Part shown: positions 1 to 64,000 of the stretch, piece after piece
Numbering within the stretch: the first letter of the stretch is position 1
How the letters are laid out: every line of letters begins with the position of its first letter
The notes under the pieces: model-generated
Seen by the model: only the letters and a program-made list of their open reading frames with translations
What the model was told of the DNA's origin: nothing
The model's database searches: none
Program-made: the position numbers and the translations under genes
Source of the DNA: Picochlorum sp. SENEW3
Taxonomy: Eukaryota
Assembly (NCBI GenBank): GCA_034226945.1
Contig: CP120453.1
Location: 248,001 to 312,000 of the forward strand
DNA length: 64,000 nt
Direction of reading: 5' to 3'

Positions 1-2
1 CT

Positions 3-545
3 GTGCAGGCTCCTGCCTGCTCCTTCCCTCGCCTCAGATCAACCATACTCGAGACAGACGTAGATAACATGCACCCAGGAGATCGTATCCTACATCTTGG
101 CTGTGGTGACGGATCATTGACCAAAATGCTCTTCAGTGCTGGTTTCAACTGTGTTGGTGCGGATGTGGGCACATCTGCCGAAAAGGCGCGCACACGTGGC
201 CTCGCCACCATGGCCATAGACCCAACACTCTCCAAGATACAAGAAGAGATCAAGGAACAGATGGGCGACGCCCTCTTCGACGCTGTGGTCTTCCTCCAGG
301 ACCACCCACACAACAGCTCAACTGCCACAGCGCTCATCTCCTCCTCACAAGCCCTGTCCTCACTCCGAGCCTTAACCGCCAAAGGAACCGGCACCTGCAT
401 TTTTGAAGTGAATGTACCATCAAATGATGGCACTGCATTCTCAAAAGAAAGCTTTGTATCCACAGTAGCGACGCCGTCTGGTTGGACAGTCATGTCTGTC
501 GGCCAGTCTGAAACGACACTTCGGTGCATTCTCCTCAACGCATAA
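3..545 (+). CDS. Class I SAM-dependent methyltransferase-like protein, 5' part outside the window
   Basis: The ORF is open from the window edge and has a motif I-like ILHLGCGDGSL, followed by VGAD and FDAVV. Confidence 0.6.
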   Translation: MQAPACSFPRLRSTILETDVDNMHPGDRILHLGCGDGSLTKMLFSAGFNCVGADVGTSAEKARTRGLATMAIDPTLSKIQEEIKEQMGDALFDAVVFLQDHPHNSSTATALISSSQALSSLRALTAKGTGTCIFEVNVPSNDGTAFSKESFVSTVATPSGWTVMSVGQSETTLRCILLNA

Positions 546-646
546 TAATGTTATTAAAATGCTGTAATATTACAAGAACAAAAAACACAAAGTATACCTC
601 ACAGACATGACCAAAAGAAGAATGTCCCGAATGTTCCACGGACACG

Positions 647-802
647 TTACGCTTTGCTTTGTCTGTCAAACTCCGCTTGGGTGGATGCTTTGCACTTGCA
701 TCGATCCTGTTCTGGTACTCCACTCAAAGCAGTGTCAATATGACGACCGCACCCACTCCAGGTGGCTTTAGAGCAACTTCCGCATGTCGACTTGAAACAC
801 AT
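647..802 (-). CDS. 51-aa Cys-rich microprotein of unknown function (not in the ORF track)
   Basis: Manual translation gives MCFKSTCGSCSKATWSGCGRHIDTALSGVPEQDRCKCKASTQAEFDRQSKA*, with ATG at 802-800 and TAA at 649-647. It fits the MC..CxxCxKxTWxGCGxH..VP..RCxC pattern that I recall from an uncharacterised small-protein family. Confidence 0.75.
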   Translation of the reverse strand: MCFKSTCGSCSKATWSGCGRHIDTALSGVPEQDRCKCKASTQAEFDRQSKA

Positions 803-909
803 TGTGAATTCTTCCTTCTTTCTTTCTTCTCACGTATATATGAAATGATAAATTAAAATACTATTACCGTGTGGTTGCAGTAATAGTAAAACGAATGTGA
901 ATTAATTCT

Positions 910-944
910 GAGCCCTAGGGAGGGGACGAGGCCCTGTTGTAGAG
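910..944. repeat. Short GC-rich dispersed element, related in inverted orientation to 49069-49112
   Basis: The reverse complement contains CTCTACAACAGG...CCCTAGGGC; the same two blocks occur at 49069-49112. Confidence 0.5.
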
Positions 945-1116
945 CCCTTCATCCGACAGTCATGACGAGAGTACTCTCGAGAGAGAGAGTGAGACAAGAA
1001 AGAAGAACAAGACATGCCTCTGGATTGTTGTTGTTGTTACAATTGTTGTGACAAAAGATTGCATTTCAAAGACCTGAATATACATGTAAGAATAGAAAAG
1101 AAAAAAAAGAGAGAGA

Positions 1117-2742
1117 CTAGGCAAACAATGTGGTGTTCTTGGCAGCTTCAATCATGCTCTCCACCGATGCCACAATGACTGCCAAGGTGATGAGGAAGCA
1201 GAATAGATCAACACAACGCAGGAAGATTCTGTATGCCCTGCTAGGCCTGAATACACGGATGTAGCACGCAATGGGGAAATATACTGTCATGGGCCAGAAT
1301 CCAATGGCTCCAACAAAGCCCAGGATGGACTGGAAGAAGGGCAGCAAAACTGCCAAGAATGTCAGCAATATCACATATATTGTTCTGTATACCAATCTGA
1401 GGCCAAGACCGCGTGTGCACCACCTGAGATATTTGTTTTTCACGTCTTTGCAGACTTTGAATTCAATCCATTCTTCCACCAAGACGAAATGAGGCTGTGA
1501 CCACACCTGGTAGGCAGGAATCATGTGCAGTACAACCATCACATTAGCCATATCCAATACCCATTGAGGTGCGATACCAGCATAATCAGTCAGGATGTAT
1601 CCTGTGGGCATGTTATATCCCAGGCTTGCAAAGCCAGCACAGGATACTGCAATATAAAAGCCAGTCATGACGGCAACAGAATAGTTGACTGCTCTCTTCA
1701 TCGATGTAATAGGCCCCGTATTCTTCCCCTTAGCATTTTGAAGAGTATCTTGAATTTCCAACAGAATAATAGCGAACGAATAGGCAAAGAGCACAGCTCC
1801 AATTGAGTTTAAAATATTCCAGACCTGTTTTGCTGTGGTGTTGAATTGCATGGGTGAGATTCCACCATTCGTGCCATGAAACCCAACTGTAATACCAAAC
1901 GCAATGATACTGTATCCAAATGACATGATAGCCCCGAATGCAGAGGCCCACCAGAAACTCTCCAACGTGGGAACTTGGGATAAGAATATTTGAACAACAC
2001 CAAAGATAATCCCCATGGCCCACTGTTGGTTGAAACACCCACTCTCCCCTCCACAGGCTCCATCTGCAATAGCTTTCATTGATTCAGCAGCTGTAATAGT
2101 ATACGCGAGAGCTGTGAGAATCAGATTGGCTTGCTGAAGGATGGCAAGGATGATCATTCCAGGAACTCCCATGACTGTCTTGACCATCTGGGGGAAGGTA
2201 CGCTGACGGACACCATCTATGATGTATAAATCAGCCAATAATTGACCGGTAAAAACAGTAATCCATGCGAACAAGACAAAGCATATGGCCCCGAGGATCC
2301 ACCCCAAACTGGCCATTGCATAAGGCAAGGCTAAAACACCCGCGCCAATCACGGCTGTAATGATATGCCCAAACGCAGTCCATGTATTCCCAGATCGCTT
2401 CACACCATCTTCATGAATCCAATTGCTCGATCTCAGAGTTTCAACACTGGGAAGTTCCCCAACAAGAGAGTTTAAACGATCTCCGTATGCCAGGTCTGCA
2501 GAGACCTTTCCTGAGGAGATGGGAACGCTCTGTATAGGCACGTCATCTGTGTTAAACTCCTGCATAACGTCATCACGAATCGACGTGAGATTCGCAATGG
2601 CAGCAGAGTACCCCGACGTGAGTCGTGTACTCCCCATGCCAGATCCTCCATTCTCCAGCCCAGGTCCGTAGCGAGAGCCCGTCGACCCTCGGCGCCTGCT
2701 CACAGCAGAGTCGCGTGACTCTTCCTTCCCGTTCAATTCCAT
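1117..2742 (-). CDS. Amino acid permease (AAP/AAAP, Aa_trans family)
   Basis: 541 aa; KRSGNTWTAFGHIITAVIGAGVLAL, AYSFAIILLEIQDT and GAIGFWPMTVYFP are AAP hallmarks; multiple TM segments. Confidence 0.92.
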   Translation of the reverse strand: MELNGKEESRDSAVSRRRGSTGSRYGPGLENGGSGMGSTRLTSGYSAAIANLTSIRDDVMQEFNTDDVPIQSVPISSGKVSADLAYGDRLNSLVGELPSVETLRSSNWIHEDGVKRSGNTWTAFGHIITAVIGAGVLALPYAMASLGWILGAICFVLFAWITVFTGQLLADLYIIDGVRQRTFPQMVKTVMGVPGMIILAILQQANLILTALAYTITAAESMKAIADGACGGESGCFNQQWAMGIIFGVVQIFLSQVPTLESFWWASAFGAIMSFGYSIIAFGITVGFHGTNGGISPMQFNTTAKQVWNILNSIGAVLFAYSFAIILLEIQDTLQNAKGKNTGPITSMKRAVNYSVAVMTGFYIAVSCAGFASLGYNMPTGYILTDYAGIAPQWVLDMANVMVVLHMIPAYQVWSQPHFVLVEEWIEFKVCKDVKNKYLRWCTRGLGLRLVYRTIYVILLTFLAVLLPFFQSILGFVGAIGFWPMTVYFPIACYIRVFRPSRAYRIFLRCVDLFCFLITLAVIVASVESMIEAAKNTTLFA

Positions 2743-3205
2743 CCGTTGTAAATCCTCAAATATTCAACAACAAAGTCTTCAAAATAGTATGCCTCCAAGA
2801 TTGGCTCTACTATTGGAATACGTGGGAACCCTGGATACCAAGGGCTCACCGCTTCCTCCGAAACCCTAGTTCTCTTGCCACGAGGAGACTGCAACAATTC
2901 AGGAATAGATCCTGACTCCTAGAATTGAGTTAATAAGAAGATATATGTGTATTAAGAGTGAATTAGCAGTCCATGATATGCGATGCAACCAGATTTGGAT
3001 GCATGCTCTGGCGATGTAGATCTCCGGAGATGACCTACGGAAATAAAAACAAGGGAGACTAGTCTCCCCATCAAGACTACCCATTGATAGGACACATGAG
3101 AATAACACCAAGATACCTCTTATTACTCAAGAGCAAGGGAATTAACACGCTGTCTATCTATTAAAACATTCATCAAAGCCGGATGAAGTATAATAATAAG
3201 GTAGT

Positions 3206-4921
3206 GTGATGAATATTTCTGTATCCATCATCAGTCCCTCGAGGGCATTGTCGCTCTTTGATCGGCAGGGAATTGAAAAATGTCGACAGTCTGTACCAAG
3301 AACAACGTGTATTCCATGTGGGCGGAACAAGAGGACCAAGACATTCTCATCTGCGACTGATTCTCCCAGTACATCAACTAGTTGGAATGACTATAGTAGT
3401 TGGCCGAGCGAGGCAGCACGTCGTACGGCATTTGGAACAACCCCAGGGGAGATTGTCAACCACAGAGTTTCCGAGATTCGGGGTTCATTGCCTTCCTGGC
3501 TGCATGGGACGTATTATAGAAATGGTCCTGGTACATATGAGAATGGAACTGATGGAGGGATGTTGCATTTGTTTGACGGGTATGGCATGGTTGTCAAAAT
3601 CGACATGGATGGGAGGACGAACGAGGCGACGATTTCGAATGCATTCGTCAAGTCCAAGGCATATACGAGGTATAAAGAAACAGGTGTGATGGAGTGGAGG
3701 GAATTTGGGACGCCCAAGGTGATGGGTGGTGTGCTGGAGGAGATTCGGAATGTTGTGAGGACAATTGTTGGGAGCATTGGGATTGGGCAAGGGGTGACGG
3801 ATAATGCGTCGGTGCACGTGATTCCGAGGGGAACTGAGATGTGGGCGATGACAGAGACGGTACCTGGGACGTATCGGATTGATCCAGAGACCCTGGAGAC
3901 CATGGGGCGAGTGGAGTATGATGACAGCATGGAGGGAACGCTGACCACAGCACACCCGCATGTCCTCAGCGATGGGCGTCTCGTAAATATACTCTCCGAG
4001 CCCGGGAAGGGATTCACAGTGTATGTGTGTGATGGGAATGTGAGAGAAAAGATTGCGTATGTTCCGCATGCGAGGCCATTAAGCCCAGCGTGGATTCATG
4101 ATTTCCCAGGAACCGACAGCTGCATTGTCATTCCAGAGATGCCCTTGTACTTTAATTTATCGGCATTGACGCTTGGTACGAATGCGTCTCATTTATTTTT
4201 AGATTGGATACCAGAGGATGGGACAACTCTGCATATCGTGGATGTGGCCAGCGGGTCTGTGCATCGTGTCAAGGATGTGCCTCCTTGCTTTGTCTTCCAC
4301 TGGGCCAATGCCTTCACCTCGGGTGACGATGGTCAATACCTGAACATTGATGCGACTGTATATGATGATCCGGATATCGTGAAATATCTTTTATTGGATT
4401 CCGTTCGGGCAGGGCCGGATGCTGGACGGGAACTTCCCCCGAGTGCCCTGAGGAGATTGGTGCTGGAACGGTTGCCGAGTGGAGATTTCTCTCTGGTCCG
4501 CAGCAAGGATGATGCATGGCACCGACTGTCGAATGATGAGAATCGAGATTTTGGAAATTTCACGGATTTTCCCACCGTCAATCCGTCGAAAAAAGGCAAA
4601 CAGCACCGCTACGTGTGGGTCTCTGCTGCACAGAGACCCACAAACGTAACGAATGCATTGGTCAAATTTGATACTGAAACATCCCATGCCCTGCGATGGC
4701 ATGAGCCTGGATCCCTCCCTGGAGAGCCATGCTTTGTTCAAAATCCATCGAGTGATGGCGAAGATGACGGCGTGATCTTGTCGATGCTGATTGAAGGCGA
4801 TTCTGGGGCATCCAGCGTGCTTGTCCTTGACGCCAAGTCCATGACGGAGCTGGCACGAATCCCATGCCCAATTCCAATAACCTCGGGATTCCATGGATCA
4901 TTCGTTTCTCATAGTTTTTAA
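3206..4921 (+). CDS. Carotenoid cleavage dioxygenase (RPE65 family), CCD8-like
   Basis: YRNGPG, HLFDGY, TDNA and EPCFV motifs; four Fe-binding His (TAHP, WIHDF, FHWAN, GFHG); transit-peptide-like N-terminus. Confidence 0.88.
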   Translation: MMNISVSIISPSRALSLFDRQGIEKCRQSVPRTTCIPCGRNKRTKTFSSATDSPSTSTSWNDYSSWPSEAARRTAFGTTPGEIVNHRVSEIRGSLPSWLHGTYYRNGPGTYENGTDGGMLHLFDGYGMVVKIDMDGRTNEATISNAFVKSKAYTRYKETGVMEWREFGTPKVMGGVLEEIRNVVRTIVGSIGIGQGVTDNASVHVIPRGTEMWAMTETVPGTYRIDPETLETMGRVEYDDSMEGTLTTAHPHVLSDGRLVNILSEPGKGFTVYVCDGNVREKIAYVPHARPLSPAWIHDFPGTDSCIVIPEMPLYFNLSALTLGTNASHLFLDWIPEDGTTLHIVDVASGSVHRVKDVPPCFVFHWANAFTSGDDGQYLNIDATVYDDPDIVKYLLLDSVRAGPDAGRELPPSALRRLVLERLPSGDFSLVRSKDDAWHRLSNDENRDFGNFTDFPTVNPSKKGKQHRYVWVSAAQRPTNVTNALVKFDTETSHALRWHEPGSLPGEPCFVQNPSSDGEDDGVILSMLIEGDSGASSVLVLDAKSMTELARIPCPIPITSGFHGSFVSHSF

Positions 4922-4987
4922 AAGTTTTTTTAATTCATATACTAATGTAATGGAACTTGAGTAAAAGCAGAGAGTCTGTAATGCAAG

Positions 4988-6243
4988 ATGAAACTGACAC
5001 CCAGAGAATTTGCGGAATATACTGATCATGATGAGGACACCCTTGAACAAACGACCAAGCTTAAATGCACGGGTAGAAATGTGACATCGGTGCGTCTTGT
5101 TGCTGTTATATTGGGTGCATGCCTTGCCAATTTTACTATTTTTCTGTGACTTCTTCTTTGGAGCATTCATCGACGACAGTGACTATATATACATTATTGA
5201 TTTATTCTCCCTAATTTTTACAGATTACTGGATTGGATGTGTGTAAAAGGTTGATTCGGATCGATTTGTCCAACAACAACTTGACACTGGTGGATCCCAT
5301 TGCTGCTTGTGACAGTCTTCGGTGGCTGAATGTGTCCAAAAATGACATCACTTCTATAAAACCACTTCAATCTTTGGAGTCTTTGGAGGTTTTAAACGTG
5401 TCTCAGAACAAGCTTTGCGGAAAAGTTGGGGTGGGGAGGATGCGGCAGTTGAAAGCCTTGGTGTTGAATGGAAATGATATTGAGACAGTTGGTGGACTGG
5501 AGAAAGTGACGCGGTTGGAGACGTTGATTATATCTCATAATTCGATTCGATCGTTTGGAGGATGGATATCGCAGGCTACGTCGCTGCAGAAACTCAGTGC
5601 TTCACACAACCCAATAGAGTGGGATCAAGGCGAGTCCTGTGTGCAAGGGCTGTCAGCACTAGTGCACATGAAGGAATTGAGGCTCAATCATACGGGATTG
5701 CGGAGAGTTCCTGCTTGTCTCGCGTCCATGAAGAGACTTCGGATTTTAGAGCTTGGGAGCAATAGAATTGAGAGTGTTCAAGATGTGCAGGCACTCAAAG
5801 CGCTCTCGTCCATATGGCAGTTGAATTTGAAGGGCAACACGGTGCAGTCGATTCCAAACTATCAGGGCACGATATTATCTCTTGTATCTGGTATTGATGT
5901 TCTAGATACGAAACGACTCAGACCCAAGAACAAAAAGATGGAGGCAAAGAACCTCCATCTTGGAGTGGTCCATCGTGGAGAAGAAGAACAACAACCACCG
6001 CCCAAGGAACCAGAACAAAAACACAACGATGACAGCGTAGAAAATGAAGAAGAAGATGTTCTTTCAGAAAAGGAATTCACTGCTCCTCTGGCAAAAAAAA
6101 TGAAAAAGGAGAAGAAAAAGGAGAAGGAAAAAAAGACATCAAAAAAGTCAACCAAAAAGAAGACCACACATACAAAGAGAGGAAAAGAAGCATTACAAGC
6201 AATCTTACAAGGGGGTTCTAGATCTTTAAACAGAACTGTATAA
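4988..6243 (+). CDS. Leucine-rich repeat protein (SDS22-like repeats) with Lys-rich C-terminus; exons 4988-5089 and 5224-6243
   Basis: LxxLxLxxNxI repeats. A GT..AG intron at 5090-5223 joins MKLTPREF..NVTS in frame to ITGLDVC. Confidence 0.8.
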
Positions 6244-6255
6244 TACTGACTACCA

Positions 6256-6783
6256 TCACAGAGTCTTGTAAGGATAAATGTCGCCAATAGAGACTATCAC
6301 TCCATCCATACTCTTGTCCAACACAATCCTACTACCCAAACGAGAGTGTTCATCCAACGCATATGGATCAGCAACCTCCTTCATCCACTGCTCATCATCC
6401 CCACGAGGAGCAGGAATTGCATCAAACAACTCTGTTGGAATCTTCACATGAGCTTCCACTCGGCCCCTGCCCTCTGGACTATCTGCTACCGCTGCACCAT
6501 TAATTGAACAATACACATGATATATAGTTCCACTCTGTATATGGATGCACAGAACCGTACCTTGAGGACCCAGGACGTCTGAATGCTCCCGAATCAACTC
6601 GGCTAAAGTCTGCCCTTCAATCCCGGTGAAGGAGTGCCGATGTCCCTCTCCATCAATAACCTTGATATGAACAAGATGGTCATAGACGGTGCTCGTTGCC
6701 ATGGAGCGTAATGGGTTTCCTGCCAGGCTCCATTGCCGCACCAATCTCCCAATGGAAGAGGCGATGCGCTGCTCTTGTACCAT
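6256..6783 (-). CDS. Mitochondrial ferredoxin-fold protein, complex I bridge C1-FDX-like; probable in-frame intron 6492-6560
   Basis: Adrenodoxin-type IDGEGHRHSFTGIEGQTL and HSRLGSRIVL motifs. A 69-nt GTACGG..TGCAG intron removes a non-homologous segment. Confidence 0.7.
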   Translation of the reverse strand: MVQEQRIASSIGRLVRQWSLAGNPLRSMATSTVYDHLVHIKVIDGEGHRHSFTGIEGQTLAELIREHSDVLGPQGTVLCIHIQSGTIYHVYCSINGAAVADSPEGRGRVEAHVKIPTELFDAIPAPRGDDEQWMKEVADPYALDEHSRLGSRIVLDKSMDGVIVSIGDIYPYKTL

Positions 6784-7150
6784 GGTAGTGATACTAAATT
6801 ATCAAAGAAGGAGGTGGGTGCTTCTTCCATGGCCGATGCCATGTATTCGGCGGATTCGGGAATGAAATCTATATTCATATTACGGAGTTGACTCCGGGAG
6901 GGGGATGCGAGACCACGGGTACAACCCTGCATAAGGAGCCTTGCGGGCTGTATAAAAAACGAATACGGATATTTCTGTGAACAAGGTGCAATCTGGTATA
7001 CCTGCAGATAAGAAAGAACGCGTAGACGAGCCAACCTTGTTTGTGAACGCTCGAACACGACGGCACCGTCTCATACTCTCTGTATACAAACGCGCTTACG
7101 CTTATATCTATTTTTCTTCTTCTCATGGGTGTTGTATGTGAGGGACCGCG

Positions 7151-9217
7151 TTGATGGATGAAAACGGGAACCCAGGCACGGTAGTCTCATCCATGAACAA
7201 CAGTATGGGTGGTGGGGATGGCGTCGAGGGTATGGAGCAGAGGTTGACGTCCTGTATAGAAAAGGCTCTTCAGGGGGTGGTGGTGGAACGTCAAGAGCAT
7301 GAAGGGCCTTCGTCAGGTGGAGATGCGCGTGAGGTGGATGCGTCGCAGCCAGCCACAGATATTGCTAGTGCGTTGGCGCACCAGACTCGTCATGGCTTGC
7401 GTCCTGAAGATATCCATGTGTTGGTCGTGGATGATGAGCGTATGTCAAGGACGATTGTATCGTCTCTTTTGAAAAAATGCAAGTATTCTGTGACAACAGC
7501 AGAGGATGGAGCTGAGGCTATGGAGTTGTTGAGGTCACACCCTCCTGGGACGTTTCATCTGGTTTTGACGGATGTTCAGATGCCTCACATGAACGGATTG
7601 GAGTTACTGCAGTATATTAGAAGTGAGGAAACGCTGCGCTGTGTCCCAGTGGTGATGATGTCGTCGTATGATAACGGCAATGTGGTGTATGATTGTGTGG
7701 AGGGTGGAGCTGAAGAGTACTTGGTGAAGCCAGTCACGCAAAAGGAGGTGCAGCGCATTTGGCAGCATGTATTGAAGAAACGAAGTGTGGCGACGACGGT
7801 GCCGCAGGCGGATGCGAAAATGATGCAGAATGTGGCATTGGCAAAGGAGGTTGACACGTGTACGAGTGGTGAGACTGGCCGGGAGAGCAAGAGTACTGTG
7901 ACAAGCGACTTTTTGAAAATGATGAGGAACAAACGAATTCAAGAGATTGCCGAGCTGAGGAGTCAAGTGAGCCAGCTTGAGAAGGACTGCAGCTTGGTGG
8001 AACGTATATGTGGCATGGAAATGAATGGTCATGGTGGAAAACGCCAAAAGTTTGACTCGGCAGTACTGGATAAAAAGAAGGAATTGGATAATGTGTACTT
8101 TACCAAAATACACAATGAACACAAAGAAGATGCATTGAAGCATTTTGCAAGAGATTTGAATGTGATGTCGCAGATGAATGCCTTCAATGTGACATCTGTG
8201 ATTCGCTCAGGGAATATGGCAAACCCGCAGGAAATGGTTTGCTGTGCGGATTTCGATGCAGATGATTTGCATTTTGCTACTGTGTCAGTATCTCGATCTG
8301 TCAAGGTGTTTGATTTCGAAAGTATGATGACTGCTCCAGATGCCTTGCAGTTTCCAGTGTGGCAGGCAACGACACGGGCAAAATTGAGTTCAGTTTCTTG
8401 GAATTCTTACATTCGATCTCATTTGATCACATCCGATTATGATGGATGCGTTCAGTTGTGGGATGTTTCCAGTGGGGCGACGAACGAGTTGACCCAGTTT
8501 GAGGAGCATTCAAAAAGAATTTGGAGCATTGATTTTTCTCGGTTGGATCCTCTCCAGTTTGCGTCTGCATCGGATGATTCCACCGTCAGACTTTGGAATT
8601 TACAGCAGTCTTCATCCATCGACTGTTTGAAAACCCCAGCGAATGCATGCTCTGTACATTTCTGTCCCTTCAAAGCAACAACTCTTGCTGTTGCGTGCGC
8701 AAATCATAATAGTTACATATTTGATACTCGCAAAACTGCAAGTCCAATTGCAGTGCTCACGGGAGCAAGTCGAGCCGTGTCGTATGTTCGGTTTTTGGAT
8801 CGCCATACTGTTATTGGTGCATCCACAGACAATACTGTTCGCGCATGGAATCTGGACACGGAAGGAGATGTGGTGCCACCTGCAGAAGAGTACAATGGCC
8901 ATGCCAACGAGAGAAATTTCGTTGGACTGAGTGTCCATCAGGACGGATTTATCGCCACGGGATCAGAAGACAACTCTGTCTGCTGTTATTATAGAGCATT
9001 TCCATTCCCCATCACCCAACACATGATTGACGCTGGCGATTCCGAGTCCGACAAAAAGCCCATGAGCTCAAACAACCCCAGAACATTTGTGAGCTCAGTT
9101 TCATGGGCGCGCCATTCAAAGCATCTCTTGGTAGGAAACAGCGAAGGCGTGCTCCAAGTATTACACATGAAAGAATTCAAGAACGATATGAATATGAATA
9201 CTACTTTGCCAAAATGA
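7151..9217 (+). CDS. Response-regulator receiver + coiled coil + COP1/SPA-type WD40 fusion protein
   Basis: Receiver motifs VLVVDDE, LVLTDVQMP, VVMMSS and YLVKP. WD40 motifs KLSSVSWNSY, SDYDGCVQLWD, EHSKRIWSIDFS, ASTDNT, GHANERNFVGL and GSEDN are typical of COP1/SPA. First ATG at 7154. Confidence 0.88.
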   Translation: MMDENGNPGTVVSSMNNSMGGGDGVEGMEQRLTSCIEKALQGVVVERQEHEGPSSGGDAREVDASQPATDIASALAHQTRHGLRPEDIHVLVVDDERMSRTIVSSLLKKCKYSVTTAEDGAEAMELLRSHPPGTFHLVLTDVQMPHMNGLELLQYIRSEETLRCVPVVMMSSYDNGNVVYDCVEGGAEEYLVKPVTQKEVQRIWQHVLKKRSVATTVPQADAKMMQNVALAKEVDTCTSGETGRESKSTVTSDFLKMMRNKRIQEIAELRSQVSQLEKDCSLVERICGMEMNGHGGKRQKFDSAVLDKKKELDNVYFTKIHNEHKEDALKHFARDLNVMSQMNAFNVTSVIRSGNMANPQEMVCCADFDADDLHFATVSVSRSVKVFDFESMMTAPDALQFPVWQATTRAKLSSVSWNSYIRSHLITSDYDGCVQLWDVSSGATNELTQFEEHSKRIWSIDFSRLDPLQFASASDDSTVRLWNLQQSSSIDCLKTPANACSVHFCPFKATTLAVACANHNSYIFDTRKTASPIAVLTGASRAVSYVRFLDRHTVIGASTDNTVRAWNLDTEGDVVPPAEEYNGHANERNFVGLSVHQDGFIATGSEDNSVCCYYRAFPFPITQHMIDAGDSESDKKPMSSNNPRTFVSSVSWARHSKHLLVGNSEGVLQVLHMKEFKNDMNMNTTLPK

Positions 9218-9383
9218 TTGCTCCTTTCCTTCTTTTTTTTTTTCTTCTTCTAGCTTCTGTGTAAATAAAGGAATGCATATTCTTTTTCTTCTGAATTGTA
9301 TGAAACACATTTTGTCGTCTGAAATTCATGTTGGCCATCGTTTTTTGCGTCATTTTTGAGGGTCGGGAAAAGACATTTTTGAG

Positions 9384-9390
9384 TATATAA
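9384..9390 (+). promoter_or_regulatory. TATA box upstream of the permuted tRNA gene
   Basis: TATATAA starts 27 nt before the GAACA that begins the putative leader (9411). Confidence 0.6.
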
Positions 9391-9431
9391 TCCAGAGAAA
9401 ATTCGGAAACGAACAGCCGATTTTGCTAACA

Positions 9432-9537
9432 TGCAGAGGGTCGGGGGTTCGATTCCTCCCAGCTCCACGTTTCGAGGGTATCAACATTATCCGAAGCATT
9501 TGGGGCTGTGGTTTAGTGGGATAACATCTGCTTCGCA
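9432..9537 (+). tRNA. Circularly permuted tRNA-Ala(CGC): 3' half 9432-9467, spacer 9468-9501, 5' half 9502-9537, junction at 37/38
   Basis: 5' half GGGGCTGTGGTTTAGTGGGATAACATCTGCTTCGCA; 3' half TGCAGAGGGTCGGGGGTTCGATTCCTCCCAGCTCCA. Acceptor stem GGGGCTG/CAGCTCC with the G3:U70 Ala identity pair, anticodon stem TCTGC/GCAGA, T arm GGGGG-TTCGATT-CCTCC, anticodon CGC at 9534-9536. Confidence 0.92.
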
Positions 9538-9543
9538 GCCGGC

Positions 9544-9549
9544 TTTTTT
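9544..9549 (+). terminator. Pol III oligo-T terminator
   Basis: TTTTTT just after the tRNA 5' half and its short trailer. Confidence 0.7.
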
Positions 9550-11615
9550 AATCTTTTGCATCATTGTCTTCTTCTATACGTTTATATTCATCTGTAGTCG
9601 CATTACAAGTCGATTTTGACCAAGAGAGTCTCACATCTCCAAACATATCTTCTATGTCCGGTCAAACGTTCCTTTTGATGCGATACATTTACCGTCTCAG
9701 GGAAAGCTTCCCACGATCCCTTTAAAAAGAGCCTTTGACAGGGGCTGTCAATCGAATTCGCGAATTTGAATTTACCCGCCTTGAAGGACAGACTATTCGA
9801 GAATCAATCAGCAAAACTCCGCCATCATGAGGCACTCCAGCATGTAATAGTCCTCCAATTCATACCATATATCCAACAACAGTAGTAACTATTCTCTGTT
9901 TAGGTACCGACTGTCTTTTCTTCTTCTCAAGTGTTGAGAGTAGAGCAGAGTAGTCGAACGCAAAGTCAACTTCAAACCGAAACTCTTGTACGTGCAATCG
10001 TATGTGCTTAGTAACACATATATATGTATATATTTGGCTGGAATCTATTTTTTCAAGCTGATCACCGCTCGAAACGGTTTCAACCGCGCGGTTGCGAGCG
10101 ACATCTACTACTCGATCAGCTCGAATCAACAATTCTGTCACAAACACTTTGTCGCGGCTTGTTCTATCAAATTCACAACGATTTATAGACATATTGCTAT
10201 TTCCGATATGCAGAGGCAACGGTGATATAGCATAGAGTGCTTTTCGGGTTTTTCTTGCTTTCTTTTTCTCTCAAAACGAACGAACCATGGCCAGCAACGA
10301 CAGTTTCCAAGAAACTTGCGAAAGAAAATCCAAGGATGGCCGCCAAATCGAACTGATTCGGATATTATGGATGGTATGCGATGCGGTTGAGGTCCGAGGG
10401 GGCTTTGATGCGACAATCATAGACTACAGTCTTCCTAGGAACATCAGACGACTGCCTCTTTTCCGTTATACAATCACCACTAGGGTGGCAATGGAACCGG
10501 CGATTGTCAATCAGAGAGTAACAAGAGCGATAAAAGAGCACATGGGTGATATAGATATAGCATATCGTTTGCCCAGACAAATTACAGGGAAATAGCACAG
10601 AAACACACATATTTCTTATTGTTTCACCAACGGGTCTCAACTATTCATTGGAGAAATTCCTATCCAGTAATGATGAAGCCAAAGATGCACTTTCAATAGT
10701 GTACAACGCATCAAAAGACACGAGCGCATCCTGGAAAAAACTGACGCCTACAGCGTGGGTTAACATACGTTTCCAGGTAGGTGCTTACATTCTGTGCAGT
10801 GCTAGCTATCAGGATCTCGCAGAGAATAAGAACTGGAAGCAGCTGGAAAAGAGTTTAGAGAGAAGCTTGAGCGAAAGTGTGGAAAGTGACAGCCAGGATG
10901 GCTTTTTCATGGAGAGTTATGATCCATTTGCTGAGGCAGATCCCTTCAGGTTCGACAACGGTGAAAATCGTTCCCTATAATCCCGATGATCGCATGTGCA
11001 TGATTTCTGAGAAGAGGAATACACTAAAAATTCAGTGAGTGAGTGGAAAGAGTACATGTGCGGTCATGGTGATGAATATCATCAAGGGGATGGCAGAGCC
11101 TGCTCGAATCTTTAGATCGATAGTCCATGATAGTATACTTGTAGTTATGCGCCGCGGTATCTAGTCTAGATATATATAGTAGCAGGGTGGTTTCTGGCAA
11201 TGATTTCTCTTCTGGGTATGAATCATTAACACTGAATTATTTCATGCACTGTTCGTACTTTATTATTCAACTTCTCGCTGTTTTATTTTTTCCCTCCTTT
11301 TTTTCTTGTAAGTAGCGAGTGTAGTATATCGGGGCTTCCTTTTATCTCCGTATCCTTCCTCTTTTTTTATTTTCTTCCTGTGTGGCACTGTTATCTTGGT
11401 TGTCTGTGTTGGGCGAGATGAGGAGCACAGGGACAAAGGGAAGCCCCGTGTACATGATGATCTACATTATTTCTTCGGCCTAAACTCGATGCGATCAAGT
11501 ACTATTACCGAGCAGAAAAAAACCAAAAAAACACTAGTAGTCTTACAGCAGCAAAATACGAAATCAATACACCCCAGGGGAAAAGAAGAAGAAGAAGGCA
11601 TGCATACATACTCTA

Positions 11616-13934
11616 CTAGGCAGAGTTCTTCTTGTGTGAGACACATCGTGCCATTGTTTTACTGGCTCGACTGATGGCATCCGTCTGATAAAACTGGCTG
11701 ATTGAGGTCTTCAGTGGGTTGCTGTTGTCTACTTTTGTCTTCTTTGCCTTTTCTGCAGCAAGCTTGGCATACTCTCCTCTGGAGAACAGAGATGACAGGG
11801 CTGGCTGGACAGTACCAGTAGAGACCAAGTGTGGTGCAACCTGAGCCAATCGTTGACGCATCTCGTCCAATGAGTTCACTGGCAAGGTATGGCCGCACAC
11901 CTCACTGAGGGCTCTAATAATCTCCCAATCATTCCTAGCCTGTGCAATAGGTGCCACTGCATTCTTTGTTGTCTGGGCACGTCCCTCTGTATTCACATAT
12001 GTGGCATACTTTTCCGTGTATGCAGCGCCTGGAAGAACAATATCGGCGCGTGATGCACCTCTATCTCCATGGTGACCCTGATAAATCACAAACGCATCTG
12101 CAGGGACGTCCTTTTCATCAAAATCATCAGAGCCAAGAAGGTAGACAACCTTGGGGTCCTCCTGTTGCATTCTTGCCTTCACACTTGGAATGAATCCAAC
12201 ATCCAATGCAGTCACACTCGAAGCAGTGTCATGAAGGATATTCAGACCCGACCAATCATCTCTCACCACACCTGCCTTGTCCACAAGCTTGTGAACCTTG
12301 GCCATGACAGCGTCTCTATCATCTCGCCTGAGAACCCCAGACCCAACAATAACCACAGGGTTTGATGCCCCACGCAAACGCTTGCACCATTCAGATGTTG
12401 TCTTTGAAATTGCATCGAGAGCGCTTGCCGTGTCACCCAGATGCTCATATGGATATGTGAGATCCACCTCTGAACCAACAACTCCAACTGGAACACCATA
12501 CATGGCTTGTGCACGGATTCTAGCATTCAATACAGGACCCTCCACCCTTGGGTTCGTTCCAATCAACAATATAGCATCCGCCTCATCAATACCGCTCAGT
12601 GTTGAATTGAACACATACGATCCACGGAGATCTGCATCCATATCCCCATATCCACTCTCATGCCTCACATTCCCACAACCCATCCTATTCATCAAATCCT
12701 TCAACGCCACCATAGACTCAGCGTCTGACAGCTTGCCTGCAATAGCTCTCATCGAATGCCCTGGAGTCTTGGCCAACACATCACGCACTGCAGACAGTGC
12801 CGTCTGCCATTCACATTCCTCCAAATGCCCTTGTGCATTCTTCACCATTGGACTCACCAAGCGCTGATACCGAAGCCCATCAAATTGATATCGAGTCTTA
12901 TCCGATATCCACTCCTGATTAATGCTCTCATTCAAACGAGGCAGGATTCTCATCACTTCATTTCCACGAGCATCCAAACGGATATTCGACCCCAACCCAT
13001 CACTCGTATCAATACTATCCGTGCTCCTCAACTCCCAGCTTCGATACGTAAACGCAGTAGGTTTGGACGTCAATGCACCCACCGGGCACAAATCCACCAC
13101 ATTCCCAGACAACTCAGACTCCATTGTCTTCTCCACATACGTCCCAATCTCTGCATCCCTCCCTCTCCCAGTAATGCCCAGATCCTCAATCCCAGCAACC
13201 TCCTTTGCAAAACGTACACAACGAGTACAATGAATACATCTGGTCATCACCGTCTTCACCAACGGCCCGAGATTCTTATCCTGAACCGCCCTCTTCACCT
13301 CTGTAAACCTGCTCCTATCAGACCCAAACACCATGGCCTGATCCTGCAAATCACACTCCCCACCCTGATCGCAAATCGGACAATCGAGAGGATGATTCGC
13401 CAACAAAAACTCCATCACACCCTCCCGAGCCTTCTTCACGAGAGGCGTATCCGTCTTGATGTTCATCCCAGGGTTGGCAGGCATGGCACACGACGCCACG
13501 GGTTTTGGCGATTTCTCCACCTCGACCAAACACATACGACAATTTCCAGCAATTGATAATCGCTGATGATAGCAAAATCTGCACAACCACGAGATACCGC
13601 ATGAGGACATCCTTCCCAGACTCAATCCCACAGAGTTGAAGACACTCGGCATCTTCTACCAACATATGAAAAAACCATACCTCGGGATATCCACACCGCC
13701 AGCTTCGCATGCCTGAAGGACATTGGACCCCTTTGGAACAGACACAGGTCGCCCATTCACAATGACCTCGACCATGTCTTCCTTCTCCACCGGTGCAGCC
13801 TCAGGCTGCGCAGAGAAACATCGACTATCAAATACAACCCCTCCATCATATTTTCCAAGCAGAGATGACCGAAGCAACGTCGCTCCCTTTCCCTGCCGAG
13901 CAGATGATCGCAGCAAGGCCTCGAGGCGCTGCAT
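11616..13934 (-). CDS. NDUFS1: NADH:ubiquinone oxidoreductase 75 kDa subunit; intron 13579-13680
   Basis: Splicing gives [23 protein letters not shown]; Fe-S motifs [19 protein letters not shown] and [18 protein letters not shown] intron. Confidence 0.96.
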
Positions 13935-14200
13935 TATTCTTCTTCGACGGTTTTCCAATATTAATAATAATAGCTATACAAATACTAACTACTTATGAGA
14001 ATTCTGCTGCTGCTGCTGCTAGAGGATTACCAAGAAGATTTCTTCTTTCTGTAGCAGAAAAAAACAACAAGATCTCAGATCTTGTCTTCTCTAGAGAGAG
14101 AGAGAGAGAGATGTACTACTTGAAAGAATGAGTAAACTTTGCACATCTACTCCTAATAATCATTATTACATTACTATGTGTCATCATAATAATATCATGA

Positions 14201-15166
14201 TCATGGCATGTATGGATCATCCTGTGCTGTTTGATTAATGTTTGATACCACTCGCATGGACGGAGGCAGGTCATTATTCACAATCTCAAAATTCTTCCTC
14301 TCCTCTCTCTCTTTGGCATCCTTCCTGATGCGAGCATTCAATGATGTTAATATCCGTAACACGACAGTCGCGGGGTCTGCAGCCGCATCATCATCACCCG
14401 TCCCCTCCAAAGACACGGTCAGATCTGCATAGGCATACTGGGACCTCCGCGCCTCCAACAATGCCTCCAATCTGCCAACCGTCGCATCAAATATCTCCTC
14501 CTCTGACATCGTCTCTGCCCCATCTATAGCAACCAAAGGCCTATCATTGGATGAATCCCGCAGCACACGCTGCGCCAACATGGCCGGACGGCCATCCAAC
14601 CATATAGAAATACCAGTCTGCATGTGCCCCCAGTTCTGACTCTTGCAAGCAGCGCCACCTCCCGTCGCCACAACACACCGAGCAAAAGGCGCTATTTCCT
14701 GCAACACTTCCGTCTCAAGCACTCTGAAATCCTCCTCCCCGTCCTCTGCGAAAATATCAGCCACGCTCTTTCCAGCCAATTGCTCAATCAGAGAATCAGA
14801 GTCCAAAAAGCAGTACCCCAGAGCCTGACCAAGCATTTTACCCACAGTCGATTTCCCAGTCCCCATCATCCCCACAAGAAATAGACTTGTCCCTTGAAGG
14901 TGTTCAACAGCCTCAGCTGCCTCCTTTTCAATCGACTGAGACAAGGCAGCGTAGGCTTGATTCCCGGCCCTCAGCTTTTCTTCCTCATCCTCCTCCTGAC
15001 TGGATGCATACAGCCGTGTAATCTTATTCCATGTATGCAATTTCGAAGGAAAATGCAGTCCTCTTGGGCAATGCTGTCTATAGTGTCTGTTACTACAGAC
15101 ATGCGTCGAATGGCTCCATGCGGTTCGCCGTGGCACTCCTACTCTTCCCTGTAGCATCACCATCAA
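14201..15166 (-). CDS. Shikimate kinase, plastid-targeted
   Basis: P-loop LVGMMGTGKSTVG, DSD, FR..E and VVATGGG motifs; transit-like N-terminus. Confidence 0.92.
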   Translation of the reverse strand: MMVMLQGRVGVPRRTAWSHSTHVCSNRHYRQHCPRGLHFPSKLHTWNKITRLYASSQEEDEEEKLRAGNQAYAALSQSIEKEAAEAVEHLQGTSLFLVGMMGTGKSTVGKMLGQALGYCFLDSDSLIEQLAGKSVADIFAEDGEEDFRVLETEVLQEIAPFARCVVATGGGAACKSQNWGHMQTGISIWLDGRPAMLAQRVLRDSSNDRPLVAIDGAETMSEEEIFDATVGRLEALLEARRSQYAYADLTVSLEGTGDDDAAADPATVVLRILTSLNARIRKDAKEREERKNFEIVNNDLPPSMRVVSNINQTAQDDPYMP

Positions 15167-15230
15167 TGTATCTTATATAACTATAAAGATAATATTAAAA
15201 AATCATCGCTATGCTCTCTGGCTGATATAA

Positions 15231-15554
15231 TTAATCATGCCCTGCCTCCTCCCTCTGTACTACTACTAACATGGCCTTTATCTTTTGAAGAATATCAGCT
15301 TTTATATGATCAGGCACCCGTGTCTTTGCATCACTCTGTACACCAGCAACCAATGCCGATTGTTTCGGAATCCCTGTAGACTCTGCATTGTTGTTCATCA
15401 TCATCAAACAGGTGTGCCTAACAGCATCCACCCACCCACTCTGTTCCAACGTCTCTCTGGCAGCGCATTTCACCTGAATCCATTCCTTGGATTGTTTCAC
15501 AGTGTTTCCGGATGTGTCATCCTGTTGGTCATCGTCACCGCTGCTCGTGGCCAT
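15231..15554 (-). CDS. ENY2/Sus1-like transcription and mRNA export factor
   Basis: LEQSGWVDAVRHTC and VPDHIKADILQKIK resemble the EnY2 family; likely start MATSSG at 15554. Confidence 0.7.
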   Translation of the reverse strand: MATSSGDDDQQDDTSGNTVKQSKEWIQVKCAARETLEQSGWVDAVRHTCLMMMNNNAESTGIPKQSALVAGVQSDAKTRVPDHIKADILQKIKAMLVVVQREEAGHD

Positions 15555-15878
15555 GTTGTTGTTTTCCAGCGTGTCTACCTTCTGAACAACAACAGTAACG
15601 AATGAGGAATGTCTATGTGTATAGATCCATATCTTTGAATAATAAGGAATATATGTTTTATGTGAAAGAACAGAATCCTTTCCGCATGAAACAACAACAA
15701 CAACAAGACAACAGTACCATGTCTTTTTGGGGGGGCATTCGATTCGATTCGATTCAATCACGTGCTCCCAGCGCAACAGTTACCTGATTCACATTGCTAT
15801 TCTTGGATGAATATTATTACTACTAGTACTAATAGAGAATACTAATAATAATAGATATAGTGTCCTCAAAAGCAACAA

Positions 15879-16982
15879 TCAAATACTCCATGCAACAGCT
15901 TGCTTTGTCATCTTGTATCGAGCATGATCATCCTCCCACCACGGATGCCCATCCGCTGGGACAATAGCATATGGGTTGAGCGTGGGATGGCTGGCAAAGT
16001 AGTGATGTTTAATGTGCTTCATGTTGACACTGTGTCGAATCTCTGGCACCGAATAGAGATCCCTCACATAGTCTGACAAGGCTGGGTATTCCCTGATGGT
16101 CTTATTTGATGTTTTGAAATACACGACGTAGACCGTATCGAATCGAATGAGGGTGACAAACAGACGGATATCTGTTTCAGTGATGGTATCCCCGCAGAGA
16201 TACCTGGATCGCGTGAGTATGTCTTCACAGCGATCCAGAGCAGCAAACAGCTCTGCATTCGCCTCATCATACGCCTCCTGTGATTTCGCAAACCCGCATC
16301 GATAGACACCGTTATTGATCGACTCGTATACCATATCGTTTGTCGTATTGATGGATTCTCTCAGATCAGGAGGGTAGAGATCCAGGGATGCCTTGTGGGG
16401 ATCATCAATCAGCTGGTTGAATGATGCATTCAGCATTCTCACTATATCCGCAGATTCGTTATTCACAATCGTTCGAGTCACAGAATCGAACAAGACTGGA
16501 ACGGTGTATTTACCGTTGGTATCCCCGCTCATCTCGTACAAATCGCGAATATACGTGACCCCATCCAGGTGGAGCGGATCTGGAATACATCCCTCGCAGG
16601 AAAAACTCCCATATCCTGCTGGATTTGCCTTTGGAGGATCATCTGGATCCGCAAACTGCCAGCCTGTGTGAGAATCCTTGTCCGGATTCGTTCGACCCCA
16701 CACGGGGTGCACAATAGACAGTTGAATGACGCTCTCCAACCCCTTCATATAGTACACTGCCAGGCATCGACATGCCCATGGGCAGGCAAGGGAGATGTAC
16801 AAACAATACCTATTCTTCTCCACTGGGTGCGCATCTCCACCGACAATGTCTCTATATGCTGAAGGTTTGCGTTTGAATGCCCCTGTGGATGTATCAACTT
16901 CATCCAAGGCTGTTCTTCTTCTTCCTAGCGTTGCGTCCAGCTGCACTTGTTCTTCTTCTTGTTGGGGAATGGTAGAACCCAT
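15879..16982 (-). CDS. Glutathionyl-hydroquinone reductase (GST Xi/ECM4/YqjG family)
   Basis: RYCLYISLACPWA, TVPVL, IVNNESADI, INNGVYRCGFA and IRFDTVY motifs. Confidence 0.93.
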   Translation of the reverse strand: MGSTIPQQEEEQVQLDATLGRRRTALDEVDTSTGAFKRKPSAYRDIVGGDAHPVEKNRYCLYISLACPWACRCLAVYYMKGLESVIQLSIVHPVWGRTNPDKDSHTGWQFADPDDPPKANPAGYGSFSCEGCIPDPLHLDGVTYIRDLYEMSGDTNGKYTVPVLFDSVTRTIVNNESADIVRMLNASFNQLIDDPHKASLDLYPPDLRESINTTNDMVYESINNGVYRCGFAKSQEAYDEANAELFAALDRCEDILTRSRYLCGDTITETDIRLFVTLIRFDTVYVVYFKTSNKTIREYPALSDYVRDLYSVPEIRHSVNMKHIKHHYFASHPTLNPYAIVPADGHPWWEDDHARYKMTKQAVAWSI

Positions 16983-17403
16983 GCTGCTGCTGCTGTGTAC
17001 ATATATATAATAAGATTTCTACGTATCTCATGCCTCAAGTAGAGGACGCAGGCAGTGGAGACTGCGATTTGAACAGCATCTTGGAGTCCTTGATTAAATA
17101 CATTACATACACATATCTGACCCAAGGCAATGAGAACGGTCAAGCAACCAATCTGACCGCAAAAAGCGTGTGAGGATATCTTTGTAGAGAAATCTCTTGC
17201 ATCTCTTTTTTTTCCTCGTGGATCCGGTACAATGTGTCTCAATACGTACTACTACTAAAAGGTATCCTCATACCCAACAGAAAATTACTTTAGCTTTATG
17301 TACATGAATCAGTTTGCATTATAGAGAAGAGACAGGGAAACAAAAACAAAGAATCGCGTCCAACGCGACTCAATGAATACTAATTACCCAGTCGACAAGC
17401 ACA

Positions 17404-18897
17404 ATGAATGGTAAAGGAAACGGTCGACACCCAAATCCATCGTATCAGATTGGAAATGTGGATTTGACATCGAATACACCGGAACAGTTGTTGAATTTCC
17501 CGGAAGAGTGCGTGGTGGAATTGAGGGACACGTCAATTGTTGTATTTCATGATGCTGACGCTCTATGGCTGTGTTGCAGGTTGTATAACGTTGATGATTT
17601 TTTTACAAGCTATGTGAATGAGCTCTCGAGGGCGAGGCAGCACGGGACGCCTGCTGTGGGTGGGGATGGGAATGGTCGGGGTGTGAAGCGAGGGTTGGAC
17701 CAGCCCGTCATGGTGGATGCACCGACATCTGTGGAGGCGATGCCTGTGGATATACAGCATGAAAAACAGCAAGGGAATGGCAAGTCTGGGAGGCAACAGG
17801 CTGCGAATAAGGTGGCGCAACAGCGGTATAGGGAGCGGAAGAAGCAAAAGTATGCAGAGATGGAGAAGACTGTGGCAGAGTTGAAGGCGCAATTGGCGGA
17901 TTTGCATGCACTGACGAGGAGGAATAGTATGCTTGAGCAGATGAATTCGGCGTTGCAGTCGCAAGTGGTGGCAAAGGAGACTGAGCTTGAGAGGTTGAAG
18001 GCGTCATTGGATGCGCAGTCGGATGCGTCATTGTTGAATTCGTCTGCGGGGAATGGGTCAGAGGAGATGAAGAAGAATGGTCCGTGTGGGGAGGGGGCGT
18101 GTGGGCCGTGCGATGTGTTGCCACGGGATTTGAATGGGATTGATTTTCAGACTGGGTTTGCTGATCAGATTGCGGCATTGAGGGCCTTTATGAAGGAGAA
18201 GGAGATTACAGATGACGTAGAAGAGAAACATCTGAAGAAGGAGGATTATGATACGCTTGCATCGTTGGTGGGTCGGTGTTGTCAGTTGTGTCAGGCGGCG
18301 ATTCGTGCAGAGGGTGTGCGGGTGCTGGATCTGATCAAGGGTAGTATGGAGGAGTGGGAGAACAAGGGTGGTGATCCGAAATGGGACGAGGCATTAGATC
18401 GGATTAAAGTGCGTCAGGATCAGGAGAGGGAAATGTTGCTACTGAGGGATAGCCATTTGGTGAAGATGCAAGAGATCTACTCCGAGCGAGAGCAGTTGAA
18501 TCTGGATGCGATTGCCATGATGCTTCCGCATTCATCCAGAGAGCCAGAAAAAGATATGACGGTGAAGGGTCGTCTGACATCCATGTCTCGAGGAACATAT
18601 TTGCCGTTGGCAAGGAATAATGCTGAATTAAATGAGATATTGGAGAAGATTAAGCAGAATTTGCGACGAGAGCAGCGTGCCATGATGGAATTAAACTGCT
18701 GTACAATCTCCCAGATTTTGACGCCGTTACAGGCGGCGCGATACATGACGACAGTGTATCCATTGCATTGTGATGCACTGGCCTTGTCAAATGCTTTGTC
18801 AAGACGAGCTACTATGAATGTGAAAAACTCCCAGGGACCTGGATCAAGCCACAGCAATGAAGGGGCAGCGGGGAATTGCTCCACTGCCTGTTGTTAG
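17404..18897 (+). CDS. bZIP transcription factor (possible in-frame intron near 17508-17579)
   Basis: Basic region ANKVAQQRYRERKK followed by a heptad zipper. Confidence 0.8.
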   Translation: MNGKGNGRHPNPSYQIGNVDLTSNTPEQLLNFPEECVVELRDTSIVVFHDADALWLCCRLYNVDDFFTSYVNELSRARQHGTPAVGGDGNGRGVKRGLDQPVMVDAPTSVEAMPVDIQHEKQQGNGKSGRQQAANKVAQQRYRERKKQKYAEMEKTVAELKAQLADLHALTRRNSMLEQMNSALQSQVVAKETELERLKASLDAQSDASLLNSSAGNGSEEMKKNGPCGEGACGPCDVLPRDLNGIDFQTGFADQIAALRAFMKEKEITDDVEEKHLKKEDYDTLASLVGRCCQLCQAAIRAEGVRVLDLIKGSMEEWENKGGDPKWDEALDRIKVRQDQEREMLLLRDSHLVKMQEIYSEREQLNLDAIAMMLPHSSREPEKDMTVKGRLTSMSRGTYLPLARNNAELNEILEKIKQNLRREQRAMMELNCCTISQILTPLQAARYMTTVYPLHCDALALSNALSRRATMNVKNSQGPGSSHSNEGAAGNCSTACC

Positions 18898-19010
18898 ACG
18901 TAAACGTAAACTTTTTGTTCCACGGTTGATCGTGAGGATGATGGAAATGAAAAATAAAGAAGAAAAAGAGTATTTTTTATTGTTTAGATACCGTAGTATT
19001 ACATGTATGT

Positions 19011-22000
19011 TTACTCGTTGGTGATGTGATGAATTTGCGTATCAATCCCATGGATCCATCCCTGTTGTGAAAAGTATCCAAGGATGGTATCAAACAGGGT
19101 GAGATTCTTCAAGGTGGATGAATCCCCGATGAGAACAAGTTTTGACTTTGCTCGTGTGATGGCAACATTGACTCGCCTGGCATCGTCCAGAAGTTTGCCT
19201 GGTGCTCGTGTGTCATTGGAGCGAACCAATGATACGATTACCATGTCCTTATCTTTGCCTTGTGCCTTATCAATGGTCAAACACTCGACGCCAAGGTTTT
19301 TATTCCGAACTTTGTCGATCAAAAGTGACACCTGACTTCTATATGGAGATATGACGGCCATGGATTCCTCTGGTACACCTGCAGAACGGGCCATCTCAAT
19401 GAGTGTCATGGCAATGTTTGCCTCACCGTGATTCTCCACTGCCTCTCCTCTTGACAACTCTCTACATGCAGCTGCTTTTGTGTCTAAAAATACGACCGAG
19501 TTTTTCGGTTCAAGTGCTTGATACATCCATGCTGGTTGATCGTTTGGTATGCTCTGCATGCTGAGTTGAAGTTGGGACTCTGCCACCTCATTGGTTCCAC
19601 ACTGGAGTGCACCACTGTACACGAATGTATTGGAGATGCTCTGAATATCTTTTGACATTCTGTATTGTTTTGAAAGAGTCACGACAGCCCCTGGGTGCGC
19701 TTCAGCAAGGCGCGCAAATAGAGGAATTCCAAAGCCACCTTCCTCGGCAACCGGGTTTGACACAAGGGGTGGCAGCTGGTGGTGATCACCCACGAGTACA
19801 AATCGGTTTGCCTTTGTTAGTGGACCTAAAATTGCTGGCACTGTTATCTGCCCGGCTTCATCCACGATGCACACGTCAAAGTCGCATCGCCTCAAAAGTG
19901 GATCTGTGATCCCCAGTGCCGAGACGCCAACCACTGGTGTGGATTTCATTAATGCATCAAAGTCCTCCGCGGTCTTTGCATTGTAGTGCGGTCCAGTTGG
20001 AAGGAAATTTACTAGGCCTTTATGAACTCGACCTTGTCGTCCGATTCGCACAAAATTGCTAAACCCTTGGGCTGCAAGCTTGAGCATGACATGATCTACA
20101 GCAGAGTTTGTGTAGGAAACCAACAGGACTCGCTTACCAATCTTTTCTAGGGCCCTCACCATGGCAATCACTGCAGTAGTTTTACCAGCTCCAGGCACGC
20201 CTAATATCAGAGAGTATTCTTGCTGCGTGAGAGAAATTCTAACTGCTTGCTCTTGCTCCTTGTTCAAGTTGAGATCAGAAACTTGCTCAGCAAGGACTGA
20301 TGCTTGAAAAGATGATAACTCGGAGTCACCATTAGGGGCTCGGAGGTCAACAATGAGCTCTCGAAGTTTTTTCCTCCTTTCATTGAGGCCAGGATTTTGG
20401 ACATTACTGAATAAACCAAACAGAAATGACCGCATTCGAGGAACCGTTGTGGCAACTTCTTCTCTATCCAATCTCCATGTCAAGTCCAACTCAACAATGC
20501 TTTTTCCAGAGTTCTTTGAATCTCCTGAAAGATCAACAACTTTCTTTCGTATGGGTTTGTCTGTGTGTACAATGACCTTGTCATCTTCCACTGCATGCAG
20601 GTGTCCTCTGGATACACCCACAGGTCCATTCTCAATACTAATCATAAGTGGCTCTCCATAGGGCATGGTGCTGGCCAGGATTTTGCCGCCGTTCCGTTTC
20701 ATGAACGTATACAGTCTACCTTTGATATTAAAACCGTTATGGCCTTTGCTGACCCATTCTGCATCCGCCACTTCGACGAGCGAAACATCTGCTATGCATC
20801 TGCCTAAACGCTCCCTTTCTCTGCCTGACATGGACCAAATTTCATGCCTATTTCCTGCGGTTGATTCTCCTTCAATATCAAGAAGTCTATCCCATTTAGC
20901 TAAAAACATCTTATCGCTTTCACTGAGGTGGCCAGTTTCCATGTCATAGGCAGTTTTAAGTTTTTTGTAGGCTGAGCTTGTCTCTGGCAACCCTTCAAGA
21001 AATTCCTCCGCAGTTCCTTTTGAGCGAGATGCATGTGTAAGCGCACACGTGCTTCTTTCGTAGCAATACGTACACATGTGTTTTGTTTGAGAAAGAGGCG
21101 GGAGTTCGGAACGAGCCAGGGCAGCAGCCACATCATTTCTGTTTGCCAAAATGCAAGACAGCAGATTATCATCACGCTTTACCAGAGTCGGGGAGGCCGT
21201 CTCGGACTTGTATAGCAGCATTCCATATGGCACGTGAGATCCATATCTCTCCTCGAGTGCAAGCAAATAGAGAAGTACTTGGGCAGCATCAGTATCTCTT
21301 GGCAAGCCAGACTTGATTTCCAAGGGAGCAAAACTCTCAACAGTTAAAGGGTTCGTCCCGATTGATGGATTTGTAAATTTCGCTTTCAACAAAAAGGTAC
21401 TGTCGATGAAACCTTTGAGTCCATACGAAGGAGATATGATGTACTCTTCAACGTCTGCTATGTCCTGAATGCAGGCAACTGCACTCTGATTGCCAAAACC
21501 ACTGTTTAAGTTGCATTTGTTGTTCGTCGTTGGTTCCTGACGAACAAATCTATTCAAAAAACTGCACGAGAAACATGGACATCAGTTGTATTGGCATGGC
21601 AAACAGCAAGAACCCTCCTCGCAAGGAAACATACCTTAGTGTTGATGGGATGGTCTCGTGAAGCCACGACGAGGCCTCCTCTGCGCTCAGTTCTGAATCA
21701 AGCAACTGCTCAGGCATTGAAGACACAATCTCTTCGATTATACTCTTGATCTGTCCACTTCGTCGATACCCATGTAACAAAGCATGCTGCACTAATTGAT
21801 GATACATCACACCTTTCACAGCTGCTGCAGTTGTCCCCTCACCAGTAATTCTCTCTGATAGATAGCCTTTTCGATGACATGCAGATGACTGCGTGACACG
21901 TGTTCCACCCAATAAAATGTCTGGAAAATGAATCAAGAATCCGGGGTGGCCAATACCAATGGTACAATGTACTTCTGACCCAATCTCATACTGCTCTGCA

Positions 22001-23357
22001 TTAATCAAATTGACTGGATCACCTGCTCTATAATCCCCGCCATCCCAAGGAGACAGGAGGCGAACATGCACCATATTATTCTGCAAAAGATAGATATATG
22101 CCATGACTAACAATGAAATGACATCATTCAATCATACAAAGAACGCACGTATTCGTTTGTCTTCCGCAAGGAAAGCAAATACCCTGAACTATCACATGCA
22201 TATGAGGCAACAGTGCATCTGACCGTGGATATCATCTGGTGCCCCATAGTACCTTGTGCCTGTAATTTTGAAACCTCCTCTCTCTTTACGACATCGGCGG
22301 TGGGTGCTGTATCATGTTCTTTATCCACACCTTCTTCCTTCTTCACAACACCAGGCCTGGCTGCCAGGGCCGCTGCTTCAATGGCATCCAAATCATGGGA
22401 CAGAATGTCTTCGTCAGAATCTGAATCATCACCCCATGACGCTCCAGTAGGAATGACCTCTTCTTTCACAATCGTATTCGTTGTCTCTGTGCGCGTAGCA
22501 TTATTTTTCTCCACAGACATTTCAACATGTGATGCCTCTTGTCTCCCACCAGTCACCATCACATCTTTGCGCTGTTCAGATTTTTTCTCAGACGGCTGTG
22601 TGTGTGTCTTCATCGCCAATATTTTCGACTGCAGCGCATTGCAGCACTTCATGAGAGCGGCAGCAGCAGATTTTTTGTCACGGGGCTTGCTCTTCCCATC
22701 CAACAAAGGAGACTCTCCGACATCCCGCTTCAAACCTGATATTCCCATGGGCTCATCATCTTGACCCTTTTGTCTTTTCCGTGGCCCATGCACAGCCATG
22801 GAAACATCCCCAACCACATGTTCAACATCAGCAATTGTGTACAAATCCTGCAGACCATCTCGTCCACCCTCACCAGCCATGCCCTGCTGCATCACAGGCT
22901 GACTAGACAAGAACTTTTTCTTCGATGACGAAGGAACTGACACCAGGCTTGGCATTCCACCACCAGGGGTCTCCAATCTCCCCTGCCCACCAGAAGCCCT
23001 CCGATCATATGGACTCCCATTCCATACAACCCGTCCAGCATCCCCAAGAAGAATATCTTGTGTTGAAATCCCATCCCTTTCCTCCTCATCCCCCTTGTCT
23101 ACTACACATCCATCCTCCCTCTCAACAACCTGACCAACGTTTTCCACAGGCTGATTCTCCTTGTTCCCAACCTCTTCAACATCCACGACCACCTGCTCAT
23201 CATCCAACAGAGAAATAACAGTCTTATCTTTACTGTTCTGCCCTTTGAGATCAAAGTAATTCAGTATCCCAATCTCAGAGTTCGCAGGAGGATGGCTGTC
23301 GACCTGTTTCTTCGCGTTTGTTCCTGGCTTCCGGGACAATCTCGACCGCCTACCCAT
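19011..23357 (-). CDS. DNA2: DNA replication helicase/nuclease DNA2; introns about 21550-21634 and 22081-22148
   Basis: Nuclease YGLKGFID..LEIKSG; Fe-S Cys motif CTYC..C; SF1 helicase GVPGAGKTT, VDEAGQ, LVGDHHQLPP, QYRM and NVAITRAK. Three ORFs join through GT-AG introns. Confidence 0.92.
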
Positions 23358-23500
23358 ATCACACAATCTTCTTCTTTCAACTCTTGTCAAAACCAACTCA
23401 ACGGAAACAATTCGACCTCAACAACCTATCAACACCTAATCTCATTCCACGGATACATCGACAATACGCTCCATGGCCGTACTATATGCTTTGTTGATAT

Positions 23501-23507
23501 TATATAA
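23501..23507 (+). promoter_or_regulatory. TATA box of the putative Pol III ncRNA
   Basis: TATATAA starts 27 nt before GAACA (23528), the same spacing as at the tRNA locus. Confidence 0.45.
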
Positions 23508-23527
23508 AAATTATAGTGTGTTTTCAG

Positions 23528-23930
23528 GAACAAGAATCCATCATTTCTACGATATTGTACTCGCGTGGGAATTTCAAACTGACGCCAGGGCGCCTGTATA
23601 CTCGCTGCCTGTCAACCAAGGCGTTTGATAGGAATTCCTTATGATTATGCTTGGGCATCAGAACCTTGAACAGCATGGCACCATGCTCAGACCTTTGCGG
23701 CGCATACCCTCAAGAAACGCATGCATCAGTGTCATCAGATCATTCTGAGACCCACGAGTGCCGCATTCTGTAGGGCCACCCGCCTGTCGACTGCTGGTCG
23801 CATGCAAGGAACTGTGACCGCTGAGGCGTGCCCTTGGAAGGGATGGCCCTGTCGATCGGTGACTGGCCACTCGTTGCCACGATATCTAAACAGAGCATCC
23901 CCATCGCTAGCGTATCATGCAAATTATTTT
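23528..23930 (+). ncRNA. Structured ~400-nt ncRNA, telomerase RNA candidate
   Basis: No T4 run until TTTT at 23927-23930. Helices include 23551-23558/23879-23886, 23567-23574/23632-23639, 23754-23760/23868-23874 and 23796-23802/23813-23819. Template-like GAACCTTGAAC at 23661-23671. No convincing ORF. Confidence 0.5.
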
Positions 23931-23960
23931 CGATACACGTGAGGAATAGAATAGATTGCC

Positions 23961-24548
23961 ATGAACGCATTGTCGATGAAAGCACATGTAGCCCAGACGC
24001 AGAGTCTGCAGAGGGTACAGGTATGTCTACTTTGATGTTCTTGCGCATGCATTGGGGCAATGCGTATCATATATTGGCAGAATTTTAATATGTCATAATA
24101 ATGTGGGGGGAGTGGGGGGATATCGTTGTGGGGGAGCGTGGTAGTAGGGGAGCCTGTAGGCTGTGCCGACATTGCGCTGCGACATGTATTTCCCTGGACT
24201 GGGTATATTTTGGGATATCAGGGTACTATTTGACACATTTGATGATTTTATATGTGAATGCAGGGTGCTGCAAGCAGGACTGTTGCCAGAACACCGCTCG
24301 TGGTGGAAAATAGAGTGGCTATTCGCTTCACGAGGATGGGGCGTAAGAAGCTGCCTTTCTACAGGATTGTTGCCATTGATTCCAGGAAACGTCGCGATGG
24401 TGCTCCATTGGAGTATCTTGGGTGGTATGATCCAATGAAGAAGGAGGCCAATCTCAATGCTCCAGCGATTAGAAAGTGGCTCTCAGATGGGGCCAAGCCA
24501 TCCGAGACTGTGTCTGGGTTGTTGAAGAAGGCCATGGTTATTGAATGA
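23961..24548 (+). CDS. rps16: Nucleus-encoded organellar (probably plastid) ribosomal protein S16; exons 23961-24020 and 24264-24548
   Basis: [42 protein letters not shown]. The first exon encodes transit-like [12 protein letters not shown] and is joined by a GTATGT..GCAG intron. Confidence 0.92.
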
Positions 24549-24784
24549 TTAGATTTTCGTAGTTATTGTATAGTGTAATCATGAACAAGTAATGCTATTA
24601 TTATTATGTACACTAATATTACAATTAATGGCGCTACAATGGGAAGAAAATGGTATATGAAAGTACCAAAGGTATGAACAAGTCTCAAAATATCTGGGGG
24701 AAAAAACATAGAATTGAAATGGTTGCAATGTCATTTCTCTCTCTCTCTCACCTATAGGTTGGCTCTTAGGGTAGTAGCATCTCA

Positions 24785-25951
24785 TTAGCATCGTGCCCGT
24801 TTGCGGGAACTGCTGTCATCAGACGCAAATTCTGGGTCCTTCTCAACCAGAATGTGGATAATCCTCCTGTCCTCTGTCCACCGCTCGAAAATTATTTTGT
24901 CACCCACATCAAGTCCAATGCTTCGCGCTGCTGAGCACCATCCTGTGGTGAGTCTGTTATGTCTCTGTCTCGAAGACACAATGCCTTCGTACTTGACATT
25001 GTGGTTCCTTCCAAAGACATCCACAAGAATAACATCATGTTTGAAAACGGATTTGAATTCGTTTGATTTCTTCATTTCTTCAACGTGCTTTGGTATGGGG
25101 GGTAAAAGTTTGGATGCCATTTCTGCCGTAACATTGAATCGAACCAAGTAGGATGAATTTGTCATTCTCTTTTCTACCCGTTCAATTGGATGGCCATACT
25201 CACGAACCAAACGATCCCTGAGAATGTCAAAAGCAGGCGGAGCCGATGTTTCTTTGTTGATTAGGGATTGATCAACCCTGTTTTCATATGCTCCCGCCAA
25301 GACGGAATCAGCCAGCTTCTGCTCAACAGGATTCTTATATCCCTGCGATTCTTTCACTGAGCCACTCAAGAAACTGGGTCTGGCAGTATCGCCTCCTCTC
25401 TTCTCAGCGTTGTCCCCATTTTGCAATGATGATAGCTTTTCAGATACAAGAGATAGCAAGTCCATATTTCGCGTCTTACTGGTATCATTCATTCTCTCCT
25501 GTTGTTGAAGAGTGTGCTGGCCAGGATTTTGTGGCATAAAGTGCTGGGGGACAGGAGTGAATGCACCCATTCTTCCAGCCGCAGGCACGACGCCATTCCG
25601 CTTATGATCCTGACTTTGAACAATTTTCTTTGGAGATGTACTTTCCAGCAACTGCTGCGCCTGTTGCCGCTGTTGGGACAAGCCTATGAGCTCCGCCATC
25701 TGCTCATAGTACTTCTTCTGCAGCATAGTTTGATGACTCATTATCCTTGCTTGCTTCTCGCGATAGTCTTGTACCGTTTGCAACACTGAAATCATATTTG
25801 GAATATCGATCGTCCCATACTCGTCTTCGATCCTCTTCAAAATCTGGAGCATTCTCAGATGCGATTCCAAATCACTCTGCTCCTTCACCGGCTGTTGGTT
25901 TGGTCTATCGCCAACCATGGCTTTCTGCAGTTTCGGCATGTAGCCATCCAT
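24785..25951 (-). CDS. B3-domain transcription factor (start uncertain)
   Basis: C-terminal LVDVFGRNHNVKY..RLTTGW..IGLDVGDKIIFER is a B3 fold signature; Gln-rich N-terminal region. Confidence 0.75.
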   Translation of the reverse strand: MDGYMPKLQKAMVGDRPNQQPVKEQSDLESHLRMLQILKRIEDEYGTIDIPNMISVLQTVQDYREKQARIMSHQTMLQKKYYEQMAELIGLSQQRQQAQQLLESTSPKKIVQSQDHKRNGVVPAAGRMGAFTPVPQHFMPQNPGQHTLQQQERMNDTSKTRNMDLLSLVSEKLSSLQNGDNAEKRGGDTARPSFLSGSVKESQGYKNPVEQKLADSVLAGAYENRVDQSLINKETSAPPAFDILRDRLVREYGHPIERVEKRMTNSSYLVRFNVTAEMASKLLPPIPKHVEEMKKSNEFKSVFKHDVILVDVFGRNHNVKYEGIVSSRQRHNRLTTGWCSAARSIGLDVGDKIIFERWTEDRRIIHILVEKDPEFASDDSSSRKRARC

Positions 25952-26578
25952 CTTGTCACTGTAAAAGCAATATATATGACATATCTTTGCATTAGCACTC
26001 TCTTTGGGCTTGAGACGCGGTGTTAGGTTACCATGTGGTGAGTCTCCCAGCCCGAGATTGACCAGGTCCCATGGTGCCAGTACACTCCTATCTGAACTCA
26101 TAAATACATACCTTATATGTTTATATATCAATTCAGGGGTCACTTGGGTGCATTATCTCCTCGCAGAGCGCAAGGTGGTGTAAATGTCGACTCGAGTTTT
26201 CCCGTACACAACGGGCTTGCTGCTGACAGCCCGAGGGATACGCGTCTGTGCAAATTCTCAAACCTTTTAATAATTTGAATTGTTTTACACGCTGCCATCG
26301 CACGATTGCGTGCATTAACATCGTGGCCAAGGCCAAATATTCATTGGGGCGTCGTATTATTCCATTCCCACAAAACATACACTTCGATGGGACACGAATG
26401 CGTATTTGCCTCGCAGGCGCACACAGGTGCTAACACCTAACACACCCCTAACACTCTAGCACATCTATCGCCACATCTGCACAGACGCGGAGAGAGAGAT
26501 GGCACGAGAGATCATCCCTGGGTATGCTTCAGATGAATACAAGGGGCAGAAACATAGAACACACGTTGCTTGTTAGAA

Positions 26579-26662
26579 AGAGAAAACCGAGAGGAAACCG
26601 AGAGGAAACCGGGAGGAAACCAAGAGGAAACTAACAGGATGAAACCATAAGGAAACCAAACC
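26579..26662 (+). repeat. Degenerating 11-bp minisatellite (GAGGAAACCGA-like)
   Basis: About 7 copies of a GAAACC-centred unit, becoming more divergent rightward. Confidence 0.8.
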
Positions 26663-26719
26663 AGCAGTATCCACACGCTCCGAAGACCAGATACCTTTTA
26701 CATTTCAAACTCAACACGA

Positions 26720-27610
26720 TCACTTTTGCTCTGCTTCAGCTTCCAAATCTCTACAATATGGGCCAGGAGGAGGCCCAACAAGGGTCTGGGTACCTTGGCT
26801 GGGAACCCAAGCACCATTCGCAACAGCCCCAGCAGGTTCGGCTTTAGTCCTATGCTGAGAGCCAGACTTTGGTTTCTTCCCCGCCTTGATGTCATCAATT
26901 ATCTGTTTAGCATCCTGTGGAGTCAAATCCTCATAATAGGTGTATGAAAATCCCTCCGCCCCTTGAGTATAGTCTGCAATGGCAATCATTGGAGCATTCA
27001 CGCATGCCCCCATACACTCCATCTCACCCAGCGTAAACATCCCATCCGACGTTGTCTGCCCATAGTCGACACCTAGATGCTCCTTTAATGCCCCATAGAT
27101 ACCCTTGGCACCCTGGAGCATACAGGGTGTTGTCCCACACACCATCACATGGTACTTGCCAATCTTTGATCTATTGAACATGGTATAGAATGTAGCCACC
27201 TCAAACACACGTATCTCTGCCATACCAAGAACCTCTGCCACCTTCCTCATCGCATTCAATGACAGCCAACCATCATTCTGCTGCTGTGCCAAATCCAACA
27301 CAGGAATCACTGCAGACTGCTTCCAATTATCCGGATACCTCGACAGTATCTCCTCAACTCGCTTGTAATTCTCTGGTGTGAAGTCGAATGGTGTATCGTT
27401 ATTATTATGTGCCTCGTCCCTGTGAACATTAAACACATCATGACTATTCGTTGCATACGACCTCCACACCCCAGATACACCTGCGCAAGCTTGACATGAG
27501 GAAGATTTCACAGTTGAATAAGATTTGACTCCGCTCTCGGTGATTGCGCTGGAACACCAGGCCAGAGCTCTTCGTGCAACCTGGTTCCTCAGCAATCGAG
27601 ACATACTCAT
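26720..27610 (-). CDS. NDUFV2: NADH:ubiquinone oxidoreductase 24 kDa subunit
   Basis: [16 protein letters not shown] and [10 protein letters not shown] 2Fe-2S motifs; mitochondrial presequence. Confidence 0.96.
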
Positions 27611-28093
27611 CTGCACTCGAGAACCAACGGTCGCGGTGTTATTTGAATTATTTCAGCAATTTTTCAGTATTTAGAGTGTGGGTATTCCGAGCTGAGTCGA
27701 TGATACCGAAAACCCAGTGTACTTCCGTACTTTGTATAATAAAAAAATCGACGCCATGGCCACTGGAAAGAAAGAAAGAATGCGTCAGCGTATTCTTAGC
27801 GTTGGTCCTCGACAAACTGGTATATTGATGAAATTCCTTGGTAAAAATTCTGTAGGATTAGTGGAACAGAAAAGGTTACGAGCAAGAGCGTGCGTGGATT
27901 TGGGAACACGTTCTTCCTAGATTAGGAGTCCCATTTCTCTGGGAACCAATACTCCGTCTTTGATGCGCGCGTGCATAGAATAGAGGGATATCATACCATA
28001 TATACCTAGATATTCGGTCACCCGGACTGACTGGCTGTCGTGAAGAGGATTGGAGTTCCGAAGACGGTCGAGCATTCGTAGTAGGAGAAAACA

Positions 28094-28921
28094 ATGAATA
28101 TAGCAGTGGAATCTCCACCGACAGTACACGAGAAGCGACGTAGTCTATTATTTGAGACCCAAGAAGAGCGAGTGCGAAGGCGGAAACGATTTGGGACGGA
28201 CGTACGAGTTGAGGGTGAGCAACTACCACCAGGTGGTGGTCGGGTTCCGTTTGGAGAGCGGAGGAATCAGTTTGAGGGTGTTCATCACCCTGTGCAGAAG
28301 AGGTGCCGTGGAGGGGAAGAGTATAGTGTGAGTGCAAGGGAGCGGGTGTACTCTGTTCGCGCTGTTCATGAGACATTGTTGAAGGCGTTAAAGGGGTTGT
28401 TTCCTGGTATGAGTGACGAAACCATTGCAAATGTTTTGGAAGAGTTTGGGGAAGATGTAGATGCAGCTATTCGTCGATTGAATGAGTTGCAGATTTCGAA
28501 TGCGGTGGAGTCAAAAGAGAGTGAAGAGCAGCATGAAGGAACGTCACAGAGTGCAGATGATTGGATTGATATGCTGGTTCAGCAAATGTCAATGGCTAAA
28601 GATGTAGATGATGCGAAACAAAGGGCGTCAGAGGTGTTGAAAGGGTTTGAGGGTGTAGTGCTGAGGCATGCTTGTCCACAAGGGGTGGAGTCCATGCAGA
28701 GGGAAAATACACTGCTGAAGCGGGCTGTTGGGATCCAGAATTCCAAGATTCACGAGTTGTCTGAAAAATGCAAGAACGTGGATGAAATGTTATTGAAGTT
28801 TGAGGAGCTGAAAGAGAAATGCCATCATTTGGAGCTTCAGAATTACTCACTGCAGCTTCACTTGAAGCAAGCAACGTGTCAAGATAATGTTGCGGCGCAC
28901 CCAAATCCTGATGTGTTTTGA
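28094..28921 (+). CDS. CUE-domain (ubiquitin-binding) protein, plant type
   Basis: LKGLFPGM..DVDAAIRRL CUE motif; ENTLLKRAVGIQ, NYSLQLHLKQA and terminal PDVF match the plant Cue family. Confidence 0.8.
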   Translation: MNIAVESPPTVHEKRRSLLFETQEERVRRRKRFGTDVRVEGEQLPPGGGRVPFGERRNQFEGVHHPVQKRCRGGEEYSVSARERVYSVRAVHETLLKALKGLFPGMSDETIANVLEEFGEDVDAAIRRLNELQISNAVESKESEEQHEGTSQSADDWIDMLVQQMSMAKDVDDAKQRASEVLKGFEGVVLRHACPQGVESMQRENTLLKRAVGIQNSKIHELSEKCKNVDEMLLKFEELKEKCHHLELQNYSLQLHLKQATCQDNVAAHPNPDVF

Positions 28922-31408
28922 TTACATTTGTATATTAATATCTGTAAGCAGTGCTTGCATTGATGAGTAGCGCTCGTCGTCTTCGAACTGTTCTTTTGAT
29001 CTGTGGAGTGCATTCCTCAGAAGCATCCGTGCTTTCCCAATGTCACTTTTCGATCCATGGGCAAGGTATGCACGTGAGAGCTCGAGACAAGCTGTCGAAT
29101 AGGTAGTAAAGTCTTCTGAATTCACGTGCCATGTGGATGTCTGGAGCATTCTGATTTGCTTCGCCAGACATTCTATGCGGGCATTTTGCTCGCCTGTCAG
29201 TGTGTAGTAGTCAGCATATATGCCCCAGAATTCCGCAATGCCAGAGCCTTTGGAGCTGGATGCAATCTTCTTGAGAATCTTGGATACGTATGATTTGGTC
29301 TGCTCCTCCGACTGAGGAGAGGTTTTGTTGGATTGTTCATTTTCCTCTTCATCTGCTGCAGCAGAAGGCTCTGCACTGGTACTCAAGCTCTCGACGAGGT
29401 TTCTCAAGAGGGAGATATTGAAAGAGTCTCCTCGTGTGAGGCTAACCATGTGATCAAGAGCCCTGGCTGATGTGGTATAATCTTTGAGTTGGCATGCAAC
29501 AAGTGCATAATTTTCCCAGGTTTGCCATGTATCTCGAGAATGCTTTGATGCTTCGCCAAATGCAACGAGTGCTTCCTGCCAATTTTTCATCTTCATATGA
29601 ACGGTTGCAAGATTATTCCAAGCCCGGCCATCGTCGGGATCCATCTGAACCAATCTTGTGAGAGCCTTGATGGCCTCGCTGTGGTCGTGTAATTTCATAC
29701 TGCACCACCCTAGAGAAAACCAAGCCTCCAGATGCAATGGACTGAGTTCCAAGGCTTGTTTCCAATAAGTTCTAGATTTATCAAAATCATCCCGTCGCAT
29801 GGCAGATCTTGCGAGTGACCTTTGTGCTCGTGCACTTCTATGGCCAGAGCACTCCCACGCTGTTTCATAGTGCTCATCAGCATCAATTAAGTCTCCTAAA
29901 GAGCACCACAGTCGAGCATCAGAAGGGGTGATGTCAAGTCTTTCCCGAACAAGTTGCTCAGCAATTTCGTTCTTCTGGAGCAATTGATAGCATACAATTA
30001 AGCTGTCCCAGAGTTCTGCTGCTTCAAACAATTTCATAGCAGCCCCAACAAGACCACATGCAACAAACGCTTCTCCCAATTCTTTCCACAGAACGGCTTT
30101 ACATGGCATCTTGACTGAGAACACATATGATAATCGATCCAACATAGGAACGTCCGACGTCACATGAGACAGAGCCTCCTTGATGCCTTCTAATGTCACG
30201 AGTGCTCTTTCTCTTGTTCTCGATCTTGCAATTTCTAGCCTAGCCATTTCAATGTATGCATTCGTTCGGATCATAAACTCGGTTTTATTCTGACTCAATA
30301 TTGCCTCGGTGTATGCGGCAAGCTCCCATTGCTGTGTTCCATCTGGCGAAGAGCCTTTTTTCACCTGATTGCACAGTGCCAGCAGCAAGACCTGATGAAG
30401 CGCTGTAAGATCTCTCCTCAACAATACACCATCATCCTCGGACGAGATCAAACGAGGTCCATTTCGAAATACATCTGAATCTGTGTCCAGTCCAGATACA
30501 TCGCTTTGTTTATTCACAACCATATTGAACACATTTTCATCCAATGCACTCCCATCATACTTTCCACATGAATCATCAAACCCTGACTTCATATCATCAT
30601 CAAGGGAAATTTTAAGCACAAGCTGTGCATGTGCATCTTTTTGATGCACAGTTCGGGTTCCAAGTGCCCCTGTCAGCCGAGCATCAATACCAAGTGCAGC
30701 AGAAGCTTTGTCAATGTGTGTGGCAACATTCTTCATCATCCCAAAATGCGTATATATATTCGCCGCTTCAACATGAACCGCCCCCAAAAGAGCTCTTTGT
30801 TCGTAATGTTTTCCTTCGTCAACAGCATAGGTAGTCTCCAATCGTGCCACCAACCCATTGATCCTCTCTAGTAACACATGAGACCGCTCTGCCAAAATAT
30901 ACTGATTCCAACATGCCACTCGGAACTTCCACCAATCCCACACACCGCCATCAAGAGCATCAAGAGCAATATTTGATAACAATAAATACTGCGGCAAGTA
31001 GACTTTCCCGACAACATCCTCTCCATTTTCAGCAATCTCCCTCAATGCCCAAGCATTATTAGCATCATCACAGTGGTGCATGCCAAAAGGACTCTCTGCA
31101 ACATCCTGCTGTGCCTCGAAAGGACCCAAAACATTACTTTGCATAAAAATCAGCAATGCACCAACCCCTACTCGACCCACCACGAATGGATCCTGGCAAT
31201 CTTCCACCAGTGACTGCACCCCACTGAATGCTGTGCCAATGTCCTGGCCTAGCGCATCACCTCGCTCCTCGAGCAGCCGTTCCATTGCATACTTGAATGC
31301 GAGATAATACTCACCCCTCTCTATACACGACTCGAACTCATCACCATGGCTTACATTCCCTTCTTCTCCCTTTTTCCACCACAAGGTGTATTGCAGCAGC
31401 CCATCCAT
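28922..31408 (-). CDS. TPR protein, TTC27/Emw1-like
   Basis: LTGALGTRT and ARAQRSL motifs; TPRs such as AWFSLG and AWNNLA; WQTWENY. Confidence 0.85.
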   Translation of the reverse strand: MDGLLQYTLWWKKGEEGNVSHGDEFESCIERGEYYLAFKYAMERLLEERGDALGQDIGTAFSGVQSLVEDCQDPFVVGRVGVGALLIFMQSNVLGPFEAQQDVAESPFGMHHCDDANNAWALREIAENGEDVVGKVYLPQYLLLSNIALDALDGGVWDWWKFRVACWNQYILAERSHVLLERINGLVARLETTYAVDEGKHYEQRALLGAVHVEAANIYTHFGMMKNVATHIDKASAALGIDARLTGALGTRTVHQKDAHAQLVLKISLDDDMKSGFDDSCGKYDGSALDENVFNMVVNKQSDVSGLDTDSDVFRNGPRLISSEDDGVLLRRDLTALHQVLLLALCNQVKKGSSPDGTQQWELAAYTEAILSQNKTEFMIRTNAYIEMARLEIARSRTRERALVTLEGIKEALSHVTSDVPMLDRLSYVFSVKMPCKAVLWKELGEAFVACGLVGAAMKLFEAAELWDSLIVCYQLLQKNEIAEQLVRERLDITPSDARLWCSLGDLIDADEHYETAWECSGHRSARAQRSLARSAMRRDDFDKSRTYWKQALELSPLHLEAWFSLGWCSMKLHDHSEAIKALTRLVQMDPDDGRAWNNLATVHMKMKNWQEALVAFGEASKHSRDTWQTWENYALVACQLKDYTTSARALDHMVSLTRGDSFNISLLRNLVESLSTSAEPSAAADEEENEQSNKTSPQSEEQTKSYVSKILKKIASSSKGSGIAEFWGIYADYYTLTGEQNARIECLAKQIRMLQTSTWHVNSEDFTTYSTACLELSRAYLAHGSKSDIGKARMLLRNALHRSKEQFEDDERYSSMQALLTDINIQM

Positions 31409-31835
31409 CCTCTACCACCTAAATTCTTCACCTCCCCTTGGATTTTTATTGATTACCTTTCTCTAATAATGTATGTGCTCTGCAATGAAATCGATCAGAA
31501 TGCAATCGTGTTGCTACTTGTCAATCACATGGCATGCCATGCACCTATGGACAGCATCCTGAGCCCTTTCTGACAGCTCTGGCTGGTGAAGTACTATTCA
31601 ATAATGACATACATTTTTTTATCATCAGCAGACTGTAGCATTATCACCTGAGACTGAGCGTCCACTCAGATCTCCAAGTGCAAGAGATCTCTGAAGAGAT
31701 CTTAATTAAGATCTCTCATAAGAGATCTGACCAAACACGGTCCACGCTCAGCATCACTTTGGCTTCACTATTATTCGCAGGAATGCGCATTATTTTATGT
31801 TGCATCTATTTCTTAGGTGATATTGTATCATTACA

Positions 31836-32843
31836 ATGTCATATTACACGAATACGAACGACGATAGGTATTATTACCAACAACAACCTGCAGGTGCTGG
31901 GATGAACACTGCTCCACCTCCTCCTGCGGGGTATCCCGGTGGGCCTTCACAGCCAAACTATTATTATTATCAGCAGCAGCAGCAGCCACAGCAGTCTTCG
32001 TTTGGGGTGCAAAAGCCTGCGGCATATGGGTATGCCCAACAACAGCAACAGCAAGCTGATATTGAAGCTCAATATGCAGCCAATGCTGCTGCAGCGTTTG
32101 CCGAACAAAAGGTTCGATCTGCATTTGTCAGAAAAGTGTTTCTTCTGGTGTTGTTAGAAATTGGTGTGACTGTTGGTATAGCATGTGTTTTCATGTTTGT
32201 TCAACCAGTCAGGGAGTATGTAGCTGGTAAGACTGTGCCATGCTCTGCTGCTCCTAATGTGTTTTTGAGGAACGATGGGACGTGCTACCAAGTTGGAGAT
32301 GGTCGATGGGTGTTTTATACTTCGTGGGCATTGACGCTTGTGACGTTGATTGCACTCATGTGCTCTACTACCTTGAGGAGAAAGTTCCCATACAACTACC
32401 TTGCCATGAGCTGGTTTACGTTTGTCATGTCCGTCCAAGTTGGATGCATTGTTGCCTTTTGGGACCTCTCTGTTGTTTTAATAGCATTTGCGGTGACTAC
32501 AGCGGCAGTAGTGGGTGTGACTGTGGCGGCATTGGTCATGCCGTGGGATTTGACATCAAAGGGACATGTGCTGGGCGGAATTGCACTTGTGGTATTCTTC
32601 ACCGCGTTGATCACCTTTTTCGTGGGATTTTTCTATGTGAGCAAATGGTGGTATTTGACTCTGTCAGTCATTATCGCCCTGCTATTTGCAGCATTCTTAG
32701 TGTATGACATTCAAACTGTTGTTGGAAAGGGAAAATATAAGCTCTCTCCTGATGAATTTGTGTTTGCTGCTGTGCAAATTTATTTGGATATCATCATCAT
32801 GTTTTTGAATATTTTGAATATTGTTGGAATTGCTAGTAGCTGA
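31836..32843 (+). CDS. Bax inhibitor-1/Lifeguard (TMBIM) family membrane protein
   Basis: Pro/Gln/Tyr-rich N-terminus; VRSAFVRKVF, YDIQ and SPDEFVFAAVQIYLDI motifs. Confidence 0.9.
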   Translation: MSYYTNTNDDRYYYQQQPAGAGMNTAPPPPAGYPGGPSQPNYYYYQQQQQPQQSSFGVQKPAAYGYAQQQQQQADIEAQYAANAAAAFAEQKVRSAFVRKVFLLVLLEIGVTVGIACVFMFVQPVREYVAGKTVPCSAAPNVFLRNDGTCYQVGDGRWVFYTSWALTLVTLIALMCSTTLRRKFPYNYLAMSWFTFVMSVQVGCIVAFWDLSVVLIAFAVTTAAVVGVTVAALVMPWDLTSKGHVLGGIALVVFFTALITFFVGFFYVSKWWYLTLSVIIALLFAAFLVYDIQTVVGKGKYKLSPDEFVFAAVQIYLDIIIMFLNILNIVGIASS

Positions 32844-32853
32844 TGTAATAGTG

Positions 32854-35800
32854 TTACATTTTCCGATATTCGAGGAACAAACTTTTGAGGTATGATTTTA
32901 GTTGCCGGCCTTGCAGCTGAACAATTTGCTGAGTGAATTGTTGAGCAATGTCTGGCGACCATCCTAGCCGTGTTGTCGTCTCCTGATACAGAATTGACAG
33001 ATACTCTTGCCCAGCGGTATCATATAAGGTTTTGATTTGGTTAGAAACTTCTGTCAGGAGTGAAATTGATGCCGCGTCGCGGATGTCAATACCTCCGGAT
33101 TCAGGTTTGACCAGCAAAGAAAATATCAGAATGTCACACCCGAACTTTTTGTAGGCGAATTCCTTGATGTCTGCTTGGTTGAACACTTCTCCCTGAGTAC
33201 CATTCTGTAGTGTTGAGATCCAGTGCATTGCAAGATTGGAGATTGTTGCAATGCATAGCTTCCTAACGCCAGGATCAATGTGTGTTGTTGCTCCTTGAAG
33301 CAAATCAGGAATGGCTGACGACTCCTTTGGGCTTATGAGTTCATCACGCACGCTGCACTGTGAAATTGTATTCAAAAATGTATAGTATTGTTTCTGTAAA
33401 ACGGCTCGCTCTCGCAAATCTTCTGTGCTACCTGCAGGAGCTCCTGTGCTTTTCACTATTGGCTGGGCTGCTCGTGGAGAGGATGCCAACATGGCCGGTT
33501 GGGCCTCTGCTCCTGACCAGTCCCACGAGGGACCAAGGAACTGATGAACTTTCGCGACACACTCTGAAAATAGACTGGGAACGATAGATTGCAGGACTGC
33601 AATCTCATTCGCAAACTTGAGGATGATTTGGTTGAGTAGAACAAGAATATCTGTAAAGTCATCCGCATCTATACTAGGATGTTGTAGCGCCCAAATGATT
33701 GCGGATAGACGTGGAACAAGATTGATTCCAAGACAGTCCACAAGTCGATGAACATATGCTAAGAATTTCGCACGTAAATCCTTGGCCAGAGGAAATGCAT
33801 GGATTGCATGCATTGCTGGCATCAGAGGATCCAGCAATGTTTGAGATAGTTTTTGTCTCCCAGAGCACATTTTGGACGAAAACCCCTTGCTTAGTCGCGT
33901 CAAAGCTTCAATACTCTGCTGAAGCAATAAAATTTCGCGCACGTTGGTAATGTCATTGGAATGTGATTCCAATTGACTGGTCAAAGGTTGATTCAAAACT
34001 TTCAGCCATTCAACTTGTTCATCTTCACTAGTATCAATAGTGCCTACCAATAGTCCAGCGGCTTCAAAAGCAAACATTCTATCATCTGGAGTGGAAACGC
34101 CTGCCCCAGACGTTCCTACTTGGCTGGATGCTCCAGCAGCAACAAGACCTAGAGTCTTTCCTAACGGAGTCACTGCAATGGACTGCAAATGAGGAAGCAA
34201 CGCTCTAAGAATATCCCTTGCTATTGTTTTCATCTGACTTCGCAAGGATTTGGTAATTCTACAAAGTAAATACGCTGCTCTTGGAGGAACTGAGCTTGAT
34301 GGATGTCCAAGTCCAGCCCTTCCAAAGAACTTGGATGCCAGCAATGGAACAAGGTCTGTCTGGAAAATTGTCACTTTTGAGTACCGAGCACAGGCTTCCA
34401 GCAGCGCCAAGGCCACTAATCTATGAGACGCAATACTTTCATCGATTCTGATGACAAAGGAAGCGATTTCTACGAGTGGCGCATTCGTCTCAGTTGCAGC
34501 CTTAAATGCTGCTTCAGTGGCTCCTTCTCCAATCTGGTACAACAGACTCAGAGCCAACTCAGCATCCTGCCATGACATTGTGCCCCCATGATGTATCAAT
34601 GAACTCCGAGTCTTTTGAGCAACAAATTCAAACGCTTCAGATGGGATCAGTTTCGCTGCATTTCTAAACAAGGCAAATACTTCCTGCCTCCTGGTGGAAA
34701 CGTTATTCTCTTCCTCTTCTGACATGACCTTCTCTTCGCTGGAGGAGGGTTCAGTCGGATATACAGATGATACATCATCAAACCTAGAGCATAATGCCGC
34801 CGCTTCAATTATTGCCATCACCTGAGACTTGTGAGTGGCAGATAAATCACACTCCCCTTGCCGCTTTGCAATCAACTTTATTCTAGACACGAATGATAAC
34901 ATGAATGGAGCTACAATGGGCGAAATTTCGTCATCAGGTATTTTAAACACCTCCACAACAGCAGGAAACAGCTGATCCATCATAGCAGCGGCTACACAAC
35001 ACGAAGTATTCGCTTCTGAGATGACATCATCATCCAACGCAACGCCAACAGCCTGCAGGCTTAGCACTCCATTCTCCACCTTTTTCCAAGCCTCAAGAAT
35101 CTCAGTTGCCAACGAGACGAGCAACTTGGACGACGCCACTGCCAACTCGTGATCATCATTTGATATCCCAGGCACACCAGATGTAGACCAACTTGCCGCT
35201 ATTGGCACCAACCCCAGACCCTCTATGAGACTCAACTTTGGTCCTGCATCCATCCTCTTGCTCACAATCTCTCTCAAAACTGAAATTGCAGCCACCTGAG
35301 CTTCCGAGTCTTCATCAAACGTATTCAACACATGAAACAAAAGTGGCATGAACTGGTCATTTGCGACCAAACCGATATCAATCCAGTGTACATATCTCTC
35401 AACAGCTCTGAGCAAGTTTGCCACAATCGCACGATCAGAATCTTTGAACATGGACAGTATCTGATACCAGGAAGAATAAATCTGCTCAAGAGCGTTATCC
35501 CTCATCGCATCTTTAAATTCCATGCTCTGTTTCGCCTCCTCGGACGACCGTGGCACCTCTAGACTAATTATATCCTCGTGCACAGAAACAAGAATTCGAC
35601 AGTAGCAATCAATTGCAGATGGACTCTCATTCAGAGATCCCAGCACGTCCTGAAAAAAACTAGGCCATTCTTTCGGATATTCTATACTTGCTATTGACAC
35701 GATGACCTGCGCTATTTTATTCCGAATAAACCCAGGCAACTGCTCAGACCCACGTGCAGTCCCTTTTGCTAGCAAGACTTTTTTCACAGCATCCTTTGCA

Positions 35801-36042
35801 CTCGCCTCCAGACGAGAATACGAGTCACGCGACAGTATGATACTATGAAGCGTCTGAAGACACCAGAATTGAACTTCAGCATGCGACGTCGTTTCTATAT
35901 GCCGCGCGCAGAGTTGCCAAGCGGTGGCATGCTCCTGTGCAACTTGACCGAGCAATAATTCCGCCTGACGTTTGATATCCTCAGACACAGACCCTGTTTG
36001 ATCAAAAACACACAATATTGCCCTTTCAAAATCCCCATCCAT
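32854..36042 (-). CDS. XPOT: Exportin-T (PAUSED/Los1) tRNA export receptor
   Basis: 1062-aa importin-beta-like protein with VQFWCLQ, FIRNKIAQ..YPKEWPSFF, KDAMRD and YVHWIDIGLVAND. Confidence 0.88.
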   Translation of the reverse strand: MDGDFERAILCVFDQTGSVSEDIKRQAELLLGQVAQEHATAWQLCARHIETTSHAEVQFWCLQTLHSIILSRDSYSRLEASAKDAVKKVLLAKGTARGSEQLPGFIRNKIAQVIVSIASIEYPKEWPSFFQDVLGSLNESPSAIDCYCRILVSVHEDIISLEVPRSSEEAKQSMEFKDAMRDNALEQIYSSWYQILSMFKDSDRAIVANLLRAVERYVHWIDIGLVANDQFMPLLFHVLNTFDEDSEAQVAAISVLREIVSKRMDAGPKLSLIEGLGLVPIAASWSTSGVPGISNDDHELAVASSKLLVSLATEILEAWKKVENGVLSLQAVGVALDDDVISEANTSCCVAAAMMDQLFPAVVEVFKIPDDEISPIVAPFMLSFVSRIKLIAKRQGECDLSATHKSQVMAIIEAAALCSRFDDVSSVYPTEPSSSEEKVMSEEEENNVSTRRQEVFALFRNAAKLIPSEAFEFVAQKTRSSLIHHGGTMSWQDAELALSLLYQIGEGATEAAFKAATETNAPLVEIASFVIRIDESIASHRLVALALLEACARYSKVTIFQTDLVPLLASKFFGRAGLGHPSSSVPPRAAYLLCRITKSLRSQMKTIARDILRALLPHLQSIAVTPLGKTLGLVAAGASSQVGTSGAGVSTPDDRMFAFEAAGLLVGTIDTSEDEQVEWLKVLNQPLTSQLESHSNDITNVREILLLQQSIEALTRLSKGFSSKMCSGRQKLSQTLLDPLMPAMHAIHAFPLAKDLRAKFLAYVHRLVDCLGINLVPRLSAIIWALQHPSIDADDFTDILVLLNQIILKFANEIAVLQSIVPSLFSECVAKVHQFLGPSWDWSGAEAQPAMLASSPRAAQPIVKSTGAPAGSTEDLRERAVLQKQYYTFLNTISQCSVRDELISPKESSAIPDLLQGATTHIDPGVRKLCIATISNLAMHWISTLQNGTQGEVFNQADIKEFAYKKFGCDILIFSLLVKPESGGIDIRDAASISLLTEVSNQIKTLYDTAGQEYLSILYQETTTRLGWSPDIAQQFTQQIVQLQGRQLKSYLKSLFLEYRKM

Positions 36043-36632
36043 CCTGCCTAGCTCCCAAAATACTGCCCTCCTTCCCTCTCAGCCAGTTTGAATGCCTCTC
36101 TAAATCAATTATTGGTATACATGGCACCTCCGTGCCATTAAGTGATTAAAATAGAGTATAGTGAAAACAGTTGTACCGATACCATGCGACAACAATGTGC
36201 TCCGGGGCGAGAGGTGGCATGGCAATGTCATTTCTGGATTCAGCTGCTGCCAACTCCAGATGGTACCAATCTAATCCAATTTCTCATGCAAGAAGAAGGA
36301 ATACGGCCGGCTCTCCCCTCAATCTTAATGAAAATAATAAAGAAAAAGTTCATATAAAGGTATAAGAATCATGGTAGTAGTATGTACAACCAAGACAACA
36401 CCGACATGTCAGTGAAGCACGTGGCCGACTATCGGAACACGTTTACAGCCTAACGAGAGCGTAGTTTAGCGTTTAGCGTGTTTTTTAACCATTTTTAGAT
36501 ATCCTTAACGCGAGAAAACGAATCACGAGAGTGTCGGAGGTTTTTATATCGGAGCTCCGAGTTCAACCAACAACAATTACTGCAAACGCAACGTTCGCCA
36601 ATTAATACCGTACATATATCAGGAATTGCATC

Positions 36633-37532
36633 ATGTTTGCAATATTTTCAGCAATAAAGCAATCTGACAAGCACAGTGTGGTTGGGTTTGCACGCCGAGT
36701 AGTTACGGAACACCAGTTTTCTTACAGAACATCTGCTGCGTGGCAGCGTTCAATGGGGACAGCATCAGCTCAACAGCAGCAACAGAAGCACACGGAGGAA
36801 TCTGATCGAAGGGTGGCGGTAGCGTCGTCATCCAGGATGCAGCTGTCGGAATTTTTGCAACCGACATTTCAAGCCCTTCTGGTTGATGCAGCTGGGACAT
36901 TGTTGAATCCGTCAGAGTCCATGACGGACGTGTATTTGAGATATGGAAAACGATATGGTCTCAGTTTGACACCACGTGAAATATTACGACGATACAGGGT
37001 AGCATACTCTACTCCATGGGCACAGTCAAGCATCCGGTATGTGGACGATGGGCGGCCATTTTGGAGATTTATTGTGAAAGAATCTACAGGAATCGAGAAT
37101 GAAGAAATGTTTGAGGAAATTTACGAGTACTATTCGCGAGCAGAGGCATGGGTTGTTGCTCCTGGTGCTGAGAAGGCACTGAGAAAGATCAGGCAGAGTG
37201 GTATCAAGACAGCCATTGTGTCAAATTTTGATTCCAGGTTGCACAGAATCATGCAGGAAATGGGGTTGAAAGATTTGTTCGATGCCATCATTGTGTCTGC
37301 GGATGTGTCAGCAGAAAAACCCAATCCAGTGATTTTCATGAAAGCGTGTGAAGAATTGCGTGTCAGTCCAGAGAATGTCATTCATGTGGGGGATGATCGA
37401 AGGAATGACTTGTTCGGAGCACGAGATGCTGGGTGTTTCGCATGGCTGTGGGGAGATGACGTGCTTTCATTTGATCACGTGCAAAAGCGCCTGGAAACAG
37501 GCAATCTTTTTGATAGTTTGTCTGATTTATGA
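36633..37532 (+). CDS. HAD-like hydrolase (HDHD3/REG-2-like)
   Basis: LLVDAAGTL, VSNFD, EKPNP and HVGDD motifs. Confidence 0.9.
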   Translation: MFAIFSAIKQSDKHSVVGFARRVVTEHQFSYRTSAAWQRSMGTASAQQQQQKHTEESDRRVAVASSSRMQLSEFLQPTFQALLVDAAGTLLNPSESMTDVYLRYGKRYGLSLTPREILRRYRVAYSTPWAQSSIRYVDDGRPFWRFIVKESTGIENEEMFEEIYEYYSRAEAWVVAPGAEKALRKIRQSGIKTAIVSNFDSRLHRIMQEMGLKDLFDAIIVSADVSAEKPNPVIFMKACEELRVSPENVIHVGDDRRNDLFGARDAGCFAWLWGDDVLSFDHVQKRLETGNLFDSLSDL

Positions 37533-37602
37533 GCATGTTCCTTCATATTGTACAATGTTAAAGAAATTAAAATCTGAAAGATTTTTTCACTTTCATCATA
37601 GC

Positions 37603-39861
37603 TTACCACAGTTGCAGTGGGTTTCCGTATGCATGCGTCTGTTGCATTCCTGGTTGCTGTGCTGCAGGCTGATGATAGCCTGGTGCCATTTGTTTCATTG
37701 GCGCATTTGAAATTTGTTGAGGTGGATATGCCATTTCGCCTCTCTCCAATCGACTGATACCATCCAGAGTCCATGCTGTTTCTGATTTGAATGACATTGG
37801 GTCGACTCGTACCACGTTGATTCTCAATCGCTTCTCCTCTTGATACTTGTCTTCAGATAATCGCAGCTTCACAATAAATTGCTTGAACTGTGCATCCCTA
37901 AAGACAGCTGAGAATTTCGGATTTCCTTCATTCATCCATTGGTTGAGTTGCCCGGCAGGTGTCCCCAGCAGATCTGGAGCTGTTTCATTGAATGCTGTGA
38001 CCCATGATGCATCAGAATGATCTCCAAGCTGGCAGGAAAGAATGTACCGCCATTCAGGGGTGCAGTTGGCTGAGCATCGTTCACAGAACCAGCTTGTTCC
38101 ATCTCCGGTTGTATCAGCCAATTTTTTGTTGCATTGCTTCCCATTGTACGTGAGCGTGCATGCAGGATAACTGAAATTTTCATTCCGTGCATACGTCATG
38201 TAGCACACAGCCTGAACCCAAGCAGCTTGGTCGCCCAACCCCAGGCCTTCTCCGCGAATCTGCGAGATACAGATACGTCGATCTGCCTTTCTTCCGCCTT
38301 CTTTTATACCAGAGAGAGGTTTGACTTCCTGTGCAGATCCCCCGGATGCATACCACTGCTGCAGCTGAGGAGTTTCTGGCGCCTCTGGTGGGTTCAGTAG
38401 AACCGAGGAGGAGGATACAGTGGATATATTCTTGCCATTGAATTCCCCTACACGCCCTCCTTTGATCGCAACCACCGGATGCCGTGAGGATGCTATTTCA
38501 GCAGAAATCGTATCACCAGGGGCGGATGCAAACTCACCCCACAAGGTCACCTCAATGCTCCTTCCACTTGGGTCCCTCAAAGACACAGACCTCTTCACAG
38601 CTTCAGATCCGTCCTTTCGAGTGATGGTGGTCACTTCAGCGGCACTTTCCACAACACCGATAATATCTACAATAGATCCCTGAGGTGTATCTTCCAACAC
38701 ATTGATAGGGACAAAATTGAAGGATATTTTGGGAATACTAGTCTCATCTGGTGCCAGTTCAAGTCGACTCCCACTCTCAAGATGAATTTCAAACTGGTGA
38801 CGGGTTTGGTTGTAATTTCCCCTCTTATTTCTCAAAGAAGCTTTGCTGATGTAATATACCCGCCCTTGTTCCACTTGATCAAAGAATCTATCGCACTGGT
38901 CATTCCATCCAACAACCCGAATTTCACCTCCATCAGCATCAAGCAGATCAAAGGAGAAGAACCTCCCTTCCCCACGAGCATTCGAATACCTTTTGATTGG
39001 CGTCTTCGTTGTAACTCTAGCTTTGATTGTCCACCTGTTCTGGTACGAGTTCAGTGAATTGATTGGCGAGATTGACACTGGAGCCTCATTCCTTGCAATG
39101 GCACCACCTGCAGCAGGCTTGTACGATCCTGCATCTTGTGGCATCCCATATCCGGTTGCTCCATAATTTCCATTTATTTGAGGAGGGGGAGCACTACCAT
39201 ACATGCCTCCACCAGAAGTTGGAGGAGGAGCTGCACCACCACCATACATGCCTCCACCTGCAGCTGGAGTAGGAGCTGCACCACCGCCATACATGCCACC
39301 TGGGCCAGACGTTGCAGGAGGAGGCCCCCCATACATACCGCCAGCATTCTGCGGAGCACCTCCATACATGTTTGGATACTGCTGCTGTTGTTGCTGCTGC
39401 TGAGGAGCAGGAGGAGCCCCATACATACTTCCACCATGCATGCCATGATGTTGCTGTTGTTGCTGAGGAGGAGGATGAGCAGCACCGCCTGCCCCCTCCT
39501 GCTGAGCACCCAACTTCAAAGAGAGCGTCTTTGGATCACCAATCTTGTAGTCACATGCACCCACAAATGTCATGGACAAAATGATCAAAATCCGCTTCTG
39601 ATTCATCTCATTCTGTATGCATTCATGCACATCGACAATGCTGTTCTCCTTAATCTGATTCGAATCAGCCATACTCGCCAACTGAGAGGCAAGAATGCAG
39701 CTCATAGCCTCCACCCCGTCAGACAAGAGTACCTTGTACCTCGACCCAGACTGACCGGGCTGCTTCGACTCCAGCTTCTTCAAACCTAACACTTGCAGCC
39801 TCACATTTTTATTTGTAAATCCCCTGTACACCTCCTGAATCCCTCCAGGCGTTAAAGACAT
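37603..39861 (-). CDS. RPA1: Replication protein A 70 kDa subunit
   Basis: OB folds (LNSYQNRWTIKARVT, TLWG), C4 zinc motif (YPAC..CNKK..CERC) and a Gly/Pro/Gln-rich linker. Confidence 0.94.
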   Translation of the reverse strand: MSLTPGGIQEVYRGFTNKNVRLQVLGLKKLESKQPGQSGSRYKVLLSDGVEAMSCILASQLASMADSNQIKENSIVDVHECIQNEMNQKRILIILSMTFVGACDYKIGDPKTLSLKLGAQQEGAGGAAHPPPQQQQQHHGMHGGSMYGAPPAPQQQQQQQQYPNMYGGAPQNAGGMYGGPPPATSGPGGMYGGGAAPTPAAGGGMYGGGAAPPPTSGGGMYGSAPPPQINGNYGATGYGMPQDAGSYKPAAGGAIARNEAPVSISPINSLNSYQNRWTIKARVTTKTPIKRYSNARGEGRFFSFDLLDADGGEIRVVGWNDQCDRFFDQVEQGRVYYISKASLRNKRGNYNQTRHQFEIHLESGSRLELAPDETSIPKISFNFVPINVLEDTPQGSIVDIIGVVESAAEVTTITRKDGSEAVKRSVSLRDPSGRSIEVTLWGEFASAPGDTISAEIASSRHPVVAIKGGRVGEFNGKNISTVSSSSVLLNPPEAPETPQLQQWYASGGSAQEVKPLSGIKEGGRKADRRICISQIRGEGLGLGDQAAWVQAVCYMTYARNENFSYPACTLTYNGKQCNKKLADTTGDGTSWFCERCSANCTPEWRYILSCQLGDHSDASWVTAFNETAPDLLGTPAGQLNQWMNEGNPKFSAVFRDAQFKQFIVKLRLSEDKYQEEKRLRINVVRVDPMSFKSETAWTLDGISRLERGEMAYPPQQISNAPMKQMAPGYHQPAAQQPGMQQTHAYGNPLQLW

Positions 39862-41318
39862 GATTCTTTGCTTCGGGTGTCAACAACACCAGATCTGTTC
39901 GGCGACACTGACCACGTCCTTCTCTCTTGAACAGACACTTCAATGAGTATCTATAGCACTATATGAGTATATATAATTGACGAAATAGACGGTCGATACA
40001 GCACAGGACAAACGCGCGAGGTCGTTGGCCAGTCGATCAAATTCTATCAAAATATAATCTCCTCTCTGTATCTCTCCAGTAAATAAATGGATATTTTATT
40101 ACGTAGTACTATACTATGAGAACGCAATGGAACATAGTATTATTCGTCTAATCTGGCGGACACTGTGCGCCGAGATTTGGTACATGCTCAAAATTCAAAA
40201 AGTTTTCATGTAACTTTCCAAAATTGAGAATATTTTCATCTTCGAACACCTCGCTATCTGAGCATATTGCCCATTCGTATGTGTTTAAATCAGCATTGTT
40301 TTCCCAATGGTAGATTGCACAAGATCGGCAACTCTGCAAGAATTGTCAAAATACAAAATCAAAATCCATATGGATTTCATTGGCCGGTGAAATTCCACAG
40401 GGATCAGTCAGAGTCGAAACAGCCACCACAACCTTTAAGCATGATGATATCTCTGACCCTCGTACTCTTCTCCTATGTATAACAAACTCTTCCAGAGGAG
40501 GCAACGTACTCCACCTGTACGGAAATCCCGTCCCACCGTTCCTCAAAACTCTCAGAGCTGAAATTTGATTGAAATTGATCGAGTTGCTGAAGCCACCCTA
40601 TACCTATGACTCCAATTGGAGTAGCATTAAAGTGTTTAATACCGTGATTACCAGGGAGAACAAAACTTTTCGGTGGGCGAGATGCATCCCAGTGGATGCA
40701 CTCTAATACATCCAATTTACCAGCCACCAAGAAGATGGGTCACTTACAGAAGAAGAGGAGACAGATCATGGAGACTCCAAACGTCATTCTTAAAATATTT
40801 CATATCATAGAAGATCAGTCTAGCGCAGAGGCTGATGAGGACAGTGAGGATGAAGTTGTGGAGTTTCTGGCAGCCTCATGCAGGGGCATTCCCATGCAGC
40901 CATGACAGGTGTCGCATGGAAAATGTGGGGCGCTAGCGAACCATTGCCTGACCGAAACATCGGAGAGGAATCAAAGTGACGTAGAGCACTCGGCTACTGT
41001 ACGACAACAAAATATGGATAGAGATGTAACTGTCCAGTAGGAAATATGATGCGGCCCAGACAAGCGAGATATTCCTTAAAAAAAGAGCGCTTGGTTTAAC
41101 ATCTCATCTGTATTTACGAAAGTATATCGTTTTGACTGCAACTGCCGCCTACGAGACTGGTTGCAACATGGCTTCAAGTATCTGAGGGGAAGACTTCCAT
41201 GCAAGGGTTTGATGAAGACCGCCATTCTCGCTGTCGAGATATTCGTAGCAAAATCGATAGAATCTTTTTCGGAACCATAGAAATGTTATAGGTTGCAAGC
41301 GCAGTCCCAACTATCAGT

Positions 41319-44300
41319 ATGAGCCTTGACGGGCTCGGATTGGACGACTTGAATACGTTAGGTAGCAATGGAACTTGCTTCGGATACGACAATGATCTCC
41401 AGCGGAGTGTCTGTGAAGCTGAGAATTTGAATATAACGGATCCTCCGAGCATATATCGATTTACAGATTATCCACTGCTGTGGTCTCAAACGCTATGCTA
41501 CTTGCTCAACGTTACCTTGGAGCACAGGGTCCACCTTCCAGGAGCAATGAACGATTGCACGGTCCCATTGAGAGGATACGATGCATTTCTGTTTGCTGGT
41601 ATTGCTCTGATTGCAGCATCTATTTTGTTTGGGAGGTTGTCAGTGGTGTTTGTCCTGATTGCCGGGGCTATTGTTGGAGTTTTGCACTATTATGTTAATA
41701 TGCTGCAACTTAGTAACAGTATTACGCAGTGGCTGTCATTCTCCCCCAGTGATTTATTTCTATACGCTTTTCTTCCTCCATTGGTTGTGGAGGACGCAAT
41801 CAATATCGAGTTTTACATGTTCAGGAAAATGTTCATACATTCAATCATGCTTGCAAGTGTGATGGTTATTCTGACAGCAATCATTCTGACCCCGCTGATA
41901 CTTTTTGTCCTTCGATTTCAATACAAAGGCTGGAGCTGGGTGCATGGAGCTCTGTTTGCCGCGATAATCGCGCCAACAGATTCTTTGGCAGTGTCCTCCA
42001 TTTTGAAAAGGGCAAATGGCCCTGCACTGTTGACAGCAATTCTGGAAGGGGAGTCGCTTCTAAACGATGCAGCTGGAACAACATTGTTTCAAGTTTTCGA
42101 GGGAATTCTCAACAGCCAAGCGACAGAGTATGCGAATGGTATTCCAACAGTATGGAGTGTGATCCCTACCATTATTGTCGATATTATAAAACTGTCAGGA
42201 ATTGGAGTTGGTATCGGATTTGGATTCTCGTTTGTCTCGCTCTTCATTCTACGATGGCTAAGATGGAGAGGGGCTGGCCTTTACATTGAATCTGTGTACA
42301 TTTTGGGCATGGCATACTTGACATATTATGTCACCAATGCTCCTGCAGGTGGATCTGGGGTTATTGCTGTTGTGACATTTGGCTTATTCGGCAATTGGAT
42401 GTCTATGTGGGGTATGACGGGATCTGCCGTCAAAAAAGGGGATTTCAAAGCAATATGGGAGACAATCTCTTTCGCAGCAAATGGCCTTGTGTTCTTTTGG
42501 GCAGGAGTTGCATCACTGACATACGTCATCCGCACTATATCTCAGATACCAACAAACGCAATGACATATGTGTCGATTCCGTTGATATACATCTTCATGC
42601 TATTCATCCGAACGTTCTGCATTACAATTTTCAACCCAATATTTGATTTGGCCGGAAAAGCCTTGTCTGCTGCAGAAATTGCGTTTATGGGATGGTCCGG
42701 ACTACGGGGAGCTGTCTCGTTGATTCTTATGTCTTCTCTAGCCGGGGGCAACAATTTTTTGAATATCGTAGATGATGATTTGACTGTATCAGAATCATAT
42801 GCGATTCAAATGAGGGCCATCAAAGCAGATATGACTTTGTGGACAGCCTGGTTTGTTATCCTGACACTGATTGTGAATGGACCATGTGCAGCTCCATTGC
42901 TGGCAATGCTGAAACTGAATGCAGTCCCAGAAGCAGCCAGACAGATTCAAGAAACGGCAAAGACATTAATTTTGGACAATACAATGGATACCATTGAAAA
43001 GCTTCAGAATGGAGATGAGGAAAATGAACTCTTGTCAGGGGCTGATTGGAAGTTCATCGCAGAATACGTTGATCTATCAAAAGACTTGCGTCCTTTTGGA
43101 AAGATAGATGTAAATGCAGAGCAGGATGACAATTTGCAAGAGAAGAGTGGCTTAACACGCGAGCTTGACCAGAATTCCTCATGGTCTGTGATGCTTGTTA
43201 TTGGCAGAGCAATTTGGCAGGCGGTGGTGCAATTTGTGAAGTATGTTATGCATATGCCGATGAAATTCTGCTGTCCTAGATCTCGGGAAAGCTCCTTGCA
43301 AGGCTTGCAAGAGGATATTACAGGAAAATCTTGGGACTCATTAGATGGATCATCCCCTGCAGTAGCAGCAATGCTTAGGGAATGCCCATTTCAAAGAAAA
43401 GGTACAATGAGTTCGGAGGAGTCAGGTGCAACACCTCAATTATCAATTGACATCGAGACTGGCTCCGTGAAAGATGATAACAACCAACATAATTCTTGTT
43501 CGAATCTTCAATCCAGGGACAGACATATTAAAGCCAATGCTGGCGATTCTGATCAAGTATGTCTTGCAGGATCCGTTAGAGATGATCTATTGAAGGATCT
43601 TAGGGGAAGTAGAAGGAAACAAACTGAAAGAGGGGTAGTAGATGTTGGACAGGAGTTTGTTTCAAATATCCAACCAGACTCTCCAGAAGCTTTCCAAGAT
43701 TCCCAGGAAAAACTGGCTTCTCAATATAATGGATATAGTGGAGAAGCAGACATTTCTCCTCCAAACATTCATCCAGATTATAAAGAGCTCGTGACTTATC
43801 TTTCAGGCCTCAACAGGAAATGCTTGGTATCGTCAGGAGTGAGTGATGATAGCTCTTGTGACTCGACAGAGCAGAGTAACATGAACTCGATTGCAAGAGA
43901 CCAAGGATCAGAGAAGGAATCAAACAGAAGTGCTGAATGTATAGGACCATATCCAAGCAAGGTTGATCTTTGTGATAGATCATTGGTGACAGAATCAGAA
44001 TTAAATTCCAGTGAGTTGCAAGGGAGGGCATCCAACTTCATCTCCAACAGTTTGAAAAGTAAGACACAAGGGACCAATCCCACAGCAAACGCTAACCTTG
44101 GCTCAACAGGGGTTCCAGGCGAGATGCCAACTAAATTCAGAACCATCTCAGATTTCAGAAACATAACGGAATTAAATAAAAATGGAGGGGTTGAAGGAAG
44201 TAGTGAAGAATCTGGGGCACCTGAAATGGTTCAGAGGCAAGATGGGATGACACATGTGCATGGGTGCGTTCCTTTGAGCAAATTGCTGCGTTGTCTTGTT

Positions 44301-46092
44301 TCGAGTCAAATTGTGACACTAAGTGATTCATATAATCTTTCTTTGTTTTTAATTGTGCAGTCTGCGATTGAACACATTGCGAGAGATTGTATGCAGAATA
44401 ACTGAAGGCCTCAAGACCAGGTTCCATGAAAATCGAGGAAAGATCTCAGCCGAAGCTTCTCGCATTTTGGAGGGAGCTTGCGACGAGAAAATGGAATGTA
44501 TAGATAGTAAATTTGGATTATGGGATATACTGTTGACAAAGATCGACGGATCTTTGGTAACCAGAGCAATAGCACAAGTCTCTCTCAAGAGCTCGATGTA
44601 TCTCAAATCTGCAAACCCTCTGTTGAAAAGGGTTTTTCATTATCCGTATATGACCTTAAGCATAGCATGTCGTAGATATTTGGGTAGAAGAGTACTTTTG
44701 GCATGTGAGGTAGCCATAGAATATCATCTGGCATTGAACTCGAGTTCTCATGTTAACTGGGTAAGACAGCAGGGAGAATACACCTTACCTCTGCTGGAGG
44801 AAATTGAACGTGAATCACAGCGATCGTACGATTTCATCATTCATAAAGAAATTGAAGCTCCGGATACATTTAGAGCTATCCAATCATATCGCGGGGCCAT
44901 CATTGTGATGAAAAAGATGCAAGATTTCATCCATGAGATCCATGCTCAAGGTATCATCAACGAACGGGAACGCCGTTTCGTCAACGAAAAGTTGGCTAAA
45001 AATCTACAGCGACTTGAAGTTATTGGTCCTGTATGGAGACCTCCAGGTTACAAGGAGAGTGTATGGATGCTCAGGCCGTTTTCAATGTTGAAGAAAGATG
45101 TATTTGACGAAATATGGGAAAGGGGCCTTATTTCGGAGTGCAAGCCTGGGGATATCCTGTTCAACGCACATGATGATGTATCAGCTGATAAAAAGCAGGG
45201 TATAATATACATCTTGAACGGAATGGCAAAGCGACAGCGAGCATTGAATTCCATAGAGAGTGTGAAATTCTGTGGCTTTGGGTCGTGCTTTGGTGTACTG
45301 CAAGCACTTCCGCTGGCATCTCTGAGAGGGACAGAAAGTCTAGTAGCAGTCGGCAATGCATTGGGTAGAGGCCCTATCATCTTCAGAATTTCTCAGGAGG
45401 ATGTTGAAGAAATGTTGCTGCGAGCACAGAATGGGTCTAATGTATTTCTTCAGTTAGTCCAAGGCTGGATCGTAACTGCCTCTCTCCATGTATTTGAAGA
45501 TCTCGAGTCTCCCATAAGTCTGGAGATAATCAAGTATATGGAGAAATATAGTGTGAAAACTTTGTCAAAGAATCCTAGGCGACTCAGATCGCTATTTGCT
45601 GAGCAGAATCTGCATCCACGTGCATCTGACTGGCATGAAATCAACCTGAGGAACAGCATGAGCTTACAGCGTGTATTTTCTGAGGACTTTATTGGCGTGG
45701 ATAGCTCGCTTCCTGAGCCAGATGAGACATGTGAAGAATCAATGAATTTGGAAAGGGCGAGAATATGCGTACAAAAGATGGCACAGAGACTCAAGCAACA
45801 TCTTGATAAGGCAGAGGTGTTGCATTTTCACCAAGGTGACTCCCTGCGCCAAGATTGCACAGTGATTCTAATGCTAGGACATATAAAAGCAGATAAAAAG
45901 ATACAAGATGAAGAGCGGGATCCATCAGAGGAGAGTACTTTGAGGGCTCCAGCTGCCATACCATGGATGGCAGAAATTGACCATCAGGTCATCTGGGGTG
46001 AAGCCTCACATAGGTGGGTTGCACCACAGTCTTTTGTCACGTGGAAGGTGATTTCACAGAATGCCTTGGTGGTTCTGTATCCAAATTCCTGA
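41319..46092 (+). CDS. CPA1 Na+/H+ antiporter with long cytosolic tail, SOS1/NHX7-like; intron 44264-44360; start uncertain
   Basis: FLPP, APTDSLAV, LEGESLLNDA and WSGLRGAV motifs. The two ORFs join in frame through GTGCGT..TGCAG. The C-terminal region is cNMP-binding-like. Confidence 0.88.
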
Positions 46093-46468
46093 ATGACCAT
46101 TCCTAGGAATGAAGACCTTCACCAATATAATAGAAATAAGTAGTTCATCATCATTCATCCATCAAATTTCATGATGTAACTAGGAGTGATATCTCATTGC
46201 ACTGCCATGGCATCCCATCTGCACACTCTTCTCGTACAACAATCTGGCACGCTATACCAGACCTGGCCGTATTGCTACATATTTGCATGCATGCACACGC
46301 ATGGAGCCTGTCAGGGCGCGGCATTAGTCTCAGACTGGCCAGTCCATGGTACGGTACAACTGGTAGTACCACACTAATTAATTATTGGTGACACTTTGGC
46401 CTGTGTCTCATTATCCGTGTGTTTGTCACAAGCATGGGCACATTGTTTCATGAATTATATTATTTGTC

Positions 46469-47293
46469 TTGTTGAGTATGATTGGCATGCGTCAGAGACT
46501 TGCTGTGCGTCAATCTGCAATCACATTCCATTCAAATCCTTCCTTGTACCGACCTAGACTGTCAGGAAGCATCCCATATCCATTTAGATTTACTTGTACT
46601 ACATCAGAGTCACCGCTAGTCGTCAGATCTCAGGGAATGGGGCAGCAGGATGGGTTCTACCACGATCACTACGACCCAGAGGATGTGAATCATGCGTTGT
46701 TTCAGGATGTCTTGGAGAGTCATATAGGCGAAGATGGTGATATATGGATCTTTGGGTTTGGTTCTTTGCTTCATACGCCTGGCTTTGGGTATTCTGATGT
46801 GGTCAAGGGGTACATCAAGGGTTTCAAACGAGTGTGGTGGCAGGGGTCGACGGATCACAGGGGTACCGTGGAGCGTCCTGGACGGACTGTGACGTTGATT
46901 CGGGATGCGGATAGTGTCACATACGGTGTTGCGTATAAATTGGATGGGGATCTTGAGCAGCAGAAGGAGACACTCAAGTACTTGGAGTGGAGAGAAAAAC
47001 AGTATGATCACAGAGAATATGTTGATGTGTATGCTGCGGTGGAGGATGAGGAGCCAGTGTTGCGGGAGGTTTTATGTTATATTGCAACGGATAATACAGA
47101 GGCGAATCCGAATTATTTGGGGCCGGCATCCATGGAGGCCCTGGCTGTACAGATTGCAGGTGCTGTTGGGCCCAGTGGTCCAAACTCAGAGTATTTATTC
47201 AAGATGGAGGAAGCTCTACAGCATGTTCGAGAGTCTGATGAGGAATTGTTTGTGTTGGCTGATCGTGTACGGGATATCTTGCGAGACGAGTGA
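46469..47293 (+). CDS. ChaC-like gamma-glutamylcyclotransferase
   Basis: WIFGFGSL, QGSTDHRGT..PGRTVTL, YLEWREK and GPSGPNSEYL motifs. Confidence 0.93.
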   Translation: MLSMIGMRQRLAVRQSAITFHSNPSLYRPRLSGSIPYPFRFTCTTSESPLVVRSQGMGQQDGFYHDHYDPEDVNHALFQDVLESHIGEDGDIWIFGFGSLLHTPGFGYSDVVKGYIKGFKRVWWQGSTDHRGTVERPGRTVTLIRDADSVTYGVAYKLDGDLEQQKETLKYLEWREKQYDHREYVDVYAAVEDEEPVLREVLCYIATDNTEANPNYLGPASMEALAVQIAGAVGPSGPNSEYLFKMEEALQHVRESDEELFVLADRVRDILRDE

Positions 47294-47312
47294 GGGTTAC
47301 ATGTGATTTGTT

Positions 47313-48129
47313 TTAATTCCTATCCTGTGATCCAAGGATTCTCAAAATATGCATAAACAGGTTGATGATATCCAAATACAGGGCAACTGATCCCCAAATA
47401 TATTCATCTACATCCAATTTTGCTGCCAAAAGGTGGACGTCAAAGACGATGTATCCACAGAAAATGAGCGCTCCTATGAGAGAGTAGATCATCTGGCCAA
47501 CTGGCCCAGGGGTGAAGAATATCTGAATAAAGCCCCAAATAACAAGCGCCCAGAGGGCGCTGAATAACATTGGAGCCATCCATGTGAACTCCACACCGCG
47601 TTTTGTCGCCCAGAATGTGTATGCTGTCAGTCCACCAACAACACATGCGGTGATGAAAATGGCTTGAGCCACAATGACTGGAGCATAGAATGTGCATGAG
47701 ATACCCACCGTGACACCAAATGTTGACGTCCATAGACCTAGGAGAATAAGATTGACAGGGTGCCTGTCTTTATACATGTAAAGTGGAATCAAACCAACAA
47801 GGCTGACAACTGCCAAGAGTATAGGCAGCCACAGTGAGGTGGCCAGGTATTGCTGAGCACTTGGGCTCATGATGATACCTGTCGCCACAACTGCAGTCAG
47901 CAAAAGCTGGAGAGATACTATACCGAATACTTTACGGATGAATCTGCACAGATGAGTCATGACATGTCAAACACACACGTCCTACAGACAGTTTGTTCTT
48001 CAATGCGGCATACCCCAAGCGTAATATTTGCTCTGTTTCTCCAATACCTGGGTATAATCCAGATTCAATGTCCGACCGCTCCCCCCCTTTGGAGGAACCC
48101 CAAAGAGGAAAATACGTTGCAGAGGACAT
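47313..48129 (-). CDS. Bax inhibitor-1/Lifeguard (GAAP/LFG-like) protein; intron 47944-48013
   Basis: Splicing gives DIESGLYPG..LRLG|FIRKVFGI; HPVNL and DEYIWGSVALYLDIINLF motifs. Confidence 0.9.
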
Positions 48130-48331
48130 CGTTGGTGTCGTCGAGTGCCTCGTGTACTTCTACTCGAATGATTAAATAAAATGAATTACATATTTTATTT
48201 GCCAATGGTACAAGAGTCATTGCGGAGACATGAACGAACACAAGTATCTATTTAAGAAGATTGTTGCTGAGGAAAATGCTGGAGACATCATTCTTGGGAA
48301 GCGAAAAAGTAGCAGTACTGTCGCATATATA

Positions 48332-48992
48332 TCAGCAGATGTGTTCTACCTGTCCAGTCTCCACATGATACAAGAGACCAGTGATTTTAGTGCCTGGGTT
48401 GATGAGTTTGCAGTTCTTCAGCTTGTCCACATCTTCCGAGACACTGGCTCGTGCACTTGTGCACGTGAGAAAGTCCAGATGGGAGGCATCTTCTCCAAGA
48501 TTCTTCTGAATGAGATCCACAACATCTTGGTTGGTGCGTCCTTCGACGCCGCATTGTGTGTGGTGCATGACAAAGATTTCTTCAGTGCCCATAAGCTGCT
48601 GGGTCATTGTGAAGGATCGTATCGCATCGTCCGACACTCGGCCGCCAGCGTTGCGGAAAATATGGCATTCACCAATACTGAGACCCAGAGCATCGTATGG
48701 AACAAGTCGGGCGTCAATGCACGTCAGAATGAATGTCCTGCATAGTACCACAACAATGGTCAACACACAGCCGTGTAGTAGACTTTTGATTTTTCGAGAC
48801 ACGCGTATGAGGATATATCATGCCCGAAAATTGGTGCATTGTCCACAAAACAAATATTCATTGGCATGGAATTGGCCGGAATCGCACGTACTTTCTCGAT
48901 GGTGGTGCTGGTAGGGAGCCGTTGTCACCAAACTTGTCCATATAGGACTTGTTTGCCTCAAGGAAGCTCTCCAAATTCGATGACTTCGCCAT
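48332..48992 (-). CDS. Beta-carbonic anhydrase, clade D-like; exons 48892-48992 and 48332-48737
   Basis: Spliced 168 aa: MAKSS..ANKSY..LPAPPSRK|TFILTCIDARL, RNAGG, HHTQCG (Zn ligands), YHVETG. Confidence 0.88.
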
Positions 48993-49068
48993 TGCTCCGG
49001 ATGTTATTTCTGATGAAACTGTATATTCTTCAAATTACGTTGAATAAAAAGTAACATTGAATCGGAAT

Positions 49069-49112
49069 CTCTACAACAGGACCCAAGGCCCCAGGGGGCG
49101 GAGCCCTAGGGC
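49069..49112. repeat. Short GC-rich dispersed element related to 910-944
   Basis: CTCTACAACAGG..GGCCCCAGGGGGCGGAGCCCTAGGGC. Confidence 0.5.
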
Positions 49113-49227
49113 CGGACGTCAGGCCTGCATGCAGGGACATTGCTTACTCCTCGTACTACTATGCAGTCACGAGGCGAATCCTCTTTACAGATATAGATAG
49201 ATAGATACAAAGGGTAATGTAATGTTT

Positions 49228-50337
49228 TTACTCGAGCATGTTGGCCATCTCATTGTAAAAGGCAGAGAAATCCCTGTCGTGGTCTTGCATGGCTCTCAGG
49301 AGGATTCCCTCATGAGACGTTGGCACCATGCTGGCGACAGCCGCATGACCCAACGCAGCATGCTCTGCTTCTCCCTCGGCATGGACTTCCAAAAACAACC
49401 ACTCGCTCAGTGGACGTCCCTGTGGCTCCAAAACGCGAGCATTGAGCTCACGAAATGAGTCAAGCATCCATGTCTTTTCATAGTCGGCCAAATATTCAAT
49501 GGCAAGGTTGTACCCGAGAGCGTACGAGGAAAGCTCTACCGGCCCATGAATACCTTCCGGTGCACTCAAATCTCTCATCATTTGGTCAAAGAGGATCTTT
49601 GAAAAGTGTGGCTCTGGGTTCTTGGACAGAACAGTCTCCAGAGGCTGCTTCATCAAGTCTGCATAAAAGAGAGAAAACAGCTCACGGTGTGTTTTCGCCT
49701 GTGGCTCACCATTATGCATTCCATACTCTCCAGCCAATGGCTGAATCAAATTCTTCAACGCGTTGTCCCTGTGAACGTAATCAGTCTTCCCTATAGTGCT
49801 CTGCACTCTGAGAAGGACTGCAGTGAATGCTGGATTGAATGACTCCAAGTTGTACGCAAGCTCATTCATGACGGGAGCGAGTTTCTCTTCCCACGACTCT
49901 GCTGGAAGACCAGAGAGAAGAGAGTTAAAGCGACGGAGGGCAGCAACGGATGACCCATTATCCAACACACTCTGCAAACCAGGAACATGCGTGTCAGTCT
50001 ACACGGGTTTTTTACCGAATACACCAATGTCGTCCAATCAACATACCTCCAATGTGCGGATGCTCTCTCTCGTTATGAGTCCCTCGGATGCATCGCGAAT
50101 ACCTGCATAATACAACATGTATTTCGGGTCAAACGAAAGGCTCACGACACAATCACGGATGTGCAGAAGCGATCGCAGCTTCCACCCCGCCAACACAACA
50201 ACATGATAAACTCTGTCAACATGGCACCATCATGTACGATCGATCGATACAATTATACCTGTTGTTCCAATCTCCACTGGCACTGTGTCGGATGCAGAAG
50301 CTCTTGCTTTGGTGAAACGAGCATGTACCTGTGCCAT
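49228..50337 (-). CDS. Heme-oxygenase-like diiron (HDO/PqqC/CADD-like) enzyme; introns about 49973-50046 and 50103-50258
   Basis: All-helical protein with GEYG..THRELF, YNLAIEY and FLEVHAEGEAEH metal-ligand pattern. Upstream exons MAQVHARF..GTT|GIRDAS..TLE splice in frame. Confidence 0.65.
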
Positions 50338-50543
50338 TAAATTACATTACAGTTTCATACTGATTCGAATTTTCACAGTGCATTGAGCAAAAGGCGACAG
50401 CATACCTTGACTCCGACAGGTTGTGTGCGGGGACAGGACGAGACTGGAGTTGCTCGAGTTAATGCAATCATCGTTGTTTCCAATTGGATCAATTATAATT
50501 TATTATAAATTTTCATGAAACCCTACGCCCATCGCACTCGTAT

Positions 50544-51387
50544 CTACCCAGTCCTAAGAATCAAGTGGATGCCACTGCCTGAATGCACAGGGCCGCTGAG
50601 CTCTCCAACGTCGAGGCTGTACGTCGCATCCTCGAATTCCTTCTGCATTTCACCGGGACCAAACCAACCCAAATCGCCTCCCCTCTTGGCAGAAGAACAA
50701 TCGCTTTCTGTGGATGCTAGCTGGGCAAAATCACATGCCTGCGTAATAATCTGCTCCCTGTATTTATGAATCATTTCCAGTGCTTCCTCTGGACTGCGAG
50801 TGATGGTCGCTTGCTTCCAACTGCTTGGCCTTCTACTATTTGTATGTTTGACAAGAAGATGAGAAGCCCTCACCTTGCTGCTCCGCTGCTCAACTTGTGG
50901 CTGTTCCTGTTGTTGGGTGCCTCCTTGTATCTCATAACACGAGGGTCCAATTTCTATCCGTGTGCCTGGATGACATGAAACTGGTTTATTCGCTGGGATC
51001 CTGTCCCCGTTCACCGAAACACCATTCCGTGAGGCCAGATCGATGACGAAACAACGGCCATCCTCGTGCCATACGAGTGCCGCATGCCTTTGGGATACAT
51101 CCGGATGTTCAACAACAAAATCCAAACCCATAGATGGATTACGACCGAACAGGTAGTAGGATTTATCTTCGATCGGCACCTCAGGCGACCCTGAAGATGT
51201 ATCAACGAGGGTCCAACCCTGTCGCTTTTCTCTCGGTGGCACTCTCGCCCACTGTAGATATAACAATTGTTTTTAAATTCGTAAGAAATACATGGTTTGC
51301 AAAGGTTTCAGCATTCCATGGGCAAGTTTGCTTTCGTTCAATTCGAGGAGTCTTGAAGCATACCTGTGGGGGAGAGAATGAAGCCAT
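50544..51387 (-). CDS. FHA domain + parvulin (Pin1/Ess1-type) peptidyl-prolyl isomerase; intron 51252-51363
   Basis: FHA motifs FGR, VSQRHA and DLASRNG; PPIase motifs [29 protein letters not shown] and SGIHLI. Confidence 0.9.
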
Positions 51388-51872
51388 TCTCGCAGTTGCA
51401 ATCGATTCACACACTTTTTAGGAGAATAACGAAATGGTATGCATCGTCAACAGACGTGCAACGATGTACTAGAAGATGCACAATTGATCCGAGTGAGAGA
51501 GGATGACATAGTCCCGTTCAAAGCATCCGTTTGATGGGCAGTGAACGAATTTGGCGGTGGCTCACCTACTCTCGAATCAATCGAATCTTTCCCGTACAAT
51601 TTTTCCAGGTCGAGCAACGGCTGATGAAGCCACGTTGACTTTCCTCCAAGTGCATTCTATTTCATTATTTCATCACATTTTTCTACAAGAGTATATCTTT
51701 TTGAGATTTTCACATTTGAGGACACTTTCAGCATTCATAAAGATGGCATTCTTGTTCGCAAAGCTGACTACGGATACGTCTCCGGACCCAACGCGTGAGA
51801 CGAACTTGACCTGGTGCGCTCATACCACCGATGTTTTGATCGTATTTGATTTATTTGATACAGTATCGAACA

Positions 51873-52661
51873 ATGACATCTCACATTGTGGTTGTACACA
51901 CTTGTTGTAGGGTTGAGGCACCTGACCTAGCCGGGAAACAGGCCCGTCAAGATGAGAGGCATCTGGCGCCTTGCAGCGACGAGGTTGACGGTGCAGACGA
52001 GGTGCACTATGAGATGGTGGAGGATGCGTCATCTGATGAGTCCATCGAACCCCCAGGATGGTTGCATTCATTGTGTGAAACCGAGTTTTTCGAGCCCTGT
52101 GCCATGCATCCAAATCTTTCCAAGAACAAATGCGTGTTTTTCTGTGTGGGATGCTCTCCAGGTGGGCGAGTCATGTGCAGGCATTGCCTCGAGGATCATG
52201 ACTGCCATGGTTGCACACTCTTCCAGATTCGCCGATATATGTACAAAGATGTTGTGCATGTGGCTGACATAAGCAAGTTTTGTGACGTCTCAGCGGTCCA
52301 AGCGTACTGTATTAATCAGAAGAGAGCTGTGCTTCTCAGAGGAAAGACAGTAGAACAGGGCAGTGGTGCACCAACGTTTGAAACGAAATGCGCCACATGC
52401 AGGATTCCTCTTCGTCCAGATTGCACATATTGTTCTCTCGAATGCAGGATTGAGGACTGTATCAGTCCAAGGACGCCCAAAGCCTCAAAGTATTGCAAGC
52501 ATGTGTGTTGTTCTTCCTCTTCTGGTGATTCCAGTGATGATTCTGGGAGTACCCAGCAGGTTTCTCTCAGGAACAAGAGAGAGAGGCAAGTTCAGAGCCG
52601 ATATAGGCCCTATACTCGGAGAAGAAAGGCCGCGTTCCCCTTGAGAAGTCCTTTTCTGTAA
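51873..52661 (+). CDS. PLATZ zinc-binding transcription factor
   Basis: PGWL..FF.PC..H, FCVGC, QIRRYMYKDVV, VQAYCIN and YCSLEC motifs; terminal RRRK..P.RSP. Confidence 0.9.
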   Translation: MTSHIVVVHTCCRVEAPDLAGKQARQDERHLAPCSDEVDGADEVHYEMVEDASSDESIEPPGWLHSLCETEFFEPCAMHPNLSKNKCVFFCVGCSPGGRVMCRHCLEDHDCHGCTLFQIRRYMYKDVVHVADISKFCDVSAVQAYCINQKRAVLLRGKTVEQGSGAPTFETKCATCRIPLRPDCTYCSLECRIEDCISPRTPKASKYCKHVCCSSSSGDSSDDSGSTQQVSLRNKRERQVQSRYRPYTRRRKAAFPLRSPFL

Positions 52662-53038
52662 GCATGGAATTTTTTTCTCCGTGCTCGATTTTGTGCGTTC
52701 CGCCTACTATGATGATTTCACCAGTTGCAAAAGCCATTTCGGCTATAACCAATGCATAAGCGTTGATGCGTCTATGGGGACAATTTTCCAGGTCCTCTGG
52801 GCAAGATTTGCAACCCCATGACAATTTGATTTTGAAACCGTGATGAACCAACCAGGCAGAATGGTTGGTTTTATAATATTTCATGTTCTTGATATTCATT
52901 TCGCATACATGTCTTCGATATTTGTTCAAGCCTTTCATTTCGCATACATAAAGCATTTTACTAATTTAATATCTATGAAATACATACAGCAACAAAAGAA
53001 GAGAGACCATTCCTTGTGAAAGAATACTGTAGAAGAGC

Positions 53039-55117
53039 CTAGCGTCTGGAGAACCTGCTTCCTCGGCCACCTCGTGATGAGCCACCACGAGGTCCGCGAT
53101 TCCCTCCATAGCCACCACTTCCTTGGTGCCAGCCACCTCCAGAGTTGTTATTCCTCTGATATCCTCCCCTTCCTCCGTATCCAGAGCTTTCCATTGGCCT
53201 CGCCTTGAGCTGTGGAAGTGAAGAAGGCTCAATCAGCCTTGAGGTGCCTTCCTCACCACCACACTTTTCAAGGAACTCTTCCTTCAGATGGGTGGGGACA
53301 TCAAATACAGCGCCCATTCCATCCTCTGTGAGAGTCATTCGCTTCACTTCGTTCACCTTGTTCTCATCTTCAATTCTGCGGCGAAGGAAACCGAAAACAA
53401 AGCCTGCCTTGTCAAAGGCAAAATGATTCTGAAACTGGAGCGTCACACAATCATCATGAGCCGTCAGTAAAGATCGCTCTTTCATATCTTTATGACCTGT
53501 TATTTTGGCCAAGGCAGCTGCCAATGCATCTTCAGGAGAGTCGGCATTTTCAAGGAATTTTGCCGCCGCTCCTCTGAAATGAGCAATAGCTGTCTGTGAC
53601 ACTGTGCTTAGGGACTCAATTGCCCTCTGTGCAGAAATTTCGGCAATGTCTGCTGGTTGTGGAGCACTAATGCGCTCAAACGTCAAACCTGCTTTCTTCT
53701 GTATGTATGGAATCAAGCCCTCTTTCCTGCGATCAACCAATGTGATGGAAATTCCTGTGCTTCCTGCTCGCCCTGTCCTTCCAGAGCGATGAATATATGT
53801 CTCTGGATCTTTCGGTGGCTCTACTTGAATCACAAGCTCAACATTTTTGATGTCTAGCCCACGAGCTGCGACGTCTGTGGCGACAAGAACATTAAACTTG
53901 CCTCCCCTGAATCCTTGCAGTGTCTGCTCTCGTGTGCTCTGAGGAATATCCCCATGGAGAGCTCTGGCCCCTGACCCTTCAGAAAGAGTCTGCGTAAGCT
54001 CATTCGCATCCTTTTTCGTCTCTGTAAACACAATAGTCCTTCCACCGGCACCGTAGCATTTGACCAACTCGCTCACAAGAGTAGAACGTTGACTCCAATG
54101 ACTTGGCAGAAGCAAATGTTTCACCGAATTTGATGCCTTCATTACTTCTGAACCAACCAAATCAATAGTGACATGATCATTCTTCAAGAACCTCCTTTTC
54201 ACATCCTGCACCCATGGAGGCAGTGTGGCAGAAAACAACAGTGTCTGAACAGTGTCAGCATTCACATTGGCCGTCAGAATTGTTTCCACATCTTCAACAA
54301 ATCCCATGTTCAACATCTCATCACATTCATCGAGCACTCTGAACTTCAAATCTTTCAAATTCAAAGATCCACGTTCGATATGGTCCTTCACCCTTCCCGG
54401 CGTTCCAATCACAATATCAAGACCCCTGCGCAATGCTCCCTCTTGTGGCCCATACGGTGTTCCTCCATACAAGCAGATTGTGTTGAGTGATGCAGCCTTG
54501 GCAAAATGCTCAAAATCCGCCGCCACTTGCTTCGCAAGCTCACGTGTTGGAGCAAGAACCACAACAGATGGATTCCTTCCGTACGGACGTCTGCCCTGAT
54601 GCCCATCCTTGGCCAAACTCTCAACAATCGGCAAGACAAATGCCAGCGTTTTACCGCACCCAGTGCGAGCACGCCCCACCAAATCCTTTCCATTCAGCAG
54701 AGGCTCAAGACACTTTGCTTGGATAGAAAACAGCGTTTCAATGCCCTTCTCGCGCAAAAGAGACTTCAACGGGGCAGAGAGATTGAAGTTATCGAGACTC
54801 AGTGGGTCCACTGCTTCAACAGCGGGTATCGTCGCATTGCTTTTTGTCTGCTCAGATGCCTCACTACTTGACGTTGGAGTAACATTTTTTGTATTAATTT
54901 CTGAAACAGAGGATGATTTGCTCTTTTTCTTCTTCTTACTCGGCTCGTCTGCATGTAGCATGCACGGACACATGTCAGAACGCCTATTCTCCCATCACAA
55001 TCACACACACAGACCATTTAATACATGATTTCACATACCTGATGATCTCTTACTCTTTCTCTTCTTGTCCTTGGAAGAAGAGGACTTTTTTGCTCTGTCT
55101 ACTTCACTTTTAGACAT
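53039..55117 (-). CDS. DEAD-box RNA helicase, DDX21/RH7 type; intron 54949-55038
   Basis: ARTGCGKT, PTRELA, DECD, SAT and HRSGRTGR motifs; GUCT-like domain and RGG tail. Confidence 0.93.
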
Positions 55118-55367
55118 GTTCTCTGGCAGTGTCGTCTACGAATGTCTTTACGAAATTACGAGAATGAAATTAACAATTACTGTCAATATAAGTTTGAATT
55201 GGAATGAGTTCTCCTGTTTTGATCCAGTGGATCAACAGTTCATTCTGCAGCCCCATGGCATGTGGGGCTGACTGCATCTAGATGACCTCGTGATCACACA
55301 GATACGTACTAGTAGGACTGCGGCGGGCCATTAAGTCAGTCATTTATGTCGTTATCTTGGTATATAC

Positions 55368-56990
55368 ATGATTACAATGAGGATGTCTTCGTGGAAATGC
55401 AAAGCGGCTTGTGGGACTCTCAGCCGTGGAAGGCTGTGTCACAGGAACACAAGGAACTATGGACAACCATTGCAGGTACATGATAGATACAAAAAATTTA
55501 TCGGTTTAGGGACGCGAGCGACCGTTGAGGATGCGACTGCGGGGTTGCAAGTCCCAGACTTGATGGACGAGGATGCAGACTTTTGTGGCGTAGACGGGAC
55601 CATTGTGGATCGAGATGCTCCATCGGATCGGGATTGGAATGGAAAGCAGTACCATATTCATACATTTGGTTGCCAGATGAATCTCGCGGATTCCGAGAGG
55701 ATGGCTGGAGTGTTGGAGGATATTGGCTACAGGTGTTCTACTGATCCATCGAATGCCGATGTGCTTATTTACAATACCTGCTCCATCAGAGAGAAGGCGG
55801 AGATGAAGCTGTATAGTGCACTGGGAAAGCAAGCGAAGCGGAAACGTCAGCACATGGGTGATTTGCAAATAGTTGTTGCTGGATGTGTGGGTGCACAGGA
55901 AGGAGAGGCACTGCTGCGAAGGGTGCCAGAGTTGGATGTGGTGATGGGCCCTCATCATGCGAACAGATTAGGAGATATTCTTGCTCAAGTAGAACAAGGG
56001 AACCAAGTCGTTGCTACGGAGCATATCGAAATCTCTGAGGATATCACACAAGCCAGAAGGGATTCTGACATTACTGCATGGGTGAATGTTATTTATGGAT
56101 GCAACGAAAAATGCACCTACTGTATCGTTCCATATACACGAGGTGCAGAACAGAGTCGAAAGCCTGAAGATATTAGGAGGGAAATGCTGGCCTTGGGTGA
56201 AGCAGGGTACAAGGAAGTGACTCTCTTGGGACAGAACATTGATGCCTATGGAAGGGATTTACCTGGATTTGCTGCAGATGGATCAGGAAGGAGGGCGAAC
56301 ACGTTTACAGATTTATTAAATTATGTTCATGATGTCCCAGGGATTGAAAGGATACGGTTTGCCACGTCCCACCCAAGGTATTTTACAGAGCGCTTGATCC
56401 GCTGCTGCTCTCAACTTGACAAACTCTGTGAGTTCTTCCATATCCCGTTCCAGAGCGGGGATGATCAAATTTTAAAGGAAATGGCACGAGGATACACGGC
56501 AGATAGATACAAAGAAATCATCAATTCCATCAGACGATACATGCCAGATGCCTCCATTTCTGGGGATGCTATTGTAGGCTTCCCAGGGGAAACTGAGGAG
56601 CAATTTGAACGCACAGTAGAACTGGTCAGAAGCGTAGGATTTGATAGAGTAAATACAGCAGCATATTCGCCAAGGCCTGGAACTCCAGCTGCCGTTCGCG
56701 ATGATCAAGTAGCAGACCTCATCAAGGCTGATCGTCTAAACAGGTTGAATGCAGTTGTGAATGAGATTGCCGAACGCCGAGCCCAAAGATTTGCAGACAG
56801 AGAACTTGAAGTTCTCGTCGAAGGTCCAAACAGTAGGAACACAGACCAAGCAATGGGAAGAACCAGGCACAATAAGATTATGTTTTTCAATGGAGATGGA
56901 AATGAATTGAAAGGGAAGCGAGTCATGGTCAAAGTAGAAGACGTAAAAGCGTACACATTGTATGGTACAATGACACAAATCTGTGACTAA
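55368..56990 (+). CDS. miaB: tRNA-i6A37 methylthiotransferase MiaB, organellar
   Basis: TFGCQMN, NTCSIRE and radical [12 protein letters not shown] motifs; IVGFPGET; C-terminal TRAM domain. Confidence 0.95.
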
Positions 56991-57083
56991 TTTTCTTATG
57001 TAATGATACTGTATGAGTAGAGCACGAATCAGAGGAAATAGCGTCGGTTCATCGTGAGCGCATGTCAGTGGCATTGTCGCTGC

Positions 57084-58433
57084 ATGAGACAACGAATCGC
57101 TCCAGAACACGCTTGTCATGGCGGAGAAATTTATTATAATGCATCTGAATCAGTTAGATATACTGAATGTGAGCAAACAGTGAGGATTCAGAGGGACTTG
57201 ACCCTCGAGTGTCTCAAGCTTTTGGGTCCATCAGCAGGCATTGTCATCAATCTTGGATGTGGGTCTGGATTATGTGGCCATACGCTGTCAGAACGAGGTA
57301 TATCATGGATTGGTGCTGATATAAGCGAGCATATGCTTGATCTGGCTCGTGAACATTCCATCTGTTGTGGAAAGCTGTTGCACCTTGACTGTTTCACACA
57401 TGGTTCATTGCCGTTTCGGGATGGTTGTTTCGGCGGGGCTGTCAGCGTATCAGCTGTTCAATGGATCTGTGCACACGATACCCCAGATATTAAAGCGTTG
57501 AATTTCATGAGAGAGATGTACAGGATTCTTGGCAAAGAGTCCTTTTTCATTGCTCAAGTCTATCTTCACAGCGACGAGCACATCCAAGTTCTTTGCAAAG
57601 CAGCAAGCAGTGCTGGATTGGTTGGAGGTATCTATACAAGTTTTCCACATGTATCAAAAGCAAAGAAGAAGTTTTTATGTGTGTATCGACCGTCACGTGA
57701 TGCGGTGCTGCCCCCTATAGGTGTGTCGTGTTGCCCAGTCTCTTGGCCAGCTGCCATTCCATGTGCCTTGCCATGGCTGGAGTTTCAAAAGCATCTTCAA
57801 GGTGATCACACGAATATACATAATACTGTATACATGAGACTGTGTGATGAGCATCGCAGTCTTTCCTCACGAGTCCTGCGATTGGTACAACGTGCAACAA
57901 CATGTGATGCCCAAGACAATACACATGAGCGTGTTGCACACGTGTTTGAATGCACATCGAAATACCATGTTCCTTGTGGGGGTCCTTTTTTGATCCATGT
58001 ATGGAATCATACAGACAGAAACGAGGCCGATATTGCGAAGAGGCTCCTGGGTGTTTCCCCAAGCTATATTGGTGAGAGGATAATAAAAAGGTCCTTGGAC
58101 ATGCCATGGCGAGACAGGCTGAGGATATCTCAGGGCAACACGAGACGATTCTGTCGCATAAAAATTCTCGATGAATACAAGGAGTATGTGATGGCGCGCT
58201 TGACCGCAGACAAGATACCCCCACTCTACATTGTTACCTGTGATGTGACGGTGGATGAGGATGGCAATGCATTCGCGCGACTGCACATCACCATGCAGAA
58301 ACAGTATACATCGAGCGTCATTGCTATTGATATTCTCAGCCATGATGGATCTTTCAGCATTGCATGCATCTATTACATTCCAGAAAAAATGACGAGTTCT
58401 ATTCAAGATATTCAAGCATTGCTTGCTATGTAA
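57084..58433 (+). CDS. BUD23/WBSCR22-like methyltransferase with divergent long C-terminus
   Basis: PEH..YY..E..RY, LGCGSGL, GADIS, SVSAVQW and KAKKKFL resemble Bud23; the C-terminal half was not recognised. Confidence 0.7.
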   Translation: MRQRIAPEHACHGGEIYYNASESVRYTECEQTVRIQRDLTLECLKLLGPSAGIVINLGCGSGLCGHTLSERGISWIGADISEHMLDLAREHSICCGKLLHLDCFTHGSLPFRDGCFGGAVSVSAVQWICAHDTPDIKALNFMREMYRILGKESFFIAQVYLHSDEHIQVLCKAASSAGLVGGIYTSFPHVSKAKKKFLCVYRPSRDAVLPPIGVSCCPVSWPAAIPCALPWLEFQKHLQGDHTNIHNTVYMRLCDEHRSLSSRVLRLVQRATTCDAQDNTHERVAHVFECTSKYHVPCGGPFLIHVWNHTDRNEADIAKRLLGVSPSYIGERIIKRSLDMPWRDRLRISQGNTRRFCRIKILDEYKEYVMARLTADKIPPLYIVTCDVTVDEDGNAFARLHITMQKQYTSSVIAIDILSHDGSFSIACIYYIPEKMTSSIQDIQALLAM

Positions 58434-58453
58434 TCACTAGATCCAATCATATT

Positions 58454-59237
58454 CTATAGCTTACTCCGCCAATCCAGATTCTTCTGGGATGCTTCTTCTT
58501 CAAATGGCAACACCACTTCATCCGCAGCAGCGTAAAAGGATTCTAAATCATAATACTCTCGCTCATCCGCAGTCAGCACATGAATGACAACATCCCCAAA
58601 ATCCAACAATTCCCAGGACGATTTCGCAGAGGATGAAGCTGCAGGCCTCATGCCGTGCTCCTCAAAAGCAACCTTTTCAATCTTTCCTAAAATAGCATTC
58701 AACTGCGGTCTAGAAAACACAGTCACAAACATCATGTAGCGTGTCCAATACACCACTGGAGCGACATGAAGCAACAATAAATCTTCTCCATTTAGATCCC
58801 ATGCCACCTTTGCCATGGCTACCGCGAACGACCTGATCTCCTCGTCTTCCTCCTCAACCTCTTGTTGTGGCAGTGACGCCTCTGGGTGCATACCATCAGA
58901 CTCTTCTAGCACCGCCATGGAAGAGTCATCCTCATCATCATCTTCGCCGTCTTCCCACGCATCATTTGAACCTTTGGCATGGCAGCTCACGCTGTGTATC
59001 GTCGTAGCCACTCCAATAAAACCATGACTATTATTATTATACTTCTGCAGGACACATAGAGTCCACATGAACAGGTAAACTTTTCATCCACAATAGGATA
59101 TACATTGTTCATATACGTACCGTATTTCTATATCTCAAAGGCATGCATGGACCAGCTCTCCGACAAGCTCCAACACATGCTGCAAGTCTGTTGCATGGCA
59201 TCGACCTGAACTCCTGTCGACACAATTGACTGGCCAT
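58454..59237 (-). CDS. Ribosome silencing factor RsfS/Iojap, plastid-type; exons 59121-59237 and 58454-59044
   Basis: SWELLDFGDVVIHV..REYYDLE motif; the in-frame first exon is transit-peptide-like. Confidence 0.9.
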
Positions 59238-59279
59238 TCTGACGCAGTCTGTATCCTAAATGTTGTAAATATGAAAATT

Positions 59280-59349
59280 AATGCATACCCATCTCCTCAA
59301 TGCATGCATAGTATGTGGCTGCACAAGTGTCGACCCATCGTAATAAAAA
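59280..59349 (+). repeat. 70-bp direct repeat, copy 1 (copy 2 at 61310-61379)
   Basis: 67 of 70 positions identical by manual alignment. Confidence 0.9.
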
Positions 59350-59810
59350 ATTCTCGCGGGCCCATTATTATTGCAATAATGGGCCCTATATCGGCCATCA
59401 ATCCCCGCGTTTACAATTTCATGTACATGTGAGTGATTTGAGTAAGACATCGCGCATCATGGCCACAACAGCACCTCGCTGAGAGCCATTAAAAAGCAAT
59501 ATGGTGACATGCAATCATGTCGTGGACAGTAGCAGAAACGAGCATGCTACTTATCTCAACTGTATAAATGTTTTTATCCACGATGCTTGGCATTGAAGTG
59601 TCGGCTGTCTGTTTTGTGGCGTAGTTGTAATAACTGTTCCATCCGAGATATGACTTGGCTGCATGAGCAATGCAGATAGCATGATGCTATTCGCATCTGA
59701 TGTAGTCTTCATGATATTTCCACATAAAAGTATCACGATGAATGACATTCAGAAGCAAATATGCTCCAAAACATGGCAGATTGTTGTAGGGAAATGTGTT
59801 GCGATGGAAC

Positions 59811-59855
59811 CTGGGGCACTGCCCCAGCTGGGGCAGTTAGGTTACCTAACCTAGG
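59811..59855. repeat. Nested palindrome cluster
   Basis: CTGGGGCA-C-TGCCCCAG overlaps the perfect palindrome CTGCCCCAGCTGGGGCAG, followed by GTTAGG-TTA-CCTAAC and CCTAGG. Confidence 0.75.
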
Positions 59856-60330
59856 TGCAAGTTGTACGCGATGCGCTGACGCGTGGCGTGGGCATTTATA
59901 TTATAATGCGGTCAACGTAAGCAAGTATTTCACCAACTATAAATTCATTCACACTCATTGCAGCGAGATTGGAAGCAGGTGCGAACTTGCAAAACACCGT
60001 GAATGGTTTGACACATCTGGTCGCTTTGCGACTATGTCTCCCCACCCAGGATTGCCATCCACCCTTATAATGTGTATTTTACGTATTTCTATTTAATGGA
60101 CTGTTCTGATGGCACTCGGTTCGTAACATTTGAGTAGGGGCACAATCGCTTTTTGTACCGAATTTTTCACTCAGTGGTCTTCGCTCACGAACGCCACGTC
60201 CCAAGGCACTTCTTGGATTCTCTGGTCCAGTCTTATAATGTATTATTATACTGTATCCTGCCGCAGGGAAGCGGAAATCGCGTTTGTGGCGGTGACAGCT
60301 ATGTAAAGTTTTCCCCCCTCAAGCCCCGTC

Positions 60331-61134
60331 ATGAGCGATTCTGAAATATCAGAGGCTGTATCGACGTTTTTCGATAAGATTGATCCAGGAACTCTGGATA
60401 GTCTCATTCTAACAAAGGAAATCAAGCGAACAGATGATCACGGCAGGGTTATGTTTGCCAAAAGAATGATTCGTGCTGAAAAATATGATGTCGACAAGGC
60501 TGTGAAGCGGGCTACTGATCATTCTGTCTGGAGAAAACAAGTGCTTGGTCCAGAGGGCAAAATTCCTGCTGATCATGTGCGAGAGCAGTTGGAGGAGGAA
60601 AAGGTGTTTTTACAGATAGAAACTAAATCAAAGCGACCACTGCTATTTGCTCTAGCCAGGAACCACCACCCGAATGTAACGGATGTGGAGATTTTAAAGA
60701 AATTTGTGGTCTACTCATTGGAAACAGTCACCTACTTCCTTGACAGTCCAGAATACGATAATCCAGATGGAACGATGGATGTACTAATCGATATACGAGG
60801 AATGACCTGGGCTAATTTTGATGTGGCAGCGTTGAAGAGTAGTTCTTCTGTCCTGGCTCAAGGGTTTCCAGAACGTATGCACACCATTTACATGCTTGAT
60901 GCCCCATATATTTTTGATATAGTTTGGAAAATCGTGAAACCGTTTGTGGACCCTGCGAGTAGAGAAAAGGTGAAATTTCTTCATGGAGAAGCAGGTGTGG
61001 AGACGCTCAAGGAAGCCATTGGAGAAGAGTACCTGCCACAAGAGGTGACTGGGTTGGACACAAGGCCTGTGCCCATCGACGAGGCCATGCGCAAATTCAT
61101 GAGTGAATCATGCACTCTTCCTCCCAAGGATTGA
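60331..61134 (+). CDS. CRAL-TRIO/Sec14-like lipid-binding protein
   Basis: RAEKYDVDKA, IDIRG, FPERM..DAPYIF..WKIVKPFVDP..REKV and LPQE motifs. Confidence 0.9.
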   Translation: MSDSEISEAVSTFFDKIDPGTLDSLILTKEIKRTDDHGRVMFAKRMIRAEKYDVDKAVKRATDHSVWRKQVLGPEGKIPADHVREQLEEEKVFLQIETKSKRPLLFALARNHHPNVTDVEILKKFVVYSLETVTYFLDSPEYDNPDGTMDVLIDIRGMTWANFDVAALKSSSSVLAQGFPERMHTIYMLDAPYIFDIVWKIVKPFVDPASREKVKFLHGEAGVETLKEAIGEEYLPQEVTGLDTRPVPIDEAMRKFMSESCTLPPKD

Positions 61135-61309
61135 TATATGATGGTGCCAACTGCAACGTGATGGGCCGTGGTGTATCTGTGTCATCATCACCATGGAGGG
61201 ATGTATTATCTGCACAGAAGAACTCCCTGTGCCTCAAATAGTGTTTGCATTTTATGTTCTATTACATATGTCGCAGTAGATCTTGTACATATGTGCATTG
61301 TAAAATTAT

Positions 61310-61379
61310 AATGCATATCCATCTCCTCATTGCATGCATAGTATGTGGCTGCACAAGTGTCGAACCATCGTAATAAAAA
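61310..61379 (+). repeat. 70-bp direct repeat, copy 2
   Basis: Matches 59280-59349 with 3 mismatches. Confidence 0.9.
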
Positions 61380-61719
61380 TATTAAAATGCTTCAGCCAGA
61401 TGGTGCCATTCTCAGATGAATACATGTACAAAATATCCATTTCTATTGTGTCGAATTGTCTCATAGACTCTGTAGATCAGCAGAGACAGCACTGCAGTGG
61501 TATTATTGAGCCATACCTATAGCATATTGTAGTAGTAGAACTCATCTCGGTATATGTCACAATGGAGAGGCGAAGGGCCACTCAAATGCTCATGGTACGT
61601 ATATTTAATGTATATATGGTCTCACGATGGCATAGTGTCATCAAGGGCACCTGATCATTGGACGCAAGGCAAAAGAATGCCGAGACTGAAAACTCATTTG
61701 CTCCATGTAGAGGTATCTC

Positions 61720-63243
61720 ATGAATCATTATCAAAATGGAAAGGAAGTACGAAAGGGTCTGGACACCATTGTGCGTGATGGGGCCAAGAGCGGGGTTTTA
61801 CCTCGAGTGTCTGGGTGTCACGCTCGTTGGAGCAGTAGTTCCTCGGCATCTGCGGTTCCAAGCAGTAATGCATCGCATGTGTCTGTGAGATATGAGATTG
61901 ACGGGGATGGGGGCATGACGGATGCGAGCCTGACGCCGAGGGAAATAGTTCAGATGCTGGATAGGCATATTGTTGGTCAGCATACTGCGAAGAAGGCTGT
62001 TGCGAATGCCCTGCGGAATCGGTGGAGGAGGAGGCAGATAACCTCTCCATTGCGTGATGAGATTGTTCCGAAGAATATTCTCATGTTGGGACCGACCGGG
62101 TGTGGGAAGACTGAGATTGCGAGGCGGCTTGCAAAGTTGGCTGATGCCCCGTTTGTCAAGGTGGAAGCGACCAAGTTTACCGAGGTCGGATTTCATGGAA
62201 GGGATGTGGATCAAATGATTCGGGATTTGGTGGAGAATTCTCTGCTGATGGTTCGACAGCGTATGAGAAGAAAGCATCAGGAGGCGATTGATAGTGCTGT
62301 TGAGGATGCTGTTGTTTCTGCCATGGTGGGAGAGCATGCGAGCAAGGAAACGATCGCCTCGTTCAAGAGGCTCTATCGGGAGGGAGAATTAGATGATCGA
62401 GAGATCGAGATCGATATACCAATGTCTCCCTCTCAAAGATTTCAGCCTCCAGGTGCAGGAGAGAATGGTCTCCAGGAGATGGTGATTCGAGTGGACAAGT
62501 TGTTTAGGAATTCAGGGCGGGGGGAGAACAAGAGGAAGATGAAAATATCGGAAGCAAAACCTTTGTTGGAGGAACACGAGTCGGAAAAGTTTATGGACTC
62601 GGATTCAGTGAACAGAGAAGCGATTCAGGCAGTGGAACAAGATGGTATTGTATTTATTGATGAAATAGACAAGATTGTGAGCAATAGTGAGCATCGATAC
62701 GGGGCAGATGCATCGTCAGAAGGTGTTCAGAGGGATTTATTGCCGATTATTGAAGGATCTGTGGTGAATACAAAGCATGGGAATGTGAACACGGATTATA
62801 TATTGTTCATTTGCTCTGGGGCATTTCATCAGTCAAAACCATCCGATATGCTGGCAGAGTTGCAAGGGCGTCTGCCTGTACGAGTAGAACTTAAAGGCCT
62901 TACACGAGAGGACTTTTATAGAATATTGACAGAGCCAGAGGGGAATATGATCAAGCAGCAGGTTGCTCTGCTGGCAACGGAAGGTATTGAGCTGGTGTTT
63001 ACCGATGAGGCCATTAGTGAGATTGCGCGTGTGGCGGAAGAAATAAATACAAATGTGGATAATATTGGTGCGAGAAGGCTGTATACTATTATTGAAAGGA
63101 TCCTGGAGGATATCAGTTTTGAGGCTCCAGACAGAGCATCATCAGAGTCTGGCAAGACTACAATTACGATTGATAACTCGGATGTCACAGACAAACTGTC
63201 TGATTTGCTTCAGCAGCAGGATCTCTCCAAGTATGTTCTATAG
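61720..63243 (+). CDS. hslU: ATP-dependent protease ATPase subunit HslU, probably mitochondrial
   Basis: LTPREIV, NRWRR, PKNILMLGPTGCGKTE, FIDEIDK, GVQRDLLP, ELQGRLP and NIGARRL motifs. Confidence 0.96.
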   Translation: MNHYQNGKEVRKGLDTIVRDGAKSGVLPRVSGCHARWSSSSSASAVPSSNASHVSVRYEIDGDGGMTDASLTPREIVQMLDRHIVGQHTAKKAVANALRNRWRRRQITSPLRDEIVPKNILMLGPTGCGKTEIARRLAKLADAPFVKVEATKFTEVGFHGRDVDQMIRDLVENSLLMVRQRMRRKHQEAIDSAVEDAVVSAMVGEHASKETIASFKRLYREGELDDREIEIDIPMSPSQRFQPPGAGENGLQEMVIRVDKLFRNSGRGENKRKMKISEAKPLLEEHESEKFMDSDSVNREAIQAVEQDGIVFIDEIDKIVSNSEHRYGADASSEGVQRDLLPIIEGSVVNTKHGNVNTDYILFICSGAFHQSKPSDMLAELQGRLPVRVELKGLTREDFYRILTEPEGNMIKQQVALLATEGIELVFTDEAISEIARVAEEINTNVDNIGARRLYTIIERILEDISFEAPDRASSESGKTTITIDNSDVTDKLSDLLQQQDLSKYVL

Positions 63244-63329
63244 AGAACCTAGAATCAAGTCGAATCATTTACAAAAGTGAAAGGTTCATTGTTATTGTAC
63301 AATCATGCATGAATTGAAAATTCAATCAT

Positions 63330-63875
63330 CTAATCTCCACTGAATTTTTCCATAATCCCAACAATACCGACACCTCCGCAGTCTTTACATGCTATCATTG
63401 TTGTTCCTTTACAGAGCCAGCATGGTCCATTGTCGATGAACATCCACCTTGGATCAACGATTCCGTTATTGACTACCACTGGTTTTCCATCAAACATGTC
63501 CTGTGCAAGGCCCTCGCGGTTCGAGCCTGATCCAGCACAGCTAGAGCAGACAACCATCCCCTCTCCATCGCACGATGCACACCTCGAGGTGTCTGGCATA
63601 ATGGGGCCAAGGCCTGCTGCAGCACGTCGCTTCCTCGTCAGAAATTCAAGCTGGTCTGGACTGAAGGTTGCCTCTTCTTCTTCCGACACCCAGGATTGTT
63701 CGGTGGTGCTTGTCGATGAATTAGATTGTATGCTTACATCTGCAGCGCTGACACGCTTGAGTTGTCGCAGCTTGGACCTCAACAAGGCAGAAGAGCTCCC
63801 CCTAGTGCTGCCATGCTTTGATGGCATGGAGCCCATGCTGCAGCATATGTTTCGCGACAAGACAGTTGTTCTCAT
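63330..63875 (-). CDS. DnaJ-like zinc-finger protein (DNAJ-E type), probably plastid
   Basis: Four CxxCxGxG-type repeats (CASCDGEG, CSSCAGSG, CWLCKGTT, CKDCGGVG) and no J domain. Confidence 0.8.
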   Translation of the reverse strand: MRTTVLSRNICCSMGSMPSKHGSTRGSSSALLRSKLRQLKRVSAADVSIQSNSSTSTTEQSWVSEEEEATFSPDQLEFLTRKRRAAAGLGPIMPDTSRCASCDGEGMVVCSSCAGSGSNREGLAQDMFDGKPVVVNNGIVDPRWMFIDNGPCWLCKGTTMIACKDCGGVGIVGIMEKFSGD

Positions 63876-64000
63876 TGCTTATAGCGTTGATAGCAGTACC
63901 AAGCAGCCTGGGTAAAATGCTGGTGTGAACCTTTGTTACATACACCTACCAAGCAAGTTGTTGGAGGTATTGCCTTGCTCTTCTTCTTGTTGTATTGACG

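Follow-up and report, generated by a model that had tools for sequence, protein, structure and literature searches.

A Picochlorum gene that joins a receiver domain to a COP1/SPA-type WD40 propeller, best explained as a kinase-less descendant of chlorophyte SPA1

A receiver and a WD40 propeller in one intronless gene

The locus lies in a 64-kb stretch of DNA from Picochlorum sp. SENEW3 (the window; its gene product is called here the window protein). A reading made earlier from the sequence alone – the sequence-only reading – had described a single uninterrupted ORF beginning at 7151. The ORF is indeed single and uninterrupted and encodes 687 amino acids (7154..9217, forward strand), although its ATG is at 7154, with an in-frame stop four codons further 5'. 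The features of the locus, all on the forward strand, are as follows.

7027..7153, +, 5' untranslated leader, of at least this extent; the 1481-nt X3 contig starts here and continues without a gap into the ORF
7154..9217, +, coding sequence, 687 aa, intronless; stop codon at 9215-9217; no joints inside it in run X3 contigs
7154..7405, +, N-terminal stretch, residues 1-84; little conserved, with 30 relatives giving a mostly undefined consensus
7406..7768, +, receiver (REC) domain, residues 85-205; the Pfam match to residues 89-200 is 7418-7753
7430..7435, +, codons of D93 and D94, acidic pocket (CheY D12/D13)
7571..7573, +, codon of D140, predicted phospho-acceptor (CheY D57)
7661..7663, +, codon of S170 (CheY T87 position)
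7727..7729, +, codon of K192 (CheY K109 position)
7799..7804, +, conserved Val216-Pro217 just past receiver helix 5, at a fixed distance in the family
7871..8011, +, residues 240-286, a conserved helical segment with homology to the pre-propeller segment of SPA/COP1; presumed coiled coil
8039..8080, +, basic cluster KRQKFDSAVLDKKK, residues 296-309, a pattern match with the shape of a bipartite nuclear localisation signal
8159..9169, +, WD40 propeller of COP1/SPA type, residues 336-672, from Pfam, solved relatives and trees
8381..8920, +, span holding the VP-peptide pocket residues K410, Y429, W457, H518 and F589, mapped to Arabidopsis COP1
9218..9279, +, 3' untranslated region; TGTAA occupies 9260-9264, and polyadenylation falls near 9279

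Two contigs of run X3 span the gene (7027-8507 and 8478-9279). The second terminates at 9279 with AAAAA followed by Illumina adapter, downstream of the TGTAA that we take to be the green-algal poly(A) signal. Although the record of this run only guesses that it is RNA, we treat it as such because of the poly(A)-plus-adapter end and because the run also has GT..AG joints in both genes flanking the ORF. Pieces of the gene are present in metatranscriptome runs X11 and X13, and a transcriptome ORF marked complete is identical to the window protein at 673 of 687 positions (98%), end to end. Together, the RNA-derived contigs and the transcriptome ORF cover the gene as one intronless message. A further run, X1, is probably DNA and is uninformative on transcription.

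The fusion could in principle be an artefact of two neighbouring genes or of a chimeric assembly, and the sequence-only reading had left room for transcripts that show two genes. Instead, the first of the X3 contigs passes from the receiver through the linker into the beginning of the propeller without gap or joint. The ORF is uninterrupted, and the same architecture recurs in dozens of assemblies made independently, as well as in two transcriptome ORFs that are marked as complete. With no supporting evidence found on the other side, an artefact is scarcely credible.

In Pfam, residues 89-200 match Response_reg (E 5.5e-26) with 91.4 bits, where the cut-off is 30.2, and WD40 is found at 71.2 bits (cut-off 27). 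Among the best 25 of the 33 Pfam families that match the protein, all are beta-propeller families except Response_reg, and neither a RING nor a kinase appears; the N-terminus of a COP1, used as a query for a RING against the six-frame window of 64 kb, matched nothing. Among solved structures, residues 319-671 are closest to Arabidopsis COP1 (E 2.9e-74; 254 bits) and then to human COP1 (2.5e-62). The sequence-only reading had seen a receiver and a COP1/SPA-like propeller in one protein, and Pfam and the solved structures agree; its further statement, that RING and kinase domains are lacking, stands on the Pfam families listed, the COP1 N-terminus search, and the kinase-core profile and hhalign comparisons given below. 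The protein therefore has a three-part anatomy: receiver, conserved helical linker and COP1/SPA-type WD40.

Mapped by way of a 675-aa COP1-like protein (P0399), residues K410, Y429, W457, H518 and F589 correspond to K422, Y441, W467, H528 and F595 of Arabidopsis COP1, the five VP-pocket residues named in PMC6745501, and are identical in 5/5 cases. Land-plant SPA pockets have W467 and F595 in 17/17 rows and K422 and Y441 in most, while H528 is usually Tyr. Between the helical segment and the propeller lies the basic cluster KRQKFDSAVLDKKK, a putative nuclear localisation signal, in which R297 is invariant and K296 is present in at least 90% of 30 relatives.

Descent from SPA and the absence of the kinase-like domain

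The affinities of the WD40 were examined in two trees. A careful IQ-TREE analysis covered 60 WD40 rows, 14 of them RING-bearing, with 200 bootstrap trees: all 14 RING rows fall on one side of a branch that has support of 100/100 and is present in 100% of bootstrap trees. The window protein is outside this RING-bearing COP1 clade, with chlorophyte proteins that combine receiver, kinase-like domain and WD40, and with land-plant SPAs. A quick tree of 97 WD40 rows agrees (29/29 RING rows in one clade, support 100). The WD40 thus belongs, as had been claimed, to the COP1/SPA group, and within it to the SPA side. More closely, the window protein is one of 13 rows in a kinase-less Picochlorum/Nannochloris clade (100/97 in IQ-TREE), itself nested in an 18-row clade (100/99) with kinase-core-bearing proteins of Chlorella variabilis, Micractinium and Parachlorella. 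Its 90%-identity cluster consists of Picochlorum proteins, among them SENEW3 WPT12437.1, 'Protein SUPPRESSOR OF PHYA-105 1'.

Could the protein be a COP1 orthologue whose RING has been replaced by a receiver? Arabidopsis COP1 is its best solved match, in a PDB search that returned no SPA structure, and COP1 / RFWD2 has in common with it the propeller fold family, the five VP-pocket residues and the pre-propeller helical segment. However, COP1 / RFWD2 has an N-terminal RING and WD40s in a separate clade (100/100), neither of which is true of the window protein, and both trees exclude it from the RING clade. In addition, the SPA kinase-like domain is present in the longer-linker proteins most closely related to it, and land-plant SPA WD40s score 260-293 bits (word-indexed search) against 254 bits for COP1 (PDB). 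We regard orthology with COP1 as highly improbable. The COP1-like WD40s of RUP1/RUP2 are much more distant (RUP2, 8gqe, against residues 319-671: E 2.3e-42, 149 bits vs 254 for COP1). The window protein, with 687 aa, a receiver and a linker, also differs in build from RUP, a propeller-only protein of about 370-385 aa.

The linker between receiver and WD40, 130 aa in the window protein, was compared to a 431-state profile of SPA-type linkers, in which states 60-260 represent the kinase-like core. The core was found in 26 of 68 receiver-bearing relatives; in the window protein, 0 of the 201 core states are matched, and the profile matches residues 235-286 (E 1.8e-8). By hhalign the linker of the window clade aligns to states 273-394 only, with no alignment to the core, while residues about 240-286 align to the SPA pre-WD40 segment (probability 97.8%, E 9.5e-13). 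The short coiled coil proposed by the sequence-only reading is upheld in so far as the segment is homologous to that of SPA; a crude heptad scan did not reach significance (0.42 vs a shuffled 95% level of 0.47).

A kinase-like domain is the defining feature of SPA proteins; its role has been debated, with proposals ranging from a regulatory scaffold to a real kinase. The window protein has the WD40 grouping of SPA and a pre-propeller segment homologous to the SPA/COP1 coiled coil, and has no N-terminal Ser/Thr kinase-like domain; it is therefore filed as SPA-derived by descent, and not as a canonical SPA. Land-plant SPA1-SPA4 resemble it in the side of the tree on which their WD40 falls and in the homologous pre-propeller segment, but carry a kinase-like domain and no receiver, whereas the window protein carries a receiver and no kinase-like domain. 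The best explanation is that the gene is a Picochlorum descendant of chlorophyte SPA1, which ancestrally comprised receiver, kinase-like domain, coiled coil and COP1-type WD40. The absence of the kinase-like domain here is a secondary loss – the ancestral chlorophyte form carries it – and this loss is the unusual part of the gene. The ancestral domain had been missed by the sequence-only reading.

That similar fusions might already be catalogued had been anticipated correctly, for both Chlamydomonas SPA1 (PMC6717296) and a REC-WD40 protein of Mamiellales (PMC12704426) are on record. Chlamydomonas reinhardtii SPA1 (Cre13.g602700; CDS about 4.17 kb, PMC6736836) is like the window protein in having an N-terminal CheY-like receiver, a C-terminal COP1-type WD40 and no RING; it is unlike it in the linker, which in the window protein lacks the kinase-like core. 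The C. reinhardtii sequence itself is absent from the homologue matches, and Chlamydomonas-type SPA1 was compared through relatives from C. eustigma and Dunaliella salina (P0124, P0125), which lie on the same non-COP1 side of the WD40 tree. Genetically, Chlamydomonas SPA1 represses photoprotection genes with COP1/CUL4, and spa1 mutants over-express LHCSR/PSBS (PMC6717296, PMC6736836). A missense change in its kinase-like domain causes loss of function (PMC6717296), and therefore a SPA without this domain may work differently, or do less.

The Mamiellales proteins (ostta10g03410, Ol10g03450; PMC12704426) likewise have receiver and WD40. Compared by eye, over the part that allowed it, relative P0041 agrees with the O. 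lucimarinus sequence in print, and it is on the SPA side of the trees. The Mamiellales linker is longer, about 480-530 aa, and can still be aligned with the kinase-like core (hhalign probability 94.4%, E 9.3e-8). PMC12704426 mentions COP1 and SPA 0 times; the present analysis links this 'REC-WD40' gene, until now unexplained, to the SPA family. No kinase-less SPA, and no SPA or COP1 in Picochlorum, is described in the literature searched, which took in PMC6717296 short of its supplement, where alignments of further chlorophyte SPA1 sequences may be given. The 'COP1' of PMC7693036 is a name for chlamyopsin and not the ligase; PMC13765596 does not treat algae.

The receiver as a candidate phosphorelay input

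The receiver is the best-conserved part of the protein: in relatives P0004-P0015 it is 77-92% identical, vs 57-71% for their WD40. All motifs quoted by the sequence-only reading are present (VVDDE at 91, LTDVQMP at 138, MMSSY at 168, YLVKP at 189, IWQHVLKK at 202). The acidic pocket, acceptor Asp, Ser and Lys to which it pointed are retained as D93/D94, D140, S170 and K192, at the positions of D12/D13, D57, T87 and K109 of E. coli CheY, by alignment to which they are numbered; this is the residue set of a phospho-accepting response regulator. Across 51 complete family receivers from several green-algal classes, D93, D140, S170 and K192 are each kept in 51/51 and D94 in 50/51, and at Y189, the site of the aromatic switch, 50/51 have Tyr or Phe. 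The best solved relative is Arabidopsis ARR1 (8xat; E 6.7e-23 to 1.7e-24, with CheY at about 1e-17), and matches in the ESM Atlas that include the receiver part are to generic Response_reg clusters only. The output of ARR1 is a Myb/GARP DNA-binding domain, whereas that of the window protein is a WD40 substrate-receptor domain.

If the receiver is a phosphorylation-independent docking or dimerisation module for photoreceptors or COP1, like plant pseudo-response regulators, then it needs no histidine kinase input. Photoreceptors bind the N-terminal part of land-plant SPAs directly and so regulate them (PMC6717296), no histidine kinase or HPt is encoded in the 64-kb window, and the receiver resembles plant receivers of ARR-B/PRR type. 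Yet land-plant pseudo-receivers are without the acceptor Asp (PMC3041508), which is kept at 140 in the window protein, and the five phosphorylation residues and the switch position are retained almost throughout the 51 family receivers. A CCT domain is not among the best 25 of the 33 matching Pfam families. On balance we think a phosphorylation-independent role for the receiver unlikely.

Just past the receiver stands the conserved V216-P217. A VP at this fixed distance is found in 55/66 family members as against 4/87 unrelated receivers, in the setting VPQFG or AVPRFENGEE among the relatives – in part the shape V-P-x-hydrophobic-G/acidic. It is conceivable that this motif is a built-in pseudo-substrate that sits in the VP pocket of a WD40, either the protein's own or its partner's, and that phosphorylation of D140 through a light-sensing histidine kinase relay releases or engages it. 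Against this, Gln or Arg follows the VP in place of the acidic residue of the published signature, the residues upstream are basic, and Chlamydomonas-type members do not have the motif. ARR1, moreover, which has in common with the window receiver the helix-5 motif IWQHV..KR, also has VP nine residues on, at the same aligned place; the motif thus probably predates the fusion. We consider a pseudo-substrate decidedly doubtful. If it were one, this kinase-less SPA would act as a response regulator that opens and closes an E3 substrate pocket as its output.

A phosphorelay-gated E3 receptor is a published hypothesis rather than a new one, because Gabilly et al. 2019, who reported the canonical CheY-like receiver on Chlamydomonas SPA1, proposed control by a sensor histidine kinase (PMC6717296). 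By analogy it is a reasonable hypothesis for the window protein, and that this kinase-less SPA1 descendant serves as a phosphorelay-gated COP1-SPA substrate receptor is, as a whole, the explanation we favor and hold to be rather probable. By comparison with Chlamydomonas and Arabidopsis, the protein would pair through its helical segment with a RING-bearing COP1; the two would recruit VP-motif transcription factors (CONSTANS-like, HY5-like) for ubiquitination, and this would repress light-induced genes, for example photoprotection genes. D140 would receive its phosphate through a His-Asp relay that starts at a hybrid histidine kinase sensing light (rhodopsin-HK or LOV-HK) and passes through an HPt protein, and this phosphorylation would switch the activity or assembly of the receptor; with the kinase-like domain gone, the receiver would be the sole remaining N-terminal regulatory module. 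COP1, DDB1 and CUL4, like the histidine kinase and HPt, are not encoded in the 64-kb window. PMC10865886 has a table entry for a histidine-kinase rhodopsin in Picochlorum soloecismus, the species from which relative P0009 comes. In PMC12704426, a paper of 2025, every member of the Mamiellales examined has REC-WD40 alongside LOV-HK, Rhod-HK and HPT; for Ostreococcus tauri, LOV-HK and Rhod-HK are the only histidine kinases reported there, together with a single HPT and five proteins with a receiver, REC-WD40 among them.

The protein might instead act without COP1, either as a receptor directly on CUL4-DDB1 or as a scaffold that sequesters VP-motif proteins without ubiquitination. It has no RING of its own and its VP pocket is intact, and COP1 and SPA proteins are themselves listed among DDB1-interacting WD40 proteins (PMC6761389). 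But the DWD motif (16 residues, with Asp-7, Trp-13, Asp-14 and Arg/Lys-16; PMC6761389) is not matched in its strict form at any of three candidate repeats, W436 (WDVS), W481 (WNLQ) and W565 (WNLD), position 16 being variable in the SPA and COP1 sets too. The pre-propeller segment, furthermore, is homologous to the region through which SPA and COP1 pair, and Chlamydomonas SPA1 and COP1 co-immunoprecipitate with UVR8 and both bind CrCO in yeast two-hybrid (PMC6736836). Action apart from COP1 is accordingly given little credence.

Significance for SPA function in green algae

Receiver-SPA fusion was already known in other green algae; what is new here is the loss of the kinase-like domain, which we found in no paper. 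The link between REC-WD40 and SPA makes a COP1-SPA-type receptor one of the few outputs open to the two light-sensing histidine kinases of Mamiellales. In Picochlorum, a lineage of fast-growing marine algae has kept the receiver, the pairing segment and the substrate pocket of SPA strongly conserved while discarding the kinase-like domain – a natural experiment on what that domain is needed for. Since the receiver is left as the only N-terminal input, the 2019 proposal of histidine kinase control over the COP1-SPA ligase becomes cleanly testable with a single D140 mutant.

The gene and its transcripts

The window DNA is compact and intron-poor (GC about 0.43-0.49), with long ORFs lying back to back that encode ordinary eukaryotic products, and reads as green-algal nuclear DNA. 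The features of the locus are as follows, with splice joints from X3, a sequencing run with contigs matched to the window.

Features of the locus (window positions)
3209-4921, + strand: ORF of the RPE65 / carotenoid cleavage oxygenase family, 570 aa (Pfam E 1.7e-98)
6256-6932, - strand: upstream neighbour, intron 6492-6560 (X3 joint 6491>6561; CT..AC on +, GT..AG on -)
7154-9217, + strand: receiver-WD40 ORF, 687 codons, uninterrupted
9300-10500, + strand: downstream neighbour, intron 9988-10213 (X3 joint 9987>10214, GT..AG)

The sequence-only reading had described one uninterrupted ORF, which stands, but had begun it at 7151: the ATG lies three bases later, at 7154, with an in-frame stop four codons before it bounding the frame on the 5' side. 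To the fusion of receiver and WD40 as one gene the alternative is two separate genes, for which transcripts were checked. One X3 contig runs from 7027 to 8507 (1481 nt) with no gaps; a second covers 8478-9279 and, 62 nt past the stop codon, runs into AAAAA and then Illumina adapter. A TGTAA stands at 9260-9264, 15 nt before the switch to poly(A) run and adapter at 9279, and fits the green-algal polyadenylation signal. X3 is only guessed as RNA by its own record; it is treated here as RNA because of the poly(A)-adapter end and the spliced joints in both neighbouring genes. X3 contigs show no joint inside 7027-9279: the receiver-WD40 gene, unlike both neighbours, is intronless. Two runs recorded as RNA also match at 90-99% likeness: X11, with three contigs over 7120-8466, and X13 (oligo-dT), covering parts of 8169-9192. 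Moreover, a transcriptome ORF labelled 'type:complete len:687' is identical to the window protein at 673 of 687 positions over its full length. Given the ungapped X3 cover, without internal joint, and this complete ORF, the two-gene reading is rejected.

The RPE65-family ORF lies ~2 kb upstream of the receiver-WD40 gene. Such enzymes are able to produce retinal, which rhodopsin histidine kinases use as their chromophore; in a eukaryotic genome the nearness is probably chance. A 175-aa ORF at 6256-6783 (-) matched no Pfam family, and no kinase-like, RING or second receiver ORF was found elsewhere in the 64-kb window.

Domains and the kinship of the propeller

By Pfam, residues 89-200 form a receiver domain (E 5.5e-26; 91 bits, the cut-off being 30), and WD40 repeats follow. 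The proposed lack of RING and kinase domains is borne out: neither occurs among the 25 listed of 33 Pfam families matched, all of which except Response_reg are beta-propeller families. The receiver's closest solved structure is Arabidopsis ARR1, with CheY next. Residues 319-671 match the structures of Arabidopsis COP1 (E 2.9e-74, 254 bits) and human COP1 (E 2.5e-62), RUP2 being far more distant by score (E 2.3e-42, 149 bits). Between the domains, KRQKFDSAVLDKKK at 8039-8080 (residues 296-309) resembles a bipartite nuclear localisation signal in its layout, and across 30 relatives the KR in it varies little or not at all.

The trees draw on the 150 top-ranking representatives from an exhaustive propeller search plus named hits, rows being labelled by content N-terminal of the propeller. 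In a quick IQ-TREE of 97 rows, all 29 RING rows fell in one clade (SH-aLRT 100), and the window protein in a receiver-only clade of 14 rows (99) within one of 19 (100) that includes Chlorella, Micractinium and Parachlorella. A careful tree followed on 60 rows and 348 columns, with 37 long-branched or redundant rows dropped; both trees are unrooted.

Clades of the careful tree (ultrafast bootstrap / SH-aLRT)
COP1 (all RING rows): 14 of 14 rows, 100/100; recovered in 100% of 200 bootstrap trees
Kinase-less clade with the window protein: 13 rows, 100/97
Clade adding Chlorella-type sequences: 18 rows, 100/99
Land-plant SPA clade: 9 rows, 100/98

Since the RING rows form their own clade and the window protein lies among the non-RING rows, its propeller is, by sequence, of the SPA kind and not COP1; the suggested COP1/SPA grouping thus holds, on the SPA side, in a tree of 60 rows without any certain RUP row. 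Among the sequences compared, streptophyte SPA-type proteins (the Chlorokybus relative P0050 and land-plant SPAs) have the kinase-like domain and no receiver, whereas chlorophyte SPA-type proteins have both: on these unrooted trees, a gain of the receiver by chlorophytes and its loss by streptophytes are both possible.

Relatives and the missing kinase-like domain

The 90%-identity cluster around the nearest relative holds Picochlorum sp. BPE23, P. oklahomense and Picochlorum sp. SENEW3 WPT12437.1, whose public name, 'Protein SUPPRESSOR OF PHYA-105 1', already puts SPA1 on record; the P. soloecismus relative is 55% identical. These matches assign the window to a Picochlorum (Trebouxiophyceae). 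The receiver and WD40 arrangement is common across chlorophytes (Nannochloris, Parachlorella, Micractinium, Chlorella variabilis, Trebouxia, Coccomyxa, Elliptochloris, Chlamydomonas eustigma, Dunaliella). That such fusions might already be catalogued was a sound guess, and the central idea, histidine-kinase control of a CheY-like receiver on SPA1, is already in print for Chlamydomonas in the available text of Gabilly et al. 2019 (PMC6717296).

Distance from receiver to propeller
Window protein: 130 aa
Close relatives of the window protein: about 125-300 aa
Other relatives: 417-970 aa

Searches with the N-terminal parts of one land-plant SPA and one SPA-like protein of Chlorokybus hit the long linkers; against the short linkers they gave no match beyond one marginal hit. 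In a 431-state profile built from 25 long linkers plus SPA N-termini, the SPA kinase-like core (states 60-260) was found in 26 of 68 receiver-bearing relatives and not in the other 42, which cover no more than 18 of its states; for the window protein the count is 0. When the linkers of 18 window-clade sequences were aligned, the alignment matched only states 273-394 (hhalign probability 97.8%, E 9.5e-13), which comprise the FL..MR...L..D..V helix, KR basic cluster and LD..YF motif just before the propeller. A Pfam kinase family is recorded for Trebouxia and Coccomyxa members and many land-plant SPAs. The simplest history is that the Picochlorum/Nannochloris lineage lost the kinase-like domain once; P0035 and P0122, two short-linker relatives outside the 13-row clade, may reflect further losses or wrong gene models.

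A 2025 paper places a REC-WD40 protein in all Mamiellales, its available text never mentioning COP1 or SPA (PMC12704426). Candidates for it, outside the window, are the relatives P0040, P0041, P0044, P0045, P0046, P0314 and P0367; by eye, P0041 agrees with Ol10g03450 of O. lucimarinus as printed there. The trees place these rows on the SPA side, and the Mamiellales linker (480-530 aa) can still be aligned to the kinase-like core of SPA (hhalign probability 94.4%, E 9.3e-8), unlike the window protein's 130-aa linker, which is without it. Mamiellales REC-WD40 thus appears to be their SPA-type gene. A literature search yielded no description of an SPA without the kinase-like domain and no treatment of COP1/SPA in Picochlorum, though the PMC6717296 supplement may bear on both points.

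Conserved residues and a candidate role

Aligned to CheY, D93, D94, D140, S170 and K192 correspond to D12, D13, D57, T87 and K109, and Y189 lies at the Y106 position. The acidic pocket, acceptor Asp, Ser and Lys are kept as first described, also in relatives: among the 51 complete receivers of 68 family members (17 being truncated or incompletely aligned), all carry D93, D140, S170 and K192, and 50 carry D94. Conservation of this pocket is an argument for real phosphorylation of the receiver. No part of the protein is better conserved than the receiver: relatives P0004-P0015 are 77-92% identical there, vs 57-71% in the propeller.

The five COP1 residues contacting VP peptides (K422, Y441, W467, H528, F595; available text of PMC6745501) are all identical in the window protein (K410, Y429, W457, H518, F589). 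The 16-residue DDB1-linked DWD motif (PMC6761389, in part) fits none of the three candidate repeats, which says little because its last position also varies among COP1 and SPA sets.

Val-Pro (V216-P217, 7799-7804) stands at a fixed distance past helix 5 of the receiver; 55 of 66 family members have it there, compared with 4 of 87 unrelated receivers. Its context in some relatives, VPQFG or AVPRFENGEE, recalls COP1-binding VP motifs, and it may be either such a motif or a feature of plant-type receivers. A pseudo-substrate role is possible but unlikely, because ARR1 has VP at the same aligned place, the flanks match the published VP signature only in part, and Chlamydomonas-type members lack it.

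The CONSTANS homologue of Chlamydomonas is bound by SPA1 and COP1, both of which also co-precipitate with UVR8; in low light, spa1 mutants express LHCSR and PSBS too strongly (available text of PMC6736836; PMC6717296). By descent and its intact VP pocket, the Picochlorum protein is most likely the SPA subunit of a similar COP1-SPA receptor. Histidine kinases reported from Ostreococcus are limited to a LOV-HK and a rhodopsin-HK, alongside a single HPT and five receiver proteins including one REC-WD40 (PMC12704426, in part), and for P. soloecismus a table lists a histidine-kinase rhodopsin (PMC10865886). Together with the conserved acceptor pocket, these make plausible a relay, conjectural at every step, in which light would activate a hybrid kinase, phosphate would pass through an HPt to D140, and its phosphorylation would alter COP1-SPA activity. 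With the kinase-like domain gone, the receiver would be the sole N-terminal module left for regulation.

What the first reader, a model, noticed from the sequence alone, without database searches (positions are those of the whole stretch)
9411..9549. Circularly permuted tRNA-Ala(CGC) gene
Seen: the tRNA 3' half (9432-9467) lies upstream of its 5' half (9502-9537), separated by a 34-nt spacer that can form a hairpin. The halves rebuild a complete cloverleaf with G3:U70. Leader and trailer pair across the 37/38 junction like a tRNA intron: U32 with leader A-3 (A-I pair), GCA with UGC, and trailer CGGCU with leader AGCCG. A TATA box lies upstream and T6 downstream. Established: permuted tRNAs mature through splicing-endonuclease cleavage, a circular intermediate and RNase P/Z trimming; they are known from Cyanidioschyzon, some prasinophytes, a nucleomorph and Thermofilum. 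Inference: with A and B boxes in reversed order it likely relies on the TATA. Standard tRNA scanners miss such genes, and I do not know of a report from a Picochlorum-like alga.
Basis: partly seen in the sequence, partly recalled or inferred. Interest (0 to 1): 0.88.

Follow-up and report, generated by a model that had tools for sequence, protein, structure and literature searches.

The report
Permuted alanine tRNA gene, Picochlorum
A tiny green alga (Picochlorum) carries an alanine tRNA gene whose back half is written before its front half; the gene looks real and is kept by a relative, but genes of this kind are already known from other algae.

Summary
The 3' half (9432-9467) lies 34 nt upstream of the 5' half (9502-9537). 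Re-joined, ARAGORN calls them tRNA-Ala(CGC) with G3:U70 and A73. ARAGORN and Rfam find no tRNA in the native window. A duplicated-window scan of all 64 kb hits only this locus.

The order is not an assembly artefact. Contigs from an independent study carry it without a difference. A relative's contig carries the same order with a 31-nt linker. That copy differs at 7 of 72 tRNA positions against 10 of 34 linker positions plus 3 deleted. Five changes keep or repair D-stem pairs and one turns CGC into UGC.

TATATAA lies 41 nt upstream and T6 six nt downstream. The leader-trailer pairing exists but is not above chance. No RNA data were available, so expression is inferred.

A neighbouring protein is 99% identical to one named Picochlorum sp. 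BPE23. I found no paper reporting permuted tRNAs in Picochlorum. They are published for Cyanidioschyzon, Ostreococcus, Micromonas, nucleomorphs, Thermofilum and the trebouxiophyte Auxenochlorella (2025). This scan found such genes before on other DNA, none in this genome.

Verdict: a real gene, a new member of a known kind.

The parts
9384..9390 (+). TATA-like element (TATATAA), 41 nt upstream of the first mature base; presumed TFIIIB/Pol III promoter
   Evidence: Motif located. Four variant positions seen in a second strain (9383, 9392, 9395, 9417) lie outside it. The promoter role is inferred from C. merolae (passages of PMC3978253 read).
9415..9431 (+). Leader, removed like the 3' part of an intron. 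AGCCG 9415-9419 pairs with the trailer, U-UGC 9423-9426 pairs with G35-C36-A37-G(+1), and A9429 can pair with U32. C9430, A9431 and U38 form a 3-nt bulge holding the 3' cut. The true 5' end is unknown; transcription probably starts near 9410-9416.
   Evidence: Constrained fold, energies (leader-trailer pairs add -9.6 kcal/mol; adding U32:A and U33:A costs only +0.4). The shuffle control shows this pairing is not above chance.
9432..9467 (+). tRNA 3' half, positions 38-73: anticodon-stem 3' strand, variable loop, T arm, acceptor 3' strand, A73. It holds the B box GGTTCGATTCC at 9446-9456.
   Evidence: No difference is listed in this stretch for the relative's contig.
9468..9501 (+). 34-nt intervening sequence joining A73 to G1; it would be cut out of the circular intermediate by RNase P and tRNase Z. 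It can form a hairpin.
   Evidence: The relative's copy has 10 substitutions and 3 deleted bases here, so it evolves much faster than the halves.
9502..9537 (+). tRNA 5' half, positions 1-37: acceptor 5' strand with G3, D arm, anticodon-stem 5' strand, loop U32 U33 C34 G35 C36 A37. It holds an A-box-like TGGTTTAGTGG at 9509-9519.
   Evidence: The relative's 7 differences all lie here: 5 in the D stem (pair-preserving), A26>G and C34>U.
9538..9549 (+). Trailer GCCGGC (9538-9543) followed by T6 (9544-9549), the presumed Pol III terminator. CGGCU 9540-9544 pairs with the leader.

Best explanation
This is a functional, circularly permuted nuclear gene for tRNA-Ala(CGC) of a Picochlorum alga, of the 'type II' kind with its junction in the anticodon loop. 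The likely pathway, all of it inferred by analogy, runs as follows. RNA polymerase III is positioned by the upstream TATATAA and starts near 9410-9416. It transcribes leader, 3' half, 34-nt intervening sequence, 5' half and trailer, and stops in the T6 run. The two halves fold into the cloverleaf, closed at the acceptor end by the intervening sequence. Leader and trailer pair with each other and with the anticodon loop, so the two free ends look like a canonical 37/38 intron. The tRNA-splicing endonuclease cuts after A37 (9537|9538) and before U38 (9431|9432). A tRNA ligase joins A37 to U38, giving a circle of 106 nt. RNase P cuts before G1 and tRNase Z after A73, which removes the intervening sequence. 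CCA is then added. Alanyl-tRNA synthetase recognises G3:U70 and A73, and the tRNA reads GCG codons. Shown here: the gene anatomy, its presence in independent DNA, and its conservation with compensatory changes. Not shown: transcription, the circle, the mature tRNA and charging.
For: Re-joined halves are called tRNA-Ala(cgc) with a full cloverleaf, G3:U70 and A73. This is the only such locus in about 3,189 duplicated windows of the 64 kb. There is no standard tRNA at or beside it, so it is not a tandem pair of whole genes. In run X5, from another study, one contig matches 9323-9447 and another 9443-9573, each with 0 differences. In run X11 (organism C) one contig spans 9431-9582 in the same order, with a 31-nt linker. 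It has 7 of 72 differences in the halves against 10 of 34 plus 3 deleted in the linker. U11:A24 becomes C:G, U12:A23 becomes A:U, and U13.U22 becomes U:A. Re-joined it gives tRNA-Ala(tgc) with a perfect 4-bp D stem, and no change breaks a stem. TATATAA lies 41 nt upstream and T6 lies 6 nt after A37; CCA is not encoded. These are the features listed for published permuted genes (PMC3978253, passages and Table 1 read). The 34-bp intervening length lies within the 5-64 bp listed there for green algae and the nucleomorph. Leader-trailer helices of 5 and 4 bp form when the cloverleaf is enforced, and the 3' cut falls in a 3-nt bulge next to a possible U32:A(-3) pair. GCG makes up 38 of 185 alanine codons in five long ORFs of the window, so a GCG reader is in demand.
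Against: There is no RNA evidence of any kind. No run listed as RNA holds the stretch, and the one run guessed to be RNA was judged 'probably DNA' when laid. The leader-trailer pairing is not better than shuffled leaders (z = -1.26; 101 of 1000). The 5' cut site lies inside or at the end of a helix rather than in a 3-nt bulge, so a strict bulge-helix-bulge is not met. A T4 run (9421-9424) sits in the leader and could stop some Pol III transcripts early. The D stem has only three pairs, two of them A:U, plus a U.U mismatch. The exact junction cannot be read from the DNA: 'CA' ends both the leader and the 5' half, so cuts at 35/36, 36/37 or 37/38 give the same mature RNA. The whole genome is not held, so I could not test whether a normal Ala(CGC) gene exists or whether this copy is needed. 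In runs X12, X16 and a second form in X5, contigs cover the 3' half and the downstream block but not the linker and 5' half at 80% likeness. I read this as divergence, but it is unresolved.
Confidence: 0.84

Rival explanations
1. A dead relic: the remains of a rearranged or tandemly duplicated tRNA-Ala gene that is no longer transcribed or processed into a working tRNA.
For: No expression data. Weak D stem with a U.U mismatch. Leader-trailer pairing not above chance. T4 in the leader. tRNA-Ala(CGC) is dispensable in principle where a UGC isoacceptor exists (general knowledge).
Against: The relative's copy keeps every stem through two double compensatory changes and one repair, while the linker diverges about three times faster. 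The 3' half shows no listed difference. TATA and T6 sit exactly where a transcription unit needs them. The flanks show no trace of the 'lost' halves: the upstream flank against the 5' half is matched by 1505 of 2000 shuffles, the downstream flank against the 3' half by 1992 of 2000. Any rearrangement is therefore old, yet the halves are intact.
Confidence: 0.08
2. The two halves are made as separate transcripts and joined in trans, like the split tRNAs of Nanoarchaeum, rather than through one permuted precursor and a circle.
For: Nothing direct; only that no precursor has been observed.
Against: The halves are 34 nt apart on one strand. Between them there is no T-run of 4 or more and no TATA-like element. 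The only TATA is upstream of the 3' half and the only T6 is downstream of the 5' half. In algae where this was tested, a single permuted precursor and a circle were found (PMC3978253, section 6 passages).
Confidence: 0.03
3. The tRNA-like domain of another RNA with a naturally permuted order, such as a two-piece tmRNA or a Y-RNA-like RNA, or a tRNA-derived repeat.
For: Sub-threshold Rfam matches: tmRNA_permuted 27.1 bits at 9443-9508 (E 0.0024), beta_tmRNA 24.3 bits, YrlA 18.4 bits over 9414-9548.
Against: All lie far below the gathering scores of 47, 84 and 69. The locus has a complete D arm and anticodon arm with a normal 7-nt loop, which tmRNA lacks. The context is a eukaryotic nuclear gene-dense region. 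There is no second copy of the locus in the window. The tmRNA matches are the expected cross-hit, because tmRNA ends mimic tRNA-Ala.
Confidence: 0.02
4. An assembly artefact: the order of the halves was scrambled during assembly.
For: None found.
Against: Contigs of a different study (run X5) match 9323-9447 and 9443-9573 with 0 differences. A contig of another organism (run X11) spans 9431-9582 in the same order. By the tool's own 31-letter rule, the X5 contig bridges the linker/5' half boundary but has only 25 letters left of 9468; the X11 contig bridges both boundaries.
Confidence: 0.01

Closest known systems
[quoted passage not shown] 2010, as tabulated in Soma 2014, PMC3978253 Table 1; passages read)
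   Same: Green-lineage nuclear gene with the 3' half upstream. The junction is in the anticodon loop with a relaxed 'hBH' motif. The intervening sequence is within the listed 5-64 bp. There is no intron, CCA is not encoded, and an AT-rich/TATA-like element lies upstream.
   Different: A different class of green algae (Trebouxiophyceae, a core chlorophyte). A different tRNA: Table 1 lists Ser, Leu, Cys, Arg, Asn and iMet for green algae, and no Ala. Expression is shown for some of those genes and for none here.
Permuted tRNA genes of Auxenochlorella UTEX 250-A, example trnP-UGG (Plant Cell 2025, PMC12636532 / preprint PMC12633428; main-text passages and the legend of Supplementary Fig. S1 read)
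   Same: Also a trebouxiophyte with a small, streamlined diploid genome. The genes were found there because tRNAscan-SE gave an incomplete tRNA set.
   Different: Another genus and, in the one example I could see, another tRNA (Pro). The list of permuted genes in that paper was not visible to me, so I cannot say whether Ala(CGC) is among them.
Permuted tRNA-Ala(UGC) of Cyanidioschyzon merolae (Soma et al. 2007; Table 1 of PMC3978253)
   Same: The only permuted alanine tRNA in the 2014 table. [quoted passage not shown] A circular intermediate was shown for C. merolae permuted genes.
   Different: A red alga. The junction is in the T loop (type IV, 59/60), with an 8-bp intervening sequence and a UGC anticodon. 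It is clearly an independent event.
Two-piece (circularly permuted) tmRNA genes, Rfam RF04321
   Same: The same topology of the alanine-type acceptor/T-arm module: the 3' piece lies before the 5' piece and is joined by a linker that is cut out. It gives a weak Rfam cross-hit.
   Different: Bacterial or organellar, with no anticodon arm, carrying a tag reading frame, and never ligated into a circle. The score here is 27.1 against a gathering score of 47. Not a member.

Membership tests
Circularly permuted tRNA gene (algal/archaeal, Soma 2007 type) | 3' half encoded upstream of the 5' half on one strand, joined by an intervening sequence that links the acceptor 3' end to the acceptor 5' end | tested here: met
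   9432-9467, 34 nt, 9502-9537, all on the + strand.
Circularly permuted tRNA gene (algal/archaeal, Soma 2007 type) | Re-joined halves give a complete cloverleaf with the conserved tRNA nucleotides and the identity elements of the amino acid | tested here: met
   ARAGORN calls tRNA-Ala(cgc). U8, G18G19, U33, the TTCGA T loop, G3:U70 and A73 are visible in the printed cloverleaf.
Circularly permuted tRNA gene (algal/archaeal, Soma 2007 type) | Not simply two adjacent whole genes: the complementary halves are absent from the flanks | tested here: met
   ARAGORN finds 0 tRNAs in the native window and Rfam finds 0 at gathering score. The flanks show no similarity to the halves beyond chance. By contrast, 63 of the 120 metagenome loci matching the same end pattern had both sides inside ordinary ARAGORN tRNA calls, most of them tandem tRNA-Ala genes.
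Circularly permuted tRNA gene (algal/archaeal, Soma 2007 type) | Bulge-helix-bulge or relaxed (hBH) motif formed by leader and trailer at the junction | tested here: inconclusive
   The relaxed form is possible: anticodon stem, a 3-nt bulge holding the 3' cut, a 3-4 bp helix, an internal loop and a 5-bp outer helix. The strict two-bulge form is not met, and the pairing is not above shuffled leaders.
Circularly permuted tRNA gene (algal/archaeal, Soma 2007 type) | Upstream TATA-like element within about 50 bp and a downstream T-stretch; no promoter or terminator between the halves | tested here: met
   TATATAA at 9384-9390, T6 at 9544-9549, and no run of 4 or more T between 9425 and 9543.
Circularly permuted tRNA gene (algal/archaeal, Soma 2007 type) | Precursor, circular intermediate and mature aminoacylated tRNA detectable | not testable with these tools
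   No RNA holder was listed. Contigs cannot show it.
Circularly permuted tRNA gene (algal/archaeal, Soma 2007 type) | Kept under selection in relatives in the permuted order | tested here: met
   One relative's contig (run X11) keeps the order. It has 7 of 72 changes in the halves, all structure-neutral or compensatory, against 10 of 34 plus 3 deleted in the linker. Only one relative was informative.
Two-piece (permuted) tmRNA, RF04321 | Reaches the family's gathering score; tRNA-like domain without an anticodon arm, plus a tag reading frame | tested here: not met
   27.1 bits against 47. A full anticodon arm is present.
Split tRNA (trans-spliced halves) | Halves at separate loci, each with its own promoter | tested here: not met
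   The halves are 34 nt apart, with one TATA upstream and one T6 downstream.

The most novel reading that the evidence does not exclude
One old permutation event founded the alanine tRNA genes of the genus. The relative's copy has a homologous linker, the same downstream neighbour and a UGC anticodon, while this one has CGC. So either the anticodon was switched at one permuted locus, or a small family of permuted tRNA-Ala genes arose by duplication after the permutation, possibly together with the conserved multi-copy block that starts 5 nt after the terminator. In three contigs of two runs, a 3'-half-like piece is tied to that block at three different offsets. If so, decoding of some or all alanine codons in Picochlorum depends on the circular-intermediate pathway. 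With Auxenochlorella and the nucleomorphs, that would make permuted tRNA genes an ancestral and widespread trait of core chlorophytes, hidden in current annotations, and not a prasinophyte oddity.
Probability: 0.25. Interest if true: 0.55.

Novelty: new member of a known kind. Interest (0 to 1): 0.38.

Why it matters
Picochlorum strains are used as fast-growing production and evolution models, and their published tRNA counts come from standard scanners. The P. costavermella genome paper tabulates 42, 24 and 75 nuclear tRNAs for three Picochlorum genomes (PMC6141220). The BPE23 genome paper used Rfam cmscan and does not mention tRNA in its main text. A gene like this one is invisible to those tools, so the decoding sets, and any codon-usage reasoning built on them, are probably incomplete.

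The find adds a second trebouxiophyte genus and a new isoacceptor to the short list of permuted tRNA genes. It comes with rare comparative evidence: compensatory changes and an anticodon difference within the permuted frame. It also points to a compact, TATA-driven Pol III unit that does not rely on the normal order of internal boxes. That unit could be useful for expressing small RNAs in this alga (inference). It does not change what is known about how such genes work.

Tried and rejected
(1) Whole genome: none is held for this window. I could not test for a normal Ala(CGC) gene or for other permuted tRNAs outside the 64 kb.

(2) RNA evidence: no RNA holder was listed among 20 runs. Run X16, guessed to be RNA, was judged probably DNA when laid.

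No locus had both halves 80% or more identical to the window's (best pairs 0.75/0.69, 0.92/0.42). In 63 of 120, both sides lay inside ordinary tRNA calls. In 29 of 120, neither side did. Of those 29, 9 carry ARAGORN tmRNA calls, 8 of them marked permuted. The duplicated-window test on these loci is uninformative, because tandem genes pass it trivially.

(4) Viral contigs: 0 matches to a specific pattern of this gene.

(5) Leader-trailer pairing as evidence: rejected as not above chance.

(6) Relics of a tandem duplication in the flanks: none above chance.

(7) Linker hairpin conservation: the relative's changes include one compensatory pair (9480/9488) but also several mismatches, and the indels make the register uncertain. 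No claim is made.

(8) Joints 9470>9569 and 9471>9559 (X12) and 9472>9554 (X5). They could be copies lacking the linker and 5' half, or copies whose middle is too diverged to align ('between: not known'). The aligned 3'-half side starts at 9441-9443 in all three, where other contigs also break, which favours the second reading. This stays unresolved.

(9) Downstream ORFs between 9551 and 10977: no Pfam family at E 0.001 or better in 8 ORFs. No second copy in the window and no notable repeats.

(10) Supplements of the Auxenochlorella preprint: 0 occurrences of the terms searched. The journal version gave only the legend of Fig. S1. The figure itself and any list of permuted genes were not visible.

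(11) Earlier notes of this scan: none for this genome and no look-alike.

Full report
**What is there.** On the + strand, 9432-9467 encodes positions 38-73 of a tRNA. A 34-nt spacer follows (9468-9501), and 9502-9537 encodes positions 1-37. When a script joins 9502-9537 to 9432-9467, ARAGORN calls tRNA-Ala(cgc). The cloverleaf has a 7-bp acceptor stem containing G3:U70, discriminator A73, a 5-bp anticodon stem, the loop U-U-C-G-C-A-U, a 5-nt variable loop and a 5-bp T stem with a TTCGATT loop. The D stem has three pairs plus a U13.U22 mismatch. CCA is not encoded, since CG follows A73. On the native DNA, ARAGORN finds no tRNA in the whole window, and Rfam finds nothing at gathering score.

**Is it more than chance?** I cut the 64 kb into about 3,189 overlapping 240-nt windows, duplicated each head to tail so that a permuted gene reads as a gene with an 'intron', and ran ARAGORN with introns allowed. 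All 8 hits come from windows starting at 9301-9441. Seven give Ala(cgc) with a 134-nt pseudo-intron. The eighth window cuts into the 3' half and gives a spurious Arg call. A strict T-arm motif occurs twice in the window on both strands, once here. The locus is not a tandem pair of whole genes, because no standard tRNA overlaps or flanks it. The flanks show no similarity to the 'missing' halves beyond shuffles: 1505 of 2000 and 1992 of 2000 shuffles reach the observed scores.

**Whose genome?** The neighbours are eukaryotic nuclear genes in long open frames:
- a receiver-domain/WD40 protein at 7151-9217 (+);
- a carotenoid-oxygenase-like RPE65 protein;
- an LRR protein;
- a GST;
- the 75-kDa subunit of complex I at 11616-13652 (-).

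The complex I protein is 99% identical over 96% of its length to a protein named as from Picochlorum sp. BPE23. The next hits are unnamed at 82-84%, a 'Picre1' protein at 78%, and Micractinium and Chlorella at 68%. Picochlorum is a trebouxiophyte. I do not claim which record the window is.

**Independent DNA and a relative.** Twenty public runs hold parts of the stretch, and none is on record as RNA. I laid four of them, all as contigs, on 9200-9800 at 80% likeness.
- **Run X5**, a metagenome from a different study than the best holder, has one contig on 9323-9447 and one on 9443-9573, each with no difference. The second covers 25 nt of the 3' half, the whole spacer, the whole 5' half, the trailer and the T-run. 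A second form in X5 differs at 9383, 9392, 9395 and 9417 among the positions shown. All four lie upstream of the 3' half and outside TATATAA. The 9417 C>U change keeps a wobble pair with G9542.
- **Run X11** (organism C, 16 million letters) has a single contig on 9431-9582 with 24 differences and 3 gaps, of which 21 differences are listed.
  - None is listed in the 3' half.
  - Ten substitutions plus three deleted bases fall in the 34-nt spacer.
  - Seven fall in the 5' half: 9512 T>C with 9524 A>G, 9513 T>A with 9523 A>T, 9522 T>A, 9526 A>G and 9534 C>T.

Applying the listed changes by coordinate and re-joining gives tRNA-Ala(tgc) with a perfect 4-bp D stem. This amounts to two double compensatory changes, one repair of the U.U mismatch, a purine exchange at position 26 and a change of the wobble base, with no stem broken. 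The spacer changes about three times as fast as the halves. This is the strongest evidence that the permuted gene is under selection as a tRNA. It also excludes an assembly artefact.

**Signals around it.** TATATAA lies at 9384-9390, 41 nt before the first mature base. The B box GGTTCGATTCC lies at 9446-9456, upstream of the A-box-like TGGTTTAGTGG at 9509-9519. T6 lies at 9544-9549. A T4 run lies at 9421-9424 in the leader. The box consensus sequences are recalled, not taken from a call. The reversed order of the boxes and the position of the TATA and T-run match what the 2014 review describes for permuted genes (PMC3978253; passages of sections 4-6 and 8 and Table 1 read). TATA dependence here is an inference.

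**The junction.** With the cloverleaf enforced, the fold pairs leader 9415-9419 with trailer 9540-9544 (5 bp), and 9423-9426 with G35-C36-A37-G9538 (4 bp). Together these are worth -9.6 kcal/mol over the cloverleaf alone. Adding U32:A9429 and U33:A9428 costs only +0.4 kcal/mol. In that structure C9430, A9431 and U38 form a 3-nt bulge next to the anticodon stem, with the 3' cut inside it. That is the geometry of the anticodon-intron pair of eukaryotic pre-tRNAs (recalled). The 5' cut lies within or at the end of the helix, next to an internal loop. This fits the relaxed 'hBH' form that the review ascribes to green-algal permuted genes, not the strict two-bulge motif.

The pairing is not statistically remarkable. 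Of 1000 shuffled leaders, 101 reach the native energy and 126 reach 12 leader-trailer pairs. The cut position is also ambiguous from the DNA. Both the leader and the 5' half end in CA, so junctions 35/36, 36/37 and 37/38 give the same product. The 37/38 position is chosen by analogy.

**Rivals.**
- **Dead relic:** disfavoured by the compensatory changes and the intact signals.
- **Trans-spliced halves:** disfavoured by the 34-nt distance, with no terminator or promoter between the halves.
- **Permuted tmRNA or Y-RNA-like RNA:** suggested only by sub-threshold Rfam matches (27.1, 24.3 and 18.4 bits against gathering scores of 47, 84 and 69). It is contradicted by the complete D and anticodon arms and by the nuclear context. 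The cross-hit is expected because tmRNA ends mimic tRNA-Ala.

**What is known.** The 2014 review lists 34 permuted tRNA genes: 11 in Cyanidioschyzon merolae, 19 in two Ostreococcus and two Micromonas, 2 in the Bigelowiella nucleomorph and 2 in Thermofilum pendens. The green-algal ones are nearly all type II, with intervening sequences of 5-64 bp. The only alanine gene is the red-algal Ala(UGC), type IV. Two permuted Ser genes are also reported for the Amorphochlora nucleomorph (PMC4494063, passages). A 2025 paper on Auxenochlorella, a trebouxiophyte, reports that tRNAscan-SE gave an incomplete set and that permuted tRNA genes were then found, with trnP-UGG shown (PMC12636532 and its preprint; main-text passages and the legend of Fig. 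S1). A 2026 review still names only O. tauri, C. merolae and B. natans (PMC13578239, passages).

For Picochlorum I found no report.
- The searches 'Picochlorum' + 'permuted' (7 papers, none on tRNA genes of Picochlorum by listing), 'permuted tRNA' + 'Trebouxiophyceae' (5 papers) and 'permuted tRNA' + 'alga' from 2014 (25 papers) gave nothing.
- The P. costavermella paper only tabulates scanner counts.
- The SENEW3 paper used tRNAscan-SE.
- The BPE23 genome paper has no occurrence of 'tRNA' in its main text.
- Subscription papers are outside the library, Maruyama 2010 itself was not read, and supplements I could not see may list more.
- This scan has met permuted tRNA genes before on other DNA (Ostreococcus, C. 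merolae, an algal virus). It has none in this genome and no look-alike.

**Verdict.** This is a real, conserved, circularly permuted tRNA-Ala(CGC) gene in a Picochlorum nuclear genome. It works, most likely, like the published type II genes. It is a new member of a known kind: a new genus and a new isoacceptor, with comparative support. Expression and the circular intermediate remain to be shown, and the rest of the genome could not be searched.

Noticed in passing
window 9554-9800 (and probably on to about 10200), minus strand: The stretch that starts 5 nt after the tRNA terminator is matched by several different contigs in each of the four runs laid, from at least four 'organisms'. Contigs break at the same places (9652/3, 9704/8, 9766, 9779), as for conserved exons of a multi-copy gene family. 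A minus-strand frame ends at 9551. No Pfam family, no second copy in the window. In three contigs a tRNA 3'-half-like piece is tied to this block at offsets 9554, 9559 and 9569.
   Followed up: partly
run X16, loose end before 9544 (table 7): In organism E the 30 letters shown just before the T-run and the conserved block differ from the window and contain a C-U-G-U-A-A-like string, as in a tyrosine anticodon loop. A different tRNA half may sit at the same place there. This is only a hint from 30 letters.
   Followed up: no
metagenome loci L002, L003, L021, L038, L047, L052, L061, L093, L103: My too-general end pattern also picked up tmRNA genes. Of the 29 loci where neither side lay in a tRNA, 9 have ARAGORN tmRNA calls and 8 are marked as permuted (two-piece) tmRNA. 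The other 20 are unexplained.
   Followed up: partly
window 7151-9217 (+): A 688-aa open frame combines a response-regulator receiver domain (residues 90-201) with a C-terminal WD40 propeller. It ends 215 nt upstream of the 3' half, so the tRNA gene lies in a gap of about 330 bp between two convergent genes.
   Followed up: no
window 9430-9431 and 9536-9537: The dinucleotide CA ends both the leader and the 5' half, so the junction could be 35/36, 36/37 or 37/38 with the same mature sequence.
   Followed up: yes
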